A stretch of 64,000 nt of DNA from Candidatus Multivorans sp. (GTDB lineage: Bacteria > Acidobacteriota > Thermoanaerobaculia > Multivoradales > Multivoraceae). Under the pieces are notes generated by a model, which saw nothing but the letters and a program-made list of their open reading frames with translations, was not told the origin of the DNA and searched no databases. Where the stretch lies: positions 4,480,001-4,544,000 of the forward strand of contig OZ245033.1 of NCBI GenBank assembly GCA_965224025.1, written 5' to 3'. Positions 1 through 64,000 of this stretch are shown in pieces (position 1 is the stretch's first letter; each line of letters opens with the position of its first letter). Made by a program: the position numbers and the translations under genes.

Positions 1-575
1 CGTTTCGGAAGGTCCGCGTACTCGTGCCGGCCGAGAACGGAAACCGCCACGCTCTGCACGCTCTCCATGAGCGGCGACGCGGGCGCCTCCTCGCGGCCGA
101 GGAGGTCCCCGAAGAGATTCTCGAGCGGCCGCTCGAACCGCTCCTCGAGGCGGCGCCGGATCAGGCGCGGGTTCTCGGTCCACTCGCTTGCCGCCTCGGG
201 ATCGCCGGGGTGACAGACGGACAGCAACGGGTCGCCGATCTCACTGCCCACCGGCTTCGCCTCGTAGGCCAGGACCATCTCGTCTTCCCGGCTCTTCGAA
301 ACGTACTCGTCGAGATGCGCGAGCACATCGGCGCGGCTGATCGCGCCGACCCGATCCGTCACGTCGACGAGGATCGCGGTCAGAGCCGCGGGGCCACTCT
401 CCGGACAACCCGTTTCGGGGTCACGGTCCGGCGGCTTCGGCGCGAAGATCGTGTAGCGCGCGCCGACGGCCAGCAGAACGAGCAGGACGACCGCGATCGT
501 TCCACCAAGAAGCGCGTCTCTCGGCGAGAGGTCTCCGCGCCGGGAGCGGCGACGCCGGCGTCTACGAGCCGGCAT
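1..575 (-). CDS. Membrane-anchored vWA-like hypothetical protein (partial, runs off window start; absent from ORF track)
   Basis: Manual translation from ATG 575 is open to the window edge: MPARRRRRRSRR, one TM helix (LLGGTIAVVLLVLLAVGA), then DPETGCP...AILVDVTD (MIDAS-like DxTD), VCHPG, SPLMESVQ. Its start overlaps the stop of the 562..1950 gene. Confidence 0.7.
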   Translation of the reverse strand, partial: MPARRRRRRRSRRGDLSPRDALLGGTIAVVLLVLLAVGARYTIFAPKPPDRDPETGCPESGPAALTAILVDVTDRVGAISRADVLAHLDEYVSKSREDEMVLAYEAKPVGSEIGDPLLSVCHPGDPEAASEWTENPRLIRRRLEERFERPLENLFGDLLGREEAPASPLMESVQSVAVSVLGRHEYADLPK

Positions 576-1950
576 CGACCGCGGGCACCTGACCGGGCGA
601 ACGTGTGCGAGAGATCGAACCCTCCAGGTCCAGCCGCGACTGCGTCTGCTCCCACTCCTCGTGCACGCGGTGGAGCGCGGCCTCGTACTGCCGGTTCAGG
701 GGATCCAGATCCACCTCCTCGACCACACCGGCGTCGCGGCGTTCCCGGTGGGGCGCCGGCGGCGCCATCGTCCAGGGCGTGGCGTGGGCCTCGGGATGGC
801 CACGATCGAAACGCACCGAACGGTTCGCTTCCCGGTACTCCTCGATCAGCATGGTCCCGAAGCGCTGCAACTGCTCGACATGAGCGTCGAATGCCGCCAG
901 CAGCTTCGCCTCGCTCTCCGCCGCGCGCCGCCGCTCGACAGGCTGGCTCTTCGCCTGGTGGGCCGTACGCCGGATGGCGTCGAGGCCCTCTTCGCGGATC
1001 GTCCGCAACTGATCGACCACGTCCTGCCAGAGGTCGTCGTAGTCGGCGCGGGCGTCCTCCATCTTGCGGTGCTTCCGGGAGTAGCCGGGATAGGCATCGC
1101 CGAAGAGCTTGCGGCCGTCGAAGAAAGCGACGCCGGAGAAGAAGAAGCCGAGCACGAAGAGAAGCCACGACTCCGCGTCTTGCAGCCCCAGCGGCGAGGC
1201 CTGGAAGCGGCTCAGGGCCTCGGCGCCGATGTTCTCGCTCAGATCGGCCGAGGCGTCCCGGAAGTGCGCGAGTCCCAGGTTGAGCACGAGCGCAGTGCCG
1301 AGCCAGCCGAGGATGCCGAGCACGCCCACTCCCTTGAGGAGGAGGCTGATATGGCTTACATAGCGACTGACGGGTCCGAAGAAGAGGGCCGGCAACACCA
1401 GGTTCACGACGCTGAAGCCGAGCGCCAGACCCCATCCGCCGACCAGCCCGCCCTCGCTGCCTACGGCAAGGAACGCGCCGTTCAGACCGCTCTCGATGAC
1501 GAACAACAGAACCACGAGTCCGACCAGGATCGCCGTCGTGCGTGAACTCACGTAGTCCGGCTCCCGGTCCAGCCCGTTGCGGTGCTTGAAGTCGAAGAAG
1601 TCGCGCCGCTTGCGCTCGAACTCGTGCAGGCTCGCCTTGAGTACCTGCAGTTCGCTCTGCTCGACCTCCCGGAACTCGGTCGCCGCCTTGCGCGACGACG
1701 ACTCCAGGTCACCGGCGAGCACCGCCTGGTCGAGCTGGTCCAGGTGGCGGTCGACCTGCTCGAGCTGCGCATCGAGCGCCTGGACCGCCTCCTTCTTCTT
1801 CGCCTCGATGAACTCCTCGATCTCGGTCTGACCAGGATCCTCCGCCGCCTCGAGGGGCGGCATCCCCCGTTCGCCGGCCCGGCGCCCCAACCGCTCCGGC
1901 TCGATCTCCGCGCGCAGATCCTCGATCAAGAGTTCCGGGAAGGCCTTCAT
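562..1950 (-). CDS. Hypothetical 4-TM membrane protein with long N- and C-terminal coiled-coil regions
   Basis: 462 aa with four hydrophobic segments flanked by E/K/R/Q-rich helical regions and a DAYPGY motif after the last TM. ATGA overlap with the PQQ gene. Confidence 0.8.
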   Translation of the reverse strand: MKAFPELLIEDLRAEIEPERLGRRAGERGMPPLEAAEDPGQTEIEEFIEAKKKEAVQALDAQLEQVDRHLDQLDQAVLAGDLESSSRKAATEFREVEQSELQVLKASLHEFERKRRDFFDFKHRNGLDREPDYVSSRTTAILVGLVVLLFVIESGLNGAFLAVGSEGGLVGGWGLALGFSVVNLVLPALFFGPVSRYVSHISLLLKGVGVLGILGWLGTALVLNLGLAHFRDASADLSENIGAEALSRFQASPLGLQDAESWLLFVLGFFFSGVAFFDGRKLFGDAYPGYSRKHRKMEDARADYDDLWQDVVDQLRTIREEGLDAIRRTAHQAKSQPVERRRAAESEAKLLAAFDAHVEQLQRFGTMLIEEYREANRSVRFDRGHPEAHATPWTMAPPAPHRERRDAGVVEEVDLDPLNRQYEAALHRVHEEWEQTQSRLDLEGSISRTRSPGQVPAVDAGS

Positions 1951-3599
1951 CGCCGGTTTGGGGAGTTCCCTACCTCCACCGGCAGCGCGAAGGTGAACAG
2001 GGCCTGGCCGGCGGCGATCGTCACGTGCTGCTGCCCGGCGGCCTCGTAGCTGATCGGAGCCGCGAAGACGTTGCCGCCCAGCCGGCGATGCCAGAGCTCC
2101 TCGCCCGTCTCAGCGTCGAGGGCGTAGAAGATGCCGGCCACGCTGCCGCCGAACACGAGACCGCCCTTCGTGGCGAGCAGGCCGGACGTGGAACGGGGCT
2201 GGACCTGGTACTCCCACTTGCGATCGCCGGTGAGCGGATCGATCCCTCGCACCGCGCTGACGTACTGGTCGCCAGGCCCGGCCGGCTTGCCGTAGCCGCC
2301 GACGAAGAGTTCGCCTTCTTCGTACTCTGCCTCGGCCATGTAGTAGAGCATCTCCGCGTCGTAGGCCTGGATGTAGAAGAGGCCGGTGTCGGGACTGTAG
2401 GTGGGCGAGAACCAGTTCGCGGCGCCGCCGATCGTCGGTGCGACGAGGGTTCCCTCCTCGCTCGGGAACATGTTCGGTACCCGGATCGGCCGGCCGGTGT
2501 CCTGATCGATCCCTTCGGCCCAGGTCTGGCGCGCGAACTCGCGCGCGAACAGGAACTCGCCGGTCTCGCGGTCCAGCAGGTAGAAGAAAGCGTTCCGGTT
2601 GGCGAAGGCCAGCAGCTTGCGCTGCCGGCCCTGGTACTCGGCATCGAACAGGATCGGCACCTGGCAGGCGTCCCAGTCGTGGACGTCGTGGGGCGTGAAC
2701 TGGAAGGCCCAGACGATCTCGCCGCTGTCCGGGCGAATCGCCAGCATGGAATCGGAGTGCAGGTTGTCGCCTTCGCGTACCTCGCCGTTCCAGTCCGGCC
2801 CGGGATTGCCGGTACCCCAGTAGAGCAGGTCGAGTTCGGGGTCGTACGAACCGGTCATCCAGGTCGGGGCGCCGCCGGTCTTCCAGGAGTCACCCTCCCA
2901 GGTGTCATGGCCCGGTTCGCCCGGTCCCGGAATCGTATGGGTCCGCCAGCGAAGTTGGCCGGTGGCCGCGTCGTAGGCGTCGAGAAAGCCCCGGATGCCG
3001 TACTCGCCGCCACCGATCCCGGTGATCACCAGATCGCGGACGACCATCGGCGCCGCCGTGATCGAGTGCCCCGAGCGCGGGCTGCCCACCTCCGTGTTCC
3101 AGATCACGGCGCCCGTCTTCGCGTCCAGCGAAACCAGGTGCGCGTCGATCGTGCCCATGTAGAGCCGGTCGCCACGAACCGCAACCCCCCGGTTTTGCTT
3201 GCGGCAGCAGAGTGCGAGTTGATCCGGCAGCTCGTGAACGTAGGACCAGTACCGCTGGCCAGTGCGCGCGTCGAGCGCCCGCACGACGTTGTCCGGCGTC
3301 GTCGCGTACATCACCTCGTCGATCACCAGCGGCGTCGTCTCCACCCGCCCGAGGGTCGGCAGTTGGTGGACCCAGCGGAGTTGGAGCTTCGACGCATTCG
3401 AGCGGTCGATCTGATCGAGGCGGCTGAAGCGTTGGCTTTCGTACTGGCCCGAGTACATGAGCCAGTTGCCCGGCTCGTCCGACGCCGCCTTCAACCGTTC
3501 GTAAGACACCTCGCTCTGAGCGGAGACGCCCAGCGCAGCAAACAGGAGCGGCAACGCGGAACGGACGGCGGCCTTCGTCTTCGACTCGATCATCACCAC
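1947..3599 (-). CDS. PQQ-dependent alcohol dehydrogenase-family quinoprotein, secreted
   Basis: Signal peptide, vicinal CC (LCCRKQNRG), GGGEYGIRG, GTGNPGP, TPHDVHDWD, and Trp-docking beta-propeller repeats. Confidence 0.9.
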   Translation of the reverse strand: MVMIESKTKAAVRSALPLLFAALGVSAQSEVSYERLKAASDEPGNWLMYSGQYESQRFSRLDQIDRSNASKLQLRWVHQLPTLGRVETTPLVIDEVMYATTPDNVVRALDARTGQRYWSYVHELPDQLALCCRKQNRGVAVRGDRLYMGTIDAHLVSLDAKTGAVIWNTEVGSPRSGHSITAAPMVVRDLVITGIGGGEYGIRGFLDAYDAATGQLRWRTHTIPGPGEPGHDTWEGDSWKTGGAPTWMTGSYDPELDLLYWGTGNPGPDWNGEVREGDNLHSDSMLAIRPDSGEIVWAFQFTPHDVHDWDACQVPILFDAEYQGRQRKLLAFANRNAFFYLLDRETGEFLFAREFARQTWAEGIDQDTGRPIRVPNMFPSEEGTLVAPTIGGAANWFSPTYSPDTGLFYIQAYDAEMLYYMAEAEYEEGELFVGGYGKPAGPGDQYVSAVRGIDPLTGDRKWEYQVQPRSTSGLLATKGGLVFGGSVAGIFYALDAETGEELWHRRLGGNVFAAPISYEAAGQQHVTIAAGQALFTFALPVEVGNSPNRR

Positions 3600-4471
3600 T
3601 ACTTCGGCCGCAGTGAGTAGAGGTAGGCCACCAGATCGTCAAGATCCCGTCCGCGGAAGAAACTGCCGAGCGGCGGCATCAGCGACTCCTCGGGTTTCTC
3701 GATCGCTGTCAGGTCCGTCTTCTGGAAGGACCTGAGGTTCTCGAACTCATCGAAGAGCTGGATCGAGTAGCGGTCCTCGTTGCGCAACACGCCGCGCACG
3801 ATGCCGCCTTCGCTGGTTCGCACTTCGACGGTGCGGTAGTCATCGTCCATCGCCTCCGAGGGGTCGGCGATCGAGGCACGGATGTGCGCCGGCGCCCGCC
3901 GCCAACCCAGATCGCTGAGGTCGGGGCCGAGCCGGCCGCCCGATCCGTTCAGGCGGTGGCAATCGGAGCAGGAGCCCCGGCTCAGGTACAGACTTCGCCC
4001 TCGCCTCGGATCACCCGGCAGATCTTCGTCGCCGCCAATCCGGCTGAGCGAGCCTATGTAGGACACGACCTGCCAGATCTTCTTGTCCGGCTGATAGATG
4101 CCGCCCATGCCCGTGTTCGGGATGCCGGTCAGGATGTTGCGGAACAAGGCGGCATCGCTGCTGCCGTGCCGGAACACGCCGCGGGTGAGGTCGGGCCCGT
4201 CGCCGCCGGTACCGTCCGCTCCGTGGCAGAGCGAGCAACTGCGCCGGAACACACGGGCACCGGCCTCGATATCGGCCTCGGCGGTGTGGGGATTCTCCTG
4301 AACGCGACCCTGAAGCGCTCGCGAGAGGACGTTCTGAGCGGAGACCGGGTTGCCGCATACGATGACCAGGGCGAAGAGAGCCCCCCCGAAAGCTCCCCGG
4401 CAACGGCCGAATGGACATCGTCCAGGCTCTGCTCCGGCGCTCCTGGCAGGTGTCAATTCGACCGGAAACAT
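3599..4471 (-). CDS. Di-heme c-type cytochrome (likely electron acceptor of the adjacent PQQ enzyme)
   Basis: Two CxxCH motifs (CSLCH, CSDCH), GPDL motifs, C-terminal SLMP...DLVAYL. Start reassigned to ATG 4471. Stop overlaps the PQQ gene start. Confidence 0.85.
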   Translation of the reverse strand: MFPVELTPARSAGAEPGRCPFGRCRGAFGGALFALVIVCGNPVSAQNVLSRALQGRVQENPHTAEADIEAGARVFRRSCSLCHGADGTGGDGPDLTRGVFRHGSSDAALFRNILTGIPNTGMGGIYQPDKKIWQVVSYIGSLSRIGGDEDLPGDPRRGRSLYLSRGSCSDCHRLNGSGGRLGPDLSDLGWRRAPAHIRASIADPSEAMDDDYRTVEVRTSEGGIVRGVLRNEDRYSIQLFDEFENLRSFQKTDLTAIEKPEESLMPPLGSFFRGRDLDDLVAYLYSLRPK

Positions 4472-4644
4472 GGCGGTGAGCGTAGCACCAGGATCAGGCC
4501 GAAGGCTGCAACCCGGCGCCCGGAGTGGCGTATAGTCGGGTACTGCGCACGCCACATCGGACGCACCAGCGCTCCAAGTCGTAGACGCATCCAGCATCCG
4601 CAAGGTTGCATGAAGACCTTCCACCCGACTCTCAAGGACACGAC

Positions 4645-6219
4645 ATGAACCGCACCCCCTACCGCGTTCTCGCGGCAACGACCATGGTCATCGGACCGCT
4701 CGTCCTGCCGGCGACGGGCCTCGCCCGGAACCTGGACCAGCCCACCTTCGTGGACGACATTGCGCCCATCCTCCACGAGAACTGCGTCTCCTGCCATCAG
4801 CCGGATGAGATCGCGCCGATGGCGCTGCGGACCTACCGCGAGGCCCGACCGTGGGCGAAGTCCATCGCGCGCGCCGTCGAGAACCGCGAGATGCCCCCCT
4901 GGGACGCCGACCCCGGATTCGGCCCGTGGAAGAACGACATCTCCCTGAGCGCCACCGAGATCGCCGCGATCACGCGGTGGGTCGCTTCGGGCGCACCGCG
5001 GGGCGACGGCGATGAACCCGTCTACGAACAGCCCGCCGAGCAAGCCGAGTGGGCGTTCGGCGAACCGGACTGGGTCTACGAGTTCGACCCCTTCGATGTC
5101 GCCGCCGACGGCCCGGACGAGTTCGCCGTCATTCCAATCGCGCCCGGCTTCGACGAGGACCGCTGGATTCGTGCCGTGGAAGTCCAGCCCGGTGACCGCG
5201 AGGTGCTCCATCACTTCATCCTGTGGCGGGCATCCGAGGCCAGCACGGACGTCCAGGACGCCTGGATCGACGGTTGGGCCGCCGGCGCCGGGCCGACGGA
5301 ACTCCCGGCCGGCACCGCCCGCTTCCTGGCCAAGGGGCGCGGACTGCTCGGCGACTTCCACTACCACCCGAACGGCACCGCCTCGACCGACAAGACCCGC
5401 ATTGGCGTCTGGTTCGCCGAGCCCGAAGATGTCGAGAAGGAACTGATCAACCTTTGGGTGATGAACGCCACCTTCAAGATCCCGGCCGGCGACCCCAACT
5501 ACGAGGCGAGCGCAAGCCATGTCTTCTCGGAAGATGTCGTCGTCCGCTCCCTCGCGCCGCACATGCACTACCGCGGCAAGGACATGAGCTACACCGCCTA
5601 CCTGCCTGACGGCGAGGAGCGGGAGCTGCTCAGCGTCAGCCGGTTCGACTTCAACTGGCAAACCGGCTACGAGTTCGACGAGCCCCTGGCGCTTCCGGCC
5701 GGCACCCGCATCGAGGTTGTGGCCCATTGGGACAACTCGGAGGACAATCCGAACAACCCCGACCCGACGGTCAACGTCACCTGGGGAACCGAATCGACGG
5801 ACGAGATGCTGATCGGCTTCGTCGACTACGTGGCCGCGGAAGGCGTGAGCCCCCAGCCCGCCAGCGCGGTGATCGCCAAGCTGGCCGAGTTGGGGATGAC
5901 CGATCCGGGGCAGGCTTGGCGCTTCGACATCACCCGCCAACCAGGCCAGGGGCCCGAAGCGACCGCCATGCTCCTGCCCCGCGACGGCAGGCCGGGCGGC
6001 TGGTTCGTCCAGTTCGGCACCCTCGTGCTGCCGGCGCCGATCGTCGACATCGTCTGGGACGGCAACAACGTGACCGCCACCGCGGAGACGCCCGGCAACA
6101 CGATGCAACTCAAGGGTTCCATCCAGGAGGACGGCACGCTCCGGATGCACATGGGACCGGGCGAGATGATCGGTACGCCGGCCGAGAACGAGACGCCGTT
6201 CACCCTGGCGGGCCAGTGA
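4645..6219 (+). CDS. Cytochrome c domain + copper type II monooxygenase (PHM/DBH-like) domain protein, secreted
   Basis: AAGGA RBS before ATG 4645, signal peptide, CVSCH, VLHH, FHYHP, PHMHYRG, FDFNWQ and DEM Cu-ligand motifs. Confidence 0.8.
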   Translation: MNRTPYRVLAATTMVIGPLVLPATGLARNLDQPTFVDDIAPILHENCVSCHQPDEIAPMALRTYREARPWAKSIARAVENREMPPWDADPGFGPWKNDISLSATEIAAITRWVASGAPRGDGDEPVYEQPAEQAEWAFGEPDWVYEFDPFDVAADGPDEFAVIPIAPGFDEDRWIRAVEVQPGDREVLHHFILWRASEASTDVQDAWIDGWAAGAGPTELPAGTARFLAKGRGLLGDFHYHPNGTASTDKTRIGVWFAEPEDVEKELINLWVMNATFKIPAGDPNYEASASHVFSEDVVVRSLAPHMHYRGKDMSYTAYLPDGEERELLSVSRFDFNWQTGYEFDEPLALPAGTRIEVVAHWDNSEDNPNNPDPTVNVTWGTESTDEMLIGFVDYVAAEGVSPQPASAVIAKLAELGMTDPGQAWRFDITRQPGQGPEATAMLLPRDGRPGGWFVQFGTLVLPAPIVDIVWDGNNVTATAETPGNTMQLKGSIQEDGTLRMHMGPGEMIGTPAENETPFTLAGQ

Positions 6220-6868
6220 GAACAACCCGGTCCAGGAAGGCTGGGTCGGCGCCTGGGCCGCGGGTTTCGCGCCCCAGCACTTCCCGCCCGGCACCGGCCG
6301 CCTGTTGCCGAAGGGCCGCGACCTGATCGGCGACTTCCACTATCACCCGACCGGCGAGGCGGCGACCGACAGGACCCGCGTCGCCCTCTGGTTCGCGGAG
6401 CCGGAGGAAGTCGAGAGGGAGTTGGTCAATCTCTGGATCATGAACAGCACGTTCCACATCCCCGCCGGTGAAGCGGACTACCGGGCGCAGGCGACCCACG
6501 TCTTCGACCAGGACGTCGTGGTCCGCTCGCTAACGCCCCACATGCACTACCGCGGCAAGTCGATGACCTACACCGCCTTCCTGCCAAACGGCGAGCAGAG
6601 GGAGCTGCTGAGCGTCAGCCGCTACGACTTCAACTGGCAGACGTCCTACGACCTGGCCGAGCCGCTCCGGCTCCCCGCCGGCACGCGGATCGAGGTGCGG
6701 GCTTCGTTCGACAACTCGGCCGAGAACCCGTACAACCCGGACCCGACCGTGGACGTCACCTGGGGCGCCGAGTCGACCGACGAGATGCTGATCGGCTTCA
6801 TCGACTACGTCGCCGCCGACAGCGGCGCCGCCAAGGCGGCGACCCCGGCGGGCCCCGCCGGGCAGTGA
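6218..6868 (+). pseudogene. 5'-truncated paralogue of the upstream Cu-monooxygenase gene (C-terminal half only)
   Basis: Frame from 6218 reads ENNPVQEGWVGAWAAG...FHYHP...PHMHYRG...DEMLIGF and aligns with the middle of 4645..6219. No signal peptide, CxxCH or HH; in-frame TGA at 6167 and only a weak TTG start at 6305. Confidence 0.65.
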
Positions 6869-7872
6869 GCCCTTCGCCGGCCTCTGTCGTCGCGCTTCTG
6901 GTCGCGGTGACGACGCTCGGCTGTGGCGCGAACGAGGCAGCTCCGGCCGGCGACGTGACCGAGACGCCACCGCCGGAAGCGGCGCCGGAGTTCACCACCC
7001 CGATCGTCTTCCAGCGATTCGCGAACACCGGCGCCACGCCCACCGTCCCCGGCTTCTACGGCGGCGCCGACATCTGGATCATGGAGGGAGACGGCAGCGG
7101 AGTTCGTCTGGTGCGCAAGGGCGTTCCGCAGCACCTGGACCACCCCTCGTTGACCTTCGACCTCGAGAGCGTGGTCTACGCCGAGTTCACCGACGCCGAC
7201 GCCGGCGTCGAGGCCGGCGCCCGCATCTTCCGCGAGGATCTGTCGACCGGCGAGCGCGAGGTGCTGCGCGAGGTCGAGGGCTGCGCCGTGCACCACGCGA
7301 GCATCTCGCCGATCACCCGGCAGCTCACCTACACGCGGAACTGTCCTGACGGCGACGGCTTCAACAAGGGGCTGATCACCGAGTTCGGCGACCGACGCCA
7401 GCTCGATGCCGCGAACACGACAGCGCTCGACGTCGGCAACGGCGTCGGTCTCCAGCGCGCCATCGTGTTCCAGGCCGAGAGCGAGCCCGAGAACGGCGAG
7501 CGACGGATGGAGATCGCGATCATCCGCTTCGACGGCTACGGCCAGGGCACCTACACCGCGCTCACCGACCGCGAGCACCGCCATCGTCGACCCGCCGTGT
7601 CACCCGACGGCCGGACGATCGCCTGGCAAACGAACCGGACCGGACCGACGGACGACATCTTCCTGGCCGACATCAACGGCTCGAACCAGCAGCGCCTGAC
7701 CATGTCCGACGCCAACGACGGCCACCCGTACTTCTCCCGCGACGGCCGCTGGATCGTCTTCGAGTCGGACCGCTCCGGGAACTGGGAGATCTGGAAAATC
7801 GAGATCGAGACAGGCGAGGTCGTGCAACTGACGGACGACCCGGCCTACGTCAGCACGCGGCCGCGCTGGTGA
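6865..7872 (+). CDS. TolB-like (PD40) beta-propeller lipoprotein
   Basis: Lipobox (TLGC), PAVSPDG / PYFSRDG / FESDRSGNWEIW repeats, GTGA overlap with the upstream frame. Confidence 0.85.
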   Translation: MSPSPASVVALLVAVTTLGCGANEAAPAGDVTETPPPEAAPEFTTPIVFQRFANTGATPTVPGFYGGADIWIMEGDGSGVRLVRKGVPQHLDHPSLTFDLESVVYAEFTDADAGVEAGARIFREDLSTGEREVLREVEGCAVHHASISPITRQLTYTRNCPDGDGFNKGLITEFGDRRQLDAANTTALDVGNGVGLQRAIVFQAESEPENGERRMEIAIIRFDGYGQGTYTALTDREHRHRRPAVSPDGRTIAWQTNRTGPTDDIFLADINGSNQQRLTMSDANDGHPYFSRDGRWIVFESDRSGNWEIWKIEIETGEVVQLTDDPAYVSTRPRW

Positions 7873-8025
7873 AACGAAGAGGACGGTTCCACACGCTGTC
7901 AGCAAGTCGGGGCGTGCTCCAGTTTCGGAGGCCGTCGACTTCGGTAACGTAGCGGGCGAGAGTCGCGTCGTGAGCCGAGCCCCTACACGAAGCGTCGCCC
8001 GGCAGGACGCGGGAGCGGTGGTGCT

Positions 8026-11000
8026 ATGAGCGCTGACTCCAAGGGCCGCGACCTTTTCATCGTCGACAACAGCGTCTCCGGCTGGACCGGGCTCCGCTAC
8101 CTACAGGAGTGGTCCGGTATCGCGAAGGCGTTCGACATCGCGACTGGCTACTTCGAGATCGGCGCTCTCCTCGCCCTCGACGGCAAGTGGCAGGGACTCG
8201 ACAAGATCCGGATCCTGATGGGCGCCGAGACCACCCATCGGACGCGACAGGCACTCCTTGAGGCCGTCCGCAAGCAGAGGCTCTGCGGCGACTCGATGAG
8301 AGCATCGAGGAAGACAAGCTGCCCAACCCGTTCCTGCGCGGGACTCCGGCAATCGTCGACGCTCTCCGCTCAGGCCAAATCGAGTGCCGTGTCTACGACC
8401 AAGCCAAGTTCCACGCCAAGGCGTACATCACTCACGCTAAGTTCGAGGTCATGGGTGCCCAGGCGTTGGTGGGTTCCAGCAACTTCACGCGCCCCGGCCT
8501 CGGCAAGAACGTCGAGCTGAACGTTCAGGTTCAGAGCGCCCGTGAGGTCGCTCAGCTCCAGGAGTGGTTCGAGACGCACTGGAACGAGGCGCGAGAGGTC
8601 ACCGACGACGTTGTCCAAACTATCTCCCGCCATACCCGCCTCTACTCGCCGTTTGACGTCTACGCGAAGGCTCTGCAGCAGTACTTTCGGGGGCACGAAC
8701 TGACCGAAGCCGAGTGGGAACAGTCACGATCACGGGTGTTCCAGCAACTCGACCGCTACCAGAAAGAGGCCTACTGGGCCCTGATGAAGATCGCACGGCA
8801 GCACGGCGGCGCGTTCCTCTGCGACGGCGTCGGTCTCGGTAAGACGTTCGTCGGCCTGATGTTGATCGAGCGGCTCATCTTGCACGAGGGTAAGAGGGTA
8901 GTGCTGTTCGCACCCAAGGCCACGAAGGAGGGTGTTTGGGAGCCCCACTTACGCCGCTGGCTTGATCACGTTGGCGGCTTCGGCGGCGGCGAAGACTTCA
9001 GCAACCTGGCCGTCTTCAGTCACACCGACCTCGGCAGAAAGGGCGACTTCCCGACGCGATTCGAACGGATCACGGAACTTGCCGATGTCGTGGTCATCGA
9101 CGAGGCCCACCACTTCCGCAACCCGGGCCGCCGAGGGGATCCCGAGAAGGGTATCGAGCCATCGCGCTACTACCAGCTATTCAACCTCCTCGACAACGAG
9201 GAACGCGCCAAGACGGTGTTCATGTTGACGGCGACGCCCATCAACAATCGACTGAGTGACTTCCGCCACATGACCGAGCTCTTCAGCCGCCGCGAAGAGG
9301 CCTACTTCGCACGCACGCTTGGCGTCAACCACCTGCGGGCGCACTTCAACCAGATGGAGAAAACGCTCCGCGGTCGACTCGGTCATGACGCCGCGGACGC
9401 CGCCGATCACATGACCGAGGCCCAGGACATCCTCTTCACTGACGCCTTCTTCCGCGAGCTCGTCGTCCAGAGGAGCCGCGCGTACGCGAAAGCAAGCCAG
9501 AAGCAAGAACGCGATGAACCAGCCACTTTCCCCGACCGGCAGGCGCCCCAGGTAGCGGAGTACTCGATCCGCACGACTTACGGGCAGATGCTCGACCTCT
9601 TCGAGAAGGCGTTCGCGAAACAGAACCCACTCTTCACGCTACCGATGTACTACCCACTGCATTGGTACAGGGGGGCCGACGCCAACATCGATCCGTTCGA
9701 GGAGAACCGCCAGAAGCAGGTCGTAGGACTCATCCGGACCAACTTCCTCAAGCGCTTCGAGAGCTCGGTCGCTGCCTTCGAGCTCTCCTGCGAACGCCTG
9801 CTCCAGAAGCTGCTCGCTTTCCTCGAGGTACACAGCGAGACCGACTCCGAGAGGAACAGCCTCGAGCGCTGGAAGGCGCAGCACGCGGACGACCTCGGCC
9901 ACAGCCAGCGGCAGCGGCAGCTCTGGGGCGATTCCGACGAAGCGGACGATGAAGACGTTGTGCCCCAGGAGCTGCTCGACGCGGTCGAAGGCCTCGAGCG
10001 GACGGAGTACAACGTCGAAGAGATACTGACCGAGACCTTCATCGACCTCGGAGAGATCGTGAAGTTCCTGAACGAGGCCCGCCGATTCGAGCCGAAGCAC
10101 GACGACAAGTTGAAGAAGCTCATCCGCCTGCTGAAGTCGAAGGAACTCGCCGACCAAAGGTCCTGATCTTCACCGAGTTCGCCGACACGGCCCGCTACCT
10201 CAAACGCCACTTGGACCAAGCTGGCATTGAGGGCGTCGAGCAAGTGGACAGCGCCACTAAGAAGAACCGCTCAGAAGTCATCCAGAACTTCGCGCCCTAC
10301 TACAACGGCCTCTCTTCCCCCGAGCTCGCCGAACAGCGCCGCCAAGAGACCCGGGTCCTCATCTCCACGGACGTCCTTTCCGAAGGTCTCAACCTCCAGG
10401 ACGCCTCCCGGATGATCAACTACGACATCCACTGGAACCCCGTCCGCCTGATGCAACGCATCGGCCGAGTAGACAGGCGCATGGACCCGGTTGTCGAAGA
10501 CCGGCTCGTGGCCGACCATCCCGAGGCAGGCGCGTCGCGGGGAAGGGTCTGCTTCTGGAACTTCCTCCCACCCGCGGAACTCAACGAGATCCTCTCGCTC
10601 TACAAACGGGTTACGCAGAAGACCCTGCTGATCTCCAAGACCCTCGGCATCGAGGGGAAGAAGCTCCTCACGCCGGACGATGACTACGACGCGCTGAAGG
10701 AGTTCAACCACGCCTACGAAGGCTCTCGAACTGCTGTCGAGGACATGCACCTCGAGTATCAGGAACTGCTCCAAGCCGACCCTGAGTTGGATGCGCGTCT
10801 GGCTCGCTTCCCCGGAGCGATCTTCAGCGGCCGCAGGCGCCCGGCGAAGGGTGTGCGGGGCGTCTTCTTCTGTTACGCGCTCCCCGCCCTCGACAAGGAG
10901 AAGAACGAGTTCACGCAGGAGGCCGGTACCACGGACTGGTACCTCTACGACCTCGACCGCGAGAACATCCTGGACGAACCGCGGGACATTGTGGCGAGTA

Positions 11001-11170
11001 TCCGCTCGAAAGTCCGGACGAAGCGCCGGTGCACCACGGAAGAGAAGACGCTCCTGGACATGCGCAGACGGGTCGAGAGGCACATCAAGAACGGCTACCT
11101 GAAGCGCCGGGACGCCCCCGCTGGTGTCAAGCCACGCCTTCACTGCTGGATGGAACTCAACGAGGATTGA
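8026..11170 (+). CDS. PLD-nuclease / SNF2-like SF2 helicase fusion, interrupted by two -1 frameshifts (~8275 and ~10157)
   Basis: Joins ORFs 8026, 8451 and 10211. PLD motifs ATGYF, FHAKAYI, VGSSNFT. Helicase motifs DGVGLGKT, DEAH, TATPINN, (K)VLIFTEFADT, STDVLSEGLNLQ, QRIGRVDR. Confidence 0.85.
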
Positions 11171-11174
11171 GTCG

Positions 11175-14100
11175 ATGCTGACCAACCACCGCGAACGCCT
11201 CGCCGGTATCCGGCGGTTCGACCAACTCGTCCGCTATCTCCGAAAGGACCTAGGCTGGCCCATCGTCTCGGACGACTTCCAGGCTCTTCCAGACGACCTG
11301 ACATTTGACTACACGGCGGAGGAGCTCGGGATCGATGCGAAGAACGCCGCAAAGATCCAGGAGATCAAACGTCTGCGCCCGCTCGTGGTCGGCCAACCCT
11401 GGGGCGTGTTCTTCGTCAAGTTCGCACCAAAACGCCTGCCCGTCGTAGCGCTTCGGCGGATCCTCCGACAAGTGGCGCAAAGGAGCCGTCCCTCGGCCAA
11501 CACGCCCGAGCGCCAAATGTGGGCAGCCGACGACCTGCTCTTCGTCTCGAACTACGGCGCGGGGGACGCGCGGCAGATCGCCTTCGCCCACTTCTCGGAG
11601 CCAAAGAGCCGACGCGACCTGCCCACACTTAAGGTCCTCGGCTGGGACAACTTGGATACTGGGCTTCACCTTGATGCCGTCGCTCGCGCTCTACGCAACC
11701 ACTTGACCTGGCCCGAGGACGAGGGCGACGCCGAAGCCTGGCGCGCCCAGTGGCGCACCGCCTTCGCACTTCGCCACCGTGAAGTCATCACGACCTCGCA
11801 GGAGCTCTCCCAGCGACTCGCAGAACTGGCCCGGGCAATCCGGGACCGCGCCACGACGGCGCTCTCGATCGAGAGTGAGTCAGGACCGCTCACCCAGCTT
11901 ATGGAGGCGTTCCGAGCTGCTCTCGTTCACGACCTGGACCGGGCTGGCTTCGCCGACATGTACGCCCAGACCATCGCCTACGGCCTGCTCTCCGCCCGCA
12001 TCACCGACCCCGAACGACCCACCGCAGACGACTTCGCTTCCCACATGAGGACCAACCCGTTTCTGCGAGAACTGCTGACGTCCTTTCTCCGCGCGGGGGG
12101 ACGGCGCGACACCGCCGGCGGCTACGGCCTCGACTTCGACGAACTGGGCGTTTCTGAGGTGGTGGAACTCCTCGACGAAGCGAAGATCGAAGCTGTGCTA
12201 CGAGACTTCGGCGACAGGAATCCTCAAGAAGACCCGGTCATCCACTTCTACGAGCACTTCCTCGCCTCCTACGACAAGGAGCAGAAGGTAAAGCGCGGCG
12301 TCTTCTACACGCCGCGCCCCGTCGTCTCCTACATCGCGCGCTCGGTGCACGAACTCCTGCGCACGGAGTTCGGCCTCGCGGACGGCCTCGCCGACACCAC
12401 CACATGGGGCGAGATGGCCGAACGCCACGAGGGCCTGGAGATCCCTAACGGCACACCGCCGAATCAGGCTTTCGTTCAGATCCTCGACCCAGCCACCGGC
12501 ACCGGCACGTTCCTCGTCGAGACGATCGACCTGATCCACAAGACAATGGCCGACAGGTGGAAGGCTCAAGGGCACGGTCCGAGGGCCATCGAGAGCTCTT
12601 GGAGCAAGTACGTCCCCGAACACCTCCTGCCCCGGCTGCACGGCTACGAGCTCCTCATGGCACCGTACGCCATTTCCCACCTCAAGATCGGCCTAAAGCT
12701 CCGGGAGACCGGCTACCGATTCGAGAAGGCCGTGCGTGCGCAGGTCTACCTGACGAACGCGCTGGAGCCGCCGGCGCATGCTCAGATCCCTATCGGCTTT
12801 CTGCCAGCGCTGGCCCATGAGGCCGCCGCCGTCCGCGACGTCAAGCGTCTGCGGCAATTCACGGCAATCATCGGGAATCCACCCTACGCCCAATACAGCT
12901 CGAATCTCCAGGACTTCGCCAAAGACCACATCGAAAGATTCAGGTACACCGGGGGAATCCGGACTCGCGCCCGCAACCCTCTCCAACTTGAGCGCAACCT
13001 GAACGACGACTACGTCAAGTTTCTTGGGTTCTCCGCGAGCGCCCTTCAAAGCGCGCCCGGCGTTCTCGGCTTCATCACCAACAGAATGTTCTTGGAGTCC
13101 GAGTCGCTCGTCGGCCTGCGAGAGTGGGTCAGTACACACTTCCGGAGCGCCTTCTTCCTGGATCTTCGCGGCAGCAGCGAGGAATCTCGTCGCGTTCCGC
13201 GACTAGCGGACGATCAGAATGTCTTCGAGATCCGGCAGGGCGTTGCTGTCTCTTTGCTAGTCAGCAGAGCTGGCATCGAGTCCGCCAGAGGCGCCACTGA
13301 CGAACCCGCCACGTTCGCCAGCGAGCCGTCGGTCCTGTCTCGCACAAGTACCAAGCCCTCGCCAACAGCCTCGGCGTCCGTCATTCCGGCTGGACGAAGC
13401 TCGCGCCGAGAGCACCGACGTGGCGACTGGACCTGGACGGTGAAGTTCCCGCAGCATCAGAGGCGAGCGCCAAGAGCCGCCTCCGCGCCTTCTCTCTCGA
13501 CCGTGTGTTCCGGGAGTTTTCGACTCTTGTAGCCAGCAACCGAGACCACTTGGTGGTTGCTTTCGACCGTGCCGAGGTGCTCGCCAACGCTACCAGCGTG
13601 CAGGCCTTTAGGGGAACTGACAAGGAACTATGTGACCATTTTTCTATTACTGCCAAGAAAGGTTGGAACATCGCGGCGGCTCGGCAGAAGCTCGCGGAAG
13701 TCGAGTCGATAGACGAATACGTCCAGGAGATCGAGTACCGCCCCTTCGATCGGCGCTTCATCTTCTTCCATCCAAGTCTGGTCTGGCAAACGGCACCTGT
13801 GTGCTCGCGGAACGTATCGGAGCGGACGAACAACCGTCTGCTGATTTCTCTAGGGAAGAACAGGGCAGACACGGCCAACGGCCAGTGGGTTAGCGGTGGC
13901 CTAGCGGACAAGAGTGTGGTCACGACGCGCGACAACGCGTCGGGGTTCCCCTTGTACCTGTACGCCGACAAGGGCAGTCGGGCGGTCCTGGACTTGGCGG
14001 ATACGAAGGACGAAGCGTGGCCCAACTTCCGGCGGGAGTTTATCGAGGGGATCTGCAGTGAGTTGGATCTGCCACCGGACGGCCCCTTCGGGCTGCCAAC

Positions 14101-15193
14101 TGGCATTCTCCCAGAGGACATCCTTCACTTCATCTACGCCTTGTTGCAGGCGCCGAGCTACCGGACGTACTGGCACCGCGAACTGGTTACAGGGTTTCCG
14201 CTCGTACCACTGCCGCCATCCCACGGACTCTTCAGGGACTTGGCACAGCGGGGATCGAGCTTGGCGGCCCTACACCTGCTCGCGTCCCCGAAGCTCGCCG
14301 ACACAACTACGGACTATGCCGGCCCCAGAGCCCCCGAGGTCGACCAGGTCGGCTGGTGTGAGGGCACAGTCTGGCTCGACGCTCTGAAGACCCTCGCCCG
14401 CAAGGGGCACCGAGCCACACAGGCCGGCACGATCGGCTTCCACGGAGTGCCCGAGGAAGTCTGGGATTTCCACATCGGCGGCTATCAGGTCTGCCACAAG
14501 TGGCTCAAGGACCGGAAGGGACGCACGCTCTCGGACGAGGACATCGCCCACTACCAGAGGATCGTCGTCGCCCTGAACGAGACGATCCAGATCATGGCGG
14601 AGATCGACAAGGTCATCGAGGACCACGGCGGTTGGCCCACAGCCTTCGAGCCCCGGTCGGCAACAGGCACAGATGCAGCGGAAGTGACGAAGGTCTTGCC
14701 GTTCCAGCCACGGAAAGTCGAGCCAGCGCCCGAGGACCGCTACGTCACCTGCGTGCCGCTCGTGCCGCTCGAGGCGGCAGCCGGCAGCTTCAGTGCCCAG
14801 CAGCTCGTCGAGGAGGACGCCGGATTCGAGTGGGCTGAAGTGCGGTCGCGCCACAGGTTGCGCCCAGGTATGTTCGTAGCCCAGGTCGTCGGCAGGTCTA
14901 TGGAGCCCACCGTCCCCGACGGCTCCTGGTGCCTTTTCCGGGGGCCCGTGGAGGGTTCCCGGCAGGGCAAGACCGTGTTGGTCCAACTTCGCGACGCCAC
15001 CGACCCGGAGACGGGGCAGCACTACACCGTCAAGAGCTACAGAAGCGAGAAAGCGAAGCGCGGCGAGTCCTGGCGCCACGAGAGGATCACCCTTGAACCC
15101 GCCAACCCGGAGTTCGAGTCGATCGTGCTCTTGGGTGCGGAGGAAGACGAACTGCAGGTCATCGCGGAACTGGTAGAGGTGCTGACGGACTGA
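11175..15193 (+). CDS. Type ISP-like N6-adenine DNA methyltransferase + target-recognition region + C-terminal S24 (LexA-like) peptidase, with one -1 frameshift at ~13310
   Basis: [29 protein letters not shown] (motif I), GNPPY (motif IV), DDYVKF. After the frameshift: [29 protein letters not shown] (Type ISP C-terminal-like), then PLEAAAGSF...GRSMEP...YTVK (S24). Confidence 0.85.
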
Positions 15194-15258
15194 CCCGCGG
15201 TACCGTGCCGCCGACACTTGGCTTGCATCTCCGCCCCCAGCACCTGAATCCATGGCGG

Positions 15259-15537
15259 TCAGTTCACGCCAACGCGAATCTCCCCGACAAGGGCGATAAG
15301 AGCGGCTGCCAAGCCAGCGGCGTCAGCAGGAGAAAGCTCAAAGCCGATTCCAGGGTCAGTATCGCTGGAAGGCTGAACAACCTGTGCAGGTCTACCGGCT
15401 GCCACCCGCCGCTGCAGATCGCGAGCAAACTGCTCAGCTTGGTTGAGTTCAAACACCACGTCAACGACCTCCCCGGTCTCCGGGTCCGACAGTTCTAGGC
15501 GCGCACGTTGTCCGTCGCGGTAGAGCGCAGGCTTCAC
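15259..15537 (-). CDS. Hypothetical protein (92 aa)
   Basis: Protein-like composition and 4-nt overlap with the upstream gene. Confidence 0.55.
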   Translation of the reverse strand: MKPALYRDGQRARLELSDPETGEVVDVVFELNQAEQFARDLQRRVAAGRPAQVVQPSSDTDPGIGFELSPADAAGLAAALIALVGEIRVGVN

Positions 15538-16187
15538 GGGTCTAGCATCCTGGCGTTGGCGACCATCGCCACCGCGTGCTCATCGCAAGTGACGGCTTGG
15601 TCTGTGCTTCGGTACTCCGCGAGCACCTGCTCTCGGACACGCCAACGGTCCTGAGCGTAGAACCGCGCTGAGCCCCTGAGCGCGTTCACGAGGTCGTTCG
15701 GCAACCCGGCGCACTCGGTCCCGCGATCAGGCGCGTAGGCCCAAGCCAAATCCTCGGCCCACTTCGAGCATGGAACACGGATTCCCCGGTTTGCTGCTGT
15801 ACGAAAGTCGTCGACGATCCGTTCTCTGTACTCCTCTCGGCTCGGGGCCCGCACTGCCAGGCGCCGGTAGCCGCCCACAGCCCCTGGCACAGGCAGGTTG
15901 ACGTCCAGCGCACCGAGGATCTGGCCAGCGATGGCTTGGCCCAACATCCGGTTCTGGGCGTGCTGTGCGAGTAGCTGTTCTTGGTTGACGATGGCGAAGC
16001 CATGACGCAGGACATCGATCGTCTGCGCGGACACGGCGGCGCAATCGTCAAGGCTGTTCGCGACCCGGTGTTCCTTCCGCTCGGCTATCCGCTGCTGGGC
16101 CCGCTCCAAGCCCGCGCGCGCCTGTGCCTCCGCGAGACCAGCGCAGACGAACGACGCGATCGCTGCTACGACGATGATCCTCCCCAT
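15534..16187 (-). CDS. Hypothetical secreted helical protein with an internal two-Cys repeat
   Basis: GAGGGG RBS, signal peptide (AEA), two CA...LR...R..C..A repeats. Confidence 0.7.
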   Translation of the reverse strand: MGRIIVVAAIASFVCAGLAEAQARAGLERAQQRIAERKEHRVANSLDDCAAVSAQTIDVLRHGFAIVNQEQLLAQHAQNRMLGQAIAGQILGALDVNLPVPGAVGGYRRLAVRAPSREEYRERIVDDFRTAANRGIRVPCSKWAEDLAWAYAPDRGTECAGLPNDLVNALRGSARFYAQDRWRVREQVLAEYRSTDQAVTCDEHAVAMVANARMLDP

Positions 16188-16236
16188 GGCAGTCCCCTCT
16201 CAGACCTTCTAGTGCACTGAATGCCATGATGCGCGC

Positions 16237-16464
16237 ATGCGCATCACGGTGACCATAGACGATGACGTACCGGCGGTGGCCAAAGTGCTGGGCGCGCGAA
16301 AGGGCTGCAGCCTGGGCAGCGCTCCGTCGGAACTTGCTCGGGACGGATTCAGGAGCGCCAGCCCCTTCCAAAAGGACGAAGACGCTACCGTCTTCGCCAT
16401 CCCCATCGATGCGGAGACCATCGCCAACGAGGACGTGTACCGATCACTAGTCGACTGGCCGTAG
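16237..16464 (+). CDS. VapB-like ribbon-helix-helix antitoxin, probably decaying
   Basis: MRITVTIDDDV...ELAR pattern typical of RHH antitoxins, with prolines at normally hydrophobic helix positions (DDDVPA, SAPSEL). Confidence 0.65.
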   Translation: MRITVTIDDDVPAVAKVLGARKGCSLGSAPSELARDGFRSASPFQKDEDATVFAIPIDAETIANEDVYRSLVDWP

Positions 16465-16506
16465 AACGAGCTGCTGGACGTGAACGTCCTCATCGAGCTC
16501 CCCTAG
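16465..16506 (+). pseudogene. Remnant of a VapC/PIN toxin N-terminus
   Basis: Reads ELLDVNVLIELP* directly after the antitoxin stop. LLDVNVL is the PIN first-strand motif. Confidence 0.6.
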
Positions 16507-16542
16507 GTCCCAACTAGGGGCACCACGCTGCCGCGCGAGCGG

Positions 16543-16959
16543 TCAGGCGCCTTCGCCCGCCAAACGCAGTTCGTAGGGGTTCGTTACCGACAGGCCGCCC
16601 AGTGCCGCGAGCATCTCAAGAGGGTCGTCGGAGTTGATGCCCTTCATGGCTTCCTGGACGTCCTTCCGGCTGGTTGGCGGTTTCCGCACTTCAAAGAAGG
16701 GCCACAGGACCACACTCTTGTAGTTGCGGTCCTTCTTCGGGAACGCTGAGATCGGCGGCCCCGTGTACTCGGGCTCATAGCGAAAGACGAACGCACCATC
16801 TTCGCAAGACAGTTCCCCGATCAGCTCCCGCCCGTGCGCCCTGCTCCGCCGGACGACCTGAAGCCTCTTCCCCGTCGACTCGGGTGGCGCGACGCGCTGG
16901 CGACGAATCCCTGAAGCCCGAAGTAGTTGGTCCAAGGCCCTTTGAACTGACTTGCTCAT
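16543..16959 (-). CDS. HipA N-terminal (HipS/Couple_hipA-like) domain protein, putative antitoxin
   Basis: IGEL...FVFRY...LWPFFEVRKP pattern. ATGA overlap with the upstream kinase. Confidence 0.7.
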   Translation of the reverse strand: MSKSVQRALDQLLRASGIRRQRVAPPESTGKRLQVVRRSRAHGRELIGELSCEDGAFVFRYEPEYTGPPISAFPKKDRNYKSVVLWPFFEVRKPPTSRKDVQEAMKGINSDDPLEMLAALGGLSVTNPYELRLAGEGA

Positions 16960-17993
16960 GGCCGATCCTCCTCACGCAGCCGGCGAATCCGAAACTCCAG
17001 CAGGTCCACGATGAGCCTCAGGCGTCGTTGGGTGATGATGCGCCGGAAGCGTCGCTGCAGCATCCTCTCGATCGTCGGAACGGACACCGCGTCGAAGACG
17101 GCCCGCATCGCCGGGAAGAGATCCGGGTGTTCCCGCGCGATTCCCGTCACAAGTCCGAAGTGATTCTGGCTCACCGCTCCTCCCACCGAGAGAATCGGCC
17201 GCGAACGAAGAGCATACCGTTCGACGAACCCCTGTCCCTGACGCTCCGCTTGCCGGGCCAAGTCGGCATCGGAGTGATTGACGAAGAGACCCCGGGCCGT
17301 GTCGAAGATCGGCGCGAATCGCACAGGAGCGCCGCCCGGGTCGAGGGACTCCAGGACTCCCCAGTTCATGCCGTGGCGATCCGGTGCTCCGACGAACGCA
17401 TCGAACGCGAGCATCTTGACGAAGTCCACCGCAAGCGCGCCCGAGTCCTCGCCATAGAGCGCCTTCAGAATCGTCAGCATGTTCCCCACCGTGTAGAACT
17501 GTCGCTCCTCCTTCCGGTCGGCAAGCCCAAAGGTGGCGGCCACCTCCTCCTGTGTCGAGTCGAAGTAGGCAGCGGCAAGCTCGATGCCATGGCGCAGCGC
17601 CTCGTGTTCGACGTGCACGAAGTCGCGAGAGAGAAACCGCACGTCGTCCTTCGCCACCCGAACGAGCCGCGACCGGGCCATCCGCACCGGGAGCATCGCC
17701 CCAACCTTCGAGATGATCTCCTCCGTGACGCACTCGCGAGCGTCAGCCTGGAACCGCCCCTTCTTCGCGATGTAGCCGCAATCACCAAGTGATGGGCTGT
17801 GACGACCCGCTGTCCTTCCAACCACGCGCGGAGCACCGTATGCCAGGTAGTCCTTCGGCACCGTGCCGATCAGGGACACCTCGCCGAAGGGAACAAGCCT
17901 CCAGCCGCCAGGCTTCAGGAGAGGAATGGCCCGGACGTTCACCTCCGCCCGGCTCGGCGTGGTGGTGAAGCGGTCCCTGCGCCGCCATGCCAC
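16956..17993 (-). CDS. HipA-like Ser/Thr kinase toxin
   Basis: GTVPKDY loop, YIAKK, ECVTE, FLSRDF, FDAFVGAPDRHGMNWG (catalytic loop), FAPIFDTARGL. Confidence 0.85.
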   Translation of the reverse strand: MAWRRRDRFTTTPSRAEVNVRAIPLLKPGGWRLVPFGEVSLIGTVPKDYLAYGAPRVVGRTAGRHSPSLGDCGYIAKKGRFQADARECVTEEIISKVGAMLPVRMARSRLVRVAKDDVRFLSRDFVHVEHEALRHGIELAAAYFDSTQEEVAATFGLADRKEERQFYTVGNMLTILKALYGEDSGALAVDFVKMLAFDAFVGAPDRHGMNWGVLESLDPGGAPVRFAPIFDTARGLFVNHSDADLARQAERQGQGFVERYALRSRPILSVGGAVSQNHFGLVTGIAREHPDLFPAMRAVFDAVSVPTIERMLQRRFRRIITQRRLRLIVDLLEFRIRRLREEDRP

Positions 17994-18020
17994 GGCCCCT
18001 CTCGCCTGCTCTTGCCGCCG

Positions 18021-18992
18021 CTACTCGACCCGCGACAACAACCACCACTTCATCGTCGTCGCGACGAGGTCGGCCGCGTCCTCCTGCACGAAGTGGTTCG
18101 CGCCCGGCACGGTGACCAGGGTCAGGTCGCTGTCCAGCCAGTCCCAGGTGTTGTTCAGGCCGTCCGAGTGGAGCGCCGTGTCGTCCAGGCCATGGAACTG
18201 GAGCACCGGCATGCCCAGACGGGGCAACTCCTGTCCCGGCGCCTGGCCGATGCCGCCACCACCTTCGCGCGGGTAGTTCTGCTTGTAGTAGGCGAGCATC
18301 GCGTCGAAGTCGGAGCGTTCGAAGGCGGCTTCGTAGTGCTTCTTCGCCTCGGGATCCTGCACCCAGAACGCGAGGGTCTGCGGGTTCATCGGCATACCGA
18401 ACAGGATGTCCGGGTCGCTGGCGCTGCCTTCCTGGAACTTGCGGGCGTAGCCGCTGTTCGCCTGCTGCTCCTGGTTGTTCGCCAGTTCCCGGGCCATGCC
18501 GTTCGGATGCGGCAGGTTCAGGATGATCAGCCGCTCCGTCATCTGGGGCACATGAAACGCGAATTGCCAGGCGACCGCGCCGCCCCAGTCGTGCCCGACG
18601 ATCGTCGCCTTGTCGCGGCCCAGGTGCCGGATCACCGCCGCCACGTCGCCGACCAGGTAGCGCATGTCGTAGTTCTCTTCGCCGTCGGGCGAGTCGCTCT
18701 TGTTGTAGCCGCGCTGGTCGATCGCGACGACCTGGAAGTCGCTCGACAGCGCCTCCATCTGGTGGCGCCACGAGTACCAGAAGTCCGGGAAGCCGTGGAT
18801 CATGACGACCAGGGGACCCTCGCCGATCGTGGCGTAGTGGATCTTCACGCCGTCGGAATCGGCGTAGCCGTGCTCCACGCGGTCCATCAGGTCACTGCCC
18901 ATCGCCGCTCCCCCGGTCATCGCCAGCAGTAGAACGGAGACGGCAACAACCAGCCACCCCCTCCAGGTCGTCGTGTCGGCCAGTCGTTTCAT
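18021..18992 (-). CDS. Alpha/beta hydrolase (soluble epoxide hydrolase-like), with signal peptide
   Basis: [28 protein letters not shown]. Confidence 0.9.
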
Positions 18993-19118
18993 GCTCGTTC
19001 TCCTCAGCTCATCGATGTCGTTGCCGTCGCGTCATTGTACGCGCGTGCTCCCTCGTCGTTGCACTCGGCCAGTTCCATCCGCGTCGACGAAGCGGGTCCG
19101 CTGCGAATGCTCCCAGGT

Positions 19119-21182
<2,064 letters not shown>

Positions 21183-21226
21183 TCGACTCCTCCCGCTCAG
21201 TCGCTCACGCGTTGACGTAGACCTGC

Positions 21227-22219
21227 TCAGGCGTTGACGTCGATGACCACCCTGCCACGGGTCTGACCCGCCAGGATCGACGCCGCCAGTTCCTCGATCC
21301 TGCTCATCGGCTCGACCGACGTCATCTCGGACAACAGGTCGGCCGGAAGCTCCGCCGCCAGCCGGCGCCATGCCTCCCGGCGCAGCTCCATCGGCGCCAT
21401 CACGGAGTCGACGCCAGCGAGAACGACGCCGCGCAGAATGAAGGGGTAGACGCTCGACGGCAGGTCCATGCCGCCGGCCAGTCCGCAGGCGGCAACGCAG
21501 CCGCCGTAGCGGGTCTGGGCGATCAGGTTCGCCAGCGTCGCCGAGCCGACGACGTCGACCGCGCCGGCCCAGTTCTCCCGGCCGATCGGCCGCGGCTTGG
21601 CGGCCAGCGTGTCGCGGGCGATGACGTCGGCCGCACCCAGACTGCTCAGGTAGTCGTGTTCCGCCTCGCGCCCCGTGGAGGCGATCACCCGGTAGCCGGC
21701 CCGGGCCAGCAGGGCCACCGCCACCGAGCCCACGCCACCGGCGGCGCCGGTCACCACGACGTCGCCGCTCTCCGGCGTCACACCGTGATCCCGCAGCGCC
21801 ATGACGCACAGCATCGCCGTGTACCCGGCCGTTCCGATCGCCATCGCCTGCTGGTTGGTGAAGGCGTCCGGCACCGGGACCAGCCATTCCGACTTCATCC
21901 GCGCCCGCTGCGAGTAGCCGCCCCAGTGGCTCTCGCTCAGCCCGTAGCCGTTGACCAGCACCCGGTCGCCCGGCGAGAACGAATCCGAATCGGACTCGGC
22001 CACTGTTCCCGCCAGATCGATGCCGCAGACCATCGGCACCGACCGGCAGATCGGCGCGGCGCCCGTGATCGCCAGCCCGTCTTTGTAGTTCAGGGTGGAG
22101 TACTCGACATCAACCAGCACGTCGTGCTCGGGCAGGTCGGCCAGCGTCAGGTCACGCAGGCCGGCGGTGTGCTGGTCGTCGACCCTGTCGACGACGACCG
22201 CTCGAAAGGTGTCGCTCAT
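21227..22219 (-). CDS. acuI: Acryloyl-CoA reductase (YhdH/AcuI-type MDR oxidoreductase)
   Basis: STLNYKDGLA, GIDLAGTV, IGTAGYTAML, GAAGGVGS, PFILRGVVLAGVDSV. Confidence 0.85.
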   Translation of the reverse strand: MSDTFRAVVVDRVDDQHTAGLRDLTLADLPEHDVLVDVEYSTLNYKDGLAITGAAPICRSVPMVCGIDLAGTVAESDSDSFSPGDRVLVNGYGLSESHWGGYSQRARMKSEWLVPVPDAFTNQQAMAIGTAGYTAMLCVMALRDHGVTPESGDVVVTGAAGGVGSVAVALLARAGYRVIASTGREAEHDYLSSLGAADVIARDTLAAKPRPIGRENWAGAVDVVGSATLANLIAQTRYGGCVAACGLAGGMDLPSSVYPFILRGVVLAGVDSVMAPMELRREAWRRLAAELPADLLSEMTSVEPMSRIEELAASILAGQTRGRVVIDVNA

Positions 22220-22278
22220 TCTCGGAATGTCCCTCGGTTGTGGGTTCAGGTAGCCGCGAGGGTTCTATCATTCCGGGT

Positions 22279-23631
22279 ATGAGATTCCCGAAGCCGTTTC
22301 ACCTGCTCCTCACCGCCCTGCTCATTCTCGCTGCGCCCTCCGCAGGCCCGGCCGGCGCCAGCGAGCGGGCGCGCATGGCGCCCGCAACCGGCGACCCGTC
22401 CGACACCTGGCCGCGCTGGCGCGGACCGAGCGGCCAGGGCGACGTCACGGGCAGCGGCTACGTCGACCGCTGGGGGCCTGACGAGAACGTGCGCTGGAAG
22501 GTTCCGGTACCGGGCAGCGGCAACTCCTCGCCGATCGTCTGGGGCGATGCGCTGTTCCTGACCACCGCCGAGGCGGCCGGCGCCAAGCGCTCGGTGCTCG
22601 CCTTCGACCGGGCAACTGGTGAGCGGCTCTGGACCACCGCGGCGCCCAACGCGAACCCCGAACGCGCCTATCCCAAGAACGGACACGCCTCCTCGACCCC
22701 GACAACCGACGGCGAGCGGGTCTACGCCTACTTCGGCAACCACGGCCTGCTGGCGCTCGACATGGACGGGAAGATGGTCTGGCACAAGTCGTTCGGTGAG
22801 TTGAACGCCTTTCATGGCACCGCCTCGTCACCCCTGCTGCTAGGCGACAGGCTGATCCTCGTCCAGGAGCAGCAGCGTTCCGCGTCCTTCATCGCCGCCT
22901 TCGACCGCCGCACGGGCGAAGAGCTGTGGCGTACGGAGCGGGACACCCAGGTCGGCTGGAGTTCGCCTGCCGCCGTCTCCGTGACCACCGACGACGGGGA
23001 AGAGCGCGACGAGATCGTCGTCAACAGCCAGCACCACGTGATCGCCTACGCGCCGGAGGACGGCCGGGAGCTGTGGCGAGCCGGCGGCACCACTTTCGAG
23101 GTCATCCCAAGCCCCGTCGTCGGCCACGACCTGCTGTTCAGCACCTCGGGCCGCGCCGGCCCGACCCTGGCGATCCGCCCCGGCGGCGACGGCGACGTGA
23201 CGGACAGCCGCATCGTCTGGACCGCGGCCAAGGGTTCGCCCTTCGTCGTCGCGCCGATGCTGGTCGGCGACTACCTCTACATGGTCAACGACATGGCGAG
23301 CGTGATCACCGTCTACGAGGCGAAGACCGGCGAAGTCGTCTGGCAGGAACGCCTCGGCGAACGGATGCGCGAGGGATTCTCCGCCGCGCCGGTCGCCTTC
23401 GACGGCAAGATCTTCTTCACCAACGACAACGGCGAGACCTTCGTGATCAAGGAGGGGCCGGACTTCGAGCTTCTCCACGTCAACCGCATCGGCGAACGGA
23501 CGATCGCCTCGCCCGCCCTGGTCGGCGGCGTCTGGTACATCCGCACCGGCGGTCACCTTTGGGCGATCGCGGGCGAAGGCGCGGAACAGCTACGGCCTTT
23601 CCAGGCTCAGGGACACCCAAGCGACCGCTGA
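22279..23631 (+). CDS. PQQ-binding-like (BamB-like) beta-propeller protein, secreted
   Basis: WPRWRGP, SSPIVWGD, ASSTPTTDG, repeated W...SP blades. ATG 22279 precedes the signal peptide. Confidence 0.85.
   Translation: MRFPKPFHLLLTALLILAAPSAGPAGASERARMAPATGDPSDTWPRWRGPSGQGDVTGSGYVDRWGPDENVRWKVPVPGSGNSSPIVWGDALFLTTAEAAGAKRSVLAFDRATGERLWTTAAPNANPERAYPKNGHASSTPTTDGERVYAYFGNHGLLALDMDGKMVWHKSFGELNAFHGTASSPLLLGDRLILVQEQQRSASFIAAFDRRTGEELWRTERDTQVGWSSPAAVSVTTDDGEERDEIVVNSQHHVIAYAPEDGRELWRAGGTTFEVIPSPVVGHDLLFSTSGRAGPTLAIRPGGDGDVTDSRIVWTAAKGSPFVVAPMLVGDYLYMVNDMASVITVYEAKTGEVVWQERLGERMREGFSAAPVAFDGKIFFTNDNGETFVIKEGPDFELLHVNRIGERTIASPALVGGVWYIRTGGHLWAIAGEGAEQLRPFQAQGHPSDR
23378..23570 (+). repeat. 3' end of the beta-propeller gene; copy 1 of a diverged direct repeat
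   Basis: Matches 27833..27994 (SAAPVA...KEGP.FE.LHVNRIGERTIAS.ALVGGVW.IRT.GHLWAI). Confidence 0.85.
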
Positions 23632-24014
23632 ACCCGCGCCCACCTCTACAAGGTAGCCACGGTTCGGCACCGAAGTGCTTTGGTCGCCGCTATGGCCCCT
23701 TCAGCTTCGCCCCTCAGTTCGTAGGTCAGCCCGCCACGGCACGTCCCTCTGTACCGGCGTTGACGCCCAAGCGCCGGAGATGACCTTCCTGTGACGAATC
23801 GGTAACTGACTAGCTTCACGCTACGGATCTTGATCACTGTGGCGGGGGCCCTGCTTTCACGGTCGACCCAGAAACAGGAGACATCAGCTTCAACCACGAC
23901 GGCTACGTGTACATCCTCTCCTGCATGTGAGCTACACTGTCACGCCGGGTTGGACAACCGTCACAATGGCGCACCGGCAAGGGCTTCACGCCCCCGTCAT
24001 AGCCCCCGCGCCGT

Positions 24015-27000
24015 ATGTGGTTGACTGGCAACCGCCAGCGCAGCGTAGTTCCTGGCGCGAACTGGACTCTAATGAGGCTTTGTAGGCTACACATCCTTTT
24101 ACGAACCACGCTTCTTGCGGCGTTCTTTGTCGCCTATGGCTCTCCGGTGAAAGGAGAGGGCGAGTTCACCGTGCGATTGGCCGAAAGGCTTGGTGCCGGC
24201 GGCGCTAGCAGCATGGTTTCGCTCTACGAACCGTGTGCGTCCTACGACTGCGGCGTCGAACTCCTCACCGGCATGCCGAAGCTCCGGCCTGAATTCAGGA
24301 GGCCCTTCGAAGCCGGTCGACTGTTTCGCGGAGTAGCGCCCGAGGGAGATATTTGGTGGGTGGTCGTCGAAAGCCAGGGTCATATGCCGATGGCGTTGCT
24401 ATGGCGGCCGCCCGTGGCAGTCGGTGATTTACCACCCGCGCCGGTGGTCAGCGCTGCGATGTGCTCCATCGATGTGCGCGACGGCGACGGTCGCGCCATC
24501 GAAGGCGCGATAGCTCTTCCCCGTGGCGTTGGCGTGCCGACGGAGTCACGCCCTTCTCTGTTCAACGACTGGCGCCCGTGGTCCCCGCCTTCCGTGGCGA
24601 ACGAACAAGGCAGGATCGTACTCCGGGTTCCATCCGAAGCCAGCCTGCCGTTCCTGGTGGGTGCGCGAGACCACGGATTCAAGAGAGGGATTTGCTCACG
24701 GGACAGCCACTCAACTGTCGTACTCCCGAAACGGCAGACCCGCATGCTTGAAGTGTTCACAACGGAGGGCGAGCCCTTGGCGGCTGCGCTGGCCAGATCT
24801 GCGGACGGTTGGCCCTTGGCAGTCACCGATGAAGACGGGCGCCTTGAGCTGCCGACAGCCGAGAAAGGCCTGGTCGAGAGCAGCGGGCCGAGCCTAAGCG
24901 GGCTCTGGTTCGAAACCACTGCCGGCGCCGTTTACGACGTCACCGGTCAGCGTGCAGATCGGGTTTCTGTGGCGTCCGTCTCCAACACCTACCAAGGTAC
25001 GATCTATCTTGTGCCCATCCCGCCGGAGTTCGTGGCGAGTCGCGCCTCGGTGTCTGGCACTTCCGATGTCCAGTATTGGCGCCAGCGAAGTCCGCCGTGG
25101 CCCGCTGTAGACCAGCGAGCCGCATCTCCGCTAAGGCAGGCAACGAACGGTCAGTACCGCGAAGTGCTTCTACCGGAGGAGGCTCTCTGGTTTTCCGCTC
25201 CGGGCCGCGCATACGAGTACTGCCGGGCAAAATCCCTTGACAACAACGGCCCCCGACGAGAGACCAAAGACGGTGCACCATGCCCGCAGATGTTGCCGGC
25301 GCGCTCTGTGAACGGAAGGGTCGTGGACGACGCGGGCGCTCCGATACCCGATGCAGAGATTCTCCTAGACTGGACTCAAGGAACCACGGCCGGCACTCCC
25401 ACAGTGATTGAGGGCATGGCCATGGGTTCTCCAACTGCGTCGCTGCTGCTCCTTCGCTCCGGAGCGAACGGCAGCTTCCACAGCGACCGGGTGGGCGTTC
25501 GGGTCACAGCAGCAAGACCGTTCAGGGACTTTGCGGGCATCAGGGTTAGGGGCGAGGGCTACCTCCCAGTGACATGGGGAAACATCCAGCGCTTCGAGAA
25601 AGGCCCCGGCCGCTATGAAGTTCCCCTTCAGCGGGGCGTTCCGGTCACTGGACGGATACTGGATCCACGGACGGATACACCGATAGAAGGTGCGGAGATC
25701 GCTCTGGGACGCTTCGCGTCCTCCGGCTACACCCTCGCGCTTGGACCGTTGGACCGAGAGTACAGCCCCTATGGGAACGCCGTCCGATTCACTCGAACCG
25801 TTGCGGACGGCTCCTTTAGACTCATGAGCTGGCTTGGCCAATGGGATCTTCTGGTCCGAGCAGCGGGTCGGGTTCAACACCAAGTCAAAGGCTTTGAACT
25901 GGGACCCCAGGGACTCGATCTCGGCATCATTCGGCTTGAACGGGGCTTCGAGATCGAGGGCATCGTCCACGACGGCTCGCGGAACCCTATACCGTCGGCT
26001 CGAGTTGAAGTGGCCGGTATTCGAACCGAAGGTGCGTTCGGTCGCGATCGATCCGGCCCCGACCGACGCTTCAACGAAGCGGCGATCGTAGTGAGCGCTC
26101 AAGATGGCCGTTTCGTCGCTACGGGCTTGGCGGAAGACTCATATGTGAATCTACGCGTACGGGCAAGCGGCTTCGCGGAGAAGATCGTCGAGAAACGGTC
26201 GCCGACGACAACGCGACTCTTGGAAATCGCACTCGAACCGGAGGCTGTGATCGCGGGGAGGGTGACCCTCGACGGTGGTCCAGTTTCCGGGCGTGTCAGG
26301 CTCTTCGAGCCACGAAGGCCGTTCCCGATTCGATCGCTTGACGTCGACGAAGACGGCGAGTTCGAGTTTGCCGGTGTCGGAGCTAACCGATACAGCCTCG
26401 AAGTCAAGGTAGGGCGACCTGACATCGAGCCTTGGCGATCGGCGGTCGAAGCAAGAGCGGGGCACGTGACAGAGGTCGCCGTCACGTTGGAGGCGAAGCC
26501 GGGGGATCGGACCTTGTTCGGAACGGTCGCAGAGAAGGGAATAGGCGTGCCCAACGTTGAAGTACGCGCCAGCGGCTTGAGAACCGTGACGGACGGAAGT
26601 GGTCGCTACGAAATCCACGGCCTGCGGCCTGGTTTTCACAGCGTTGCCGCGGACCGCGGCAACGAATCGTCTCCCTCGATTGAATCAGTGCGAATCCGCG
26701 ACCGCACGGCGCGGCTCGACTTTGACTTCAGCGAGGCTCGAACCCAAGGAACCGCGTACTGGAGTGACAACTCCCCGGTCGCATTGACGAAGTTGCGGTT
26801 CTTCGGCGGCCGTCCGGTAGTGATAGTGGAGACCGATGCCGGCGGCACATTCGATGTGTATCTAGAACACGGGCAGTACATCGTGTCCACGGTCCCCGAC
26901 GACGGCGACCCTGTGGCCAGTCGGCAACGTCTGAACGTCACGGGACCGGAATCCGACCTCCGGATTGTCTTCGGTCGTCAGAGGATCGCGGGCAGTGTGG

Positions 27001-27728
27001 TGGGACTGACCAAGCAGGAACTGGGACGCCTTAGAGTCGAAGCAGTGAACCTGGACGACCTAGACACCCGCCCGGCCAAGGTCGACTCGTCGGGGCACTA
27101 CGTCATTGAGCGCATCGACAGTGGGCGCTGGAACGTGGTCGGGACCGTTGGCGCTGCGGAGCGGCGCGCCTCACGGGAGGTACTAGTGGGCCGGGACCAC
27201 GTCGAGGTCAACCTAGAGTTCAAACGTCTTCTTGGCCTCAGTGGAGTTGTACGGCTGGACGGCATACCGCTCAACTCAACGCGAGTCATCCTAGCGAAGG
27301 ATCTCGTCTGGGCAGAAATGCGACAAACATGGACGGTGGATGACGGGAGCTTCCACTTCAGCGACCTTGAACGGGGACACTACAGAATCGGCGTTGGCGC
27401 CAGCATCCGCGACGCTCGGCTCAGCAGCGACGAGCACATGGTGATCGACCTCGGTAGCGGGTGAATCCGCGGTATGGTCCTGGACCCAGAGACATCGGTG
27501 CCGAAGGCAGGCGCCCGGGTGCGTCTCTGGCCCGCTTTGGCCACGCAGTCAGAGGCGACCCAACTCGGCGTGATCTTGCAGACCTTCACCGACACAGCCG
27601 GCGAGTTCGCGTTCGATCAAGTGCCTGAAGGAGAGTGGGCGGTGGAGAGCCTGGAGATCCCAGGTTCGCGTGTAACCGTGCAAGTCGCGCCTGGTGCCTT
27701 GGCAACGGTGCTGTTGCCAAGACCGTGA
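24015..27728 (+). CDS. Large carboxypeptidase-regulatory-like (transthyretin-fold) repeat surface protein with a premature in-frame TGA at 27462-27464
   Basis: Repeated GRV.D..G.PI.GA.I / T...G.F...GL..G.Y modules. ORF 27474..27728 is in the same frame and completes the last repeat (GSG*IRGMVLDPET). The start is uncertain (ATG 24015 or ATG 24072). Confidence 0.75.
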
Positions 27729-27832
27729 GCAAGGCTCCCTACTACGGCCGCAGCCGGTGAGGCACTCGTGTCACCTCGACGACGCAACCGCGGTTCGGCA
27801 ACGAGGCGGCTACCCGATCGCGGAGACGGCCG

Positions 27833-28004
27833 TCTCCGCCGCGCCGGTGGCCACAGACGGCGAGATTCCTTCACCAAGGAAGGACCGAACTTCGAGATCC
27901 TCCACGTCAACCGGATCGGCGAACGGACGATTGCCTCGGCCGCCCTCGTCGGGGGCGTCTGGCACATCCGCACCGACGGGCATCTGTGGGCGATAGGAGG
28001 CTAG
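27833..28004 (+). pseudogene. Degenerate duplicate of the 3' end of the 22279..23631 gene (copy 2)
   Basis: Near-identical peptide ending HLWAIGG*, with an internal deletion of about nine codons (NDNGETFVI) at a CAA microhomology. Confidence 0.8.
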
Positions 28005-28006
28005 GG

Positions 28007-28762
28007 CTAGGGCTTCAGCCGGCGGTGGACCCTGGCGACGTCGACCATGTAGCCACGGTTCGGTAGCGCGGCGGCGCGCTCGATCGCGGCGGCGGCCTTC
28101 TCCACTTCACCGATCAGCTCGTAGTAGAGCCCGAGGTACAGGTCGGCGTAGAAGCGTGCACCCACGCCTTCCGCCGTTGCCGCAGCCTCGACCTCATCGA
28201 CCAAACCTTCGCCCCGGAACAGAGCGTCGATCTCCTTCATCGGGCGGCGAGCATCCGGGCCTACCGGCAGCATCGCCCCCCGCGCGGTCTCCAGGCCGTC
28301 CTCGGCGGCCACGCAGAGCAGGTGCCAGACCGCGTTCTCGACATCGTTCGGGTTGACCAGCCGGTGGCGCTCGAACTGGCCACGGCAGTCATCGAAGCGT
28401 CCGGCGTAGTAGTACGAGATGCCGCGTTGCCACAGGTAAGGATCCTGGGACGGCTCAAGGTCGACGACCTGGTCGAAGTCCTCGATCGAGGCCTCGATCC
28501 GGCCGGCCTTGAAGCGCGCCGAGCCGCGCAGCAGGTAGAGCCGCCAGTCGCGCGGCTCGACTGCGAGCGCCCGGTCGTAGCCGGCGATGGCCGCCTCGTA
28601 CTCGCCCCGGGACTCGTGAAGGCTCGCCTGGCGGACGAGCATGGAGGCGCTGGGCTCGGCGTGGTGTCCGGCTGGCTGCTGGCCGAAGCCGCCCGTCGCA
28701 GTGGCGAGCAGAAACGCGGCCGTCAGCGCCGAGACGAGGTGGAGGGCTGTGGTGCGCCTCAT
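28007..28762 (-). CDS. TPR repeat protein (NlpI-like), secreted
   Basis: Signal peptide, TPR helices (AIAGYDRAL, SIEDFDQVV, LWQRGISYYY), NPNDVENAVWH. Confidence 0.85.
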   Translation of the reverse strand: MRRTTALHLVSALTAAFLLATATGGFGQQPAGHHAEPSASMLVRQASLHESRGEYEAAIAGYDRALAVEPRDWRLYLLRGSARFKAGRIEASIEDFDQVVDLEPSQDPYLWQRGISYYYAGRFDDCRGQFERHRLVNPNDVENAVWHLLCVAAEDGLETARGAMLPVGPDARRPMKEIDALFRGEGLVDEVEAAATAEGVGARFYADLYLGLYYELIGEVEKAAAAIERAAALPNRGYMVDVARVHRRLKP

Positions 28763-28859
28763 CGATGGGACTCTACCGGGCGAGGGAATCCGGCTACACT
28801 TCGCGCGTTTCGGCTACAGCCACATCACGACAAGACGACGATAGGGAAGGGAATCCACC

Positions 28860-29738
28860 ATGGGTCTGCTCGACGGAAAGGTTGCACTCGTTACAGGCGC
28901 CGGCGGCGGTCTGGGCCGCACCCACGCGCTGTTGCTGGCGCGGGAAGGCGCCGCGGTCGTGGTCAACGATCTCGGCGGAGCGAGGGACGGCACCGGCGCC
29001 GGGACCGCGATGGCGGATCAGGTCGTCCAGGAGATCAAGGACGCGGGCGGCCGGGCGGTCGCCGACTACGGTTCCGTCTCGGACGCCGACGCCGCTCGGG
29101 CGATGGTTCAGCGTGCCGTGGACGAGTTCGGCAAGCTCGACATCGCGATCAACAACGCCGGCATCCTGCGCGACAAGTCGTTCAAGAACATGACCGACGA
29201 GATGTGGGACATCGTCCTCGACGTCCACCTCCGCGGCACCTACCTCGTCACGAAGGCCGCCTACGACCAGATGATCGATCAGGAGTCCGGTGGCCGCATC
29301 ATCATGACGAGTTCGACTTCCGGCCTGCTCGGCAACTTCGGCCAGACGAACTACGGCGGCGCCAAGGCCGGGATGGCCGGCTTCATGCGCTGCCTGGCTC
29401 TAGAGGGCGCGAAGTACGGCGTCACGGTGAACCTCCTCGCTCCCGCCGCCTGGTCCCGCCTGACCGAGGACATCATGCCGGAGGCGACGGCCGAGCCGCT
29501 GGCGCCGGAGAAGGCGTCGCCCGCCGTGGTCTGGCTCTGCAGCGACGACGCAGCCGACATCACCGGCCGTATCTTCGCGGTCGGCGGCAACACCGTGACC
29601 CTGCTGGCCTGGCAGTCGCTCGAGATCGCCCGCCGGCAGAACAACCAGGAGCCCTGGAGCGTCGCAGCGATCGGCGAGAAGATCCGCGCCGCGTCCGCCG
29701 ACTTCCCCAAGCCGGTCCGCTTCCAGGACCTGATGTAG
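28860..29738 (+). CDS. SDR oxidoreductase (MFE-2/17beta-HSD4-like hydroxyacyl-CoA dehydrogenase type)
   Basis: TGAGGGLG, VVVNDLG, NNAGILRD, GNFGQTNYGGAK. Confidence 0.9.
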   Translation: MGLLDGKVALVTGAGGGLGRTHALLLAREGAAVVVNDLGGARDGTGAGTAMADQVVQEIKDAGGRAVADYGSVSDADAARAMVQRAVDEFGKLDIAINNAGILRDKSFKNMTDEMWDIVLDVHLRGTYLVTKAAYDQMIDQESGGRIIMTSSTSGLLGNFGQTNYGGAKAGMAGFMRCLALEGAKYGVTVNLLAPAAWSRLTEDIMPEATAEPLAPEKASPAVVWLCSDDAADITGRIFAVGGNTVTLLAWQSLEIARRQNNQEPWSVAAIGEKIRAASADFPKPVRFQDLM

Positions 29739-29852
29739 CCCGCCGGAAGGCCGGCGACCCCGCCAACTGAGGCCGCCGACACCTCCACGCGCACCTCCTT
29801 GCCCCCGCGGTTGCAACGTTGGGCGTCGGTAAGCGTAGAATGATGATCAATA

Positions 29853-29867
29853 TGACCATTATGGTCA
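29853..29867. promoter_or_regulatory. Perfect palindromic operator TGACCAT-T-ATGGTCA upstream of the sulfite/nitrite reductase gene
   Basis: 7-bp arms in an AT-rich patch just downstream of a TAGAAT -10-like hexamer (29836-29841). Confidence 0.55.
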
Positions 29868-29944
29868 CGAATACGCCGGCCCCGCCCACCCCGCGCCTCG
29901 GAACGGGCAAACCGATTCCCGAAAGAACAAGCGAGAACCGACCG

Positions 29945-32263
29945 ATGAGCCAGCTAACCGCCGACTCCACCGCCACCTGGGAGGCCGCACTCCAAGGCCG
30001 CATCCCGCCCCACCTCAGCGAAGAGATCGAGATCTTCGAGACCCAGATCGCGCAGAAGCGCCAGGGCAAGATCGACGACAAGGTCTTCGCCGAGACCCGC
30101 CTGCGCCGCGGCGTCTACGGCCAGCGCTATGACAACGGCCAGCGTCACGACGGCACAGGTAGCCGGACCCTGGAGTTCCCCTGCGACGACCTGACCAAGG
30201 GTCCCAACACCGTCTGGGATGCCCCCGGCATGCTGCGGATCAAGATCCCGTTCGGCGCCATGAACGCCGAGCAGATGGAAGTGCTCGCCGACCTCGCGGA
30301 GGAGTACTCGGACGGCATCGCCCACGTCACTACCCGCCAGGACATCCAGCTCCACTTCATCCACATCGACGACACGCCGGACATCATGCGGCGCCTGGCC
30401 GCGGTCGGCATCACCACGCGGGAGGCCTGCGGCAACTCGGTACGCAACGTCACCGCATGCCCCCTGGCCGGCGTCTGCCGCGACGAGCCGTTCGATGTTT
30501 CGCCCTATGCCCACGCTCTGACGTACTTCCTGCTCGGACACAAGGACGCCCAGGACTTCGGCCGCAAGTTCAAGATCGCCTTCTCGGGCTGCGAGCAGCA
30601 CGCCTGCGGCCTCGCGAACATGCACGACCTCGGCGTGGTCGCCCAGGTGCGGCCGGGCGCCTCCCCGAACGGCGCCAGCGCAGAGATGGAGCGTGGCTTC
30701 AAGGTCTACGTCGGCGGCGGCCTGGGCGCGGTTCCGCACCAGGCCAAGGTGCTGCGCGAGTTCGTGCGCGAGGACGAACTCCTGCCCCTGGCGCAAGCCG
30801 TCTGCCGGGTCTTCGGCCGCCTGGGCGAGAAGCGGAACCGGGCGCGGGCGCGGGTCAAGTTCCTGGTCGCCAAGCTGGGCATCGAGGAATTCACGCGCCT
30901 GGTCGACGAGGAACTCGCGGTCCTTCCCGCCGACGACCAGTGGACCGCCTATCTCGACGACCTCGCGATCACCGACGAGGCGCCAGCGCGGCCGGGCGCG
31001 AAGCTCGAACCCGGGCCGCGCCCCGAGGGCTTCGCCGAATGGCTGGCCACGAACGTCCAGCGGCAACGCCAGGAGGGCTACGTCACCGTCGCCATCAACC
31101 CGCCCCTCGGCGACCTGACCTCTCCCCAGATGCGCGCACTCGCCGACACGGCCCGGCGCTACAACGGCGGTCTGGTGCGGAACACGGTGGAGCAGAACAT
31201 CGTGCTCCGGAACATCAGCGAAGCGGACCTGCCGGTCCTTTACGTGGATCTCCGGAGCGAGAGTCTGGGCGCACCGGGCGCCTCCTCCCTGGTCGACGTC
31301 ACCTCCTGCCCCGGCACCGACACCTGCAAGTTGGGAATCTCGTCCTCCCGGGGACTCGCGGGTGAGCTGCGCAAGCGGATCGCCGCCTCCATCAAGACGG
31401 CCGGCGTGCTCGCCGACGAGGCGGTAAAGGACCTGCGGATCAAGGTCTCCGGCTGCTTCAACTCCTGCGGCCAGCATCACGTCGCGGACATCGGCTTCTA
31501 CGGCGTGAGCCGCAAGAGCGACGGCCGCACGGTGCCCCACTTCCAGGTCATCCTGGGCGGCCAATGGAGCGAGAACGCAGGCGCCTACGGGCTCGCCGTC
31601 GTCGCTGTGCCGGCGAAGCGCATCCCGGAGACCGTCGAGCGGATCGCCGGCCTCTACGTCGCCGAGCGCGAGAAGGGCGAGAGCTTCCAGGAGTTCATCG
31701 CCCGAGTGGGCAAGGCGCGAATCCGCCAGCTTCTGGACGACCTGACCAAGCTGCCGACCTACCTCGAGGACCGGAGTCTCTACTCCGACTGGGGCGATCC
31801 GCGCGAGTACACGATCGGCGACCTCGGCGTCGGCGAGTGCGCGGGCGAGGTCGTGACCGCGGTCGAGTTCGGCCTCTCGGCCGCCGAGCGCGAGGTCTTC
31901 CAGGCCATGCTGGAACTGGACCGCGGAGCAGCCGAGGCCGCTGCCGCCAAGGCTTACGCCGCGATGCTGCAGGCAGCGCGGGCGCTGATCACGACCGGGA
32001 ACATCGACATCGGCAACGCGCCGGCGGAGATCGTCAGCGAGTTCCGCACCCGGTTCTACGACACGGAGCTGTTCTTCGACCCCTACGCCGGCGCCAAGTT
32101 CGCCAACTATCTGTTCCGCGTCCACGGCGACGCCGCGACGGACTCGAGCGAAGAAGCACACCGCCGGATCGAGGAAGCCCAGTTGTTCATCGAGGCGGCC
32201 CACGCCTGCAACCACCGGATCGCGCAACAGCAGGCGACGGCCGGTCTGCGACGAGCGGTATGA
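29945..32263 (+). CDS. Siroheme/4Fe-4S nitrite/sulfite reductase with a C-terminal HEPN-like helical domain
   Basis: GVYGQR, HVTTRQDIQ, RKFKIAFSGC, SCPGTDTC and SGCFNSCG ligands, extra C-terminal helical domain. Start reassigned to ATG 29945. Confidence 0.88.
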   Translation: MSQLTADSTATWEAALQGRIPPHLSEEIEIFETQIAQKRQGKIDDKVFAETRLRRGVYGQRYDNGQRHDGTGSRTLEFPCDDLTKGPNTVWDAPGMLRIKIPFGAMNAEQMEVLADLAEEYSDGIAHVTTRQDIQLHFIHIDDTPDIMRRLAAVGITTREACGNSVRNVTACPLAGVCRDEPFDVSPYAHALTYFLLGHKDAQDFGRKFKIAFSGCEQHACGLANMHDLGVVAQVRPGASPNGASAEMERGFKVYVGGGLGAVPHQAKVLREFVREDELLPLAQAVCRVFGRLGEKRNRARARVKFLVAKLGIEEFTRLVDEELAVLPADDQWTAYLDDLAITDEAPARPGAKLEPGPRPEGFAEWLATNVQRQRQEGYVTVAINPPLGDLTSPQMRALADTARRYNGGLVRNTVEQNIVLRNISEADLPVLYVDLRSESLGAPGASSLVDVTSCPGTDTCKLGISSSRGLAGELRKRIAASIKTAGVLADEAVKDLRIKVSGCFNSCGQHHVADIGFYGVSRKSDGRTVPHFQVILGGQWSENAGAYGLAVVAVPAKRIPETVERIAGLYVAEREKGESFQEFIARVGKARIRQLLDDLTKLPTYLEDRSLYSDWGDPREYTIGDLGVGECAGEVVTAVEFGLSAAEREVFQAMLELDRGAAEAAAAKAYAAMLQAARALITTGNIDIGNAPAEIVSEFRTRFYDTELFFDPYAGAKFANYLFRVHGDAATDSSEEAHRRIEEAQLFIEAAHACNHRIAQQQATAGLRRAV

Positions 32264-32844
32264 GCACTACCCAGGGACCCGACCTCGATGGTCTGGTCAA
32301 GCTCGACCTGAAGGTGCTCGCCCGCGCCGAATCCACGGCCGAGGCGGAGGAGTTCATCCCCGTCTTCCATCGTTGGATCACCGAGCGGGTTCTGCCCGAG
32401 CTGCTGATCGATGTCGCCGACTACAGCCATGTCCCCGAAGGACCGGGCGTGCTGTTGATCGGCCACGACGCCCAGTACAGCTACGACCAGGGTCGCGGCG
32501 AGCCGGGGCTCCTCTACAGCCGCCGGCGCGAAACGTCACCCGCACTCCAAGGCATCGGCAGGCTGGACCGCCGGATCGAGTCACTGCTCGCGTGCGCGTT
32601 CCGGGCCTGCGACCTGATCGAAGCCGAGCTCCAACTCGAAGGTCGGGTCGCTTTCGACCGCCACCGGCTCGAGTTGCGCGTGAACGACCGCCTCGTCGCC
32701 CGCGACGACGACACAGTCGCCGCTCTCGAGTCCGCCTTCTCGCAAGCTCTGTTCGCCGCCGGCGTCGGCAACGGCGACGCGCCCGTCGCGCTGGAGCGCA
32801 CCGGCGAGGCACGCGAGCGGCTGACGTTCAGGACCGCCCCTTAG
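32260..32844 (+). CDS. Hypothetical protein coupled to the sulfite reductase
   Basis: ATGA overlap; FIPVFHRWI...LIDVADYSHV..GPGVLLIGH motif. Confidence 0.75.
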   Translation: MSTTQGPDLDGLVKLDLKVLARAESTAEAEEFIPVFHRWITERVLPELLIDVADYSHVPEGPGVLLIGHDAQYSYDQGRGEPGLLYSRRRETSPALQGIGRLDRRIESLLACAFRACDLIEAELQLEGRVAFDRHRLELRVNDRLVARDDDTVAALESAFSQALFAAGVGNGDAPVALERTGEARERLTFRTAP

Positions 32845-32856
32845 GCCAGCGCTACC

Positions 32857-32958
32857 CGCCGGATGCGGGCAAGATGCCCGCGTGCCATCCGTGCGCCCGA
32901 TGACGGGCGCACGAGTGGTTCGCGGGTGGCGCGGATCGCGCCACCCGGGTTCCCAAGG
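32857..32958 (+). repeat. Composite three-hairpin REP-like element, family A, copy 1
   Basis: GCGGGC-aagat-GCCCGC, GTGCGCCCG-atga-CGGGCGCAC, GGGTGGCGCG-gat-CGCGCCACCC. Lies between convergent genes. Confidence 0.85.
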
Positions 32959-33570
32959 CTAGTCCTGACAGGCGCCTGCCGCCTGCGCCACGAGTTGCCG
33001 CAACTGCGGCTTCAGTTCCAGTGCGGCCGCAGCCTCGCGGCCGGCATCCGACATCTTGGGCCAGGTCCTGGCCAGCACTTCCGCCGTCTTCTCGTCGCCA
33101 AGCCGCCTCACCAGCCCCTCCAGGTCGCGCTCCAGGAACACGAGGCAGGCCGCGTCCTCCAGCGTCTGCGCCTCCTGGGGCGAACTCCGGACCGCCCGCT
33201 TCAGCACCAGGTTCTGTACGCGCTCGATCTTCTCCCGCCTGTAGCCGGCGTCGCGCAGCACCGCGGCGGCAAGCCGCGCGTGCTCCAGGGCCGCCGCTCG
33301 CCGCCAGGCGAGATAGCCCTTCCGCCCGGCCGGGTAGTCCGTCCGCGGCAGCTTGAAGCGGCGCAGATGCTGGCAGTGCGCCGCAAGGACCAGGAGCTCG
33401 CCGGCATCCGGATCGAGCCGCGTCACCCAGGCCGCCATCCGCCGGGCATAAGCCAACTCCCGCGGCACCTGTTTGCCGTCCACCGTCTCCGTCGCCGGAT
33501 CCTCCCCGTGAAACAGGTTGAACCCCGCCACCGCGTTCTCGAAACGCGGCATCAGCTCGAAGCTCTTCAC
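32959..33570 (-). CDS. DUF4202-like protein
   Basis: EDP...PRELAYARRM, AAHCQHLRRF, PR.DYP.GR.GYL.WR, QTLEDAACLVFL, WPKMS. Confidence 0.8.
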   Translation of the reverse strand: MKSFELMPRFENAVAGFNLFHGEDPATETVDGKQVPRELAYARRMAAWVTRLDPDAGELLVLAAHCQHLRRFKLPRTDYPAGRKGYLAWRRAAALEHARLAAAVLRDAGYRREKIERVQNLVLKRAVRSSPQEAQTLEDAACLVFLERDLEGLVRRLGDEKTAEVLARTWPKMSDAGREAAAALELKPQLRQLVAQAAGACQD

Positions 33571-33576
33571 GGTGCC

Positions 33577-34521
33577 CTACTCGCCGGCCAGTTCCCGCTC
33601 GACGAGCTTCTCCTCGGCGTTCTTCTGCAGCTCGCCGAGCCAGGCGACGTACCCCTCAGGGTCGACGAAGGGGTGGGGATCGCCATCCGCCCGCGACGCC
33701 AACTGCTCGGCCCGCTCGAAGATCCTCCCCATGGAGGCGTGGTTCGTGATGCTGACCTCGATCGGGTTGCCGTCCTCCGAGGCGAGCCGCTGAATCCGGG
33801 CCACGCTGTCCAAGTAGAGGTTCGTGCGGTGGACGCCCTCGAAGTTGAGGCCCACGCCGCCGAACACGAAGGCGCGGTGCTCCTCGCCGCCGTCGCGCGC
33901 CGGGAACTCCATAGACAGAACCCCCTCGGTGTGCCCGGGCGTGACGTAGAAGCGGAGCTCCGTGTCGCCCAGATCGAGCGTGTCGCCGTCGGCGATGACC
34001 ATGTCGTGGACCGGCACGTCGATCTCGTAGTCGGGGTTGTCCGGCGGGGTTTCAGCCAGTTCCCAGTCCGCCGCGGTCATGCCGACCCGCGCCCCGTACG
34101 TCTCCTGGAAGCGGGCGGCGCCGCCGACGTGGTCAAAGTGGCCGTGAGTGGCCAGCACGTACTTCAGGTCCGCCGGGTCGTACCCCAGGGTCCGGATGCC
34201 ATCGATCGCCGTATCGATGTGGTCGCCGTAGAGCGCGTCGATCAGGATCAGACCGTCCGTGGTCACCAGCAGGTAGCACGAGACCCACTCGATCCCGACG
34301 TAGTAGAGGTTGTCGAAGATCTGGAACGGCTCGACCCGCTGTGCAACTGGGTCGTTCAGGTCTTCCCCTTCCGGATCGAAAGACTCGGCGGGCTCGGCAG
34401 GCGCGGCATCCGCTTCGGCCGCATCGTCCGCCGCCGGTGGAGTCGCCTCGCCGCCGCCGCAGGCCAGGGCGCCAAGCGCGATCAGGAGGACTGCCAGGAG
34501 GGCTGGAAAGGAACGTGTCAT
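33577..34521 (-). CDS. Metallo-beta-lactamase-fold hydrolase (subclass B3-like) lipoprotein
   Basis: Lipobox ALAC, PFQIFDNLYYVG, THGHFDHVGG, TPGHT, TNH. Confidence 0.85.
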   Translation of the reverse strand: MTRSFPALLAVLLIALGALACGGGEATPPAADDAAEADAAPAEPAESFDPEGEDLNDPVAQRVEPFQIFDNLYYVGIEWVSCYLLVTTDGLILIDALYGDHIDTAIDGIRTLGYDPADLKYVLATHGHFDHVGGAARFQETYGARVGMTAADWELAETPPDNPDYEIDVPVHDMVIADGDTLDLGDTELRFYVTPGHTEGVLSMEFPARDGGEEHRAFVFGGVGLNFEGVHRTNLYLDSVARIQRLASEDGNPIEVSITNHASMGRIFERAEQLASRADGDPHPFVDPEGYVAWLGELQKNAEEKLVERELAGE

Positions 34522-34691
34522 CGCGTCTTCTCCCGTGTCTTCTCCAGAAAGAATCCCTTACCCCGTCCCCGCCTTGCGGCGCGCGAACGGAGGGGTCTGA
34601 GCAACTCGCCGCGTCGCCGCCCGTGGCGCGCGTGCTCGCCCCGCGAAGCTACCACGGGAAGACGGCCGATCGGAGGCTCGTGGGCGCCGCG

Positions 34692-35393
34692 CTACCAGGT
34701 CTCGCGGTACGGGCGCAGCTCGACGTCGAAGCTCCACGCAGACGGGTCCTGGTGCGCGACGTACCACACGTTCTCGGCGATCGCGTCCGGCTGGATGAAG
34801 AAGTCGTCCGGCTGGTCGGGCATTCGCCGCCGGGTCCATTCCAGGTCGATCACCGCGTCGATTACGAAGTACGCGACGTGGATGCCCTGCGGCCCCAGGG
34901 TCCGCGCCATCGACTCGGCCAGGATGCGCTGCCCCGCCTTGGTCGGCGCGAACCCGGCGAACCGCGGAATGCCGCGGCGGGCCGCCGTGTTGCCGGTGAC
35001 CATGATCGCCCCGCGCCCGGCCTCGATCATCGCCGGGGCGACCGCGCGCGCCAAGTAGAGCAGGCCCATCACGTTGACTTCGAAGTTGGCGCGCAGGCGC
35101 TCCGGATCGACCTCCAGGAAGTCGCCGAAAGCGCCGCCCACGGCGTTGTGGACGAAGACCCCTGGCGCGCCCAGATCGCCGCCGACCCGCGCCACGGTCG
35201 CGCGCACCGCCTGCGCGTCGGACACGTCGCAGACGTAGCCGCGCGAACCCTCGATCTCGGTCTCCAGCGCTTCCAGACGCTCTGCGTTGCGCGCGAGCAT
35301 CGCCACCCGGTAGCCGCCGGCCCTAAAGCGACGAGCCAGCGAAGCCCCCGTTCCGGGACCCACGCCGGAGATGAGACAGACCGGATCGCTCAT
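34692..35393 (-). CDS. SDR family oxidoreductase
   Basis: GVGPGTG, HNA, GIHVAYFVIDAVID. Start reassigned to ATG 35393. Confidence 0.85.
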   Translation of the reverse strand: MSDPVCLISGVGPGTGASLARRFRAGGYRVAMLARNAERLEALETEIEGSRGYVCDVSDAQAVRATVARVGGDLGAPGVFVHNAVGGAFGDFLEVDPERLRANFEVNVMGLLYLARAVAPAMIEAGRGAIMVTGNTAARRGIPRFAGFAPTKAGQRILAESMARTLGPQGIHVAYFVIDAVIDLEWTRRRMPDQPDDFFIQPDAIAENVWYVAHQDPSAWSFDVELRPYRETW

Positions 35394-35562
35394 GGGATGC
35401 GGACGATACTCCACCGCGATCGCAGGCGCCGCGCCAACGCCGCGCCGGGGCGCCCACGCACGGCGAGGGCGGACCTTCGCCCGTCGCGCCTGCGAGCCTC
35501 CAAGTGATCTATAGCCATTCCTGTATAGTTGATCGACCCAAGCCCGACCCAGGAGGCCGCAG

Positions 35563-36177
35563 ATGACCCCGTCCAACCGACAGACTCCGACCAGTCCATT
35601 GCTCCCCACGCTGACGGCGAGCCTGGTGGCTGCAACGCTCGTGGTTGCGGCGACACCGGCGAACGCCGAGCGCGGCGACATCTACGCCGGCGCGTACTAC
35701 AGTCTGGCCGATGTCGAGGTTCGCTCGAGCGGGGCCTTCGACCAGATCATCGACGGCGACGAGAACGCCCTGAGTTACGAGGTCGGCTACCGGTTCCACC
35801 CGAACGTCGGCATCGAGGTCGGTTACCACGACCTGTCGAAGGTCGACGGCTCGATCCTGCCGTGCGCCCAGGGCGTGTCGTGCGGCGAGATCGCCACCAA
35901 GGGCAAGTTCACGGGGCTGACCCTGGCGGTGGCGCCGCGCTTCGAGGTCGTCGGCCGGGTCGGCATCTTCGCCAAGGCTGGGCTCGTCACTTGGGGCGGC
36001 GAGATCGAAGACGCGGCGGACAACCTCGATGTCGCGATCGAGGATCTCGACCGGGGCGACACGATTCTCGGCTTCGGCGTCGACGTGAAGATCATCACCG
36101 GCCTGTCGGGGGTCGCGAAGTGGGAGTCGATGGGCGACATCGAACTCGTCTCGGTCGGCGTTCGCCTGACGTTCTAG
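35563..36177 (+). CDS. Outer-membrane beta-barrel (OmpA-like transmembrane domain) protein
   Basis: Signal peptide, GYRFHPNVGIEVGY, amphipathic strands, C-terminal Phe. Confidence 0.85.
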   Translation: MTPSNRQTPTSPLLPTLTASLVAATLVVAATPANAERGDIYAGAYYSLADVEVRSSGAFDQIIDGDENALSYEVGYRFHPNVGIEVGYHDLSKVDGSILPCAQGVSCGEIATKGKFTGLTLAVAPRFEVVGRVGIFAKAGLVTWGGEIEDAADNLDVAIEDLDRGDTILGFGVDVKIITGLSGVAKWESMGDIELVSVGVRLTF

Positions 36178-36229
36178 GAGTCGAGTCGCGGCGTCCGCGC
36201 CGCGCTGACGCACAGGAAACAGGGCTTGT
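36176..36229 (+). repeat. 54-bp intergenic repeat, family B, copy 1
   Basis: Identical to the reverse complement of 61748..61801; internal hairpin CGCGGCG-TCCG-CGCCGCG. Confidence 0.9.
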
Positions 36230-36263
36230 CTACCGCGCAAGCTCCTGGTGCTACCGTCGGCCA

Positions 36264-37403
36264 ATGACCGACATCACGCCCTACCGCATCGAAGTCGACG
36301 ACGAGCAACTGACCGATCTGCGCCGCCGGCTGGACGCGACGCGATGGCCTGAACGGGAGACGGTCGACGACTGGACCCAGGGCATTCCACTCGCCTACAC
36401 GAAGGAGTTGTGCGAGTACTGGGCGTCCTCCTACGACTGGCGCCGGCTGGAAAGCCGCCTGAACGACTTCGACCAGTTCAAGACCGAGATCGACGGGCTG
36501 GGCATCCATTTCCTCCATCTCCGCTCCAAGCACACCGGCGCCGCGCCGCTGGTGCTCACCCACGGTTGGCCGGGGTCGATCGTCGAGTTCCTCGAAGTCA
36601 CAGGTCCGCTGCTCGACCCGACCGCGCACGGCGGTTCGGCGGAGGACGCTTTCCACCTCGTCGTGCCGACCCTGCCCGGCTTCGGATTCTCCGACAAGCC
36701 GACGTCGCCGGGCTGGAGCGTCGAGAAGGTCGCGGATGCCTGGGCCGAGCTCATGGCGCGCCTCGGCTACGAGTGGTACTTCGCCCAGGGCGGTGACTGG
36801 GGCGCCGCCGTCAGCACGGCGATCGCGATCCAGGACCACGAGCACTGCCACGGCATCCACGTGAACATGCCGACGGTGGGCGTCGACCAGAGCACGATGA
36901 ACGACCTGACCGACAACGAGAAGGACGCTCTCGCCGGCATCCAGCACTACCGCGACTGGGACTCGGGCTACTCGAAGCAGCAGTCGACACGGCCGCAGAC
37001 TCTGGGCTACGGGCTCGTCGATTCGCCCGCCGGCCAGGCGGCGTGGATCGTCGAGAAGTTCTGGTCCTGGACCGACAACGACGGCCACCCCGAAGACGTA
37101 CTGACCCGCGACCAGTTGCTCGACAACGTGATGATGTACTGGCTGCCGGCCTGCGGCGCCTCCTCGGGACGCATCTACTGGGAGAGCTTCGGCAACGGCG
37201 GCGCCGACCCGGTCGAGGTCCCGGTCGGCTGCAGCATCTTCCCCAAGGAGATCTTCCGCGCATCGCGCCGCTGGGCCGAAAAGCGCTACCGGAACCTCGT
37301 GTACTGGAACCGCCTGGAGAAGGGCGGCCATTTCGCCGCCTTCGAGGTGCCGGACGTCTTCGTCGGGGAGCTGCGGGCCTGTTTCCGTGAGATGAAGGCC
37401 TGA
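36264..37403 (+). CDS. Microsomal-type epoxide hydrolase (EHN domain)
   Basis: YDWRRLE..LN, HGWPGS, QGGDWG, GGHFAAFE. Start ATG 36264. Confidence 0.92.
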   Translation: MTDITPYRIEVDDEQLTDLRRRLDATRWPERETVDDWTQGIPLAYTKELCEYWASSYDWRRLESRLNDFDQFKTEIDGLGIHFLHLRSKHTGAAPLVLTHGWPGSIVEFLEVTGPLLDPTAHGGSAEDAFHLVVPTLPGFGFSDKPTSPGWSVEKVADAWAELMARLGYEWYFAQGGDWGAAVSTAIAIQDHEHCHGIHVNMPTVGVDQSTMNDLTDNEKDALAGIQHYRDWDSGYSKQQSTRPQTLGYGLVDSPAGQAAWIVEKFWSWTDNDGHPEDVLTRDQLLDNVMMYWLPACGASSGRIYWESFGNGGADPVEVPVGCSIFPKEIFRASRRWAEKRYRNLVYWNRLEKGGHFAAFEVPDVFVGELRACFREMKA

Positions 37404-37418
37404 CGGACGCAGTCAGCC

Positions 37419-37493
37419 GCCATCCGCGCGCCCGATGACGGGCGCACTGAGTGATTCGCGGGTGGCGCGGGTCGCGCCACCCGGGTTCCCAGG
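37419..37493 (+). repeat. REP-like element family A, copy 2 (two hairpins)
   Basis: GCGCCCGatgaCGGGCGC and GGGTGGCGCGggtCGCGCCACCC...GGGTTCCCAGG. Lies between convergent genes. Confidence 0.85.
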
Positions 37494-37512
37494 GGACGGA
37501 GAAGCCGTACTT

Positions 37513-39168
37513 TCAGTTGTCATCGACGCGGGCGTGGAACCGTGGCGGCCGGCGGTGCGGCGCCGTCTGCTCGAAGGCCCAGGCGATGCGGATCAGCGTC
37601 GGTTCGCTCCACGCGGCGCCGAAGAAGGAGACCCCCACCGGCAGGCCGTGGACGTAGCTGGCCGGCACGGTGACGTTCGGGTAGCCCGCGACAGCCGCCG
37701 CGCCCGAGCTGCCGACCGAGAAGCGGTCGCCGTGGACCAGATCGGTCACCCAGGCGGGACCGCCGCTCGGCCCTAGAATGGCGTCGAGACGGTGCTCCGC
37801 GAGCGCCGCGTCGAGCCCTTCCTCGCGGGACAGGCGGTTCGCCGTGCCGCGCGCCGTCTGGTAGGCGGCCTCCGTGAGCGGTCCCTTGCCCTCCGCCTCG
37901 ATCAGGATCTCCTGGCCGAAGAAGGGCATCTCGCGTTCCGCGTTCGCCTCGTTGAAGGCGATCACGTCCGCGAGGGAAGCGACCGGGGCGCCGTCGCCCA
38001 ACTCGGCGAGGTACGCGTTCAGACCGGCCTTGAACTCATGGAGCATGGCCTCGTACTCGTGCGGCCCGACTTCGTCCCGATGGGCGATCGGGGCGGGATC
38101 GACCATCTCGGCGCCGAGGCTGGCAAGCACCTCGATCGCCTCCTCCATCGCGTCGTCGACGCGGCTGTCGCCGCCCATGAACTGCCTGCCGACGCCGATC
38201 CGCAGACCGTTCAGATCTGCCGCGCCGGGCTCGGCGAGGTGGCGGCCCAGGTCGGTCGGAACCGGCGATCCGGCAGTCACCTCGTCCCGCGGATCCCGCC
38301 CCGTCATGCCGCCGAGCAGCGCCGCGGCGTCGGCCACCGTCCGCGCCATCGGGCCGGCGGTGTCCTGCACCGCCGAGATGGGGACGATGCCGCTCCGGCC
38401 GACCAGGCCGACCGTTGGCTTGATGCCGACCAGGCCGTTCGCCGACGACGGGCAGATGATCGAGCCGTCGGTCTCCGTGCCGACCGCCGCCGCGCACAGA
38501 TTGGCGGAGGTTGCGGCGCCGGACCCGGAACTCGAACCGCACGGATTCCGGTTGAGGGCGTACGGATTGCGGCACTGCCCACCGCGCGCGCTCCAGCCCG
38601 AACTCGACCTGTTGGAGCGGAAGTTGGCCCACTCGCTCAGATTCGCCTTGCCGAGCAGCACCGCGCCGGCGCGTCGGAGCTGGGCGGCTGCGAAGGCGTC
38701 CTGCCGCGGGATCGAGCCTTCGAGCGCCAGCGATCCGGCCGTCGTCGTCGTCCGGTCGGCGGTGGCGATGTTGTCTTTGAGCAGGATCGGGATGCCGTGC
38801 AGCGGCCCCCGCACGGTGCCCGCCGCCCGCTCCCGATCAAGCTCCTCTGCGATCTCCAGGGCGTCCGGGTTCGTCTCGATCACCGAGCGCAGGGTCGGTC
38901 CCTGGCGGTCGAGCGCTTCGATCCGGTCGAGGTAGAGCCGGGTGATCTCCGCGCTCGTCCGCTCGCCGGCCGCCATCTGGCGGCCGAGTTCGGCGATCGT
39001 CGCCTCCTCGAGTTCAAAGGCTCGCACATCCGCGCCGGGCTCGCCGTCCGACAGGGCGTCCGAATCCCGCTCGGATGGCGAACAGGCCGCACCGGCGACC
39101 GCTGCCGCACCGAGCGCGCCGGCCACAGCCATCACCTGACGACGCGTCGCGCCCTCCGTCTTACTCAT
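37513..39168 (-). CDS. Amidase signature family protein (Tat-type lipoprotein signal)
   Basis: TRRQVM...AAC signal, LHGIPILLKDN, GSSSGS, GTETDGSI. Confidence 0.92.
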   Translation of the reverse strand: MSKTEGATRRQVMAVAGALGAAAVAGAACSPSERDSDALSDGEPGADVRAFELEEATIAELGRQMAAGERTSAEITRLYLDRIEALDRQGPTLRSVIETNPDALEIAEELDRERAAGTVRGPLHGIPILLKDNIATADRTTTTAGSLALEGSIPRQDAFAAAQLRRAGAVLLGKANLSEWANFRSNRSSSGWSARGGQCRNPYALNRNPCGSSSGSGAATSANLCAAAVGTETDGSIICPSSANGLVGIKPTVGLVGRSGIVPISAVQDTAGPMARTVADAAALLGGMTGRDPRDEVTAGSPVPTDLGRHLAEPGAADLNGLRIGVGRQFMGGDSRVDDAMEEAIEVLASLGAEMVDPAPIAHRDEVGPHEYEAMLHEFKAGLNAYLAELGDGAPVASLADVIAFNEANAEREMPFFGQEILIEAEGKGPLTEAAYQTARGTANRLSREEGLDAALAEHRLDAILGPSGGPAWVTDLVHGDRFSVGSSGAAAVAGYPNVTVPASYVHGLPVGVSFFGAAWSEPTLIRIAWAFEQTAPHRRPPRFHARVDDN

Positions 39169-39206
39169 GGCGCGACGCTAGCAGCAGCCTGCACGGATCT
39201 TCACGT

Positions 39207-40949
39207 CTACAGCGAGGCGAGTCCGCTTCCAGCAGAGCGTCGCAACTCCGCCGACGACGTGTCTCCGGGTGCGCGGGCCTTCTGGCCCGCATCCGGCGAA
39301 CCACTCAGCCCGAGCCCCCACAGCCAGGCCACTATCGCCCCCAAGGGCACGTACCAGGGCCAGGCCAGTAGTTCCCCGCCCGGCCCCTCCGCCCAGCGCC
39401 ACAACGCCAGCACCACGGCCGCGCCCAGGATCAACAACAGACTTGCTCCAATCCGGCCGCGACCGTCCGTCGTCAACCAGGTTCCGAGCAGCACGGCGCC
39501 ACCGAGCAGGCACACCCAACCCGCAACTGGTTGGCGCCAGGCCACGGCGAACACAGCGAGGACGGACAGCGGCCCGGACCACAGGAAGCCGCGGCCGTCG
39601 CGACCGCGGGGCGCAAGCGCAAGAACGACCGCGGCCATCAGCGCCCCGCCGGTGTAGCCGGCCATCGCCAACGCCAGGTCCAACAACGCGTCGTACCGGG
39701 CCGCCACGGAGTCCATCAGCAGCGATGTCAAGCCCAGCACCAGCCCCCAACCGAGGACCAGCAGCCGCGGCAGCCGCAGACTGTCGCCGCGACGCCCCCG
39801 CCGACCCAGCAGCGACGACGTGGTCTGCGCCAGGGCCGCGAGAATGGAGTCGAGACTCGAGATCGCCGCGGCCAGCGCCCCGGCCACGACCAGGCCCTTC
39901 AGGCCGACCGCCACCGCCTCGACCGCGAACACCGCGAAGATCCGATCGGGCTGCTCCGCCACGATCGCCGCCGCCGCACCTTGAAGCGGCGCCTGCTCGT
40001 AGTAGGCCCACAGCCCGATCCCGACCAGGGCGAACGCGAACGAGACGATCACGGACACGCTGCTGGCCACCACCGCCCGTTGGGCGTCCTGCGCACTCCG
40101 GCAACAGAAGATGCGCTGCGCCATCAACTGGTCAGTGCCGAAGGCCGCGAAGCCGCCGACCGTGGCGCCGATCAACGCTGCCCACAGGGTGTATGGCGTC
40201 GAGAGCGACGCCCTTAGGTCGAACAGCGTGAACTTCCCCTCCGTCCAGGCTGCCGCAACGGTCGTCGAGATGCCAGCCTCAATCTCCCAGACGACGACAC
40301 CCAAACTGACCGCGACGCCCACGAGGAACAGCAGAAAGAGCGCCGCGTCCGTCCAGACCACGGCGGCGATGCCGCCGAGCCAGGTCCAGAGGATGGCGAC
40401 GGCCATGATCGCTGCCACCGCGGCCACGTGGGGCGGCAGGCCGGTCGCGCTCTCGAGCCAGGCAAGCTCGCGGTGAAGCAGCACCCCGAGCACGACCGCC
40501 GAGAGGTAAACCCGCGCCGACTGCGCCAGCACCCCTCCCAGCCAGAACAGGCCGGTCGCCGTCTTGCGGACCGCCGCGCCCGAGCCGCCGAGCCGGCGCT
40601 CGATCAGGTCGTACGGGCTCATCACGTCGTAACGGTAGTAGGCCGGTACCAGCAGGCGCGCCACGAGCAGACGGGCGGCGACGTAGCCGAACAGCCCTAT
40701 CTGCAGGTAGGTCAGGTTGCCGCCCGGCCGGTGGACGATCGCGGGCAGGCTGATGTAGGTGACGGCGCTGATTTCGGTCGCCACCAGGGACGCCGCCACC
40801 GCATACCACGGCAGGTTGCGCGAGCCCCCGAAGTAGTCGCGCTCCGTCTTCTGCCGCCGCGACAGCGACCGCGACAGCAGCGTCAGGCCGACCAGCAGGG
40901 CGGCGAGGATCAGCCAGTCGAGCGTGCCGAAGGATCCGCTGAGTTGCAT
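39207..40949 (-). CDS. Sodium:solute symporter
   Basis: Many TMs, DYF.G.R.LPW, WTDA, DQLMAQR, AAAISSLDS. Confidence 0.88.
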   Translation of the reverse strand: MQLSGSFGTLDWLILAALLVGLTLLSRSLSRRQKTERDYFGGSRNLPWYAVAASLVATEISAVTYISLPAIVHRPGGNLTYLQIGLFGYVAARLLVARLLVPAYYRYDVMSPYDLIERRLGGSGAAVRKTATGLFWLGGVLAQSARVYLSAVVLGVLLHRELAWLESATGLPPHVAAVAAIMAVAILWTWLGGIAAVVWTDAALFLLFLVGVAVSLGVVVWEIEAGISTTVAAAWTEGKFTLFDLRASLSTPYTLWAALIGATVGGFAAFGTDQLMAQRIFCCRSAQDAQRAVVASSVSVIVSFAFALVGIGLWAYYEQAPLQGAAAAIVAEQPDRIFAVFAVEAVAVGLKGLVVAGALAAAISSLDSILAALAQTTSSLLGRRGRRGDSLRLPRLLVLGWGLVLGLTSLLMDSVAARYDALLDLALAMAGYTGGALMAAVVLALAPRGRDGRGFLWSGPLSVLAVFAVAWRQPVAGWVCLLGGAVLLGTWLTTDGRGRIGASLLLILGAAVVLALWRWAEGPGGELLAWPWYVPLGAIVAWLWGLGLSGSPDAGQKARAPGDTSSAELRRSAGSGLASL

Positions 40950-40981
40950 GCGCCCCTACTCAGGGGGGCTCTTCGAGTGAA

Positions 40982-42043
40982 TCACTCGCCGCCGGCGTAG
41001 ACGTCGCCCCGCGTACTCGTCGCCACCCGGTAGAGGCCGGTCCGGGCGGTCATGTAGAGGACGCTGCCGTCGCCGCCGAAGGCCGTGTTGGCCGGCAACT
41101 CGGCCGGTGCGATGGTGCCGAGGTGTCGGCCGTCGGGACTGAAGACGAGGACACCACCCGGTCCGGTAGCGAACACGTTGCCGGCAACATCGACGGCCAA
41201 GCCGTCCGGCGCTCCCTGCAGGTCCACCATGTCGCTGGCGTCGAAGAACATCTCGCCCTCGCCCAAGGTCAGGTCGTCGTTCACCGCGTACTTCTTCCAG
41301 TAGCGGTTGGGCGCCGCATCGGAGTTCGCCACGTACAGGATCTTCTCGTCCGGCGACAGGCCAAGACCGTTGGGGCGGGTCTGACCCGTTTCGAGCAGGG
41401 TCACGGTGCCGTCCGGGTCCAGGCGGTAGATGCCGTTGTGCTCCTGCTCCTTGTTCTCCGACGCGTCCTGTCCGTCCAACCCGTACGGAGGATCGGTGAA
41501 GAAAGCGGCGCCGCTCGAGTGGAACACGATGTCGTTCGGGCTGTTCAGCCGCTTGCCGTCGTAGCGGTCGGCCAGGGTCATCCGCTCGCCGTCGAGCGCC
41601 ATCGCGGACACCCGGCGGCCGCCGTGCTCGCACAGGACGAGCCGCCCGTCCGGATGGAGCGCCAGACCGTTCGAGCCGTTCATGCCGCCGCTGTCGGCGT
41701 CGTCGGGCAGCACGGGCTGCAGGAACACGACCTTGCCCTCGTTCTCGGACCAGCGGTAGACCGTGTTGCCCGGGATGTCGCTGAAGTACAGCCGGTCGGG
41801 ATCGCCGGGCACCCACACCGGACCCTCGGTGAATTCGAAGCCGTCGGCGACCTTCTCGACCACGGCGTCGACCGGCACCAGGTCGTCCATCGCCGGGTCG
41901 TTGCGCAGGACCGAACCGTCCGCCTCCGCCGCTTCAGTCGCTTCATCCACCATCGCTTCCGTCTCCTCCGTCTCGCCGCCGTAGCCGCAACCCGCGGCCA
42001 CCGCGACAGTCACTATCGTCATTCCGGCCAGAGCCTTCTTCAT
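40982..42043 (-). CDS. SMP-30/gluconolactonase family lipoprotein
   Basis: FTEGPVW, SNGL, LNSPND, PNG, PDG. Start ATG 42043 with GGAGAGG RBS. Confidence 0.9.
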   Translation of the reverse strand: MKKALAGMTIVTVAVAAGCGYGGETEETEAMVDEATEAAEADGSVLRNDPAMDDLVPVDAVVEKVADGFEFTEGPVWVPGDPDRLYFSDIPGNTVYRWSENEGKVVFLQPVLPDDADSGGMNGSNGLALHPDGRLVLCEHGGRRVSAMALDGERMTLADRYDGKRLNSPNDIVFHSSGAAFFTDPPYGLDGQDASENKEQEHNGIYRLDPDGTVTLLETGQTRPNGLGLSPDEKILYVANSDAAPNRYWKKYAVNDDLTLGEGEMFFDASDMVDLQGAPDGLAVDVAGNVFATGPGGVLVFSPDGRHLGTIAPAELPANTAFGGDGSVLYMTARTGLYRVATSTRGDVYAGGE

Positions 42044-42211
42044 CGCCCCTCTCCTCGTGTCGAACCGCCCCATCCCAACCCGGATCGGCTCAGGATAGCA
42101 ATCGGGATTCCCGCAGTGGTCGCGCGTTCCGGAGGGTGGACTTGCAGCCTGGCAGGGGAACGGAGGGGACCAGGCGGGTGTATTCTCGCTCCGTTGCCTC
42201 ATTCGCCCGCC

Positions 42212-43528
42212 ATGGACGCCGTGCGAGGACTCTCCCCCGCCGCGACGGTTCCACTCCTGGCGGGTCTGCTCTCCCTGGCCGCCATCACCGCCTGCCAATC
42301 GTCTGGACCCCCAGTGTCTCCAGGGACCACAGCGCGCTTGTCCCCACCGAGATCGGCAGAATCGGCGACGGCGGCACCCGTGCTTCGCGACGCTGCGCCC
42401 GAAGCGGCCGGCTTCGATCCGGAGCGCCTGCGACAGGCCGCGAACCTGCTGGACGCGGCCGTCGACGACGGCGTCACACCCGGCGGCGTCCTGCTGGTGG
42501 CCCGCCGCGGGGCCGTTGTCCTCAAACGGGGCGCGGGCCGCCTGACCTACGACGAGGGCTCGCCCGCCGTCACCCCGTCGACGATCTACGACCTGGCGTC
42601 GCTGACCAAGGCCATCGCGACGACGACGCTGATGATGCGCCGGGTCGAAGCGGGCGTGCTCGACCTCGACGCCACCGCCGCGTCCTACCTGCCCGAACTC
42701 GGGGGGTCACCGGTCGGCGACGCGACGCTGCGGGACCTGCTCGCCCACTCCAGCGGTCTGCCCTGCTGCACCGAGCTGTTCCGGGAGGTCGGAGAGGGCC
42801 TGGACCGCGACGAGGCGCACGCCCGTTACCTGGAGCACATCGCCGGCACGGAACTGGCAGTGCGCCGGCGCGAACGGGCGATCTACTCCGACCTGGGCGT
42901 ACTGCTCCTGGGGGAGATCCTGGAGCGCAGCTCGGACCGCGGCCTGGCGGTGCAGGTCGAGGACGAGGTCCTCGAACCCCTGGGTCTGGCCGACACCGGC
43001 TACCTCCCGCCGGAAGACCTGCGCGAACGGATCGCGCCGACCGAGTATGACTCCTGGCGCGGACGACTGCCTCACGGCGAGGTCCACGACGAGAACACGC
43101 TCGCGCTGGGGGGCATTGCCGCGCACGCGGGTCTCTTCGGCACCGCCCGCGATGTCGCCGCGTTCGGCCAGGCGATCCTGAACGGCGGCGCCTACGGAGG
43201 GCGCCGGCTCGCCAGCGCCAAGACGGTCGCCCTCTTCACCCGCCGAGCCGAGCTCGTCCCCGGCAGCAGCCGCGCGCTCGGCTGGGACACACCCTCCCAA
43301 CCGAGTTCTGCCGGCCGCTACTTCTCCGCGCGCTCGTTCGGCCACACCGGCTTCACCGGCACGTCGCTCTGGATCGACCCCGAGCTCGACCTGATCGTCG
43401 TCCTGCTGACGAACCGTGTCCACCCGACCCGGGAGAACATCGCGATCAGAAGGCTCCGCCCGGCGATCCACGACGCGGTTGTCCAAGCCATCGACGACCG
43501 CGAGATCGTGCCGCGCGACACCGGCTGA
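42212..43528 (+). CDS. Serine hydrolase, beta-lactamase class C-related family
   Basis: SLTK (SxxK), LLAHSSG, YSD, GEVHDEN, GHTGFTG. Start ATG 42212. Confidence 0.88.
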   Translation: MDAVRGLSPAATVPLLAGLLSLAAITACQSSGPPVSPGTTARLSPPRSAESATAAPVLRDAAPEAAGFDPERLRQAANLLDAAVDDGVTPGGVLLVARRGAVVLKRGAGRLTYDEGSPAVTPSTIYDLASLTKAIATTTLMMRRVEAGVLDLDATAASYLPELGGSPVGDATLRDLLAHSSGLPCCTELFREVGEGLDRDEAHARYLEHIAGTELAVRRRERAIYSDLGVLLLGEILERSSDRGLAVQVEDEVLEPLGLADTGYLPPEDLRERIAPTEYDSWRGRLPHGEVHDENTLALGGIAAHAGLFGTARDVAAFGQAILNGGAYGGRRLASAKTVALFTRRAELVPGSSRALGWDTPSQPSSAGRYFSARSFGHTGFTGTSLWIDPELDLIVVLLTNRVHPTRENIAIRRLRPAIHDAVVQAIDDREIVPRDTG

Positions 43529-43587
43529 ACGCCCTACCCGCATATTTTACCGATGACCTACTGTGGCCCTCGGTGAAACATGCGGGG

Positions 43588-44310
43588 TTAGAGGACCACC
43601 CCCAACCCGCGCAGATCCCGTTCGGCCTGCTCCTCCCAGCCTCGGTTCGCGGCCGGACTCGCCGGGCTCGGGTGCAGCATCCGGCCGATCGGCACGTTCA
43701 CCTCGCCGAGCGCCCGTCGCGCGCGGCCCTCCGCGAAGTTCCCGATGCCGACCACCAGCCGCGGCTCGACAAGCTGAACCGCCTGCTTCAGAGCCCGATC
43801 GCAAGCCGCGAACAGCGGCGCCTTCTCCCGCGCCGGTAACCGGTCCGGGGTCAGATTTGCGCCGGTCTCACCGAGGAAAGCCAGCGGGCAGTAGTTCCAG
43901 ATCAGAAAGCGGGAGAAGAACGCTTCCCGACTACCGAAGCGCCGCTCCGCCCAACCCCAGACCCGGCGGCCGCTGACCTCGCTCCGCTCGCAGCCAAAGC
44001 CCAGGATCGGACGCTTCGGGTGCTGATCGACCGGTGGTTCGACCCCGTTCCCGATCCCCAGCCAGTCCCGCACATGGGCCACCTCCCCGAACGGCACCCC
44101 GGTCTGGGTCATGCCCCAGGGCCCCGGGTTCATTCCGACCAGCAGCACCCGGCCGGCCGCCGTGCCGCCGAGGCGCAGGTAGGCATGATGCGCCCCGCGC
44201 GCGTAGATCAACGGGTTGTAGACATGCGCGACCGGCGGCCCGAACTCAAGCCGGTCGACTGTCGAGGCCAGCTCGTCCGCGGTCGCCGTCAGCGGGGAAC
44301 GCGACGCCAC
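43588..44310 (-). CDS. SMUG1-like (family 3) uracil-DNA glycosylase
   Basis: YNPL.YA, GMNPGPWGM.QTGVPFG, EVSG.R.W, NYCPL, HPSP. Confidence 0.9.
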   Translation of the reverse strand: MASRSPLTATADELASTVDRLEFGPPVAHVYNPLIYARGAHHAYLRLGGTAAGRVLLVGMNPGPWGMTQTGVPFGEVAHVRDWLGIGNGVEPPVDQHPKRPILGFGCERSEVSGRRVWGWAERRFGSREAFFSRFLIWNYCPLAFLGETGANLTPDRLPAREKAPLFAACDRALKQAVQLVEPRLVVGIGNFAEGRARRALGEVNVPIGRMLHPSPASPAANRGWEEQAERDLRGLGVVL

Positions 44311-44316
44311 AGGCTT

Positions 44317-45888
44317 CTAGACGATCCGCGACATGCGGCCCGTCCAGTACCGGTCGCGCAGCAGGCGCTTGTAGAGCTTGCCGGTAGGCAGCCGCGGGAG
44401 CCGCTCCTCGAAGTCGATCGACTTCGGCGCCTTGTAGTGCGCAACTCGCTCGCGTGCGTAGGCCATCAGTTCCTCCGTCACTTCCGGGCTTTCCTCAAAC
44501 CCGGGCATCAACTGCACGACCGCCTTGACCTCCTCGCCCATGTCCTCGTTGGGCACGCCGATGACCGCCGCGTCGGCGACCTTCGGGTGGACAACCAGCG
44601 CGTCCTCGATCTCCTGGGGATAGATGTTCACTCCCCCCGAGATGATCATGAACGCCTTGCGGTCGGTCAGGAACAGGTAGCCGTCCTCGTCCAGGTAGCC
44701 GATGTCGCCGAGCGTGCTCCAGCGCGGGTGAACCGGGTGCCGCGAACCCAGGGTCTTCTCCTTGTCGCCGTGGTACTCGAACAGGTCCGCGTCCTCCGGT
44801 GGCTCGAAGTAGATCGTTCCGGGCTCGGCGACAGCCAACTCACCGCCGTCGTCGCCGCAGATGTGGATCGTCGCCGTGAGGCATTGGCCGACCGTGCCGG
44901 GGCGTTCCAGCCACTCCTCTGTTTCCACCGCGCACATCCCGTTGCCTTCGGTGCCCGCGTAGTACTCCAGGATGATCGGTCCCCACCACTCGATCATCCT
45001 GCGCTTGACATCCACCGGGCATGGCGCGGCGGCATGAATCGCCCGCTGGTGGCTCGACAGGTCGTAGCGCGTCCGCGCTTCCTCGGGCAGCTTGAGCATC
45101 CGGTTGAACATCGTGGGGACCCACTGGCTAACGTTGACCCCATGGTCCTCGATCGCCTTGAGCGCCAGCTCCGGGTCGAACCGCTCCAGGACCACGACGG
45201 TGCCGCCGAGCGTTTGCGTGCCGCCGCTGAAGCCAATTGGCGCCGCGTGGTAGAGCGGCGCGGGCGACAGGTAGATCGAATCGGCATCGATGCCGTAGAT
45301 GCTCGTCAGCACCTCGAACCGCTGGTCCGGCATCTCCTCCACCGACAGTCCCGAAAGCGGCCGCAGGATGCCCTTCGGCCGCCCCGTCGTGCCCGAGCTG
45401 TAGAGCATCGTGCTGCCGCGCGGCTGCTCGGCAAGCGGTTCGGGGGGGTACCGCACCGTCGCCTCGCCGTAGTCATCCCAGCCCGCGGGGATGCCGAGCC
45501 GGTCGTCGTCGACCATCAGGCGGCTGGGGCAGGTTGGAATCAGGTCGGGAAGCTCAGCGCAGACCTCGGCCAACTTCGCCGACGCCACGATTCCCGCCGC
45601 TCCGCAGTCCTCGACGATGTGCGCCGCTTCTTCGGCCGTCAGGTAGCTGTTCACCGTGGTCAGGTAGAGACCCGAACGGATCGCCGCCCAGTAGACCTCG
45701 AAGTAGCGCGGATGGTTCTCCATGAAGATCGCCGCGTGGTCACCGGGCCGCAGGCCCTGCGCGTACCAGAGCTGCGCCAGCCGGTTCGACCGTCGATCGA
45801 GCTCCAGGTAGCTGACCGACTCACCAGTGCCGGCCATGATCACCGCAGGCTTGTCAGGCTCCTCGCGCGCGTATCTGCCGGGATACAT
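44317..45888 (-). CDS. Acyl-CoA synthetase (AMP-binding)
   Basis: YSSGTTGRPKG, YYAGTE, GD.GYLD, TGKL. Confidence 0.92.
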   Translation of the reverse strand: MYPGRYAREEPDKPAVIMAGTGESVSYLELDRRSNRLAQLWYAQGLRPGDHAAIFMENHPRYFEVYWAAIRSGLYLTTVNSYLTAEEAAHIVEDCGAAGIVASAKLAEVCAELPDLIPTCPSRLMVDDDRLGIPAGWDDYGEATVRYPPEPLAEQPRGSTMLYSSGTTGRPKGILRPLSGLSVEEMPDQRFEVLTSIYGIDADSIYLSPAPLYHAAPIGFSGGTQTLGGTVVVLERFDPELALKAIEDHGVNVSQWVPTMFNRMLKLPEEARTRYDLSSHQRAIHAAAPCPVDVKRRMIEWWGPIILEYYAGTEGNGMCAVETEEWLERPGTVGQCLTATIHICGDDGGELAVAEPGTIYFEPPEDADLFEYHGDKEKTLGSRHPVHPRWSTLGDIGYLDEDGYLFLTDRKAFMIISGGVNIYPQEIEDALVVHPKVADAAVIGVPNEDMGEEVKAVVQLMPGFEESPEVTEELMAYARERVAHYKAPKSIDFEERLPRLPTGKLYKRLLRDRYWTGRMSRIV

Positions 45889-45925
45889 CGCGACTCGCTC
45901 TCCTACCGGTCGCTCCGCCTGCGAC

Positions 45926-46474
45926 TCAGGAGCCCACCGGCGCCATCTGCCAACTGACCATCAACTCGGCGCGGCAGGGCAGGACCCGGGTCACGTCGAT
46001 CTCGATGTCGGCGTCGACCATCGCGCTGTCCGGCGCATCGAAGCGGCCGACGATCTCCGCTTGGACATAGCCGTCATTGTCGACCCGGAAGTCGTTCGGA
46101 GTGCGGAACCTGAAGCCGGCGTTGCGCAGCGGAATACGCAGGTCGAGATTCCCGAACCGCTTGAACGCGTTGACCAGCGTGTCGCAGGCTTCCGGCTGGC
46201 CCTGAGCCATGTCGCCAAGACCGGGCAGACTGACGATGAAGGCGGTGAGAACCGCCTCGTCATCGTCGCGCTCGAGGACGAAACGCAACTCCTCGCCCTG
46301 CGCGCCCGTGCCCACCCATTCGCCGACCGAGAAGACGACCAGCTCGACGCCCAGCAGGTCGCCCCGTTTGTCGCAACCCCCGAGCGCGAGGACGAGCAGC
46401 GACGTGGCGAGAACGAGAGCCGCGCGGCGCAGGCGGCCCGCAGGCCGGGCGGACGGAAGGTCTCGTGTGAGCAT
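45926..46474 (-). CDS. Hypothetical lipoprotein
   Basis: ATG 46474, lipobox LGGC. This is the C-terminal part of ORF 45926..47602. Confidence 0.65.
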   Translation of the reverse strand: MLTRDLPSARPAGRLRRAALVLATSLLVLALGGCDKRGDLLGVELVVFSVGEWVGTGAQGEELRFVLERDDDEAVLTAFIVSLPGLGDMAQGQPEACDTLVNAFKRFGNLDLRIPLRNAGFRFRTPNDFRVDNDGYVQAEIVGRFDAPDSAMVDADIEIDVTRVLPCRAELMVSWQMAPVGS

Positions 46475-46482
46475 CGGAGGAT

Positions 46483-47979
46483 TCAGCCTATCGCAGCGCC
46501 GTCCGTCCGCCGCCACCTCGATATCAGCAGTCCGACACCGAAGATCGCCAGCGTGCCGATGACGGTGATCATGTAGCTGTGCAGCGGGTTCCGCAGCATC
46601 GCCAATCCCCCTTCGAGCCGCGGTGAGGCGGTCATCCACACGATGACCAGCACGCCGACCGCCACGCCAGACTGGGCCGCGGCCCGGCCCGCCCGCGGCG
46701 CCAGCCGGTCGAGCGCGAACAGCCCGAGCAGGCCGCCGGCAAAGATGCCCGACCACGTCCACCAGCGGTCGAGCAGGCTGCCGGCGCCGATCATGAGCAG
46801 GGCGGCGCCGGTACCGAGCACGCCCACACCGACAGTCGCCCGGCGCAACACCCGCAGGTCCTCCGCTTCCGCCCCGTCCGGACCCGGCGCCGGCCGGATG
46901 TATGTGCGGTAGATGTCGGAGAGGAACACGGTCGCCGAACTGTTGAGGGACGTATCGATGCTGCTCATCGCGGCGGCAAACAGCGCCGCGATCAGAAGAC
47001 CCGCGGCGCCCGCCGGCAGCCGGGTCGAGATGTAGTGCGGGAACGCCTGGTCGGCCGCAACTCCGGCGGCCTCGGGCTGCCCCTGGAAGACGACGAACAG
47101 CCCGGTCCCGATGAAGAAAAACAGCGCCGATACCGGCAGGTAGAGGCCGGCCGCCAGCCAGACGGAGCGCGACGCCGCGCGGTCGCTGTTGGCGGCGTGG
47201 TAGCGCTGCACGTAGCTCTGGTCGATGCCGAAGTTGTTGAAGTTGATGAACAGACCGTAGGTCAGGACGACCCAGAAGGTCGACGTCGTGAACTCGAACG
47301 CGAAGCTGCCGAGCGAGAACTTCTCCGCGGCGTTCGCCGCTTCGACCAATCCGCCGAAGCCGCCCGGCGCGTCGACGACCAGGAGCCCGACCATGACCAG
47401 CGCACCGACGGTGAGCACGACGCTCTGGATCACGTCGGTCCAGATGACCGCTTCGATGCCGCCGATCAGGGTGTAGATCGTCACCACGACGCCGGTGCTC
47501 AGGATGATCCAGGCCACCGGCCAGCCGGTCAGCGCGTTCATCGCCAGCGCGACGCCGAACAGGATCGAGCCGACGCGCGCGAACTGGGTCAGCAGGTAGC
47601 ACGCCACGGCGTAGGTGCGCGCCCAGCGGCCGAAACGAGCCTCAAGGTGGTGGTAGGCCGACACCGCGCCGCCCACCGTGCCGCAACGCCGGTAGAACGG
47701 GATCCACCAGCGCGCCGCCAAAAAGGCCGCCACCGGCAGAGACAGCGAGAACACGAAGGCGTTCCAGTTGCCGCCGAAGGCCTGCCCCGGCACGCCGATG
47801 AAGGTGTTGCTGGAGAGGAACGTGCCGAACATCGACAGGCCCACCGCCCAGCCCGGCAGCACGCCGCCGGCGATCATGAACCCGCGCGCCGTTCGGCTCC
47901 GGCGGGCCAGGGAGAGGCCGAGAGCGATGACCGCCAGGAGATAGGCGGCGAAGACGACGAGGTCGAGACCCGCAGTCAC
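46483..47979 (-). CDS. Sodium:solute symporter (SiaT-like sugar-acid transporter)
   Basis: AVIWTDVIQ, IDQSYVQRY, AAAMSSID. GTG 47979 overlaps the stop of the sialidase-like gene. Confidence 0.88.
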   Translation of the reverse strand: MTAGLDLVVFAAYLLAVIALGLSLARRSRTARGFMIAGGVLPGWAVGLSMFGTFLSSNTFIGVPGQAFGGNWNAFVFSLSLPVAAFLAARWWIPFYRRCGTVGGAVSAYHHLEARFGRWARTYAVACYLLTQFARVGSILFGVALAMNALTGWPVAWIILSTGVVVTIYTLIGGIEAVIWTDVIQSVVLTVGALVMVGLLVVDAPGGFGGLVEAANAAEKFSLGSFAFEFTTSTFWVVLTYGLFINFNNFGIDQSYVQRYHAANSDRAASRSVWLAAGLYLPVSALFFFIGTGLFVVFQGQPEAAGVAADQAFPHYISTRLPAGAAGLLIAALFAAAMSSIDTSLNSSATVFLSDIYRTYIRPAPGPDGAEAEDLRVLRRATVGVGVLGTGAALLMIGAGSLLDRWWTWSGIFAGGLLGLFALDRLAPRAGRAAAQSGVAVGVLVIVWMTASPRLEGGLAMLRNPLHSYMITVIGTLAIFGVGLLISRWRRTDGAAIG

Positions 47980-49169
47980 TCGGAGGCCGGCGCCAGCACC
48001 GGCGCTTCCTCCGGCCACTCGGCGCCGGACATCGGATGCCGCGGCAGCGCGGCCGGATCGAGCACCACGTGCCGGATGCGGGTGCGCCGGTGGGTGTAGG
48101 TCACATGGACCCGCCCGTCGCGGGTCTGGATGACCGCCGGGTAGGAGTACTCACCGTCCTGGTCCTCCAGCATCAGGGCCGCATCCCAGGTTTCTCCGTC
48201 GTCCGACAGCGCCGCGTTCAGGCGGGCGCGCGATCCCGCCCAGGCGCCGCCTGTTCGCACCTTGTGGTTGTAGACGAGGAAGTGTCTACCGTCGGCCAGG
48301 GTCACGCCGTCGATGCCGGCGTCCGGGTTGGGCAGACCGGTGGCGAAGATCGGCCCCCAGGTCCGGCCCGCGTCGGCGGAGCGGGAAGCGGCGATGCGGC
48401 TCTGCTTGGAACGGAACAGCGCCAGGAGCTCGCCGTCGCCAAGCGTCAGGATCGTCGGCTGGATGATCCAGAAGTGCTCGCCCGCCGATGTCTTGCCGGC
48501 CAGCCCGTCGGTGCGCGTCCAAGTGTGTCCCAGGTCGACCGAATGCTCGAAGTGCGCGCGCCAGGCGGGAGGCGCCGGGGCATCCTCGATGCTCGACCCG
48601 GCCAGCAGCGAACCGTCGGCCAAGGTGACCGGCTTGTTCTTGATCGGACCGAGGATGCCGTCCGGCAGCCGCCGCGGCTCGCTCCATGCCAGGCCCTCGT
48701 CTTCCGACTCCATGACCATGCCCCACCACTGCGGCGGACTCGGACCGACCTTGTAGAACAGGAGCAGCGGTGCAGCGTCCCGCAGCGACTGGAAGAGCAC
48801 CGGATTCCAGGTCGGGTAGCGGCCGCCGCCGGCCTGGACGCCGTTGGCAACCTCGACGGGCGGCGTCCACCGATCGCTCGTTGGCGAAGCGGCCGAGATC
48901 GACCCGGCCCGCTCGGTTTCAAGCCGGCTGAACCAGATGCCGACATCGGAGTTGCGTTCTGCCGTACCGCCGAACCATGCAGCGACGAGCGCACCGGAGG
49001 CCGTTTCGGCGATCGTGGAGGCGTGGCACTCGGGGTGCGGCGCCGAATCGAAGATGAACTCGGCCAGCACGACTCCATTCTGGGCTGCGGCCGGAACCAC
49101 CATGACTGCCACGGCCGCGGTCACCGCTGCCGCGAGGACGACGGCCGGGGCCTGGCCGCGGCCGGTCAG
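47976..49169 (-). CDS. Sialidase-like / BNR (Asp-box) beta-propeller protein, secreted
   Basis: CHASTI, WFGG..E, WNPVL, Asp-boxes SEDEGLAW, SVDLGHTW, SADAGRTW, SDDGETW, and EYSYP. Start may be CTG 49169 (GGAGG 7 nt upstream) rather than GTG 49124. Confidence 0.82.
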   Translation of the reverse strand: MTGRGQAPAVVLAAAVTAAVAVMVVPAAAQNGVVLAEFIFDSAPHPECHASTIAETASGALVAAWFGGTAERNSDVGIWFSRLETERAGSISAASPTSDRWTPPVEVANGVQAGGGRYPTWNPVLFQSLRDAAPLLLFYKVGPSPPQWWGMVMESEDEGLAWSEPRRLPDGILGPIKNKPVTLADGSLLAGSSIEDAPAPPAWRAHFEHSVDLGHTWTRTDGLAGKTSAGEHFWIIQPTILTLGDGELLALFRSKQSRIAASRSADAGRTWGPIFATGLPNPDAGIDGVTLADGRHFLVYNHKVRTGGAWAGSRARLNAALSDDGETWDAALMLEDQDGEYSYPAVIQTRDGRVHVTYTHRRTRIRHVVLDPAALPRHPMSGAEWPEEAPVLAPASE

Positions 49170-49705
49170 AGCTCGGCCTCCATGTCCACCCCCGCGAGCA
49201 CCAGTTCTTCCGCCTGCCGAACGATCTCGCGTGCGCGTGCCCGGAGTTCCCCGTCGGTCGCGCTGCTGATCGGATGCTCGATCACGGCGAACCGGTAGTC
49301 AGCCGCCCCGCAGGCGTGGGCCATCAGCTCGGCGCCGTCGACGAACGCCGACGTCATCACCCCGACCGCCGGCACACCCGTACGTTCGAACTCAACCGCA
49401 TCGTGCAGACTGCACGACGAGCAGCTCCCTCAGTCGCCGACACCGGTGATCACCAGCCGCCGTCTGGCCAGCCGGCGCGCCAGTTCGGGCTTCGCCGGAG
49501 CGCTGTAGTTCCCCTTCGTCGCCCGCTCCACCGAGGCGGCGCCCCAGCGATCCCGGAGCAGGGCTTCGAGATGGTCGAAGAGGGGCGCGACCCCCGCCTT
49601 GCCGTTCGAAAGCAGCGCTACCTCAATGCCGGCCAGCGCCGTCAGCCGAGGCGCCAATGCCAGGGACGGCGGAGAACCCTCCCAGGACGGATTGAGGACC
49701 TGCAC
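49166..49705 (-). CDS. UGSC-motif selenoprotein (in-frame TGA read as Sec at 49430-49432)
   Basis: ORFs 49430..49747 and 49166..49375 are in one frame: ...VITGVGD-U-GSCSSCSLHDAVEFE..GVPAV.... Start GTG 49705 or 49747. Confidence 0.85.
49398..49432 (-). promoter_or_regulatory. Bacterial SECIS-like hairpin
   Basis: TGA GGGAGCTGCTCG TCGTGCA-GTC-TGCACGA: 7-bp perfect stem, G at the start of the loop, loop begins 19 nt after the TGA. Confidence 0.75.
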
Positions 49706-49950
49706 AAAGGGAGTGTAGCTGGGGGTAGGCAAACGGAATCCGGCCACCCTTCGTAGGAGTATGCGAGCCTGGACCGGTCCTGCCGGCGGAGACCACCAGC
49801 ATCCCCACCATGGCGCTCTACGAACGGGCGGCCGAGGCGTCTCCGCTCGCGTCCGAGACCCGCATACACGGCGCGCTGGCCGACCCGCTCATGCATCGTG
49901 TGCTCACCGGGATCGTCGATGAGATCGGCTACGGTCTCCTCTGATTCCCC

Positions 49951-50976
49951 TCAGAACCGGTCCGCCTCCCAGAACGCGAACCGCTCCGGCGGCAGGCAGC
50001 CGGTCAGCACGTCGTCTTCCCTGGCCACTCCGAGCCGGTCGGCCAGCGCGTCGTCGTCCAGGCAGCGGACCATCCAGGTCGCCGGCGGCCGGGTGTCCGG
50101 CGGCACTTCGTCCCAGGCGGGTTGGGTCTCGATCCGGGCGCCGGCATCGGCAAACGCGGCTTCCAGCACCTCGTCTCGGACCAGGGGCAAACGGATCGAC
50201 AGCACGCCGCGGCCGGCCATCGCGGCGGCCACCAGCTCGCACAGGGCCTGAGCCGCGTCGCGATCGCGGCCCCACTCCAGGACGCGGAGGCGGCCACCAA
50301 TGTCGGCGACACGGACGTAGGCGCTGATCTCCGGCCCCCTGTCGGCGACCCGGATGTCCTCGTCCGGGTTCCCGGCGAGTTGAAAGCTGCCCCGCCAGCC
50401 CCCAGCGTCCCGGTGGACGATGCCGTCGAGCGGAACGCCGGCGGCGCCTTCCGCGTAGACGCGCCAGAGGCGCTCCAGTCCGTCGCGGTCGGTCGCCGGG
50501 TCGTAGCGGCGCGCCCCAGAAACGGCCGACATGGAGCGGTCAGCCCAGTGCAGCGTTCGCCAGCCCCTTGACCACGGCCGGTAGCCGTGCTTTCCGTACC
50601 ACTCGAGCCGCTCGGCCAGCAGGTAGGACAGCACCATCCCCTGCTCCCGCATCGCCACGATCGCCCGCTCGAGAAGCGCTCCCGCCACACCGCGGCGACG
50701 GGAATCCTGCCGCGTGAACACGCTGCCGATGCCGCCCATCGGCAACACCCTGCCGCCGACCCGCACCCGGCGCGGGAAGATCTGGACGCACGAGAGCAGC
50801 TCGCCGGCCTGCTCCGCCACCCATACGTTGCGGGGCTCGAACGCCGGATCGAGTTCGATGTAGCGGCGAAAGAAGTCCCGCCCTCGCTGGCCGGCGGGGA
50901 AAGGCCAGCCGTCGAGCAGGTCGAGCAGGGCCTCGATCTCGTTGGCGCGGAGGGTACGGTGCCGTGTGCCCGCCAT
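49951..50976 (-). CDS. GNAT acetyltransferase (Eis-like)
   Basis: GGIGSVFT...RRRGVA, WYGKHGY, second degenerate GNAT domain. Confidence 0.8.
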   Translation of the reverse strand: MAGTRHRTLRANEIEALLDLLDGWPFPAGQRGRDFFRRYIELDPAFEPRNVWVAEQAGELLSCVQIFPRRVRVGGRVLPMGGIGSVFTRQDSRRRGVAGALLERAIVAMREQGMVLSYLLAERLEWYGKHGYRPWSRGWRTLHWADRSMSAVSGARRYDPATDRDGLERLWRVYAEGAAGVPLDGIVHRDAGGWRGSFQLAGNPDEDIRVADRGPEISAYVRVADIGGRLRVLEWGRDRDAAQALCELVAAAMAGRGVLSIRLPLVRDEVLEAAFADAGARIETQPAWDEVPPDTRPPATWMVRCLDDDALADRLGVAREDDVLTGCLPPERFAFWEADRF

Positions 50977-51011
50977 GGCGCCGACTTTGCCACGCGTGCT
51001 GCCCCTGCATC

Positions 51012-51046
51012 TTGACGCCGGGACCGAACTTAGCCAGACTTAGCTA
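51012..51046 (+). promoter_or_regulatory. Putative sigma70 promoter with repeated ACTTAGC operator-like boxes
   Basis: TTGACG-N17-CAGACT overlapped by ACTTAGC x2. Confidence 0.45.
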
Positions 51047-51069
51047 GGCCGACTCTGGAGGGGAGAACG

Positions 51070-51435
51070 CTGGACACCCACACGTTCCTGTGGTGCTTGT
51101 CCGATCCAGGACGACTGCGCGTGACCTCGCGCAACGTCATTGAGGACCCACGCAACGAGATCTTCGTCAGCCCGATCGCAGCCTGGGAGATCACGTTCAA
51201 GCGCCTCAGTGGGCAGATGGAAGCCCCCGACAACCTCGCCCCTCTCGTCGAGGAAAAGGGGTTTACCCATCTGCCGCTGACGTTCCACCACGCCGAGTTG
51301 GCAGCGCGCCTGCCGCGCCACCACAAGGACCCGTTCGATCGGTTCCTGATCGCCCAGGCTCAAGCCGAAGGGCTGACGATCGTGAGTCGCGACGCGTACT
51401 TCCCGCTCTACGGGGTCCGAACCCTCCGATCTTGA
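51070..51435 (+). pseudogene. Orphan VapC/PIN toxin lacking a canonical start and a cognate antitoxin
   Basis: LDTHTFLW...S....WEI..K...HHKDPFDRFLIAQA..EGLTIVSRD. No ATG/GTG/TTG in frame upstream of LDTH. Confidence 0.7.
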
Positions 51436-51487
51436 GGTCCGCCCGAGTTCGACCGCATCCCGGAGGCGCGGCGTTAGGCTTTGCCGC

Positions 51488-53740
51488 GTGAACCAGCGCA
51501 TCCTGACGCTGCCGGGGCTCTTGCTCCTGCCGCTCGCCGCGACCGCCCAGACGGAACCACCGATCCACGTCGAGCCGTTCCTGCAGCAGGTTGCCGAGTA
51601 CGAGGCGCCGGTCGACGACGCCAGCGCCTTTCCTCCGGCACCGCCGTCCCCCTCCCGCATCGCCGACGCCCCCGGCGAAGTTCGCGAGATCGTCACGGAT
51701 GCCGCCATCCGGATCGCGGCCGCCTCGTCCACCGGTCTGTACCTGCGAGACGGCTCGGACACCGTCTGGCGGCGCCTGTTGCCGCGCGATGGCAACCGGA
51801 GCTGGGCGCCGGTTGACGTGCGGGCGGTCGAGTTCGACTACGACGGCGGGCTGTGGTTCGCCTCGCCCCAGGGCCTGGGCGTGCAGGACGCCGACACCGG
51901 CGCCTGGCGGCTCTACGACCGCACCGACGGCCTGCCCTGGAACGACTTCACCAGCCTCGCCGCGGCGCCCGACGGCTCGATCTGGGCCGGGACGACGCGA
52001 GGACTGGTTCACTTGATGCCCGGGTTGGACGAAGGGACCGCCGCGTCCGCGGATGCGGGCGAGACACCCGCGTTCCCGGGAGCAGAGTCGAACGGCGGCC
52101 CGAAGGCGGCGCGCCGCGCCAGGCCGCGCTGGCAGTACAGGCAGGGGCGGCGCTGGCTGCCCCACGACCATGTGCTGGAAGTCCAGGTCGACCGGGACGG
52201 CACGGTGCGGGTCGAGACCGCCGCCGGACCCGGCGCGATCCACCTGCGGCCGATGACCCTGCGGCGGAAGGCGGACCGCTTCCACGTAGCGATCGACCGC
52301 TTCCACCGGCGAACGCCCTACGGCTACGTCCTCGGCGTCGCGCTCGAGCAGCCCGGCGATACGTCGACATTCTCCCGGCACGACAGTGACAACGACGGCC
52401 TGTGGACCTCGATGTACGGCGCCGCCGAGTGCTTCCGCTGGGCCGTCACCGGCGATCCCGAGGCCCGCGAGCGGGCGCGCAAGGCCTTCGAGGCGCTGCG
52501 CTTCCTGCAATTCGTCACCCAGGGCGGCACGCCGCCGGCCGAGCGCGGCTTCGTCGCCCGCACCATCCTGCCGGCCGACGGTCCCGACCCGAACGCAGGC
52601 AGGCTCGAGAACGATCGCCGGATGCGGGAGCAGCGGGACGGCCTGTGGAAGGTGATCGACCCCCGCTGGCCAACGAGCGCGGACGGCAAGTGGTACTGGA
52701 AGAGCGACACGAGCTCCGACGAGCTGGACGGCCACTTCTTCTTCTACGCCCTCTACTACGACCTGGTCGCGGAGAGCGACGCCGAACGCGCCGAGGTGCG
52801 CGAAACGGTGCTGGCGATCTTGGACCACCTGATCGACCACGGCGGCGGCCTGGTCGACCACGACGGCAAGCGAACCCGCTGGGCGGTGTTCGGCCCGGAG
52901 CAACTGAACCACGACCAGGAGTGGTGGGAGGAGCGCGGCCTCAACTCGCTCTCCTACCTGACCTACCTGCGGATCGCCGAGCACATGAGCAGCACGGGTT
53001 CGGAAGCCGAAGTTCAGCGCGGGCAGCGCTACGCCGAGGCCGCGCAAACCCTTCTCGACGACCACGCCTACGCCGCGAACCTGCGCAACCCGAAGGTCCA
53101 GAGCGGTCCCGGCAGCGGCAACCAGTCCGACGACGAGATGGCGTTCATGAACTTCTACCACCTGCTCAAGTACGAGCGGGACGAGGCGCTCCGAAGCGTG
53201 GTCGCCCACTCGCTGCGGCAGTACTGGAAGGTCCTGCAGCCCGAGCGGAATCCCCTGTTCGACTTCATCCATGCCGCCGCGATCGACGGCGCCAGCTACC
53301 GCGACGCGTTCGACGACGAGACCTACAGCCGCGACGACTTCCCGCTCGACGACGCCGCCCTGAGCCTTGTCCTCTACCCGCTTGACCGCTTCGACTGGGC
53401 GCTCACGAACAGTCACCGCCTCGACATCGTCCTGCTCCGCGAAACCGTGCGGCGCGAACTCGCGCCGCACCTGAACCAGTCCGAGCGCCCGTCATCGGGC
53501 GCTCGGAAGGACCAGGAAGAACGCCGCGGTCCGCGCGGCCACCTGCTCGACGGCCGCGTGCTGCCGATCGACGAGCGCTTCGTCAACCACTGGAATCACG
53601 ACCCGTGGCGGCTCGATCACGGCGGCCAGGGCCGCTATCTGGCCGACGGCGCGAGCTTCCTGCTCCCCTACTACCTGGGCCTGTATCACGGGCTGATCGA
53701 AGAGACCGCCGGCGAAGCGGGCACGGAGGCCGCGGAGTGA
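51488..53740 (+). CDS. Secreted protein: beta-propeller (two-component-regulator-type repeats) + helical toroid-like domain, possible glycoside hydrolase
   Basis: Signal peptide, DGLPWNDFT / IWAGT repeats, acidic motifs DNDGLWT, DTSSDELDGH, NQSDDEM. Confidence 0.75.
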   Translation: MNQRILTLPGLLLLPLAATAQTEPPIHVEPFLQQVAEYEAPVDDASAFPPAPPSPSRIADAPGEVREIVTDAAIRIAAASSTGLYLRDGSDTVWRRLLPRDGNRSWAPVDVRAVEFDYDGGLWFASPQGLGVQDADTGAWRLYDRTDGLPWNDFTSLAAAPDGSIWAGTTRGLVHLMPGLDEGTAASADAGETPAFPGAESNGGPKAARRARPRWQYRQGRRWLPHDHVLEVQVDRDGTVRVETAAGPGAIHLRPMTLRRKADRFHVAIDRFHRRTPYGYVLGVALEQPGDTSTFSRHDSDNDGLWTSMYGAAECFRWAVTGDPEARERARKAFEALRFLQFVTQGGTPPAERGFVARTILPADGPDPNAGRLENDRRMREQRDGLWKVIDPRWPTSADGKWYWKSDTSSDELDGHFFFYALYYDLVAESDAERAEVRETVLAILDHLIDHGGGLVDHDGKRTRWAVFGPEQLNHDQEWWEERGLNSLSYLTYLRIAEHMSSTGSEAEVQRGQRYAEAAQTLLDDHAYAANLRNPKVQSGPGSGNQSDDEMAFMNFYHLLKYERDEALRSVVAHSLRQYWKVLQPERNPLFDFIHAAAIDGASYRDAFDDETYSRDDFPLDDAALSLVLYPLDRFDWALTNSHRLDIVLLRETVRRELAPHLNQSERPSSGARKDQEERRGPRGHLLDGRVLPIDERFVNHWNHDPWRLDHGGQGRYLADGASFLLPYYLGLYHGLIEETAGEAGTEAAE
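52051..52080 (+). repeat. Short family-A REP unit inside the CDS, in frame
   Basis: GGATGCGGGCGAGACACCCGCGTTCCCGGG matches hairpin 1 plus the terminal GTTCCC of the family A repeats. Confidence 0.65.
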
Positions 53741-54615
53741 CGGCCGGCGAGGTCGACGCGCCGCGCGTGGCGCTGCAGCTCTACACGCTGCGCCGGCAGG
53801 CGCGGGAGAATCTCGAAACCGCCCTCGACCAGGCCGCCGATGCCGGTTACCGCGAGGTCGAGTGGTTCGGCGGCCTGTGGAACCGCACCACGGCCGAACT
53901 GCGGCAGTTCCTCGCCGACCGGGGCCTCTCCCTGGCGGCGGCTCACGTGCCCTTGGCCGACCTGGAAGCGGACCCGGCCGAGGTGATGCAGACCTTCCGC
54001 GAGCTCGACTGCGAAGTCCTCGCCTGCCCCTGGCTCGACGAAGCCCAGCGGGGCGACGGCGGTCGCGCGCACTACCTGGAACTCGGAGGGCGGCTCGATC
54101 TGCTGAGTTACCGGTTCCGCGCCGGCGGCTTTCGCTTCGCGTACCACAACCACGAGTTCGAGCTGCTGCCCTTCGACGACGGCGAGCCCGAGCGCCTCGG
54201 CGTCGACGGCCTGCGCGCGCTCGCTTCCTGCCGCTCGCACGACGGCTGGGGGCTGGAACTCGACATCTACTGGGCGGCTTTCGCGGGGCACGATCCGGCA
54301 GCCCTCATACGGGAACTGGGCGACCGGATCCACATCCTGCACCTCAAGGACGGCCTGCTGTCGGGCGCCGCGTCCGAACGCAGCCCGGAGCGCGCCACCG
54401 CCGAGCGCTGGTTCCGGGCGCTCGGCGAGGGCGACGTCGACGTGTCCGGCTGCGTAGAGGCGGGGCTCGAGGCCGGGGTGCGCCTGTTCGTCGTCGAGCA
54501 GGACGAGACCGCGGAGGCGGAAGACTCGCCGGCCGACGACGCGGCCGCAAGCCTTCGTCATCTCGGTACAGCCACCGCTCTCGGCCGCACCCTGGCCGCG
54601 CGAGAAGCCACATGA
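53737..54615 (+). CDS. Sugar phosphate isomerase/epimerase (xylose isomerase-like TIM barrel)
   Basis: LQLYTLR, YHNHEFE, ELDIYW, HLKD, VEQD. GTGA overlap. Confidence 0.88.
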   Translation: MTAGEVDAPRVALQLYTLRRQARENLETALDQAADAGYREVEWFGGLWNRTTAELRQFLADRGLSLAAAHVPLADLEADPAEVMQTFRELDCEVLACPWLDEAQRGDGGRAHYLELGGRLDLLSYRFRAGGFRFAYHNHEFELLPFDDGEPERLGVDGLRALASCRSHDGWGLELDIYWAAFAGHDPAALIRELGDRIHILHLKDGLLSGAASERSPERATAERWFRALGEGDVDVSGCVEAGLEAGVRLFVVEQDETAEAEDSPADDAAASLRHLGTATALGRTLAAREAT

Positions 54616-56192
54616 CCTGGGGTCTCTCCGGCCTCGACACGGGGATCGTCCTCGTCTATCTCGCGGGCATCCTGGTCATCGGCACCACCTTCAGCCGCTA
54701 CGTGAAGACCAGCGGCGACTTCCTGCTCGCCGGCCGCGCCCTGCCGTTCTGGGCGATCGGCATGTCGATCGTGGTCAGCGACATCGGCGCCACGGACTTC
54801 ATCGCCGTCGCCGGCGGCACCTACCGCTACGGCCTTGCCCAGGCCAACTTCGACTGGCTCGGCTCGATGCCGGCACTTCTGATCGCCGCCTTCCTGATCG
54901 TGCCCCTCTACTGGCGAAGCGGCGTCTACACCGTGCCCGAGTTCCTGGGCCGCCGCTACGGCGACGGCGTGCGCAGCTTCCTCGCCCTGGCCTGGGGCGT
55001 GATCCTGGTGCTCAACCTGGGCATCATGATTCACGCCACGGCGCTCCTCATGCGCACGGTCCTGGGCTGGGATCCGCAGCTCTCGATCTGGATCACGACC
55101 GGCATCGTCGGCATCTACACGATCAGCGGAGGTCTGGCCGCCGTCGTGATGACCGACGTGCTGCAACTCATCATCATGTTCGTCGGCGGCGCCGCCCTGG
55201 TGGCGCGCGCCCTGCACGAAGTCGGCGGACTCGCCGCGCTGCGCGAAGGCATCCTGAACCAGGGCCCCCAATACGCCGACCACTTCTCGCTCTACCTGCC
55301 GCACGACACCGCGACTCCCTTCCCCTGGACGGGCATCGTCCTGGGCCTCGGCATCGTCCTCTCCGTGGCCTACTACACCGGCAACCAGACCATGGTGCAG
55401 CGAGCACTCGGCGCCCGCAGCGAGTGGGACGCGAAGGCCGGCGTGCTGCTCGCCGGTTTCCTCAAGCTGTTCATCCCCCTGCTCGTCGCCCTGCCGGGAC
55501 TGGCCGCGATCCTGATCGTCCCAGACCTTGCGAACGCCGACGAGGCGGTGCCCAGCCTGATCGCCCAGTTGCTGCCGCCGGGGCTGCGCGGTCTGATGTT
55601 CGCGGCCTTCCTGGCGGCGCTGATGTCGAGCGTCGACTCGAACCTGAACTCGGCGGCCACCCTCTGGAGCCGCGACCTGCTCGGGCGGCTGCGGCGGCGA
55701 TGGCGCCGCAGCGACCTTGGAACCGCCGCCGAACTCCGTTTCGGCCGCATCCTGTCCGCTGTGCTGCTGCTGGCGGCCGCCTTCATCGCCCCCGAGATCG
55801 AGCAGCGCTTCAGCAACATCTACAACGCGATCCAGACCGTCTTCTCCTTGATCCAGGGGCCGACCCTGGCGGTGCTCCTGCTCGGCATCCTGTGGCGCCG
55901 GGCCAACCGCTACGGCGGCGGTGCGGGCCTGGCCGCGGGCGTCGGCTTGTGCCTGCTGCTGAACAGCCCGGCGATGGACGGGCTGTTTCCGTCCGAGGAG
56001 CCCTTCCTCTTCGTCGCTTGGTGGTCGTTCGTGTTCACTCTCGCCGTGACCTGGATCGTCAGCCGTCTGACGCCCCCCGAACCGCCGGAGCGCCTGCGTG
56101 GCTTGGTCTGGGGCGAGGTGCGGAGCGACGAGGCGTTGCAGGCCGCGCTGCGGAGCAGGGTCGCGAGACTGCAGGAACGCGAAAGTGAATAG
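54612..56192 (+). CDS. Sodium:solute symporter
   Basis: DFLLAGR.LP, AVVMTDVLQ, NQTMVQR, AALMSSVDS. ATGA overlap. Confidence 0.9.
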   Translation: MTWGLSGLDTGIVLVYLAGILVIGTTFSRYVKTSGDFLLAGRALPFWAIGMSIVVSDIGATDFIAVAGGTYRYGLAQANFDWLGSMPALLIAAFLIVPLYWRSGVYTVPEFLGRRYGDGVRSFLALAWGVILVLNLGIMIHATALLMRTVLGWDPQLSIWITTGIVGIYTISGGLAAVVMTDVLQLIIMFVGGAALVARALHEVGGLAALREGILNQGPQYADHFSLYLPHDTATPFPWTGIVLGLGIVLSVAYYTGNQTMVQRALGARSEWDAKAGVLLAGFLKLFIPLLVALPGLAAILIVPDLANADEAVPSLIAQLLPPGLRGLMFAAFLAALMSSVDSNLNSAATLWSRDLLGRLRRRWRRSDLGTAAELRFGRILSAVLLLAAAFIAPEIEQRFSNIYNAIQTVFSLIQGPTLAVLLLGILWRRANRYGGGAGLAAGVGLCLLLNSPAMDGLFPSEEPFLFVAWWSFVFTLAVTWIVSRLTPPEPPERLRGLVWGEVRSDEALQAALRSRVARLQERESE

Positions 56193-56204
56193 CGAGCGAA
56201 GGCA

Positions 56205-56307
56205 CCTGGGAACCCGCGTGGCGCGAACCAGCGCCACACGCGAACCACTCCGTGCGCCGGTCATTCGGCGCACGGATGGCACGCGGGCGTCTCGCCCGCA
56301 TCCGGCG
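56205..56307 (-). repeat. REP-like element family A, copy 3 (reverse orientation)
   Basis: Reverse complement is CGCCGGATGCGGGCGAGACGCCCGCGTGCCATCCGTGCGCCGAATGACCGGCGCAC...GGGTTCCCAGG. Confidence 0.85.
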
Positions 56308-56339
56308 CCAAGCGCGGATTCGCACGCGAGAGCACAGCC

Positions 56340-56579
56340 ATGAGAACAATCCTCGAGTTCGTCCTCGGCCCGATCAACGACGCGATGGGCGCATTGCCAC
56401 TCTGGAGCGCGCGGATTGCCGTGGCTCTCCTGCTCGTCTTGCCGGCAGTCGCCGTCTGGCGGCTCAGCCGCGACTGGGTGCTTCGCGGCGCGCCGGACCG
56501 CGCCCGCTGGCGCGACCTGCGAATCTGGGCCGCGCTGTTCATCGTTCCGTACCTCGTGATCTACCTCCTGTTGGCCTGA
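56340..56579 (+). CDS. Small 2-TM membrane protein
   Basis: 79 aa, two hydrophobic helices, GAPD.ARWRDLRIWA motif. Confidence 0.7.
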   Translation: MRTILEFVLGPINDAMGALPLWSARIAVALLLVLPAVAVWRLSRDWVLRGAPDRARWRDLRIWAALFIVPYLVIYLLLA

Positions 56580-56599
56580 CCGAGCACTCCTGCAACGCC

Positions 56600-56818
56600 A
56601 TGACCCCGGACCACACCAACCGCGACCGCTCCACGGCCCGCATCCTCGGCGTGTTCCTGGCGGTGCTGTCGATACCGGTTCTGATCGGAGGCTTCTCGGC
56701 TGTCGAGACGATCGACCTCGCGCTCGGAACCGCCGCGGGGGCGGCCCTGCTGCTGGCGGCGGCCGTCCTGATGATCTACGGCAGCCGCGGCCGTTCGAAG
56801 CAGGCTGGAAAGCGCTGA
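56600..56818 (+). CDS. Small 2-TM membrane protein
   Basis: ATG 56600, two hydrophobic helices. Confidence 0.6.
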   Translation: MTPDHTNRDRSTARILGVFLAVLSIPVLIGGFSAVETIDLALGTAAGAALLLAAAVLMIYGSRGRSKQAGKR

Positions 56819-56898
56819 GCGAGCCGCAGCAGCCGGGACCGGCCATCGCGCCGAAGATAACCGAGCACGAGGCGCGCCGGCTGCTTTCGGGCGGGCGG

Positions 56899-57465
56899 TT
56901 GCGCCGGCTCCGGAGCGGCCGGCCCCTGGCGCTGGAGCTCCTGTACCTGCCCCACTGGCTCGTCGTCTACGAGACGGTCGAGATCGGGTCGGGGCGCGCG
57001 GACTCGGACGAGCTCGGCGAACCTCGCGGAAGCCGACGCTTCGCGCCGATTGCCGGTCATAAGGACGGCGCACCCAGTCTCTCCCGCGCAAGCTGCGCGG
57101 TCGGCGCCGGGGAGCAGCTCTCCATCCTCGTCTGTCGGTCAAGCGGTCAGGCGGCACACATCCGGCTGCAGGACGTCAACATTGCACCGGGACCCGAGCC
57201 CCTGCCGCCCGCGCTCCAACCCGCCGAGGCGGAAGAGCGGGCGGCCGATTTCGCCAGTCGCGTCCTGCTGATGGCGGCTCGCGGCAAGCGTCGTCGCGAA
57301 CGCGGCCGGCTGCTTCGCTCCAAACCCTGCGGCTACCCCTACTGGGTCGAGTACTTCCAGCGCCGGCGCAACATCGACTTCCGCGCCCTGGACGCAGTCT
57401 CCGGCAAGAAGGCCGGCGCAGCCGTCCGCGGCGCCATCGCGCAGGGAATCGCGGCCGGCGGTTAG
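56899..57465 (+). CDS. Hypothetical protein
   Basis: YLPHW and YPYWV..F...RALDAVSG motifs. Frame stays open upstream to a CTG at 56815 that overlaps the previous stop. Confidence 0.6.
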   Translation: MRRLRSGRPLALELLYLPHWLVVYETVEIGSGRADSDELGEPRGSRRFAPIAGHKDGAPSLSRASCAVGAGEQLSILVCRSSGQAAHIRLQDVNIAPGPEPLPPALQPAEAEERAADFASRVLLMAARGKRRRERGRLLRSKPCGYPYWVEYFQRRRNIDFRALDAVSGKKAGAAVRGAIAQGIAAGG

Positions 57466-58280
57466 CGCGAGTCCTGGTCGGCATCAGATTCCGCAAGCAC
57501 GCGGTCGGACGCCGCCACGACGAACCGTTCCGCCGCTTCGAGGGCCTCCTCCGCCATCGGCCGGGTGTACGTGGTCGCCGGTATCCCCTCCGCTTGACCG
57601 TTCGGATAGCGGGCCCCGACGTAGTGAACGTCCAGAGCCTTGCCCAAGTCGCGCAGTTCTGGCACCTCCGGCGCTCGTTCGGCGTAGCGGTCGATCATCT
57701 CCACGAGCGAGTGAGTGCGTACGCTCCTCTCGCCCAGGCCGTAGGCGATCGACTTGACCGCCTTCTCAGCCGCCTGCTGTGCAATGAAGCAGGCTTGGCT
57801 GTAGTAGCGCTCCCGAAAAGCCAGCTTCGCGAAGCCGAGGTCGTACTCGGCCATGCCCAGCCACCGCTCGGCTTCGGCCCGCGCCACCTCCGGCGGCGTC
57901 GGCGTCGAGGCCGCCGCACCGCCGCGAAGCGCCTGGAGCTCCTGCTCGACGAGCTCGGCCCAGAGCGTTCCCAGGTGGACGGGTTTCGCCTCCAGCAGCG
58001 CATCCACCAGGAAGGGTCTGCCCGCGGACCTCATCGCCTCGAACTCCTCGGGGGTGTAGACGAGGAGATCCACCGCTCCGCCGGCCGCCGCGATCGCCTC
58101 GGAGTAGGCCAGCCGGCGCCGGGGCTGGGGTTCGTCGCTCGGCTGCACCACGATCAGGTCGATGTCGCTCTCCGCATGGGCCGTTCCCCGGGCCTGCGAT
58201 CCGAACAGCCACGCCGCGTGGGCGGCCTGCTCCTCAAGCAAGGGCCGCATCGCGTCGAGCAGCGTGTCGAGACGGCTCAT
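57462..58280 (-). CDS. Fused minimal nucleotidyltransferase (MNT) - HEPN protein
   Basis: LFGSQARG...SDIDL...VDLLVYTPEEF, then a linker, then WL.MAEYDL...ACFIAQQAAEKAVK...RTHSL...YVGARYP. Confidence 0.85.
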   Translation of the reverse strand: MSRLDTLLDAMRPLLEEQAAHAAWLFGSQARGTAHAESDIDLIVVQPSDEPQPRRRLAYSEAIAAAGGAVDLLVYTPEEFEAMRSAGRPFLVDALLEAKPVHLGTLWAELVEQELQALRGGAAASTPTPPEVARAEAERWLGMAEYDLGFAKLAFRERYYSQACFIAQQAAEKAVKSIAYGLGERSVRTHSLVEMIDRYAERAPEVPELRDLGKALDVHYVGARYPNGQAEGIPATTYTRPMAEEALEAAERFVVAASDRVLAESDADQDSR

Positions 58281-58373
58281 GGCAGGAGCCTATCCCGGCG
58301 GAACCGTCCGGCAGCCGGTCTGCAACAGGTTCGGCGGCGCTACACTTCGCCCTTCCCAACCGAGGAGAACCGA

Positions 58374-59315
58374 ATGGCCGAGGCCTTCGACACCCCGACA
58401 ACCATCTGCGGACCGCTGCGCTCCCCCCGGCAGATGCTCGCCGAGCAGGAGTACGGCGGCCACATGTCGATCCACGACGATTCGACGGCCGAGCGGATGG
58501 GGTTCCAGGCCGGCGGCCCGATCGAGGGTCCGACCCACTTCAGCCAGTTCGATCCCCTGCTCTACGGCCTGTGGGGTCGTGAATGGTTCGAGACCGGCTG
58601 CCTGAGCGCCCACTACCGGAACATGGTCGTCGACGGCGAGCAGGTCCGTGCCTTCGTCGAGCAGCCGAGCAAGGGTCAGACGCAGATACGCGTCCGGGCG
58701 GAAAAGGCGGACGGCACGGAGGTCTTGATCGGTACCGCGTCGATTCGCGGCAATGTCGAATCCTCCGAGATCGCGACCCGGATGACACGCCTGCGGCCGC
58801 CCGGGCCCCTCGTCATCATGCGCGACGTGGCGGTCGGGATGAAGGGCACGGGCCTTGAAGAGGTAAGGATGGACTTCGACCAGAACATGGGCCATCTCTA
58901 TCCGTTCAGCCTCAACCAGAAGCTGGCCGCGATCACGGAGCCGTCACCGTGGTACACCGAAGACGAAGGCGGCAGTTCGCCCTGGGGCCGGGCGATCATC
59001 CCGCGGGAGATGGTCAGCGTGCTCGGTGGCTACTCGAACCGCAAGTCCGGGTTCTCGCCTCGCGGACCGGCCCTGGGCCTGTTCGCGGGCCAGCAGATCC
59101 GCATGATCCGCGGGCCCCTGTTCGTGGGCCACGACTATCTGCTCGAACGGGAGATCGTCGCTTTGAGCGAGAGCCGGCGCACCGAGTCGTACTGGGTCAA
59201 GACCACCTACGTGGACGCGGAGTCGAATGAGCCCGTCGCCGAGATGATCCTGAACCATGCGACGCTGAAGCACGCCTTCGAAGGCTACGAAGAAGAACTG
59301 GCGGCCATGGCATGA
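58374..59315 (+). CDS. Hypothetical protein, probable double hotdog fold
   Basis: GAGGAG RBS, SIHDD..A...GF.....EGPTH, second half SPWGRAIIP...GPLFVG. Confidence 0.7.
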   Translation: MAEAFDTPTTICGPLRSPRQMLAEQEYGGHMSIHDDSTAERMGFQAGGPIEGPTHFSQFDPLLYGLWGREWFETGCLSAHYRNMVVDGEQVRAFVEQPSKGQTQIRVRAEKADGTEVLIGTASIRGNVESSEIATRMTRLRPPGPLVIMRDVAVGMKGTGLEEVRMDFDQNMGHLYPFSLNQKLAAITEPSPWYTEDEGGSSPWGRAIIPREMVSVLGGYSNRKSGFSPRGPALGLFAGQQIRMIRGPLFVGHDYLLEREIVALSESRRTESYWVKTTYVDAESNEPVAEMILNHATLKHAFEGYEEELAAMA

Positions 59316-59382
59316 ACAACGACACGTTGAAGCACGCCTTCGCCAACTACGAAGAAGAGAGCGCGGCCATGGCATGAACAAC
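59262..59382 (+). repeat. Tandem duplication (2 x 59 bp, period 62) of the last codons of the upstream gene
   Basis: 59262..59320 versus 59324..59382, 9 mismatches counted by eye. Confidence 0.9.
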
Positions 59383-59439
59383 CGAGGAGATGCAGGCGGG
59401 TTTCTGCGATCGGGTAGAAGTGGTGAGCCCCTCCCACAC

Positions 59440-61176
59440 ATGACGGAAGAGAAGTCCGAGTCGATCCACGGCCAGATGACCTATGACGAGTCGGTCGCCC
59501 ACCTGACCGCCGCGGGCGCCGACTGGGAGCTGGTGACGGAGACGGTTCGCGGCGTCGAGTACAAGGTCTTCAAGAACCTGCCGGCGACGCTCTGCTGTGT
59601 CTACGACCAGGCGCGGCAGGACCACGGCGACAAGGACTTCCTCGTCTTCCAGGACACGCGCCTGACCTACAACGAGGCATACGAACGCGCGGCCGCGATC
59701 GCCCACCAGTTGACCCACCGCTACGGCGTCGAGAAGGGCGACTGCGTGGCCATCGGCATGCGGAATTACCCGGAGTGGGTGATCGCCTTCATGGCGATCA
59801 CCTCCTCCGGCGCCATCTCGGTGTCGCTGAACGGCTGGTGGTCGGGCGAAGAGCTGGAGTACGGCTTCAAGGACTCCGGCGCCAAACTCGCCTTCTTCGA
59901 TCAGCAGCGCTACGAACGGGTGGCCAGCCGGTTGCCCAAGCTCGGCGTGAAGAGCATCGGCGTGCGCTGGGAGGAGGAGCTGCCCGACGGCGTGGACGAC
60001 TTCGACGAGCTGTGGCGCGAGGGAGCGGGCCAGCCGATGCCCGACGTCGACCTCGGCCCCCACGACGACGTGACGATCCTCTTCACCTCCGGCACCACCG
60101 GCTTCCCCAAGGGGGCCGTCTCGACGCATAGGGGCGTGCTCAGCGGCATCGGCAGTTGGGGCTTCTACGGCGCCCAGCGCATCGCCATGGGCCTGCTCGA
60201 AGAACCGGACGAGAACCCCGAGTTCCAGCCCTCGATCCTGATGCCCCTGCCGCTGTTCCACGTCAGCGGCAGCCACGCCGGCCTGCTCGCCTCGTTCGGC
60301 GCCGGCCGCAAGATCGTGATGATGTACAAGTGGAACCTGGAACACGGCCTGGAACTCATCGAACGGGAGCGCGTCACGTCCTTCAACGGCGTGCCGACGA
60401 TGACCTGGGAGATGCTGCAGTCGCCTTCGCTCAAGGAGCGCGACCTGCGCAGTCTGGTCGCCGTGTCCGGCGGCGGCGCGCCGATCCCCGGCGGCATGGT
60501 GGACCGCCTGCAGGTTCTGATGCCCGACAAGCACTGGTCCTTCGGTTGGGGGATGACGGAAACCAACGCCGGCGGCGCCGGCAACACGGACGAAGGGCTG
60601 GTCGAGAAGCCCGACAGTTGCGGCAAGCCGTGCCCGATCGTCGAACTGAAGATCATCGACGACTACGGCAACGAACTGCCGTCCGGCGAGCAGGGCGAAC
60701 TGATCATGAAGTCGTCGATGAACATCCGCGGCTACTGGAACCGCCCGGAAGCGACCGCGGAGACGATCCAGGACGGCTGGCTGCGCACCGGCGACATCGC
60801 CGAGATCGACGAGGACGGCTTCCTCTACATCCGCGACCGCAAGAAGGACATGGTGCTGCGCGGCGGCGAGAACATCTACTGCGCCGAGATCGAGCGCGTC
60901 GTCTACCAGCATCCCGCCGTCTACGAGGCCGCGGCCTTCGGCGTCCCCGACGACCGGCTGGGCGAGGAGTTGGCCGTAGTGGTCGTGCCCAAGGACGGCG
61001 CCGAGCTCGACGCCGCCGATGTGCGAGCCCACGTCGGCGAGCATCTCGCCCGCTTCAAGGTGCCTCGCTACGTCTGGCTCCAGGAGGAGCAGTTGCCGCG
61101 CGGCGCTACCGAGAAGATCCACAAGCGCGCGCTGCGCGACCAGATGCTGCGGGAAGCCCCGGAGTTCCAGTCGTGA
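59440..61176 (+). CDS. Class I adenylate-forming enzyme (long-chain fatty acid-CoA ligase-like)
   Basis: FTSGTTGFPKG, PLFHV, GWGMTET, WLRTGD, RGGENI. Confidence 0.92.
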   Translation: MTEEKSESIHGQMTYDESVAHLTAAGADWELVTETVRGVEYKVFKNLPATLCCVYDQARQDHGDKDFLVFQDTRLTYNEAYERAAAIAHQLTHRYGVEKGDCVAIGMRNYPEWVIAFMAITSSGAISVSLNGWWSGEELEYGFKDSGAKLAFFDQQRYERVASRLPKLGVKSIGVRWEEELPDGVDDFDELWREGAGQPMPDVDLGPHDDVTILFTSGTTGFPKGAVSTHRGVLSGIGSWGFYGAQRIAMGLLEEPDENPEFQPSILMPLPLFHVSGSHAGLLASFGAGRKIVMMYKWNLEHGLELIERERVTSFNGVPTMTWEMLQSPSLKERDLRSLVAVSGGGAPIPGGMVDRLQVLMPDKHWSFGWGMTETNAGGAGNTDEGLVEKPDSCGKPCPIVELKIIDDYGNELPSGEQGELIMKSSMNIRGYWNRPEATAETIQDGWLRTGDIAEIDEDGFLYIRDRKKDMVLRGGENIYCAEIERVVYQHPAVYEAAAFGVPDDRLGEELAVVVVPKDGAELDAADVRAHVGEHLARFKVPRYVWLQEEQLPRGATEKIHKRALRDQMLREAPEFQS

Positions 61177-61210
61177 CGCCATCTCGCCAGGCCTCCGCAT
61201 CGACGACCAG

Positions 61211-61723
61211 ATGACCACCGACGAAGTCCGGATCGAACCCGGCGATCCCGCGGACCCCGCGTTCGCGCGCCTGCACGAGGCGCTCGACCGCGAACTTGGC
61301 GAGCTCTACCCCGCGGACAGCATCTACAGCGTCGAGCCGGACAAGCTGGACGCCCCGGGCTGCTGCCTGCTCCTCGGCCGGACGGCTGGCGGCGAGGCCG
61401 TCGCCTGCGGCGCGCTCCGCCGCCTCGGCCCCGAGCAAGCCGAAATCAAGCGGATGTACGTGGCGCCGGAGCACCGCCGCCAGGCCTTGGGGCGGCGCAT
61501 CCTCGAAGAGCTCGAAGCCCGCGCCGCGGCCTTCGGCTACCGCTCGCTCCGCCTCGAGACGGGCGAGATGCAGCCGGCGGCGATCAATCTCTACCGCTCC
61601 TTCGGCTACGTCCAGATCCCCTGCTACAACGAATACGCCTACGATCCGCACAGCCTCTGCTTCGAGAAGAAACTCGACGGGGGCGGCGGCCAGGAGCTTG
61701 CGCCGCAGAACGCAACGCTGTGA
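61211..61723 (+). CDS. GNAT acetyltransferase
   Basis: AEIKRMYV, LRLETG..QP.AI.LY...GY, SLCFEK. Confidence 0.88.
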   Translation: MTTDEVRIEPGDPADPAFARLHEALDRELGELYPADSIYSVEPDKLDAPGCCLLLGRTAGGEAVACGALRRLGPEQAEIKRMYVAPEHRRQALGRRILEELEARAAAFGYRSLRLETGEMQPAAINLYRSFGYVQIPCYNEYAYDPHSLCFEKKLDGGGGQELAPQNATL

Positions 61724-61747
61724 AGTTTGGGGCGCAAACTTCATGGA

Positions 61748-61801
61748 ACAAGCCCTGTTTCCTGTGCGTCAGCGCGGCGCGGACGCCGCGACTCGACTCC
61801 T
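61748..61801 (-). repeat. 54-bp intergenic repeat, family B, copy 2
   Basis: Exact inverted copy of 36176..36229. Confidence 0.9.
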
Positions 61802-61867
61802 GGCGAGGTCGGCCTGGGGCCAAACACGGAGCCTGCGACGGGTTTGGCGGCGCTAGTATCCGGCGCA

Positions 61868-62497
61868 ATGGCCAGCACCGACCCGATCGGCCGCCGCCGC
61901 GCTCTTCAGGTAATCGGCGGCGCCGCCGCGCTGCCCCTGTTGCCGGAGGAACTGTTCGCGAATACCCACCTCGCCCATGTCCACCTGCACCAGCAGGAAA
62001 CCGCCGGCGAGCCCGCCCCGCTCACCGTCCTCGCCGAGCACCAGGCCAGGACGCTGAAGGCGATTGCCGAGCGCATCCTGCCGGCCACGGACACCCCGGG
62101 CGCCGGCGACGCCGGAATCCCCGGCTTCGTCGACCGGCTGCTGGAGGGCTGGCTGCCGGAGAGGGCCCGGCGACACCTGCTCTCCGAGCTCGACCGCTTC
62201 GACGCGCGGGCGCGGGAACGCTCCCGTCAGGCGGCCGACGGCGCCGGCTTCGTCGATCTCTCCGACACCCGGAAGGACGAACTCCTGACCGAGGCCCAGG
62301 ACCAGGCGCTCGCCCAGCGGGACGGCCGCGCCTTCTCGCGCAACTCGGACCGCCTCCACGAACAACCGTTCTTCGACCTGGTCAAATGGCTGACCCTGTT
62401 CGGGTACTACACCTCCGAAGCGGGCATGAAGTCGGAACTCGGCTACCGGATCGTGCCGGGACGTTGGGACCCCTGCGTCGATGTCGAGGACGCTTGA
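61868..62497 (+). CDS. Gluconate 2-dehydrogenase subunit 3-like protein (Tat signal)
   Basis: GRRRAL Tat motif, ILPATDTPGA, FF..VK.LT..GYYTSE.G. Confidence 0.85.
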   Translation: MASTDPIGRRRALQVIGGAAALPLLPEELFANTHLAHVHLHQQETAGEPAPLTVLAEHQARTLKAIAERILPATDTPGAGDAGIPGFVDRLLEGWLPERARRHLLSELDRFDARARERSRQAADGAGFVDLSDTRKDELLTEAQDQALAQRDGRAFSRNSDRLHEQPFFDLVKWLTLFGYYTSEAGMKSELGYRIVPGRWDPCVDVEDA

Positions 62498-62510
62498 GGC
62501 CGCCGCTACC

Positions 62511-64000
62511 ATGGTTCAGATCATCGAGCGCAAGGTCTGGGACGCGATCGTCATCGGCTCCGGCATCACCGGCGGCTGGGCGGCGAAGGAACTGACCGAA
62601 AAGGGCCTCCAGACGCTCGTGCTGGAAGCCGGCCCGCCGGTGGTCCCCGAGCGCGACTACAACGAGCACACTCCGCCCTGGCAGATGCCGTACCGGGGCC
62701 TGAGGGACCGCAAGCACCAGGCCGAGCGCCAGCCGGTCCAGAGCCGCGCGGGCGCCTGCGACGAGTGGTCGAGCAAGTTCTTCGTCGACGACATCGACAA
62801 CCCCTACTCGGTCGGCGAAGGCGCCCAGCAGTTCCTGTGGATTCGCGCCCGCGTGGTCGGCGGACGTTCCCTGCTCTGGGGCCGGCAGAGCTACCGCTGG
62901 AGCGATCTCGACTTCGGCGCCAACGCCCGCGACGGCTACGGCACGGACTGGCCGATCCGCTACCGGGACCTGGCGCCCTGGTACGACCATGTGGAGTCCT
63001 TCGTCGGCATAGCCGGCCAGCCCGAGAACATGCCGCAACTCCCGGACGGTGAGTTCCTGCCGCCGATCGCCCAAAGTTGCATGGAAGAGCGGGTCCGAGA
63101 GGGCCTCGACCGGGCCTTTGGGGGCACGCGCCGGTTCACGCCCGCCCGGGTCGCCGTGCTCACCCGGCACCACAACGGCCGCCGCGCCTGCCACTACTGC
63201 GGTATCTGCCGTCGCGGCTGCATAGCCAAGTCGTACTTCTCGAGCCTCAACGCCACCCTGCCGGCCGCCGAGGCGACCGGCCGGCTGACCGTGCGCCCCA
63301 ACAGCGTCGTCTACAACCTGATCTACGACGAGCAGCAGGACCGGGTGACCGGGGTCCACCTGATCGACGGCGAGTCCGGCGAGTCGGTCGAGGTCCACGG
63401 CCGCCTCGTCTTCCTGTGCGCGTCGACGATCGAGTCCGCCCGCATCCTCCTGAACTCGGCGACGCCCCGCTTCTCCGAGGGCCTGGCCAACTCGAGCGGC
63501 CAGGTCGGCCGCAACCTGATGGACCACATCTTCCAGGCAGGCGCGAACGGCAACCTCGACGGCCTCGAAGACAAGACGACCTTCGGCCGCCGGCCGAACT
63601 CCTGCTACCTGCCGCGCTTCGTCAACCTCGACGGCGATCAGGCCGAGACGACCCGTGAGAAGGACTTCCTGCGCGGCTTCGGCTATCAGTGCGGCGCACG
63701 GCGGCCGACGCAGTGGCAGTCCGGCATCGGCCAGGCGGGGTTCGGCGCCGACTACAAGGCCAGCCTGCGCGGCCTCGGACCGTGGCGGCTCAACTTCGGC
63801 GGCTTCGGCGAGAACTTGCCGAACCCCGACAATCGGGTGACCATCGACCCGGAACTCAAGGACCGCTGGGGCATCCCCGCTGCCCGGATCACGATGAACT
63901 ACGGCGAGAACGAAGCGGCGATGCGGGAGAGCATCCAGACCCGCGCCGCCGAGATGCTGGAGGCCCTGGGTGCGAAGAACATCCGCACCTTCAACCGCAA
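62511..64000 (+). CDS. GMC flavoprotein oxidoreductase (glycoside 3-dehydrogenase-like), partial; absent from ORF track
   Basis: MVQIIERKVWDAIVIGSGITGGWAAKEL, GGRSLLWGRQ, CHYCGICRRGC, GRNLMDH. Open to the window end. Confidence 0.88.
   Translation, partial: MVQIIERKVWDAIVIGSGITGGWAAKELTEKGLQTLVLEAGPPVVPERDYNEHTPPWQMPYRGLRDRKHQAERQPVQSRAGACDEWSSKFFVDDIDNPYSVGEGAQQFLWIRARVVGGRSLLWGRQSYRWSDLDFGANARDGYGTDWPIRYRDLAPWYDHVESFVGIAGQPENMPQLPDGEFLPPIAQSCMEERVREGLDRAFGGTRRFTPARVAVLTRHHNGRRACHYCGICRRGCIAKSYFSSLNATLPAAEATGRLTVRPNSVVYNLIYDEQQDRVTGVHLIDGESGESVEVHGRLVFLCASTIESARILLNSATPRFSEGLANSSGQVGRNLMDHIFQAGANGNLDGLEDKTTFGRRPNSCYLPRFVNLDGDQAETTREKDFLRGFGYQCGARRPTQWQSGIGQAGFGADYKASLRGLGPWRLNFGGFGENLPNPDNRVTIDPELKDRWGIPAARITMNYGENEAAMRESIQTRAAEMLEALGAKNIRTFNR

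What the first reader, a model, noticed from the sequence alone, without database searches (positions are those of the whole stretch)
14750..15193. LexA-like S24 autopeptidase fused to the C-terminus of the DNA methyltransferase
Seen in sequence: after the TRD and a flexible linker ([12 protein letters not shown]) the frame continues into [13 protein letters not shown] (Ala-Gly scissile site), VVGRSMEP (catalytic Ser) and YTVK (catalytic Lys), with no HTH. Established: S24 domains of LexA, UmuD and CI dimerise and self-cleave at Ala-Gly when stimulated by RecA-ssDNA filaments. Inference: the RM complex may be switched on or off by DNA damage or phage ssDNA, for example built-in restriction alleviation during SOS or infection-triggered activation. 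This is the strongest candidate for an undescribed regulatory mechanism in the window.
Basis: partly seen in the sequence, partly recalled or inferred. Interest (0 to 1): 0.82.

Follow-up and report, generated by a model that had tools for sequence, protein, structure and literature searches.

The report
LexA-like self-cleaving tail, broken restriction gene
The end of this restriction-modification gene encodes a genuine LexA-type self-cutting protease module that also caps many other bacterial DNA-cutting defence enzymes and may tie them to the DNA-damage signal, but the copy in this genome sits in a gene already killed by a frameshift.

Summary
Window 14693-15190 encodes a roughly 165-residue S24 module with an EAAA|G site, a GRSMEP serine and a YTVK lysine. 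It matches Pfam PF00717, and a confident model superposes on LexA's C-terminal domain (Z 12.7).

It is the tail of a Type ISP-like methyltransferase/specificity subunit (11175-15193), paired with an upstream PLD-SNF2 helicase-nuclease gene (8026-11170).

Both genes are dead here. They carry three 1-bp losses (about 8280, 10156, 13326) that are present in contigs of sequencing runs, and relatives are intact at two of these sites.

The fusion is not unique: 1378 long proteins carry the module. In 123 representative domains Ser is kept in 123, Lys in 121 and Ala-Gly in 113. The module caps at least 11 defence-enzyme architectures, including an intact DruE-like helicase elsewhere in this genome. 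It is optional: 42 of the 120 closest methyltransferases have it.

Cleavage would leave [AVIL]-Ala-Ala-COOH in 116 of 123, like LexA's latent ClpXP degron and the host ssrA tag (…LAA). My best reading, which is inferred, is a RecA*-triggered self-destruct fuse that gives restriction alleviation.

Nine literature searches found no description. This scan has noted the module before on other DNA (48 notes).

The parts
8026..11170 (+). Pseudogene of a PLD(HKD)-nuclease + SNF2 helicase, the motor/nuclease partner of the methyltransferase. It is read in three frames (7978-8310, 8280-10160, 10157-11167).
   Evidence: Pfam finds PLDc_2, SNF2-rel_dom, ResIII and Helicase_C. PADLOC matches C3a139 'HKD+Snf2' at 1.7e-31. 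Aligned to the intact helicase of L006 it is 80-88% identical in three frames. The same gene is intact and adjacent in L006-L011.
8275..8282 (+). First frame break of the helicase gene (approximate place).
   Evidence: The tblastn pieces switch frame after ...EAVRKQ. Contigs of X1/X2 identical to the window span 8067-8582.
10156..10157 (+). Second frame break of the helicase gene, a 1-bp loss.
   Evidence: Other contigs in runs X1-X4 carry an extra G behind 10156, while contigs identical to the window span 9743-10190.
11175..15193 (+). Pseudogene of the Type ISP-like methyltransferase + specificity (TRD) subunit with a C-terminal S24 module. It would be about 1340 aa if intact.
   Evidence: tblastn of P0001 (1336 aa) gives residues 1-716 at 11175-13325 and 718-1336 at 13328-15190, in different frames. 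Pfam finds N6_Mtase, Eco57I, Type_ISP_C and Peptidase_S24. PADLOC matches REase_MTase_IIG PDLC03610.
13326..13327 (+). Frame break of the methyltransferase gene, a 1-bp loss.
   Evidence: A 2244-base contig in X1 and in X2 is identical to the window over 12237-14480. Relatives' contigs in X3 and X4 have an extra T behind 13326.
13505..15193 (+). It holds the TRD and the S24 module only.
   Evidence: Pfam places Type_ISP_C at aa 2-365 and Peptidase_S24 at aa 423-556.
14693..15190 (+). The portable S24 module, from the conserved lead-in (V-[ILV]-P-F-R-P-R...RY.TC[VI]P) to the end of the protein.
   Evidence: Conservation profile across 121 sequences. Homologues on other architectures start to match at about this point. 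The model is confident from about residue 11 on. LexA aligns to model residues 28-178.
14774..14785 (+). Predicted self-cleavage site Ala-Ala-Ala|Gly, with the cut predicted between 14782 and 14783.
   Evidence: The Ala-Ala at P2-P1 is kept in 121 and 120 of 121 sequences and Gly in 116 of 121. Ala-Gly is kept in 113 of 123 representative domains.
14897..14899 (+). Predicted nucleophile Ser (in GRSMEP).
   Evidence: Ser is kept in 121/121 and 123/123. It aligns with the GDSM serine of M. tuberculosis LexA.
15032..15034 (+). Predicted general-base Lys (in YTVK).
   Evidence: Lys is kept in 121/121 and 121/123. It aligns with the TVK of M. tuberculosis LexA.

Best explanation
SHOWN. The feature is the 3' end of a frameshift-inactivated gene for the methyltransferase/specificity subunit of a two-gene, Type ISP-like restriction-modification system (PLD-SNF2 helicase-nuclease gene, then the MTase-TRD gene). 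The protein ends in a portable, roughly 165-residue LexA-type S24 module with a complete cleavage site and Ser-Lys dyad. The module is an optional cap. It is found on many unrelated DNA-targeting defence enzymes, almost always at the extreme C-terminus.

INFERRED (mechanism in intact homologues). As in LexA, the module cuts its own chain at Ala|Gly, most likely when it docks on RecA-ssDNA filaments. Because the module is C-terminal, the cut removes only the module. It leaves the whole enzyme ending in ...[A/V/I/L]-Ala-Ala-COOH, the kind of C-terminus that ClpXP reads on ssrA-tagged proteins and on the LexA N-terminal fragment. The enzyme is then degraded. The result would be a protein-level, LexA-independent fuse that shuts restriction off when the cell's own DNA is damaged or is being cut by the enzyme itself, that is, built-in restriction alleviation.

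In this genome the system is dead, so nothing is regulated here.
For: Identity of the module: Pfam, fold and profile alignment to M. tuberculosis LexA at the Ser and Lys motifs.

Selection on catalysis:
- Window plus the 120 best long hits: Ser 121/121, Lys 121/121, P2-P1 Ala-Ala 121 and 120 of 121, Gly 116/121.
- 150 representatives at 50% clustering, 123 domains covering all sites: Ser 123, Lys 121, Ala-Gly 113.

C-terminal position: the module ends within 30 residues of the protein's end in 129 of 150 representatives.

Partner enzymes: Pfam was run on 59 of the 149 newly listed representatives, those of 300 aa or more.
- Families found: Type_ISP_C (13), HsdR-type (6), MZB/DUF1998 helicases (4), SLFN-g3 helicase (3), HNH_4 (3), PLDc_2 (2), SLFN AlbA_2 (2), ResIII (2).
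- One each: MmeI-type, N6_Mtase only, RE_endonuc, McrBC, LlaJI.
- Nineteen had no other family.

Optional cap: among the 120 closest homologues of the MTase N-terminal 700 aa (67-85% identity), 42 have the module and 78 lack it, 58 of those at 1125 aa or more.

Degron argument:
- P3-P1 is AAA 89, VAA 18, IAA 7, LAA 2, that is [AVIL]AA in 116 of 123.
- The host tmRNA tag is ANDELALAA.
- The host has ClpX, RecA and its own LexA with an IAA|G site.
- Passages read in PMC5742171 state that LexA-like proteins carry buried ClpXP C-degrons directly next to the cleavage site, which destroy the N-terminal fragment after cleavage.
- Passages read in PMC4231737 show that restriction alleviation of EcoKI works by ClpXP proteolysis of HsdR, with the degron unidentified.

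Dead copy.
Against: No biochemistry exists. Self-cleavage, RecA* dependence and ClpXP degradation are all inferred.

Ala-Ala before the cut may be only a substrate preference of this S24 subfamily and not a degron.

In the ISP-like systems the cap is on the MTase-TRD subunit, not on the nuclease-motor. Cleavage followed by degradation would therefore also stop methylation, unlike classical alleviation, which spares the methylase.

A damage-triggered off switch could be exploited by phages that induce RecA*.

Ten of 123 domains lack Ala-Gly (AT 4, AS 3, SG 1, CG 1, TG 1) and 2 lack Lys.

Most close homologues do without the cap (78 of 120), so it is not essential to the enzyme.

Many ISP-type copies are decayed: 5 of 11 loci, and several genomes.

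The module tree is poorly resolved, with 5 of 35 branches well supported.
Confidence: 0.45

Rival explanations
1. Activation switch. The C-terminal module keeps the enzyme inactive, by autoinhibition or sequestration. RecA filaments formed on phage or damaged DNA trigger its removal, which turns the defence on (a zymogen-like infection sensor).
For: The conserved site and dyad and the C-terminal position fit this as well as they fit an off switch. The module also caps enzymes with no known self/non-self methylation mark, such as the DruE-like helicase, Schlafen-type helicases and AlbA_2. For those an infection trigger would make sense. PMC10732053 (search listing and abstract only) reports a defence system activated by phage SSB or DNA damage.
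Against: Closely related methyltransferases (67-85% identity) exist without the cap, so the enzyme does not need removal of a cap to work. The Ala-Ala end left on the enzyme (116 of 123) resembles a degradation signal, which would be odd on a freshly activated enzyme. R-M enzymes already discriminate by methylation.
Confidence: 0.2
2. Structural module only. The S24 fold serves as a dimerisation or docking domain, as it does in LexA and CI dimers, bringing two translocating enzymes or subunits together. Cleavage is absent, or is constitutive maturation without a signal.
For: LexA, CI and UmuD C-terminal domains are the top structural matches. From general knowledge, these domains are the dimerisation domains of their proteins, and Type ISP and Type I cleavage needs two converging motors. 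The lead-in (residues about 13-35) is conserved and packs confidently on the domain.
Against: A pure scaffold would not need Ser in 123/123, Lys in 121/123 and Ala-Gly in 113/123 domains across diverse architectures.
Confidence: 0.15
3. Trans-acting protease. The module cleaves another protein, for example the partner helicase-nuclease, the host LexA, or a phage repressor or other phage protein, and not its own chain.
For: From general knowledge, UmuD is cleaved intermolecularly within dimers. The dyad is intact.
Against: The module carries its own conserved LexA-like site at the LexA-like distance from the Ser. The partners differ completely between architectures, so no common trans substrate is evident.
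Confidence: 0.05

Closest known systems
LexA repressor C-terminal domain (MEROPS S24, Pfam PF00717)
   Same: Same fold: Z 12.3-12.7 to E. coli and T. maritima LexA, with model residues 28-178 aligned to LexA 73-198. Same Ser-Lys dyad. Same x-Ala-Ala|Gly site at the same distance from the Ser. The NP[DE]F.PI strand is also shared.
   Different: There is no winged-helix DNA-binding domain. The N-terminal 'cargo' is a roughly 1150-aa enzyme instead. Identity to LexA structures is only 19-24%, and the host's own LexA is a separate, dissimilar gene. The module has extra elements: a conserved 20-residue lead-in and a long hairpin (residues 123-147). The Pfam score is only just above the cut-off.
Lambda CI and UmuD (other S24 self-cleaving proteins)
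   Same: Fold: Z 12.0 to CI in its RecA-filament complex 8gmu_A, and Z 10.5 to UmuD'.
   Different: As I recall, and did not check here, their sites are Gln-Ala|Gly and Gln-Cys|Gly, without the Ala-Ala end. The module is LexA-like in this respect.
ClpXP-dependent restriction alleviation of Type I enzymes (EcoKI HsdR)
   Same: Proteolytic removal of a restriction subunit protects the host chromosome when unmodified sites arise (PMC4231737, passages read). The same module caps HsdR-type proteins (P0090 and P0104; six representatives).
   Different: EcoKI has no S24 domain, its degron is unknown, and according to that paper its alleviation does not rely on a general SOS response. Here the trigger and the degron would be built into the enzyme.
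Type ISP restriction-modification enzymes (LlaGI/LlaBIII type)
   Same: Type_ISP_C specificity domain (3.5e-56) and a gamma-type N6-adenine methylase. A single-chain relative with Mrr nuclease, helicase, MTase, TRD and the S24 module exists (P0119, 1827 aa).
   Different: The system is split into two genes and uses a PLD (HKD) nuclease with an SNF2 motor, not Mrr with an SF2 helicase on the same chain. It has the extra S24 cap. It is broken in this window.
Streptococcus mutans IrvR/HdiR (LexA-like regulators with degrons exposed by self-cleavage)
   Same: Two-step logic: self-cleavage exposes a C-degron next to the site, and Clp proteases then remove the N-terminal fragment (PMC5742171, passages read).
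   Different: Those are small transcription factors. Here the fragment to be removed would be a large defence enzyme. According to the abstract of PMC7101444 (listing only), IrvR cleavage is RecA-independent. The trigger for the module may therefore also not be RecA.

Membership tests
Peptidase S24 (LexA/UmuD/CI type; Pfam PF00717) | Profile match above the curated cut-off | tested here: met
   28.6 bits against a cut-off of 23.3, E 1.3e-6, aa 423-556 of the ORF. Homologues score 23.7-48.9 bits.
Peptidase S24 (LexA/UmuD/CI type; Pfam PF00717) | Ser nucleophile and Lys general base at the family's positions | tested here: met
   GRSMEP and YTVK align with GDSM and TVK of M. tuberculosis LexA. 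Ser is kept in 123/123 and Lys in 121/123 representative domains.
Peptidase S24 (LexA/UmuD/CI type; Pfam PF00717) | Ala-Gly (or Cys-Gly) self-cleavage site N-terminal of the Ser | tested here: met
   The window has EAAA|G 38 residues before the Ser. Ala-Gly is kept in 113 of 123 domains and Cys-Gly is found in 1.
Peptidase S24 (LexA/UmuD/CI type; Pfam PF00717) | LexA C-terminal-domain beta fold | tested here: met
   Model pLDDT 86.5. Foldseek's best 26 hits (E up to 0.001) are LexA, CI and UmuD chains. VIA-align Z is 12.7, 12.3 and 12.0.
Peptidase S24 (LexA/UmuD/CI type; Pfam PF00717) | Self-cleavage, stimulated by RecA-ssDNA filaments or high pH | not testable with these tools
   This needs purified protein. 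The host has RecA.
LexA repressor (orthologue) | N-terminal winged-helix DNA-binding domain | tested here: not met
   No such domain was found. The residues before the module are Type_ISP_C. The genome's LexA is elsewhere (C1:2257392).
Type ISP R-M enzyme (LlaGI type, single polypeptide) | Type_ISP_C specificity domain plus N6-adenine methylase | tested here: met
   Type_ISP_C at 3.5e-56, with N6_Mtase and Eco57I in the upstream frame. The two are continuous in homologue P0001.
Type ISP R-M enzyme (LlaGI type, single polypeptide) | Mrr-type nuclease and helicase on the same chain | tested here: not met
   The nuclease is PLD type and the motor is SNF2, and both are encoded by a separate upstream gene.
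Type ISP R-M enzyme (LlaGI type, single polypeptide) | Intact reading frames | tested here: not met
   There are three frame breaks, and contigs of sequencing runs agree with the window at these places.
DISARM (DrmD/DrmMI/DrmA/DrmB/DrmC) | Family-level matches to the Drm proteins | tested here: not met
   NCBIfam DrmD and DrmC matches score 16.5-60.9 bits against cut-offs of 133-950. No DrmA or DrmB gene was seen next to the pair.
ssrA-like (C-terminal Ala-Ala) ClpXP degron, latent as in LexA | Non-polar-Ala-Ala at the C-terminus created by cleavage | tested here: met
   [AVIL]AA in 116 of 123 domains. The window has AAA. The host ssrA tag ends in LAA.
ssrA-like (C-terminal Ala-Ala) ClpXP degron, latent as in LexA | ClpXP-dependent degradation of the cleaved enzyme | not testable with these tools
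   This needs in vivo or in vitro degradation assays. The host has ClpX.

The most novel reading that the evidence does not exclude
The S24 cap is a general 'SOS fuse' for DNA-targeting immune enzymes. RecA filaments trigger self-cleavage, which unmasks an Ala-Ala ClpXP degron and destroys the enzyme. This would be a protein-level, LexA-independent branch of the damage response. It would provide restriction alleviation, and protection from autoimmunity, for at least eleven otherwise unrelated enzyme architectures (Type I, ISP, IIG, III and IV restriction enzymes, PLD and HNH nucleases, Druantia-type and Schlafen-type helicases).
Probability: 0.3. Interest if true: 0.85.

Novelty: new variant of a known kind. 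Interest (0 to 1): 0.62.

Why it matters
Restriction alleviation is understood mechanistically only for a few Type I enzymes, and even there the ClpXP degron is unknown (PMC4231737, passages read). How other nucleases avoid killing the host after DNA damage, or on arrival in a naive cell, is largely open.

A self-contained LexA-type module that can be attached to any defence enzyme would be a simple, testable answer. It would also link the SOS signal directly to immunity at the protein level.

Nature supplies controls. Methyltransferases 67-85% identical over their first 700 residues exist with and without the cap. The module could also serve as a portable damage-responsive degradation tag.

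For this window the practical message is more modest: the copy is a decaying pseudogene.

Tried and rejected
- Homodimer prediction of the module (complex prediction) returned 'no answer' (score 0.00 against a mark of 0.42). It says nothing either way about dimerisation.
It was repeated with the single window protein.
- Nine literature searches combined S24 / LexA-like / Peptidase_S24 with restriction-modification, Type ISP, methyltransferase, anti-phage, HsdR, Druantia, restriction alleviation and domain architecture.
  - None returned a paper describing an S24 domain on a restriction or defence enzyme.
  - The library lacks most subscription journals, so this is not proof of absence.
- Neher et al. 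2003 (PMC196044) is not held. The LexA degron is cited through PMC5742171 and from recall. Supplements of PMC4231737 (HsdR degron mutants) were not read.
- The look-up of sequencing runs listed no RNA holder, so nothing can be said about expression.
- Assembly error as the cause of the frameshifts was rejected.
  - Contigs of runs X1 and X2 are identical to the window across all three sites.
  - Other long ORFs in the window are intact.
  - X1 and X2 are one sample and may be the source sample, so they are not independent of the assembly.
- Programmed frameshifting was rejected. There are three separate 1-bp losses in two genes, and relatives have uninterrupted frames.
- Recent duplication of the host LexA was rejected. 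The host LexA C-terminal domain is dissimilar and has a different site context.
- DISARM membership was rejected.
- Short homologues are mostly fragments or tails of broken genes. I found no clear free-standing form of the module, but I did not examine their contigs.
Full report
1. WHAT IS THERE

Pfam finds two domains in it: Type_ISP_C at aa 2-365 (E 3.5e-56) and Peptidase_S24 at aa 423-556 (E 1.3e-6, 28.6 bits against a cut-off of 23.3). All quoted motifs are at the stated places:
- EAAAG at 14771-14785.
- The serine of GRSMEP at 14897-14899.
- The lysine of YTVK at 15032-15034.

An AlphaFold2 model of the last 178 residues, built with an alignment of 58 sequences (A1), is confident: pLDDT 86.5 and pTM 0.81. 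It is weak only at residues 43-49, directly after the predicted cut.

Foldseek's best matches are C-terminal domains of LexA, followed by lambda CI and UmuD', including their complexes with RecA filaments. Signal peptidases come far behind. VIA-align gives:
- Z 12.7 (rmsd 2.9 A, 123 residues) to T. maritima LexA.
- Z 12.3 to E. coli LexA, with model residues 28-178 on LexA 73-198, so the cleavage-site region is included.
- Z 12.0 to CI and Z 10.5 to UmuD'.

A profile of A1 finds M. tuberculosis LexA in the PDB sequences (E 1.1e-3). That alignment places GKSM on GDSM and TVK on TVK. There is no DNA-binding domain.

2. THE GENE IS BROKEN

The methylase catalytic part (N6_Mtase, Eco57I) lies in a different frame, in ORF 11124-13532. 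An intact homologue (P0001, 1336 aa) aligns to 11175-13325 in one frame (88% identity) and to 13328-15190 in another (86%). One base is missing at 13326, and not in a long homopolymer.

The gene upstream encodes a PLD(HKD) nuclease fused to an SNF2 helicase (Pfam; PADLOC 'HKD+Snf2' at 1.7e-31). It is broken twice, at about 8280 and at 10156.

Evidence that the breaks are real:
- The genome is 5.14 Mb in 3 contigs and scored 100% complete.
- Other long ORFs in the window are uninterrupted and give full-length Pfam matches, for example the 922-aa PQQ dehydrogenase.
- Contigs of two public runs (X1, X2) are identical to the window across 8067-8582, 9743-10190 and 12237-14480. X1 and X2 are one sample and possibly the source, so they are not independent.
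- Contigs of relatives carry an extra G behind 10156 (X1-X4) and an extra T behind 13326 (X3, X4), which restores the frame.

I conclude that these are real inactivating mutations. Both genes are pseudogenes, sitting in a lower-GC islet (62-64% against 68-70% in the flanks).

3. THE SYSTEM IN INTACT FORM

In named MAGs from several phyla, six loci (L006-L011) carry an uninterrupted helicase gene immediately followed by an uninterrupted MTase-TRD-S24 gene. The hosts are a Vicinamibacteraceae bacterium, two Ca. Binatia, a Spirochaetia bacterium, Ca. Versatilivorator and Ca. Foliamicus. The helicase is 81-88% identical to the window's pieces, and the MTase is 55-82% identical to P0001.

Five further ISP-type loci are truncated or interrupted (L004, L005, L012, L013, L014). 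Among 101 related genomes several ISP-type copies sit in short open frames or contain stops (G001, G012, G025, G038), while G019 and G067 look whole. This system decays often.

Along the protein, identity to P0001 has these medians:
- 74% in the N-terminal 340 residues.
- 61% in the methylase domain.
- 40% in the specificity domain.
- 71% in the S24 module.

4. THE FUSION IS WIDESPREAD AND THE CATALYTIC FEATURES ARE KEPT

A search with residues 385-562 among long proteins (985-2810 aa) gave 1378 hits at E up to 0.001, out of 2409 candidates. The 120 listed are 67-86% identical. Of these, 118 carry Type_ISP_C, one of them (P0119, 1827 aa) a single-chain Mrr-helicase-MTase-TRD form. Two (P0090, P0104) are HsdR-type.

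In these 120 plus the window, Ser and Lys are invariant (121/121). The two alanines before the cut are present in 121 and 120 of 121, and the glycine in 116 (Ser 3, Asn 1, Ala 1). The window deviates at two otherwise nearly fixed positions. It has Glu for Lys/Arg before AAAG (Glu in 4 of 121). It has Ser for Arg after the catalytic Lys, the only such case in 121. This would fit relaxed selection, weakly.

An exhaustive HMMER search of 1.84 billion representatives found 1829 clusters at E up to 1e-3, 1077 at 1e-10 and 177 at 1e-30. Among the best 150, 123 domains cover all sites:
- Ser 123, Lys 121.
- Ala-Gly 113; the rest are AT 4, AS 3, SG 1, CG 1, TG 1.

The module ends within 30 residues of the C-terminus in 129 of 150. 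Many of the 21 exceptions are partial matches.

5. A PORTABLE, OPTIONAL CAP

Pfam on the 59 representatives of 300 aa or more (59 of the 149 newly listed) shows the module behind these families:
- Type_ISP_C (13), HsdR-type domains (6), MrfA-Zn/DUF1998 giant helicases (4).
- Schlafen-group-3 helicases (3), HNH_4 (3), PLDc_2 (2), Schlafen AlbA_2 (2), ResIII (2).
- One each of MmeI-type IIG, N6_Mtase only, RE_endonuc, McrBC and LlaJI.
- Nineteen have no other family.

On a quick maximum-likelihood tree of 38 modules with 11 architecture labels, 19 label changes are needed. The minimum is 10 and the shuffled mean is 24.0, with 0 of 200 shuffles as low. Only 5 of 35 branches are well supported. 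Those alone force at least two origins each for the ISP, HsdR, MZB, SLFN-g3 and ResIII groups.

The same genome holds a second, intact copy on a 2199-aa DruE-like helicase, 53.6% identical in the module to the window's. See for its location and domains. In related genomes the module (E up to 1e-25) is present in 37 of 101 including the window's own, and in 25 of 41 others of the same genus, mostly on frames of about 2050-2340 aa or about 930 aa.

The cap is also dispensable. Among the 120 closest homologues of the MTase N-terminal 700 residues (67-85% identical), 42 have the module and 78 lack it. Of the 78, 58 are 1125 aa or longer. Most of these end 10-45 residues after the shared GGWP.AF motif. 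Some tails look like out-of-frame read-through, judged from composition. Two carry a different unassigned tail of about 200 aa.

6. MECHANISM

Shown: a LexA-type fold, site and dyad under purifying selection, at the extreme C-terminus of DNA-targeting defence enzymes.

Inferred, step 1: the module cuts its own chain at Ala|Gly.

Inferred, step 2: the trigger is RecA-ssDNA, as for LexA, CI and UmuD. The host has RecA, LexA and ClpX. A RecA-independent trigger is possible. [quoted passage not shown]

Inferred, step 3 is my addition. Because the module is C-terminal, the cut leaves the entire enzyme ending in [A/V/I/L]-Ala-Ala-COOH (116 of 123; AAA in 89). This resembles the host's ssrA tag end, ANDELALAA.
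- Passages of PMC5742171 state that E. coli LexA and S. mutans IrvR carry buried ClpXP C-degrons directly next to the cleavage site, and that these destroy the N-terminal fragment after cleavage.
- The LexA end VAA is my recollection of Neher et al. 2003, which I could not read.

Inferred, step 4: degradation removes the enzyme and gives restriction alleviation. The precedent is ClpXP proteolysis of EcoKI HsdR, whose degron was never found (PMC4231737, passages).

Points against this mechanism:
- Ala-Ala may be a substrate requirement only.
- In the ISP-like systems the cap is on the MTase-TRD subunit, so methylation would stop too.
- A damage-triggered off switch is exploitable by phages.
- Nothing has been measured.

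Rival readings are an activation switch, a pure dimerisation module and a trans-protease. They are weighed in their own sections.

7. COMPARISON AND NOVELTY

By profile, dyad, site and fold the module is a member of peptidase family S24. It is not a LexA orthologue, because it has no DNA-binding domain and the host has its own LexA. The enzyme is Type ISP-like in its TRD and methylase. It is not a LlaGI-type single-chain enzyme, because it is split and uses PLD-SNF2. It is not DISARM.

Nine full-text searches found no description of S24 domains on restriction or defence enzymes. Automatic annotations merely call such proteins 'SOS-response transcriptional repressor LexA' or 'S24 family peptidase'.

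This scan has met the module before: 48 notes in at least 45 genomes, on HsdR, Res, Type II, DUF2075 and other enzymes. None of the notes found by the words S24, ClpX and degron raises the degron reading. I rate it a new variant of a known kind: a known self-cleaving module in a new role.

8. VERDICT

Confidence by claim:
- The module is a true S24 domain, and the genes here are dead: above 0.9.
- The full RecA-to-cleavage-to-ClpXP alleviation chain: about 0.3-0.45.

Interest 0.62. The family-level question is attractive and directly testable with natural capped and uncapped enzymes. This particular copy is a pseudogene.

Noticed in passing
L023 3737-10336 (G000:C1, about 4.745-4.751 Mb, outside the window): An intact 2199-aa DruE-like (Druantia-type) helicase with DEAD, Helicase_C and MrfA-Zn domains ends in a second copy of the S24 module (53.6% identical to the window's). 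It is followed by an AriA/AriB-like (PARIS-type) pair at L023 10453-11847 and 11884-12765, and preceded by a ThiF/E1-like gene (609-2189) that matches PADLOC E1-E2 models.
   Followed up: partly
window 16543-17993 (- strand): HipA-like toxin parts lie in two overlapping ORFs: HipA_C in 16956-17993 and the HipA N-terminal 'Couple_hipA' domain in 16543-16959. This is either a split kinase toxin-antitoxin arrangement or a broken hipA. Two small unassigned ORFs (16209-16493, 15534-16187) lie between it and the R-M pseudogenes.
   Followed up: no
P0398, P0413, P0427, P0457 and similar; P0417 and P0463: Cap-less relatives of the methyltransferase carry alternative C-terminal tails. One is a short conserved tail (...LLKVAESSPPYD.GKGGKK...). 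In two proteins there is an unassigned domain of about 200 aa with no Pfam match. The C-terminus after the GGWP.AF motif looks like a swap point for accessory modules.
   Followed up: partly
L004, L005, L012, L013, L014; G001, G012, G025, G038: ISP-type copies of the system are frequently truncated, interrupted by 1.2-1.5 kb insertions, or carry stops in relatives. The DruE-like capped helicase, in contrast, is mostly in long open frames in the same genus.
   Followed up: partly
G000:C1:1078052-1078399 and 1081483-1081830; G000:C2:21820-22602 and C1:2353512-2354291: There are two tmRNA genes 3.4 kb apart with the same tag (ANDELALAA), and two full-length RecA matches on different contigs. These are either duplications or a trace of the 5.66% contamination estimate.
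   Followed up: no
window 24015-27464 (+): A second lower-GC stretch (63% at 24-28 kb) holds a 1149-aa protein with repeated carboxypeptidase-regulatory-like domains. It is unrelated to the finding.
   Followed up: no
window 11175-12190 (N-terminal 340 residues of the methyltransferase): The N-terminal region of the MTase subunit has no Pfam family but is the most conserved part of the protein (median 74% identity among homologues). It may be the interface with the helicase-nuclease partner.
   Followed up: no
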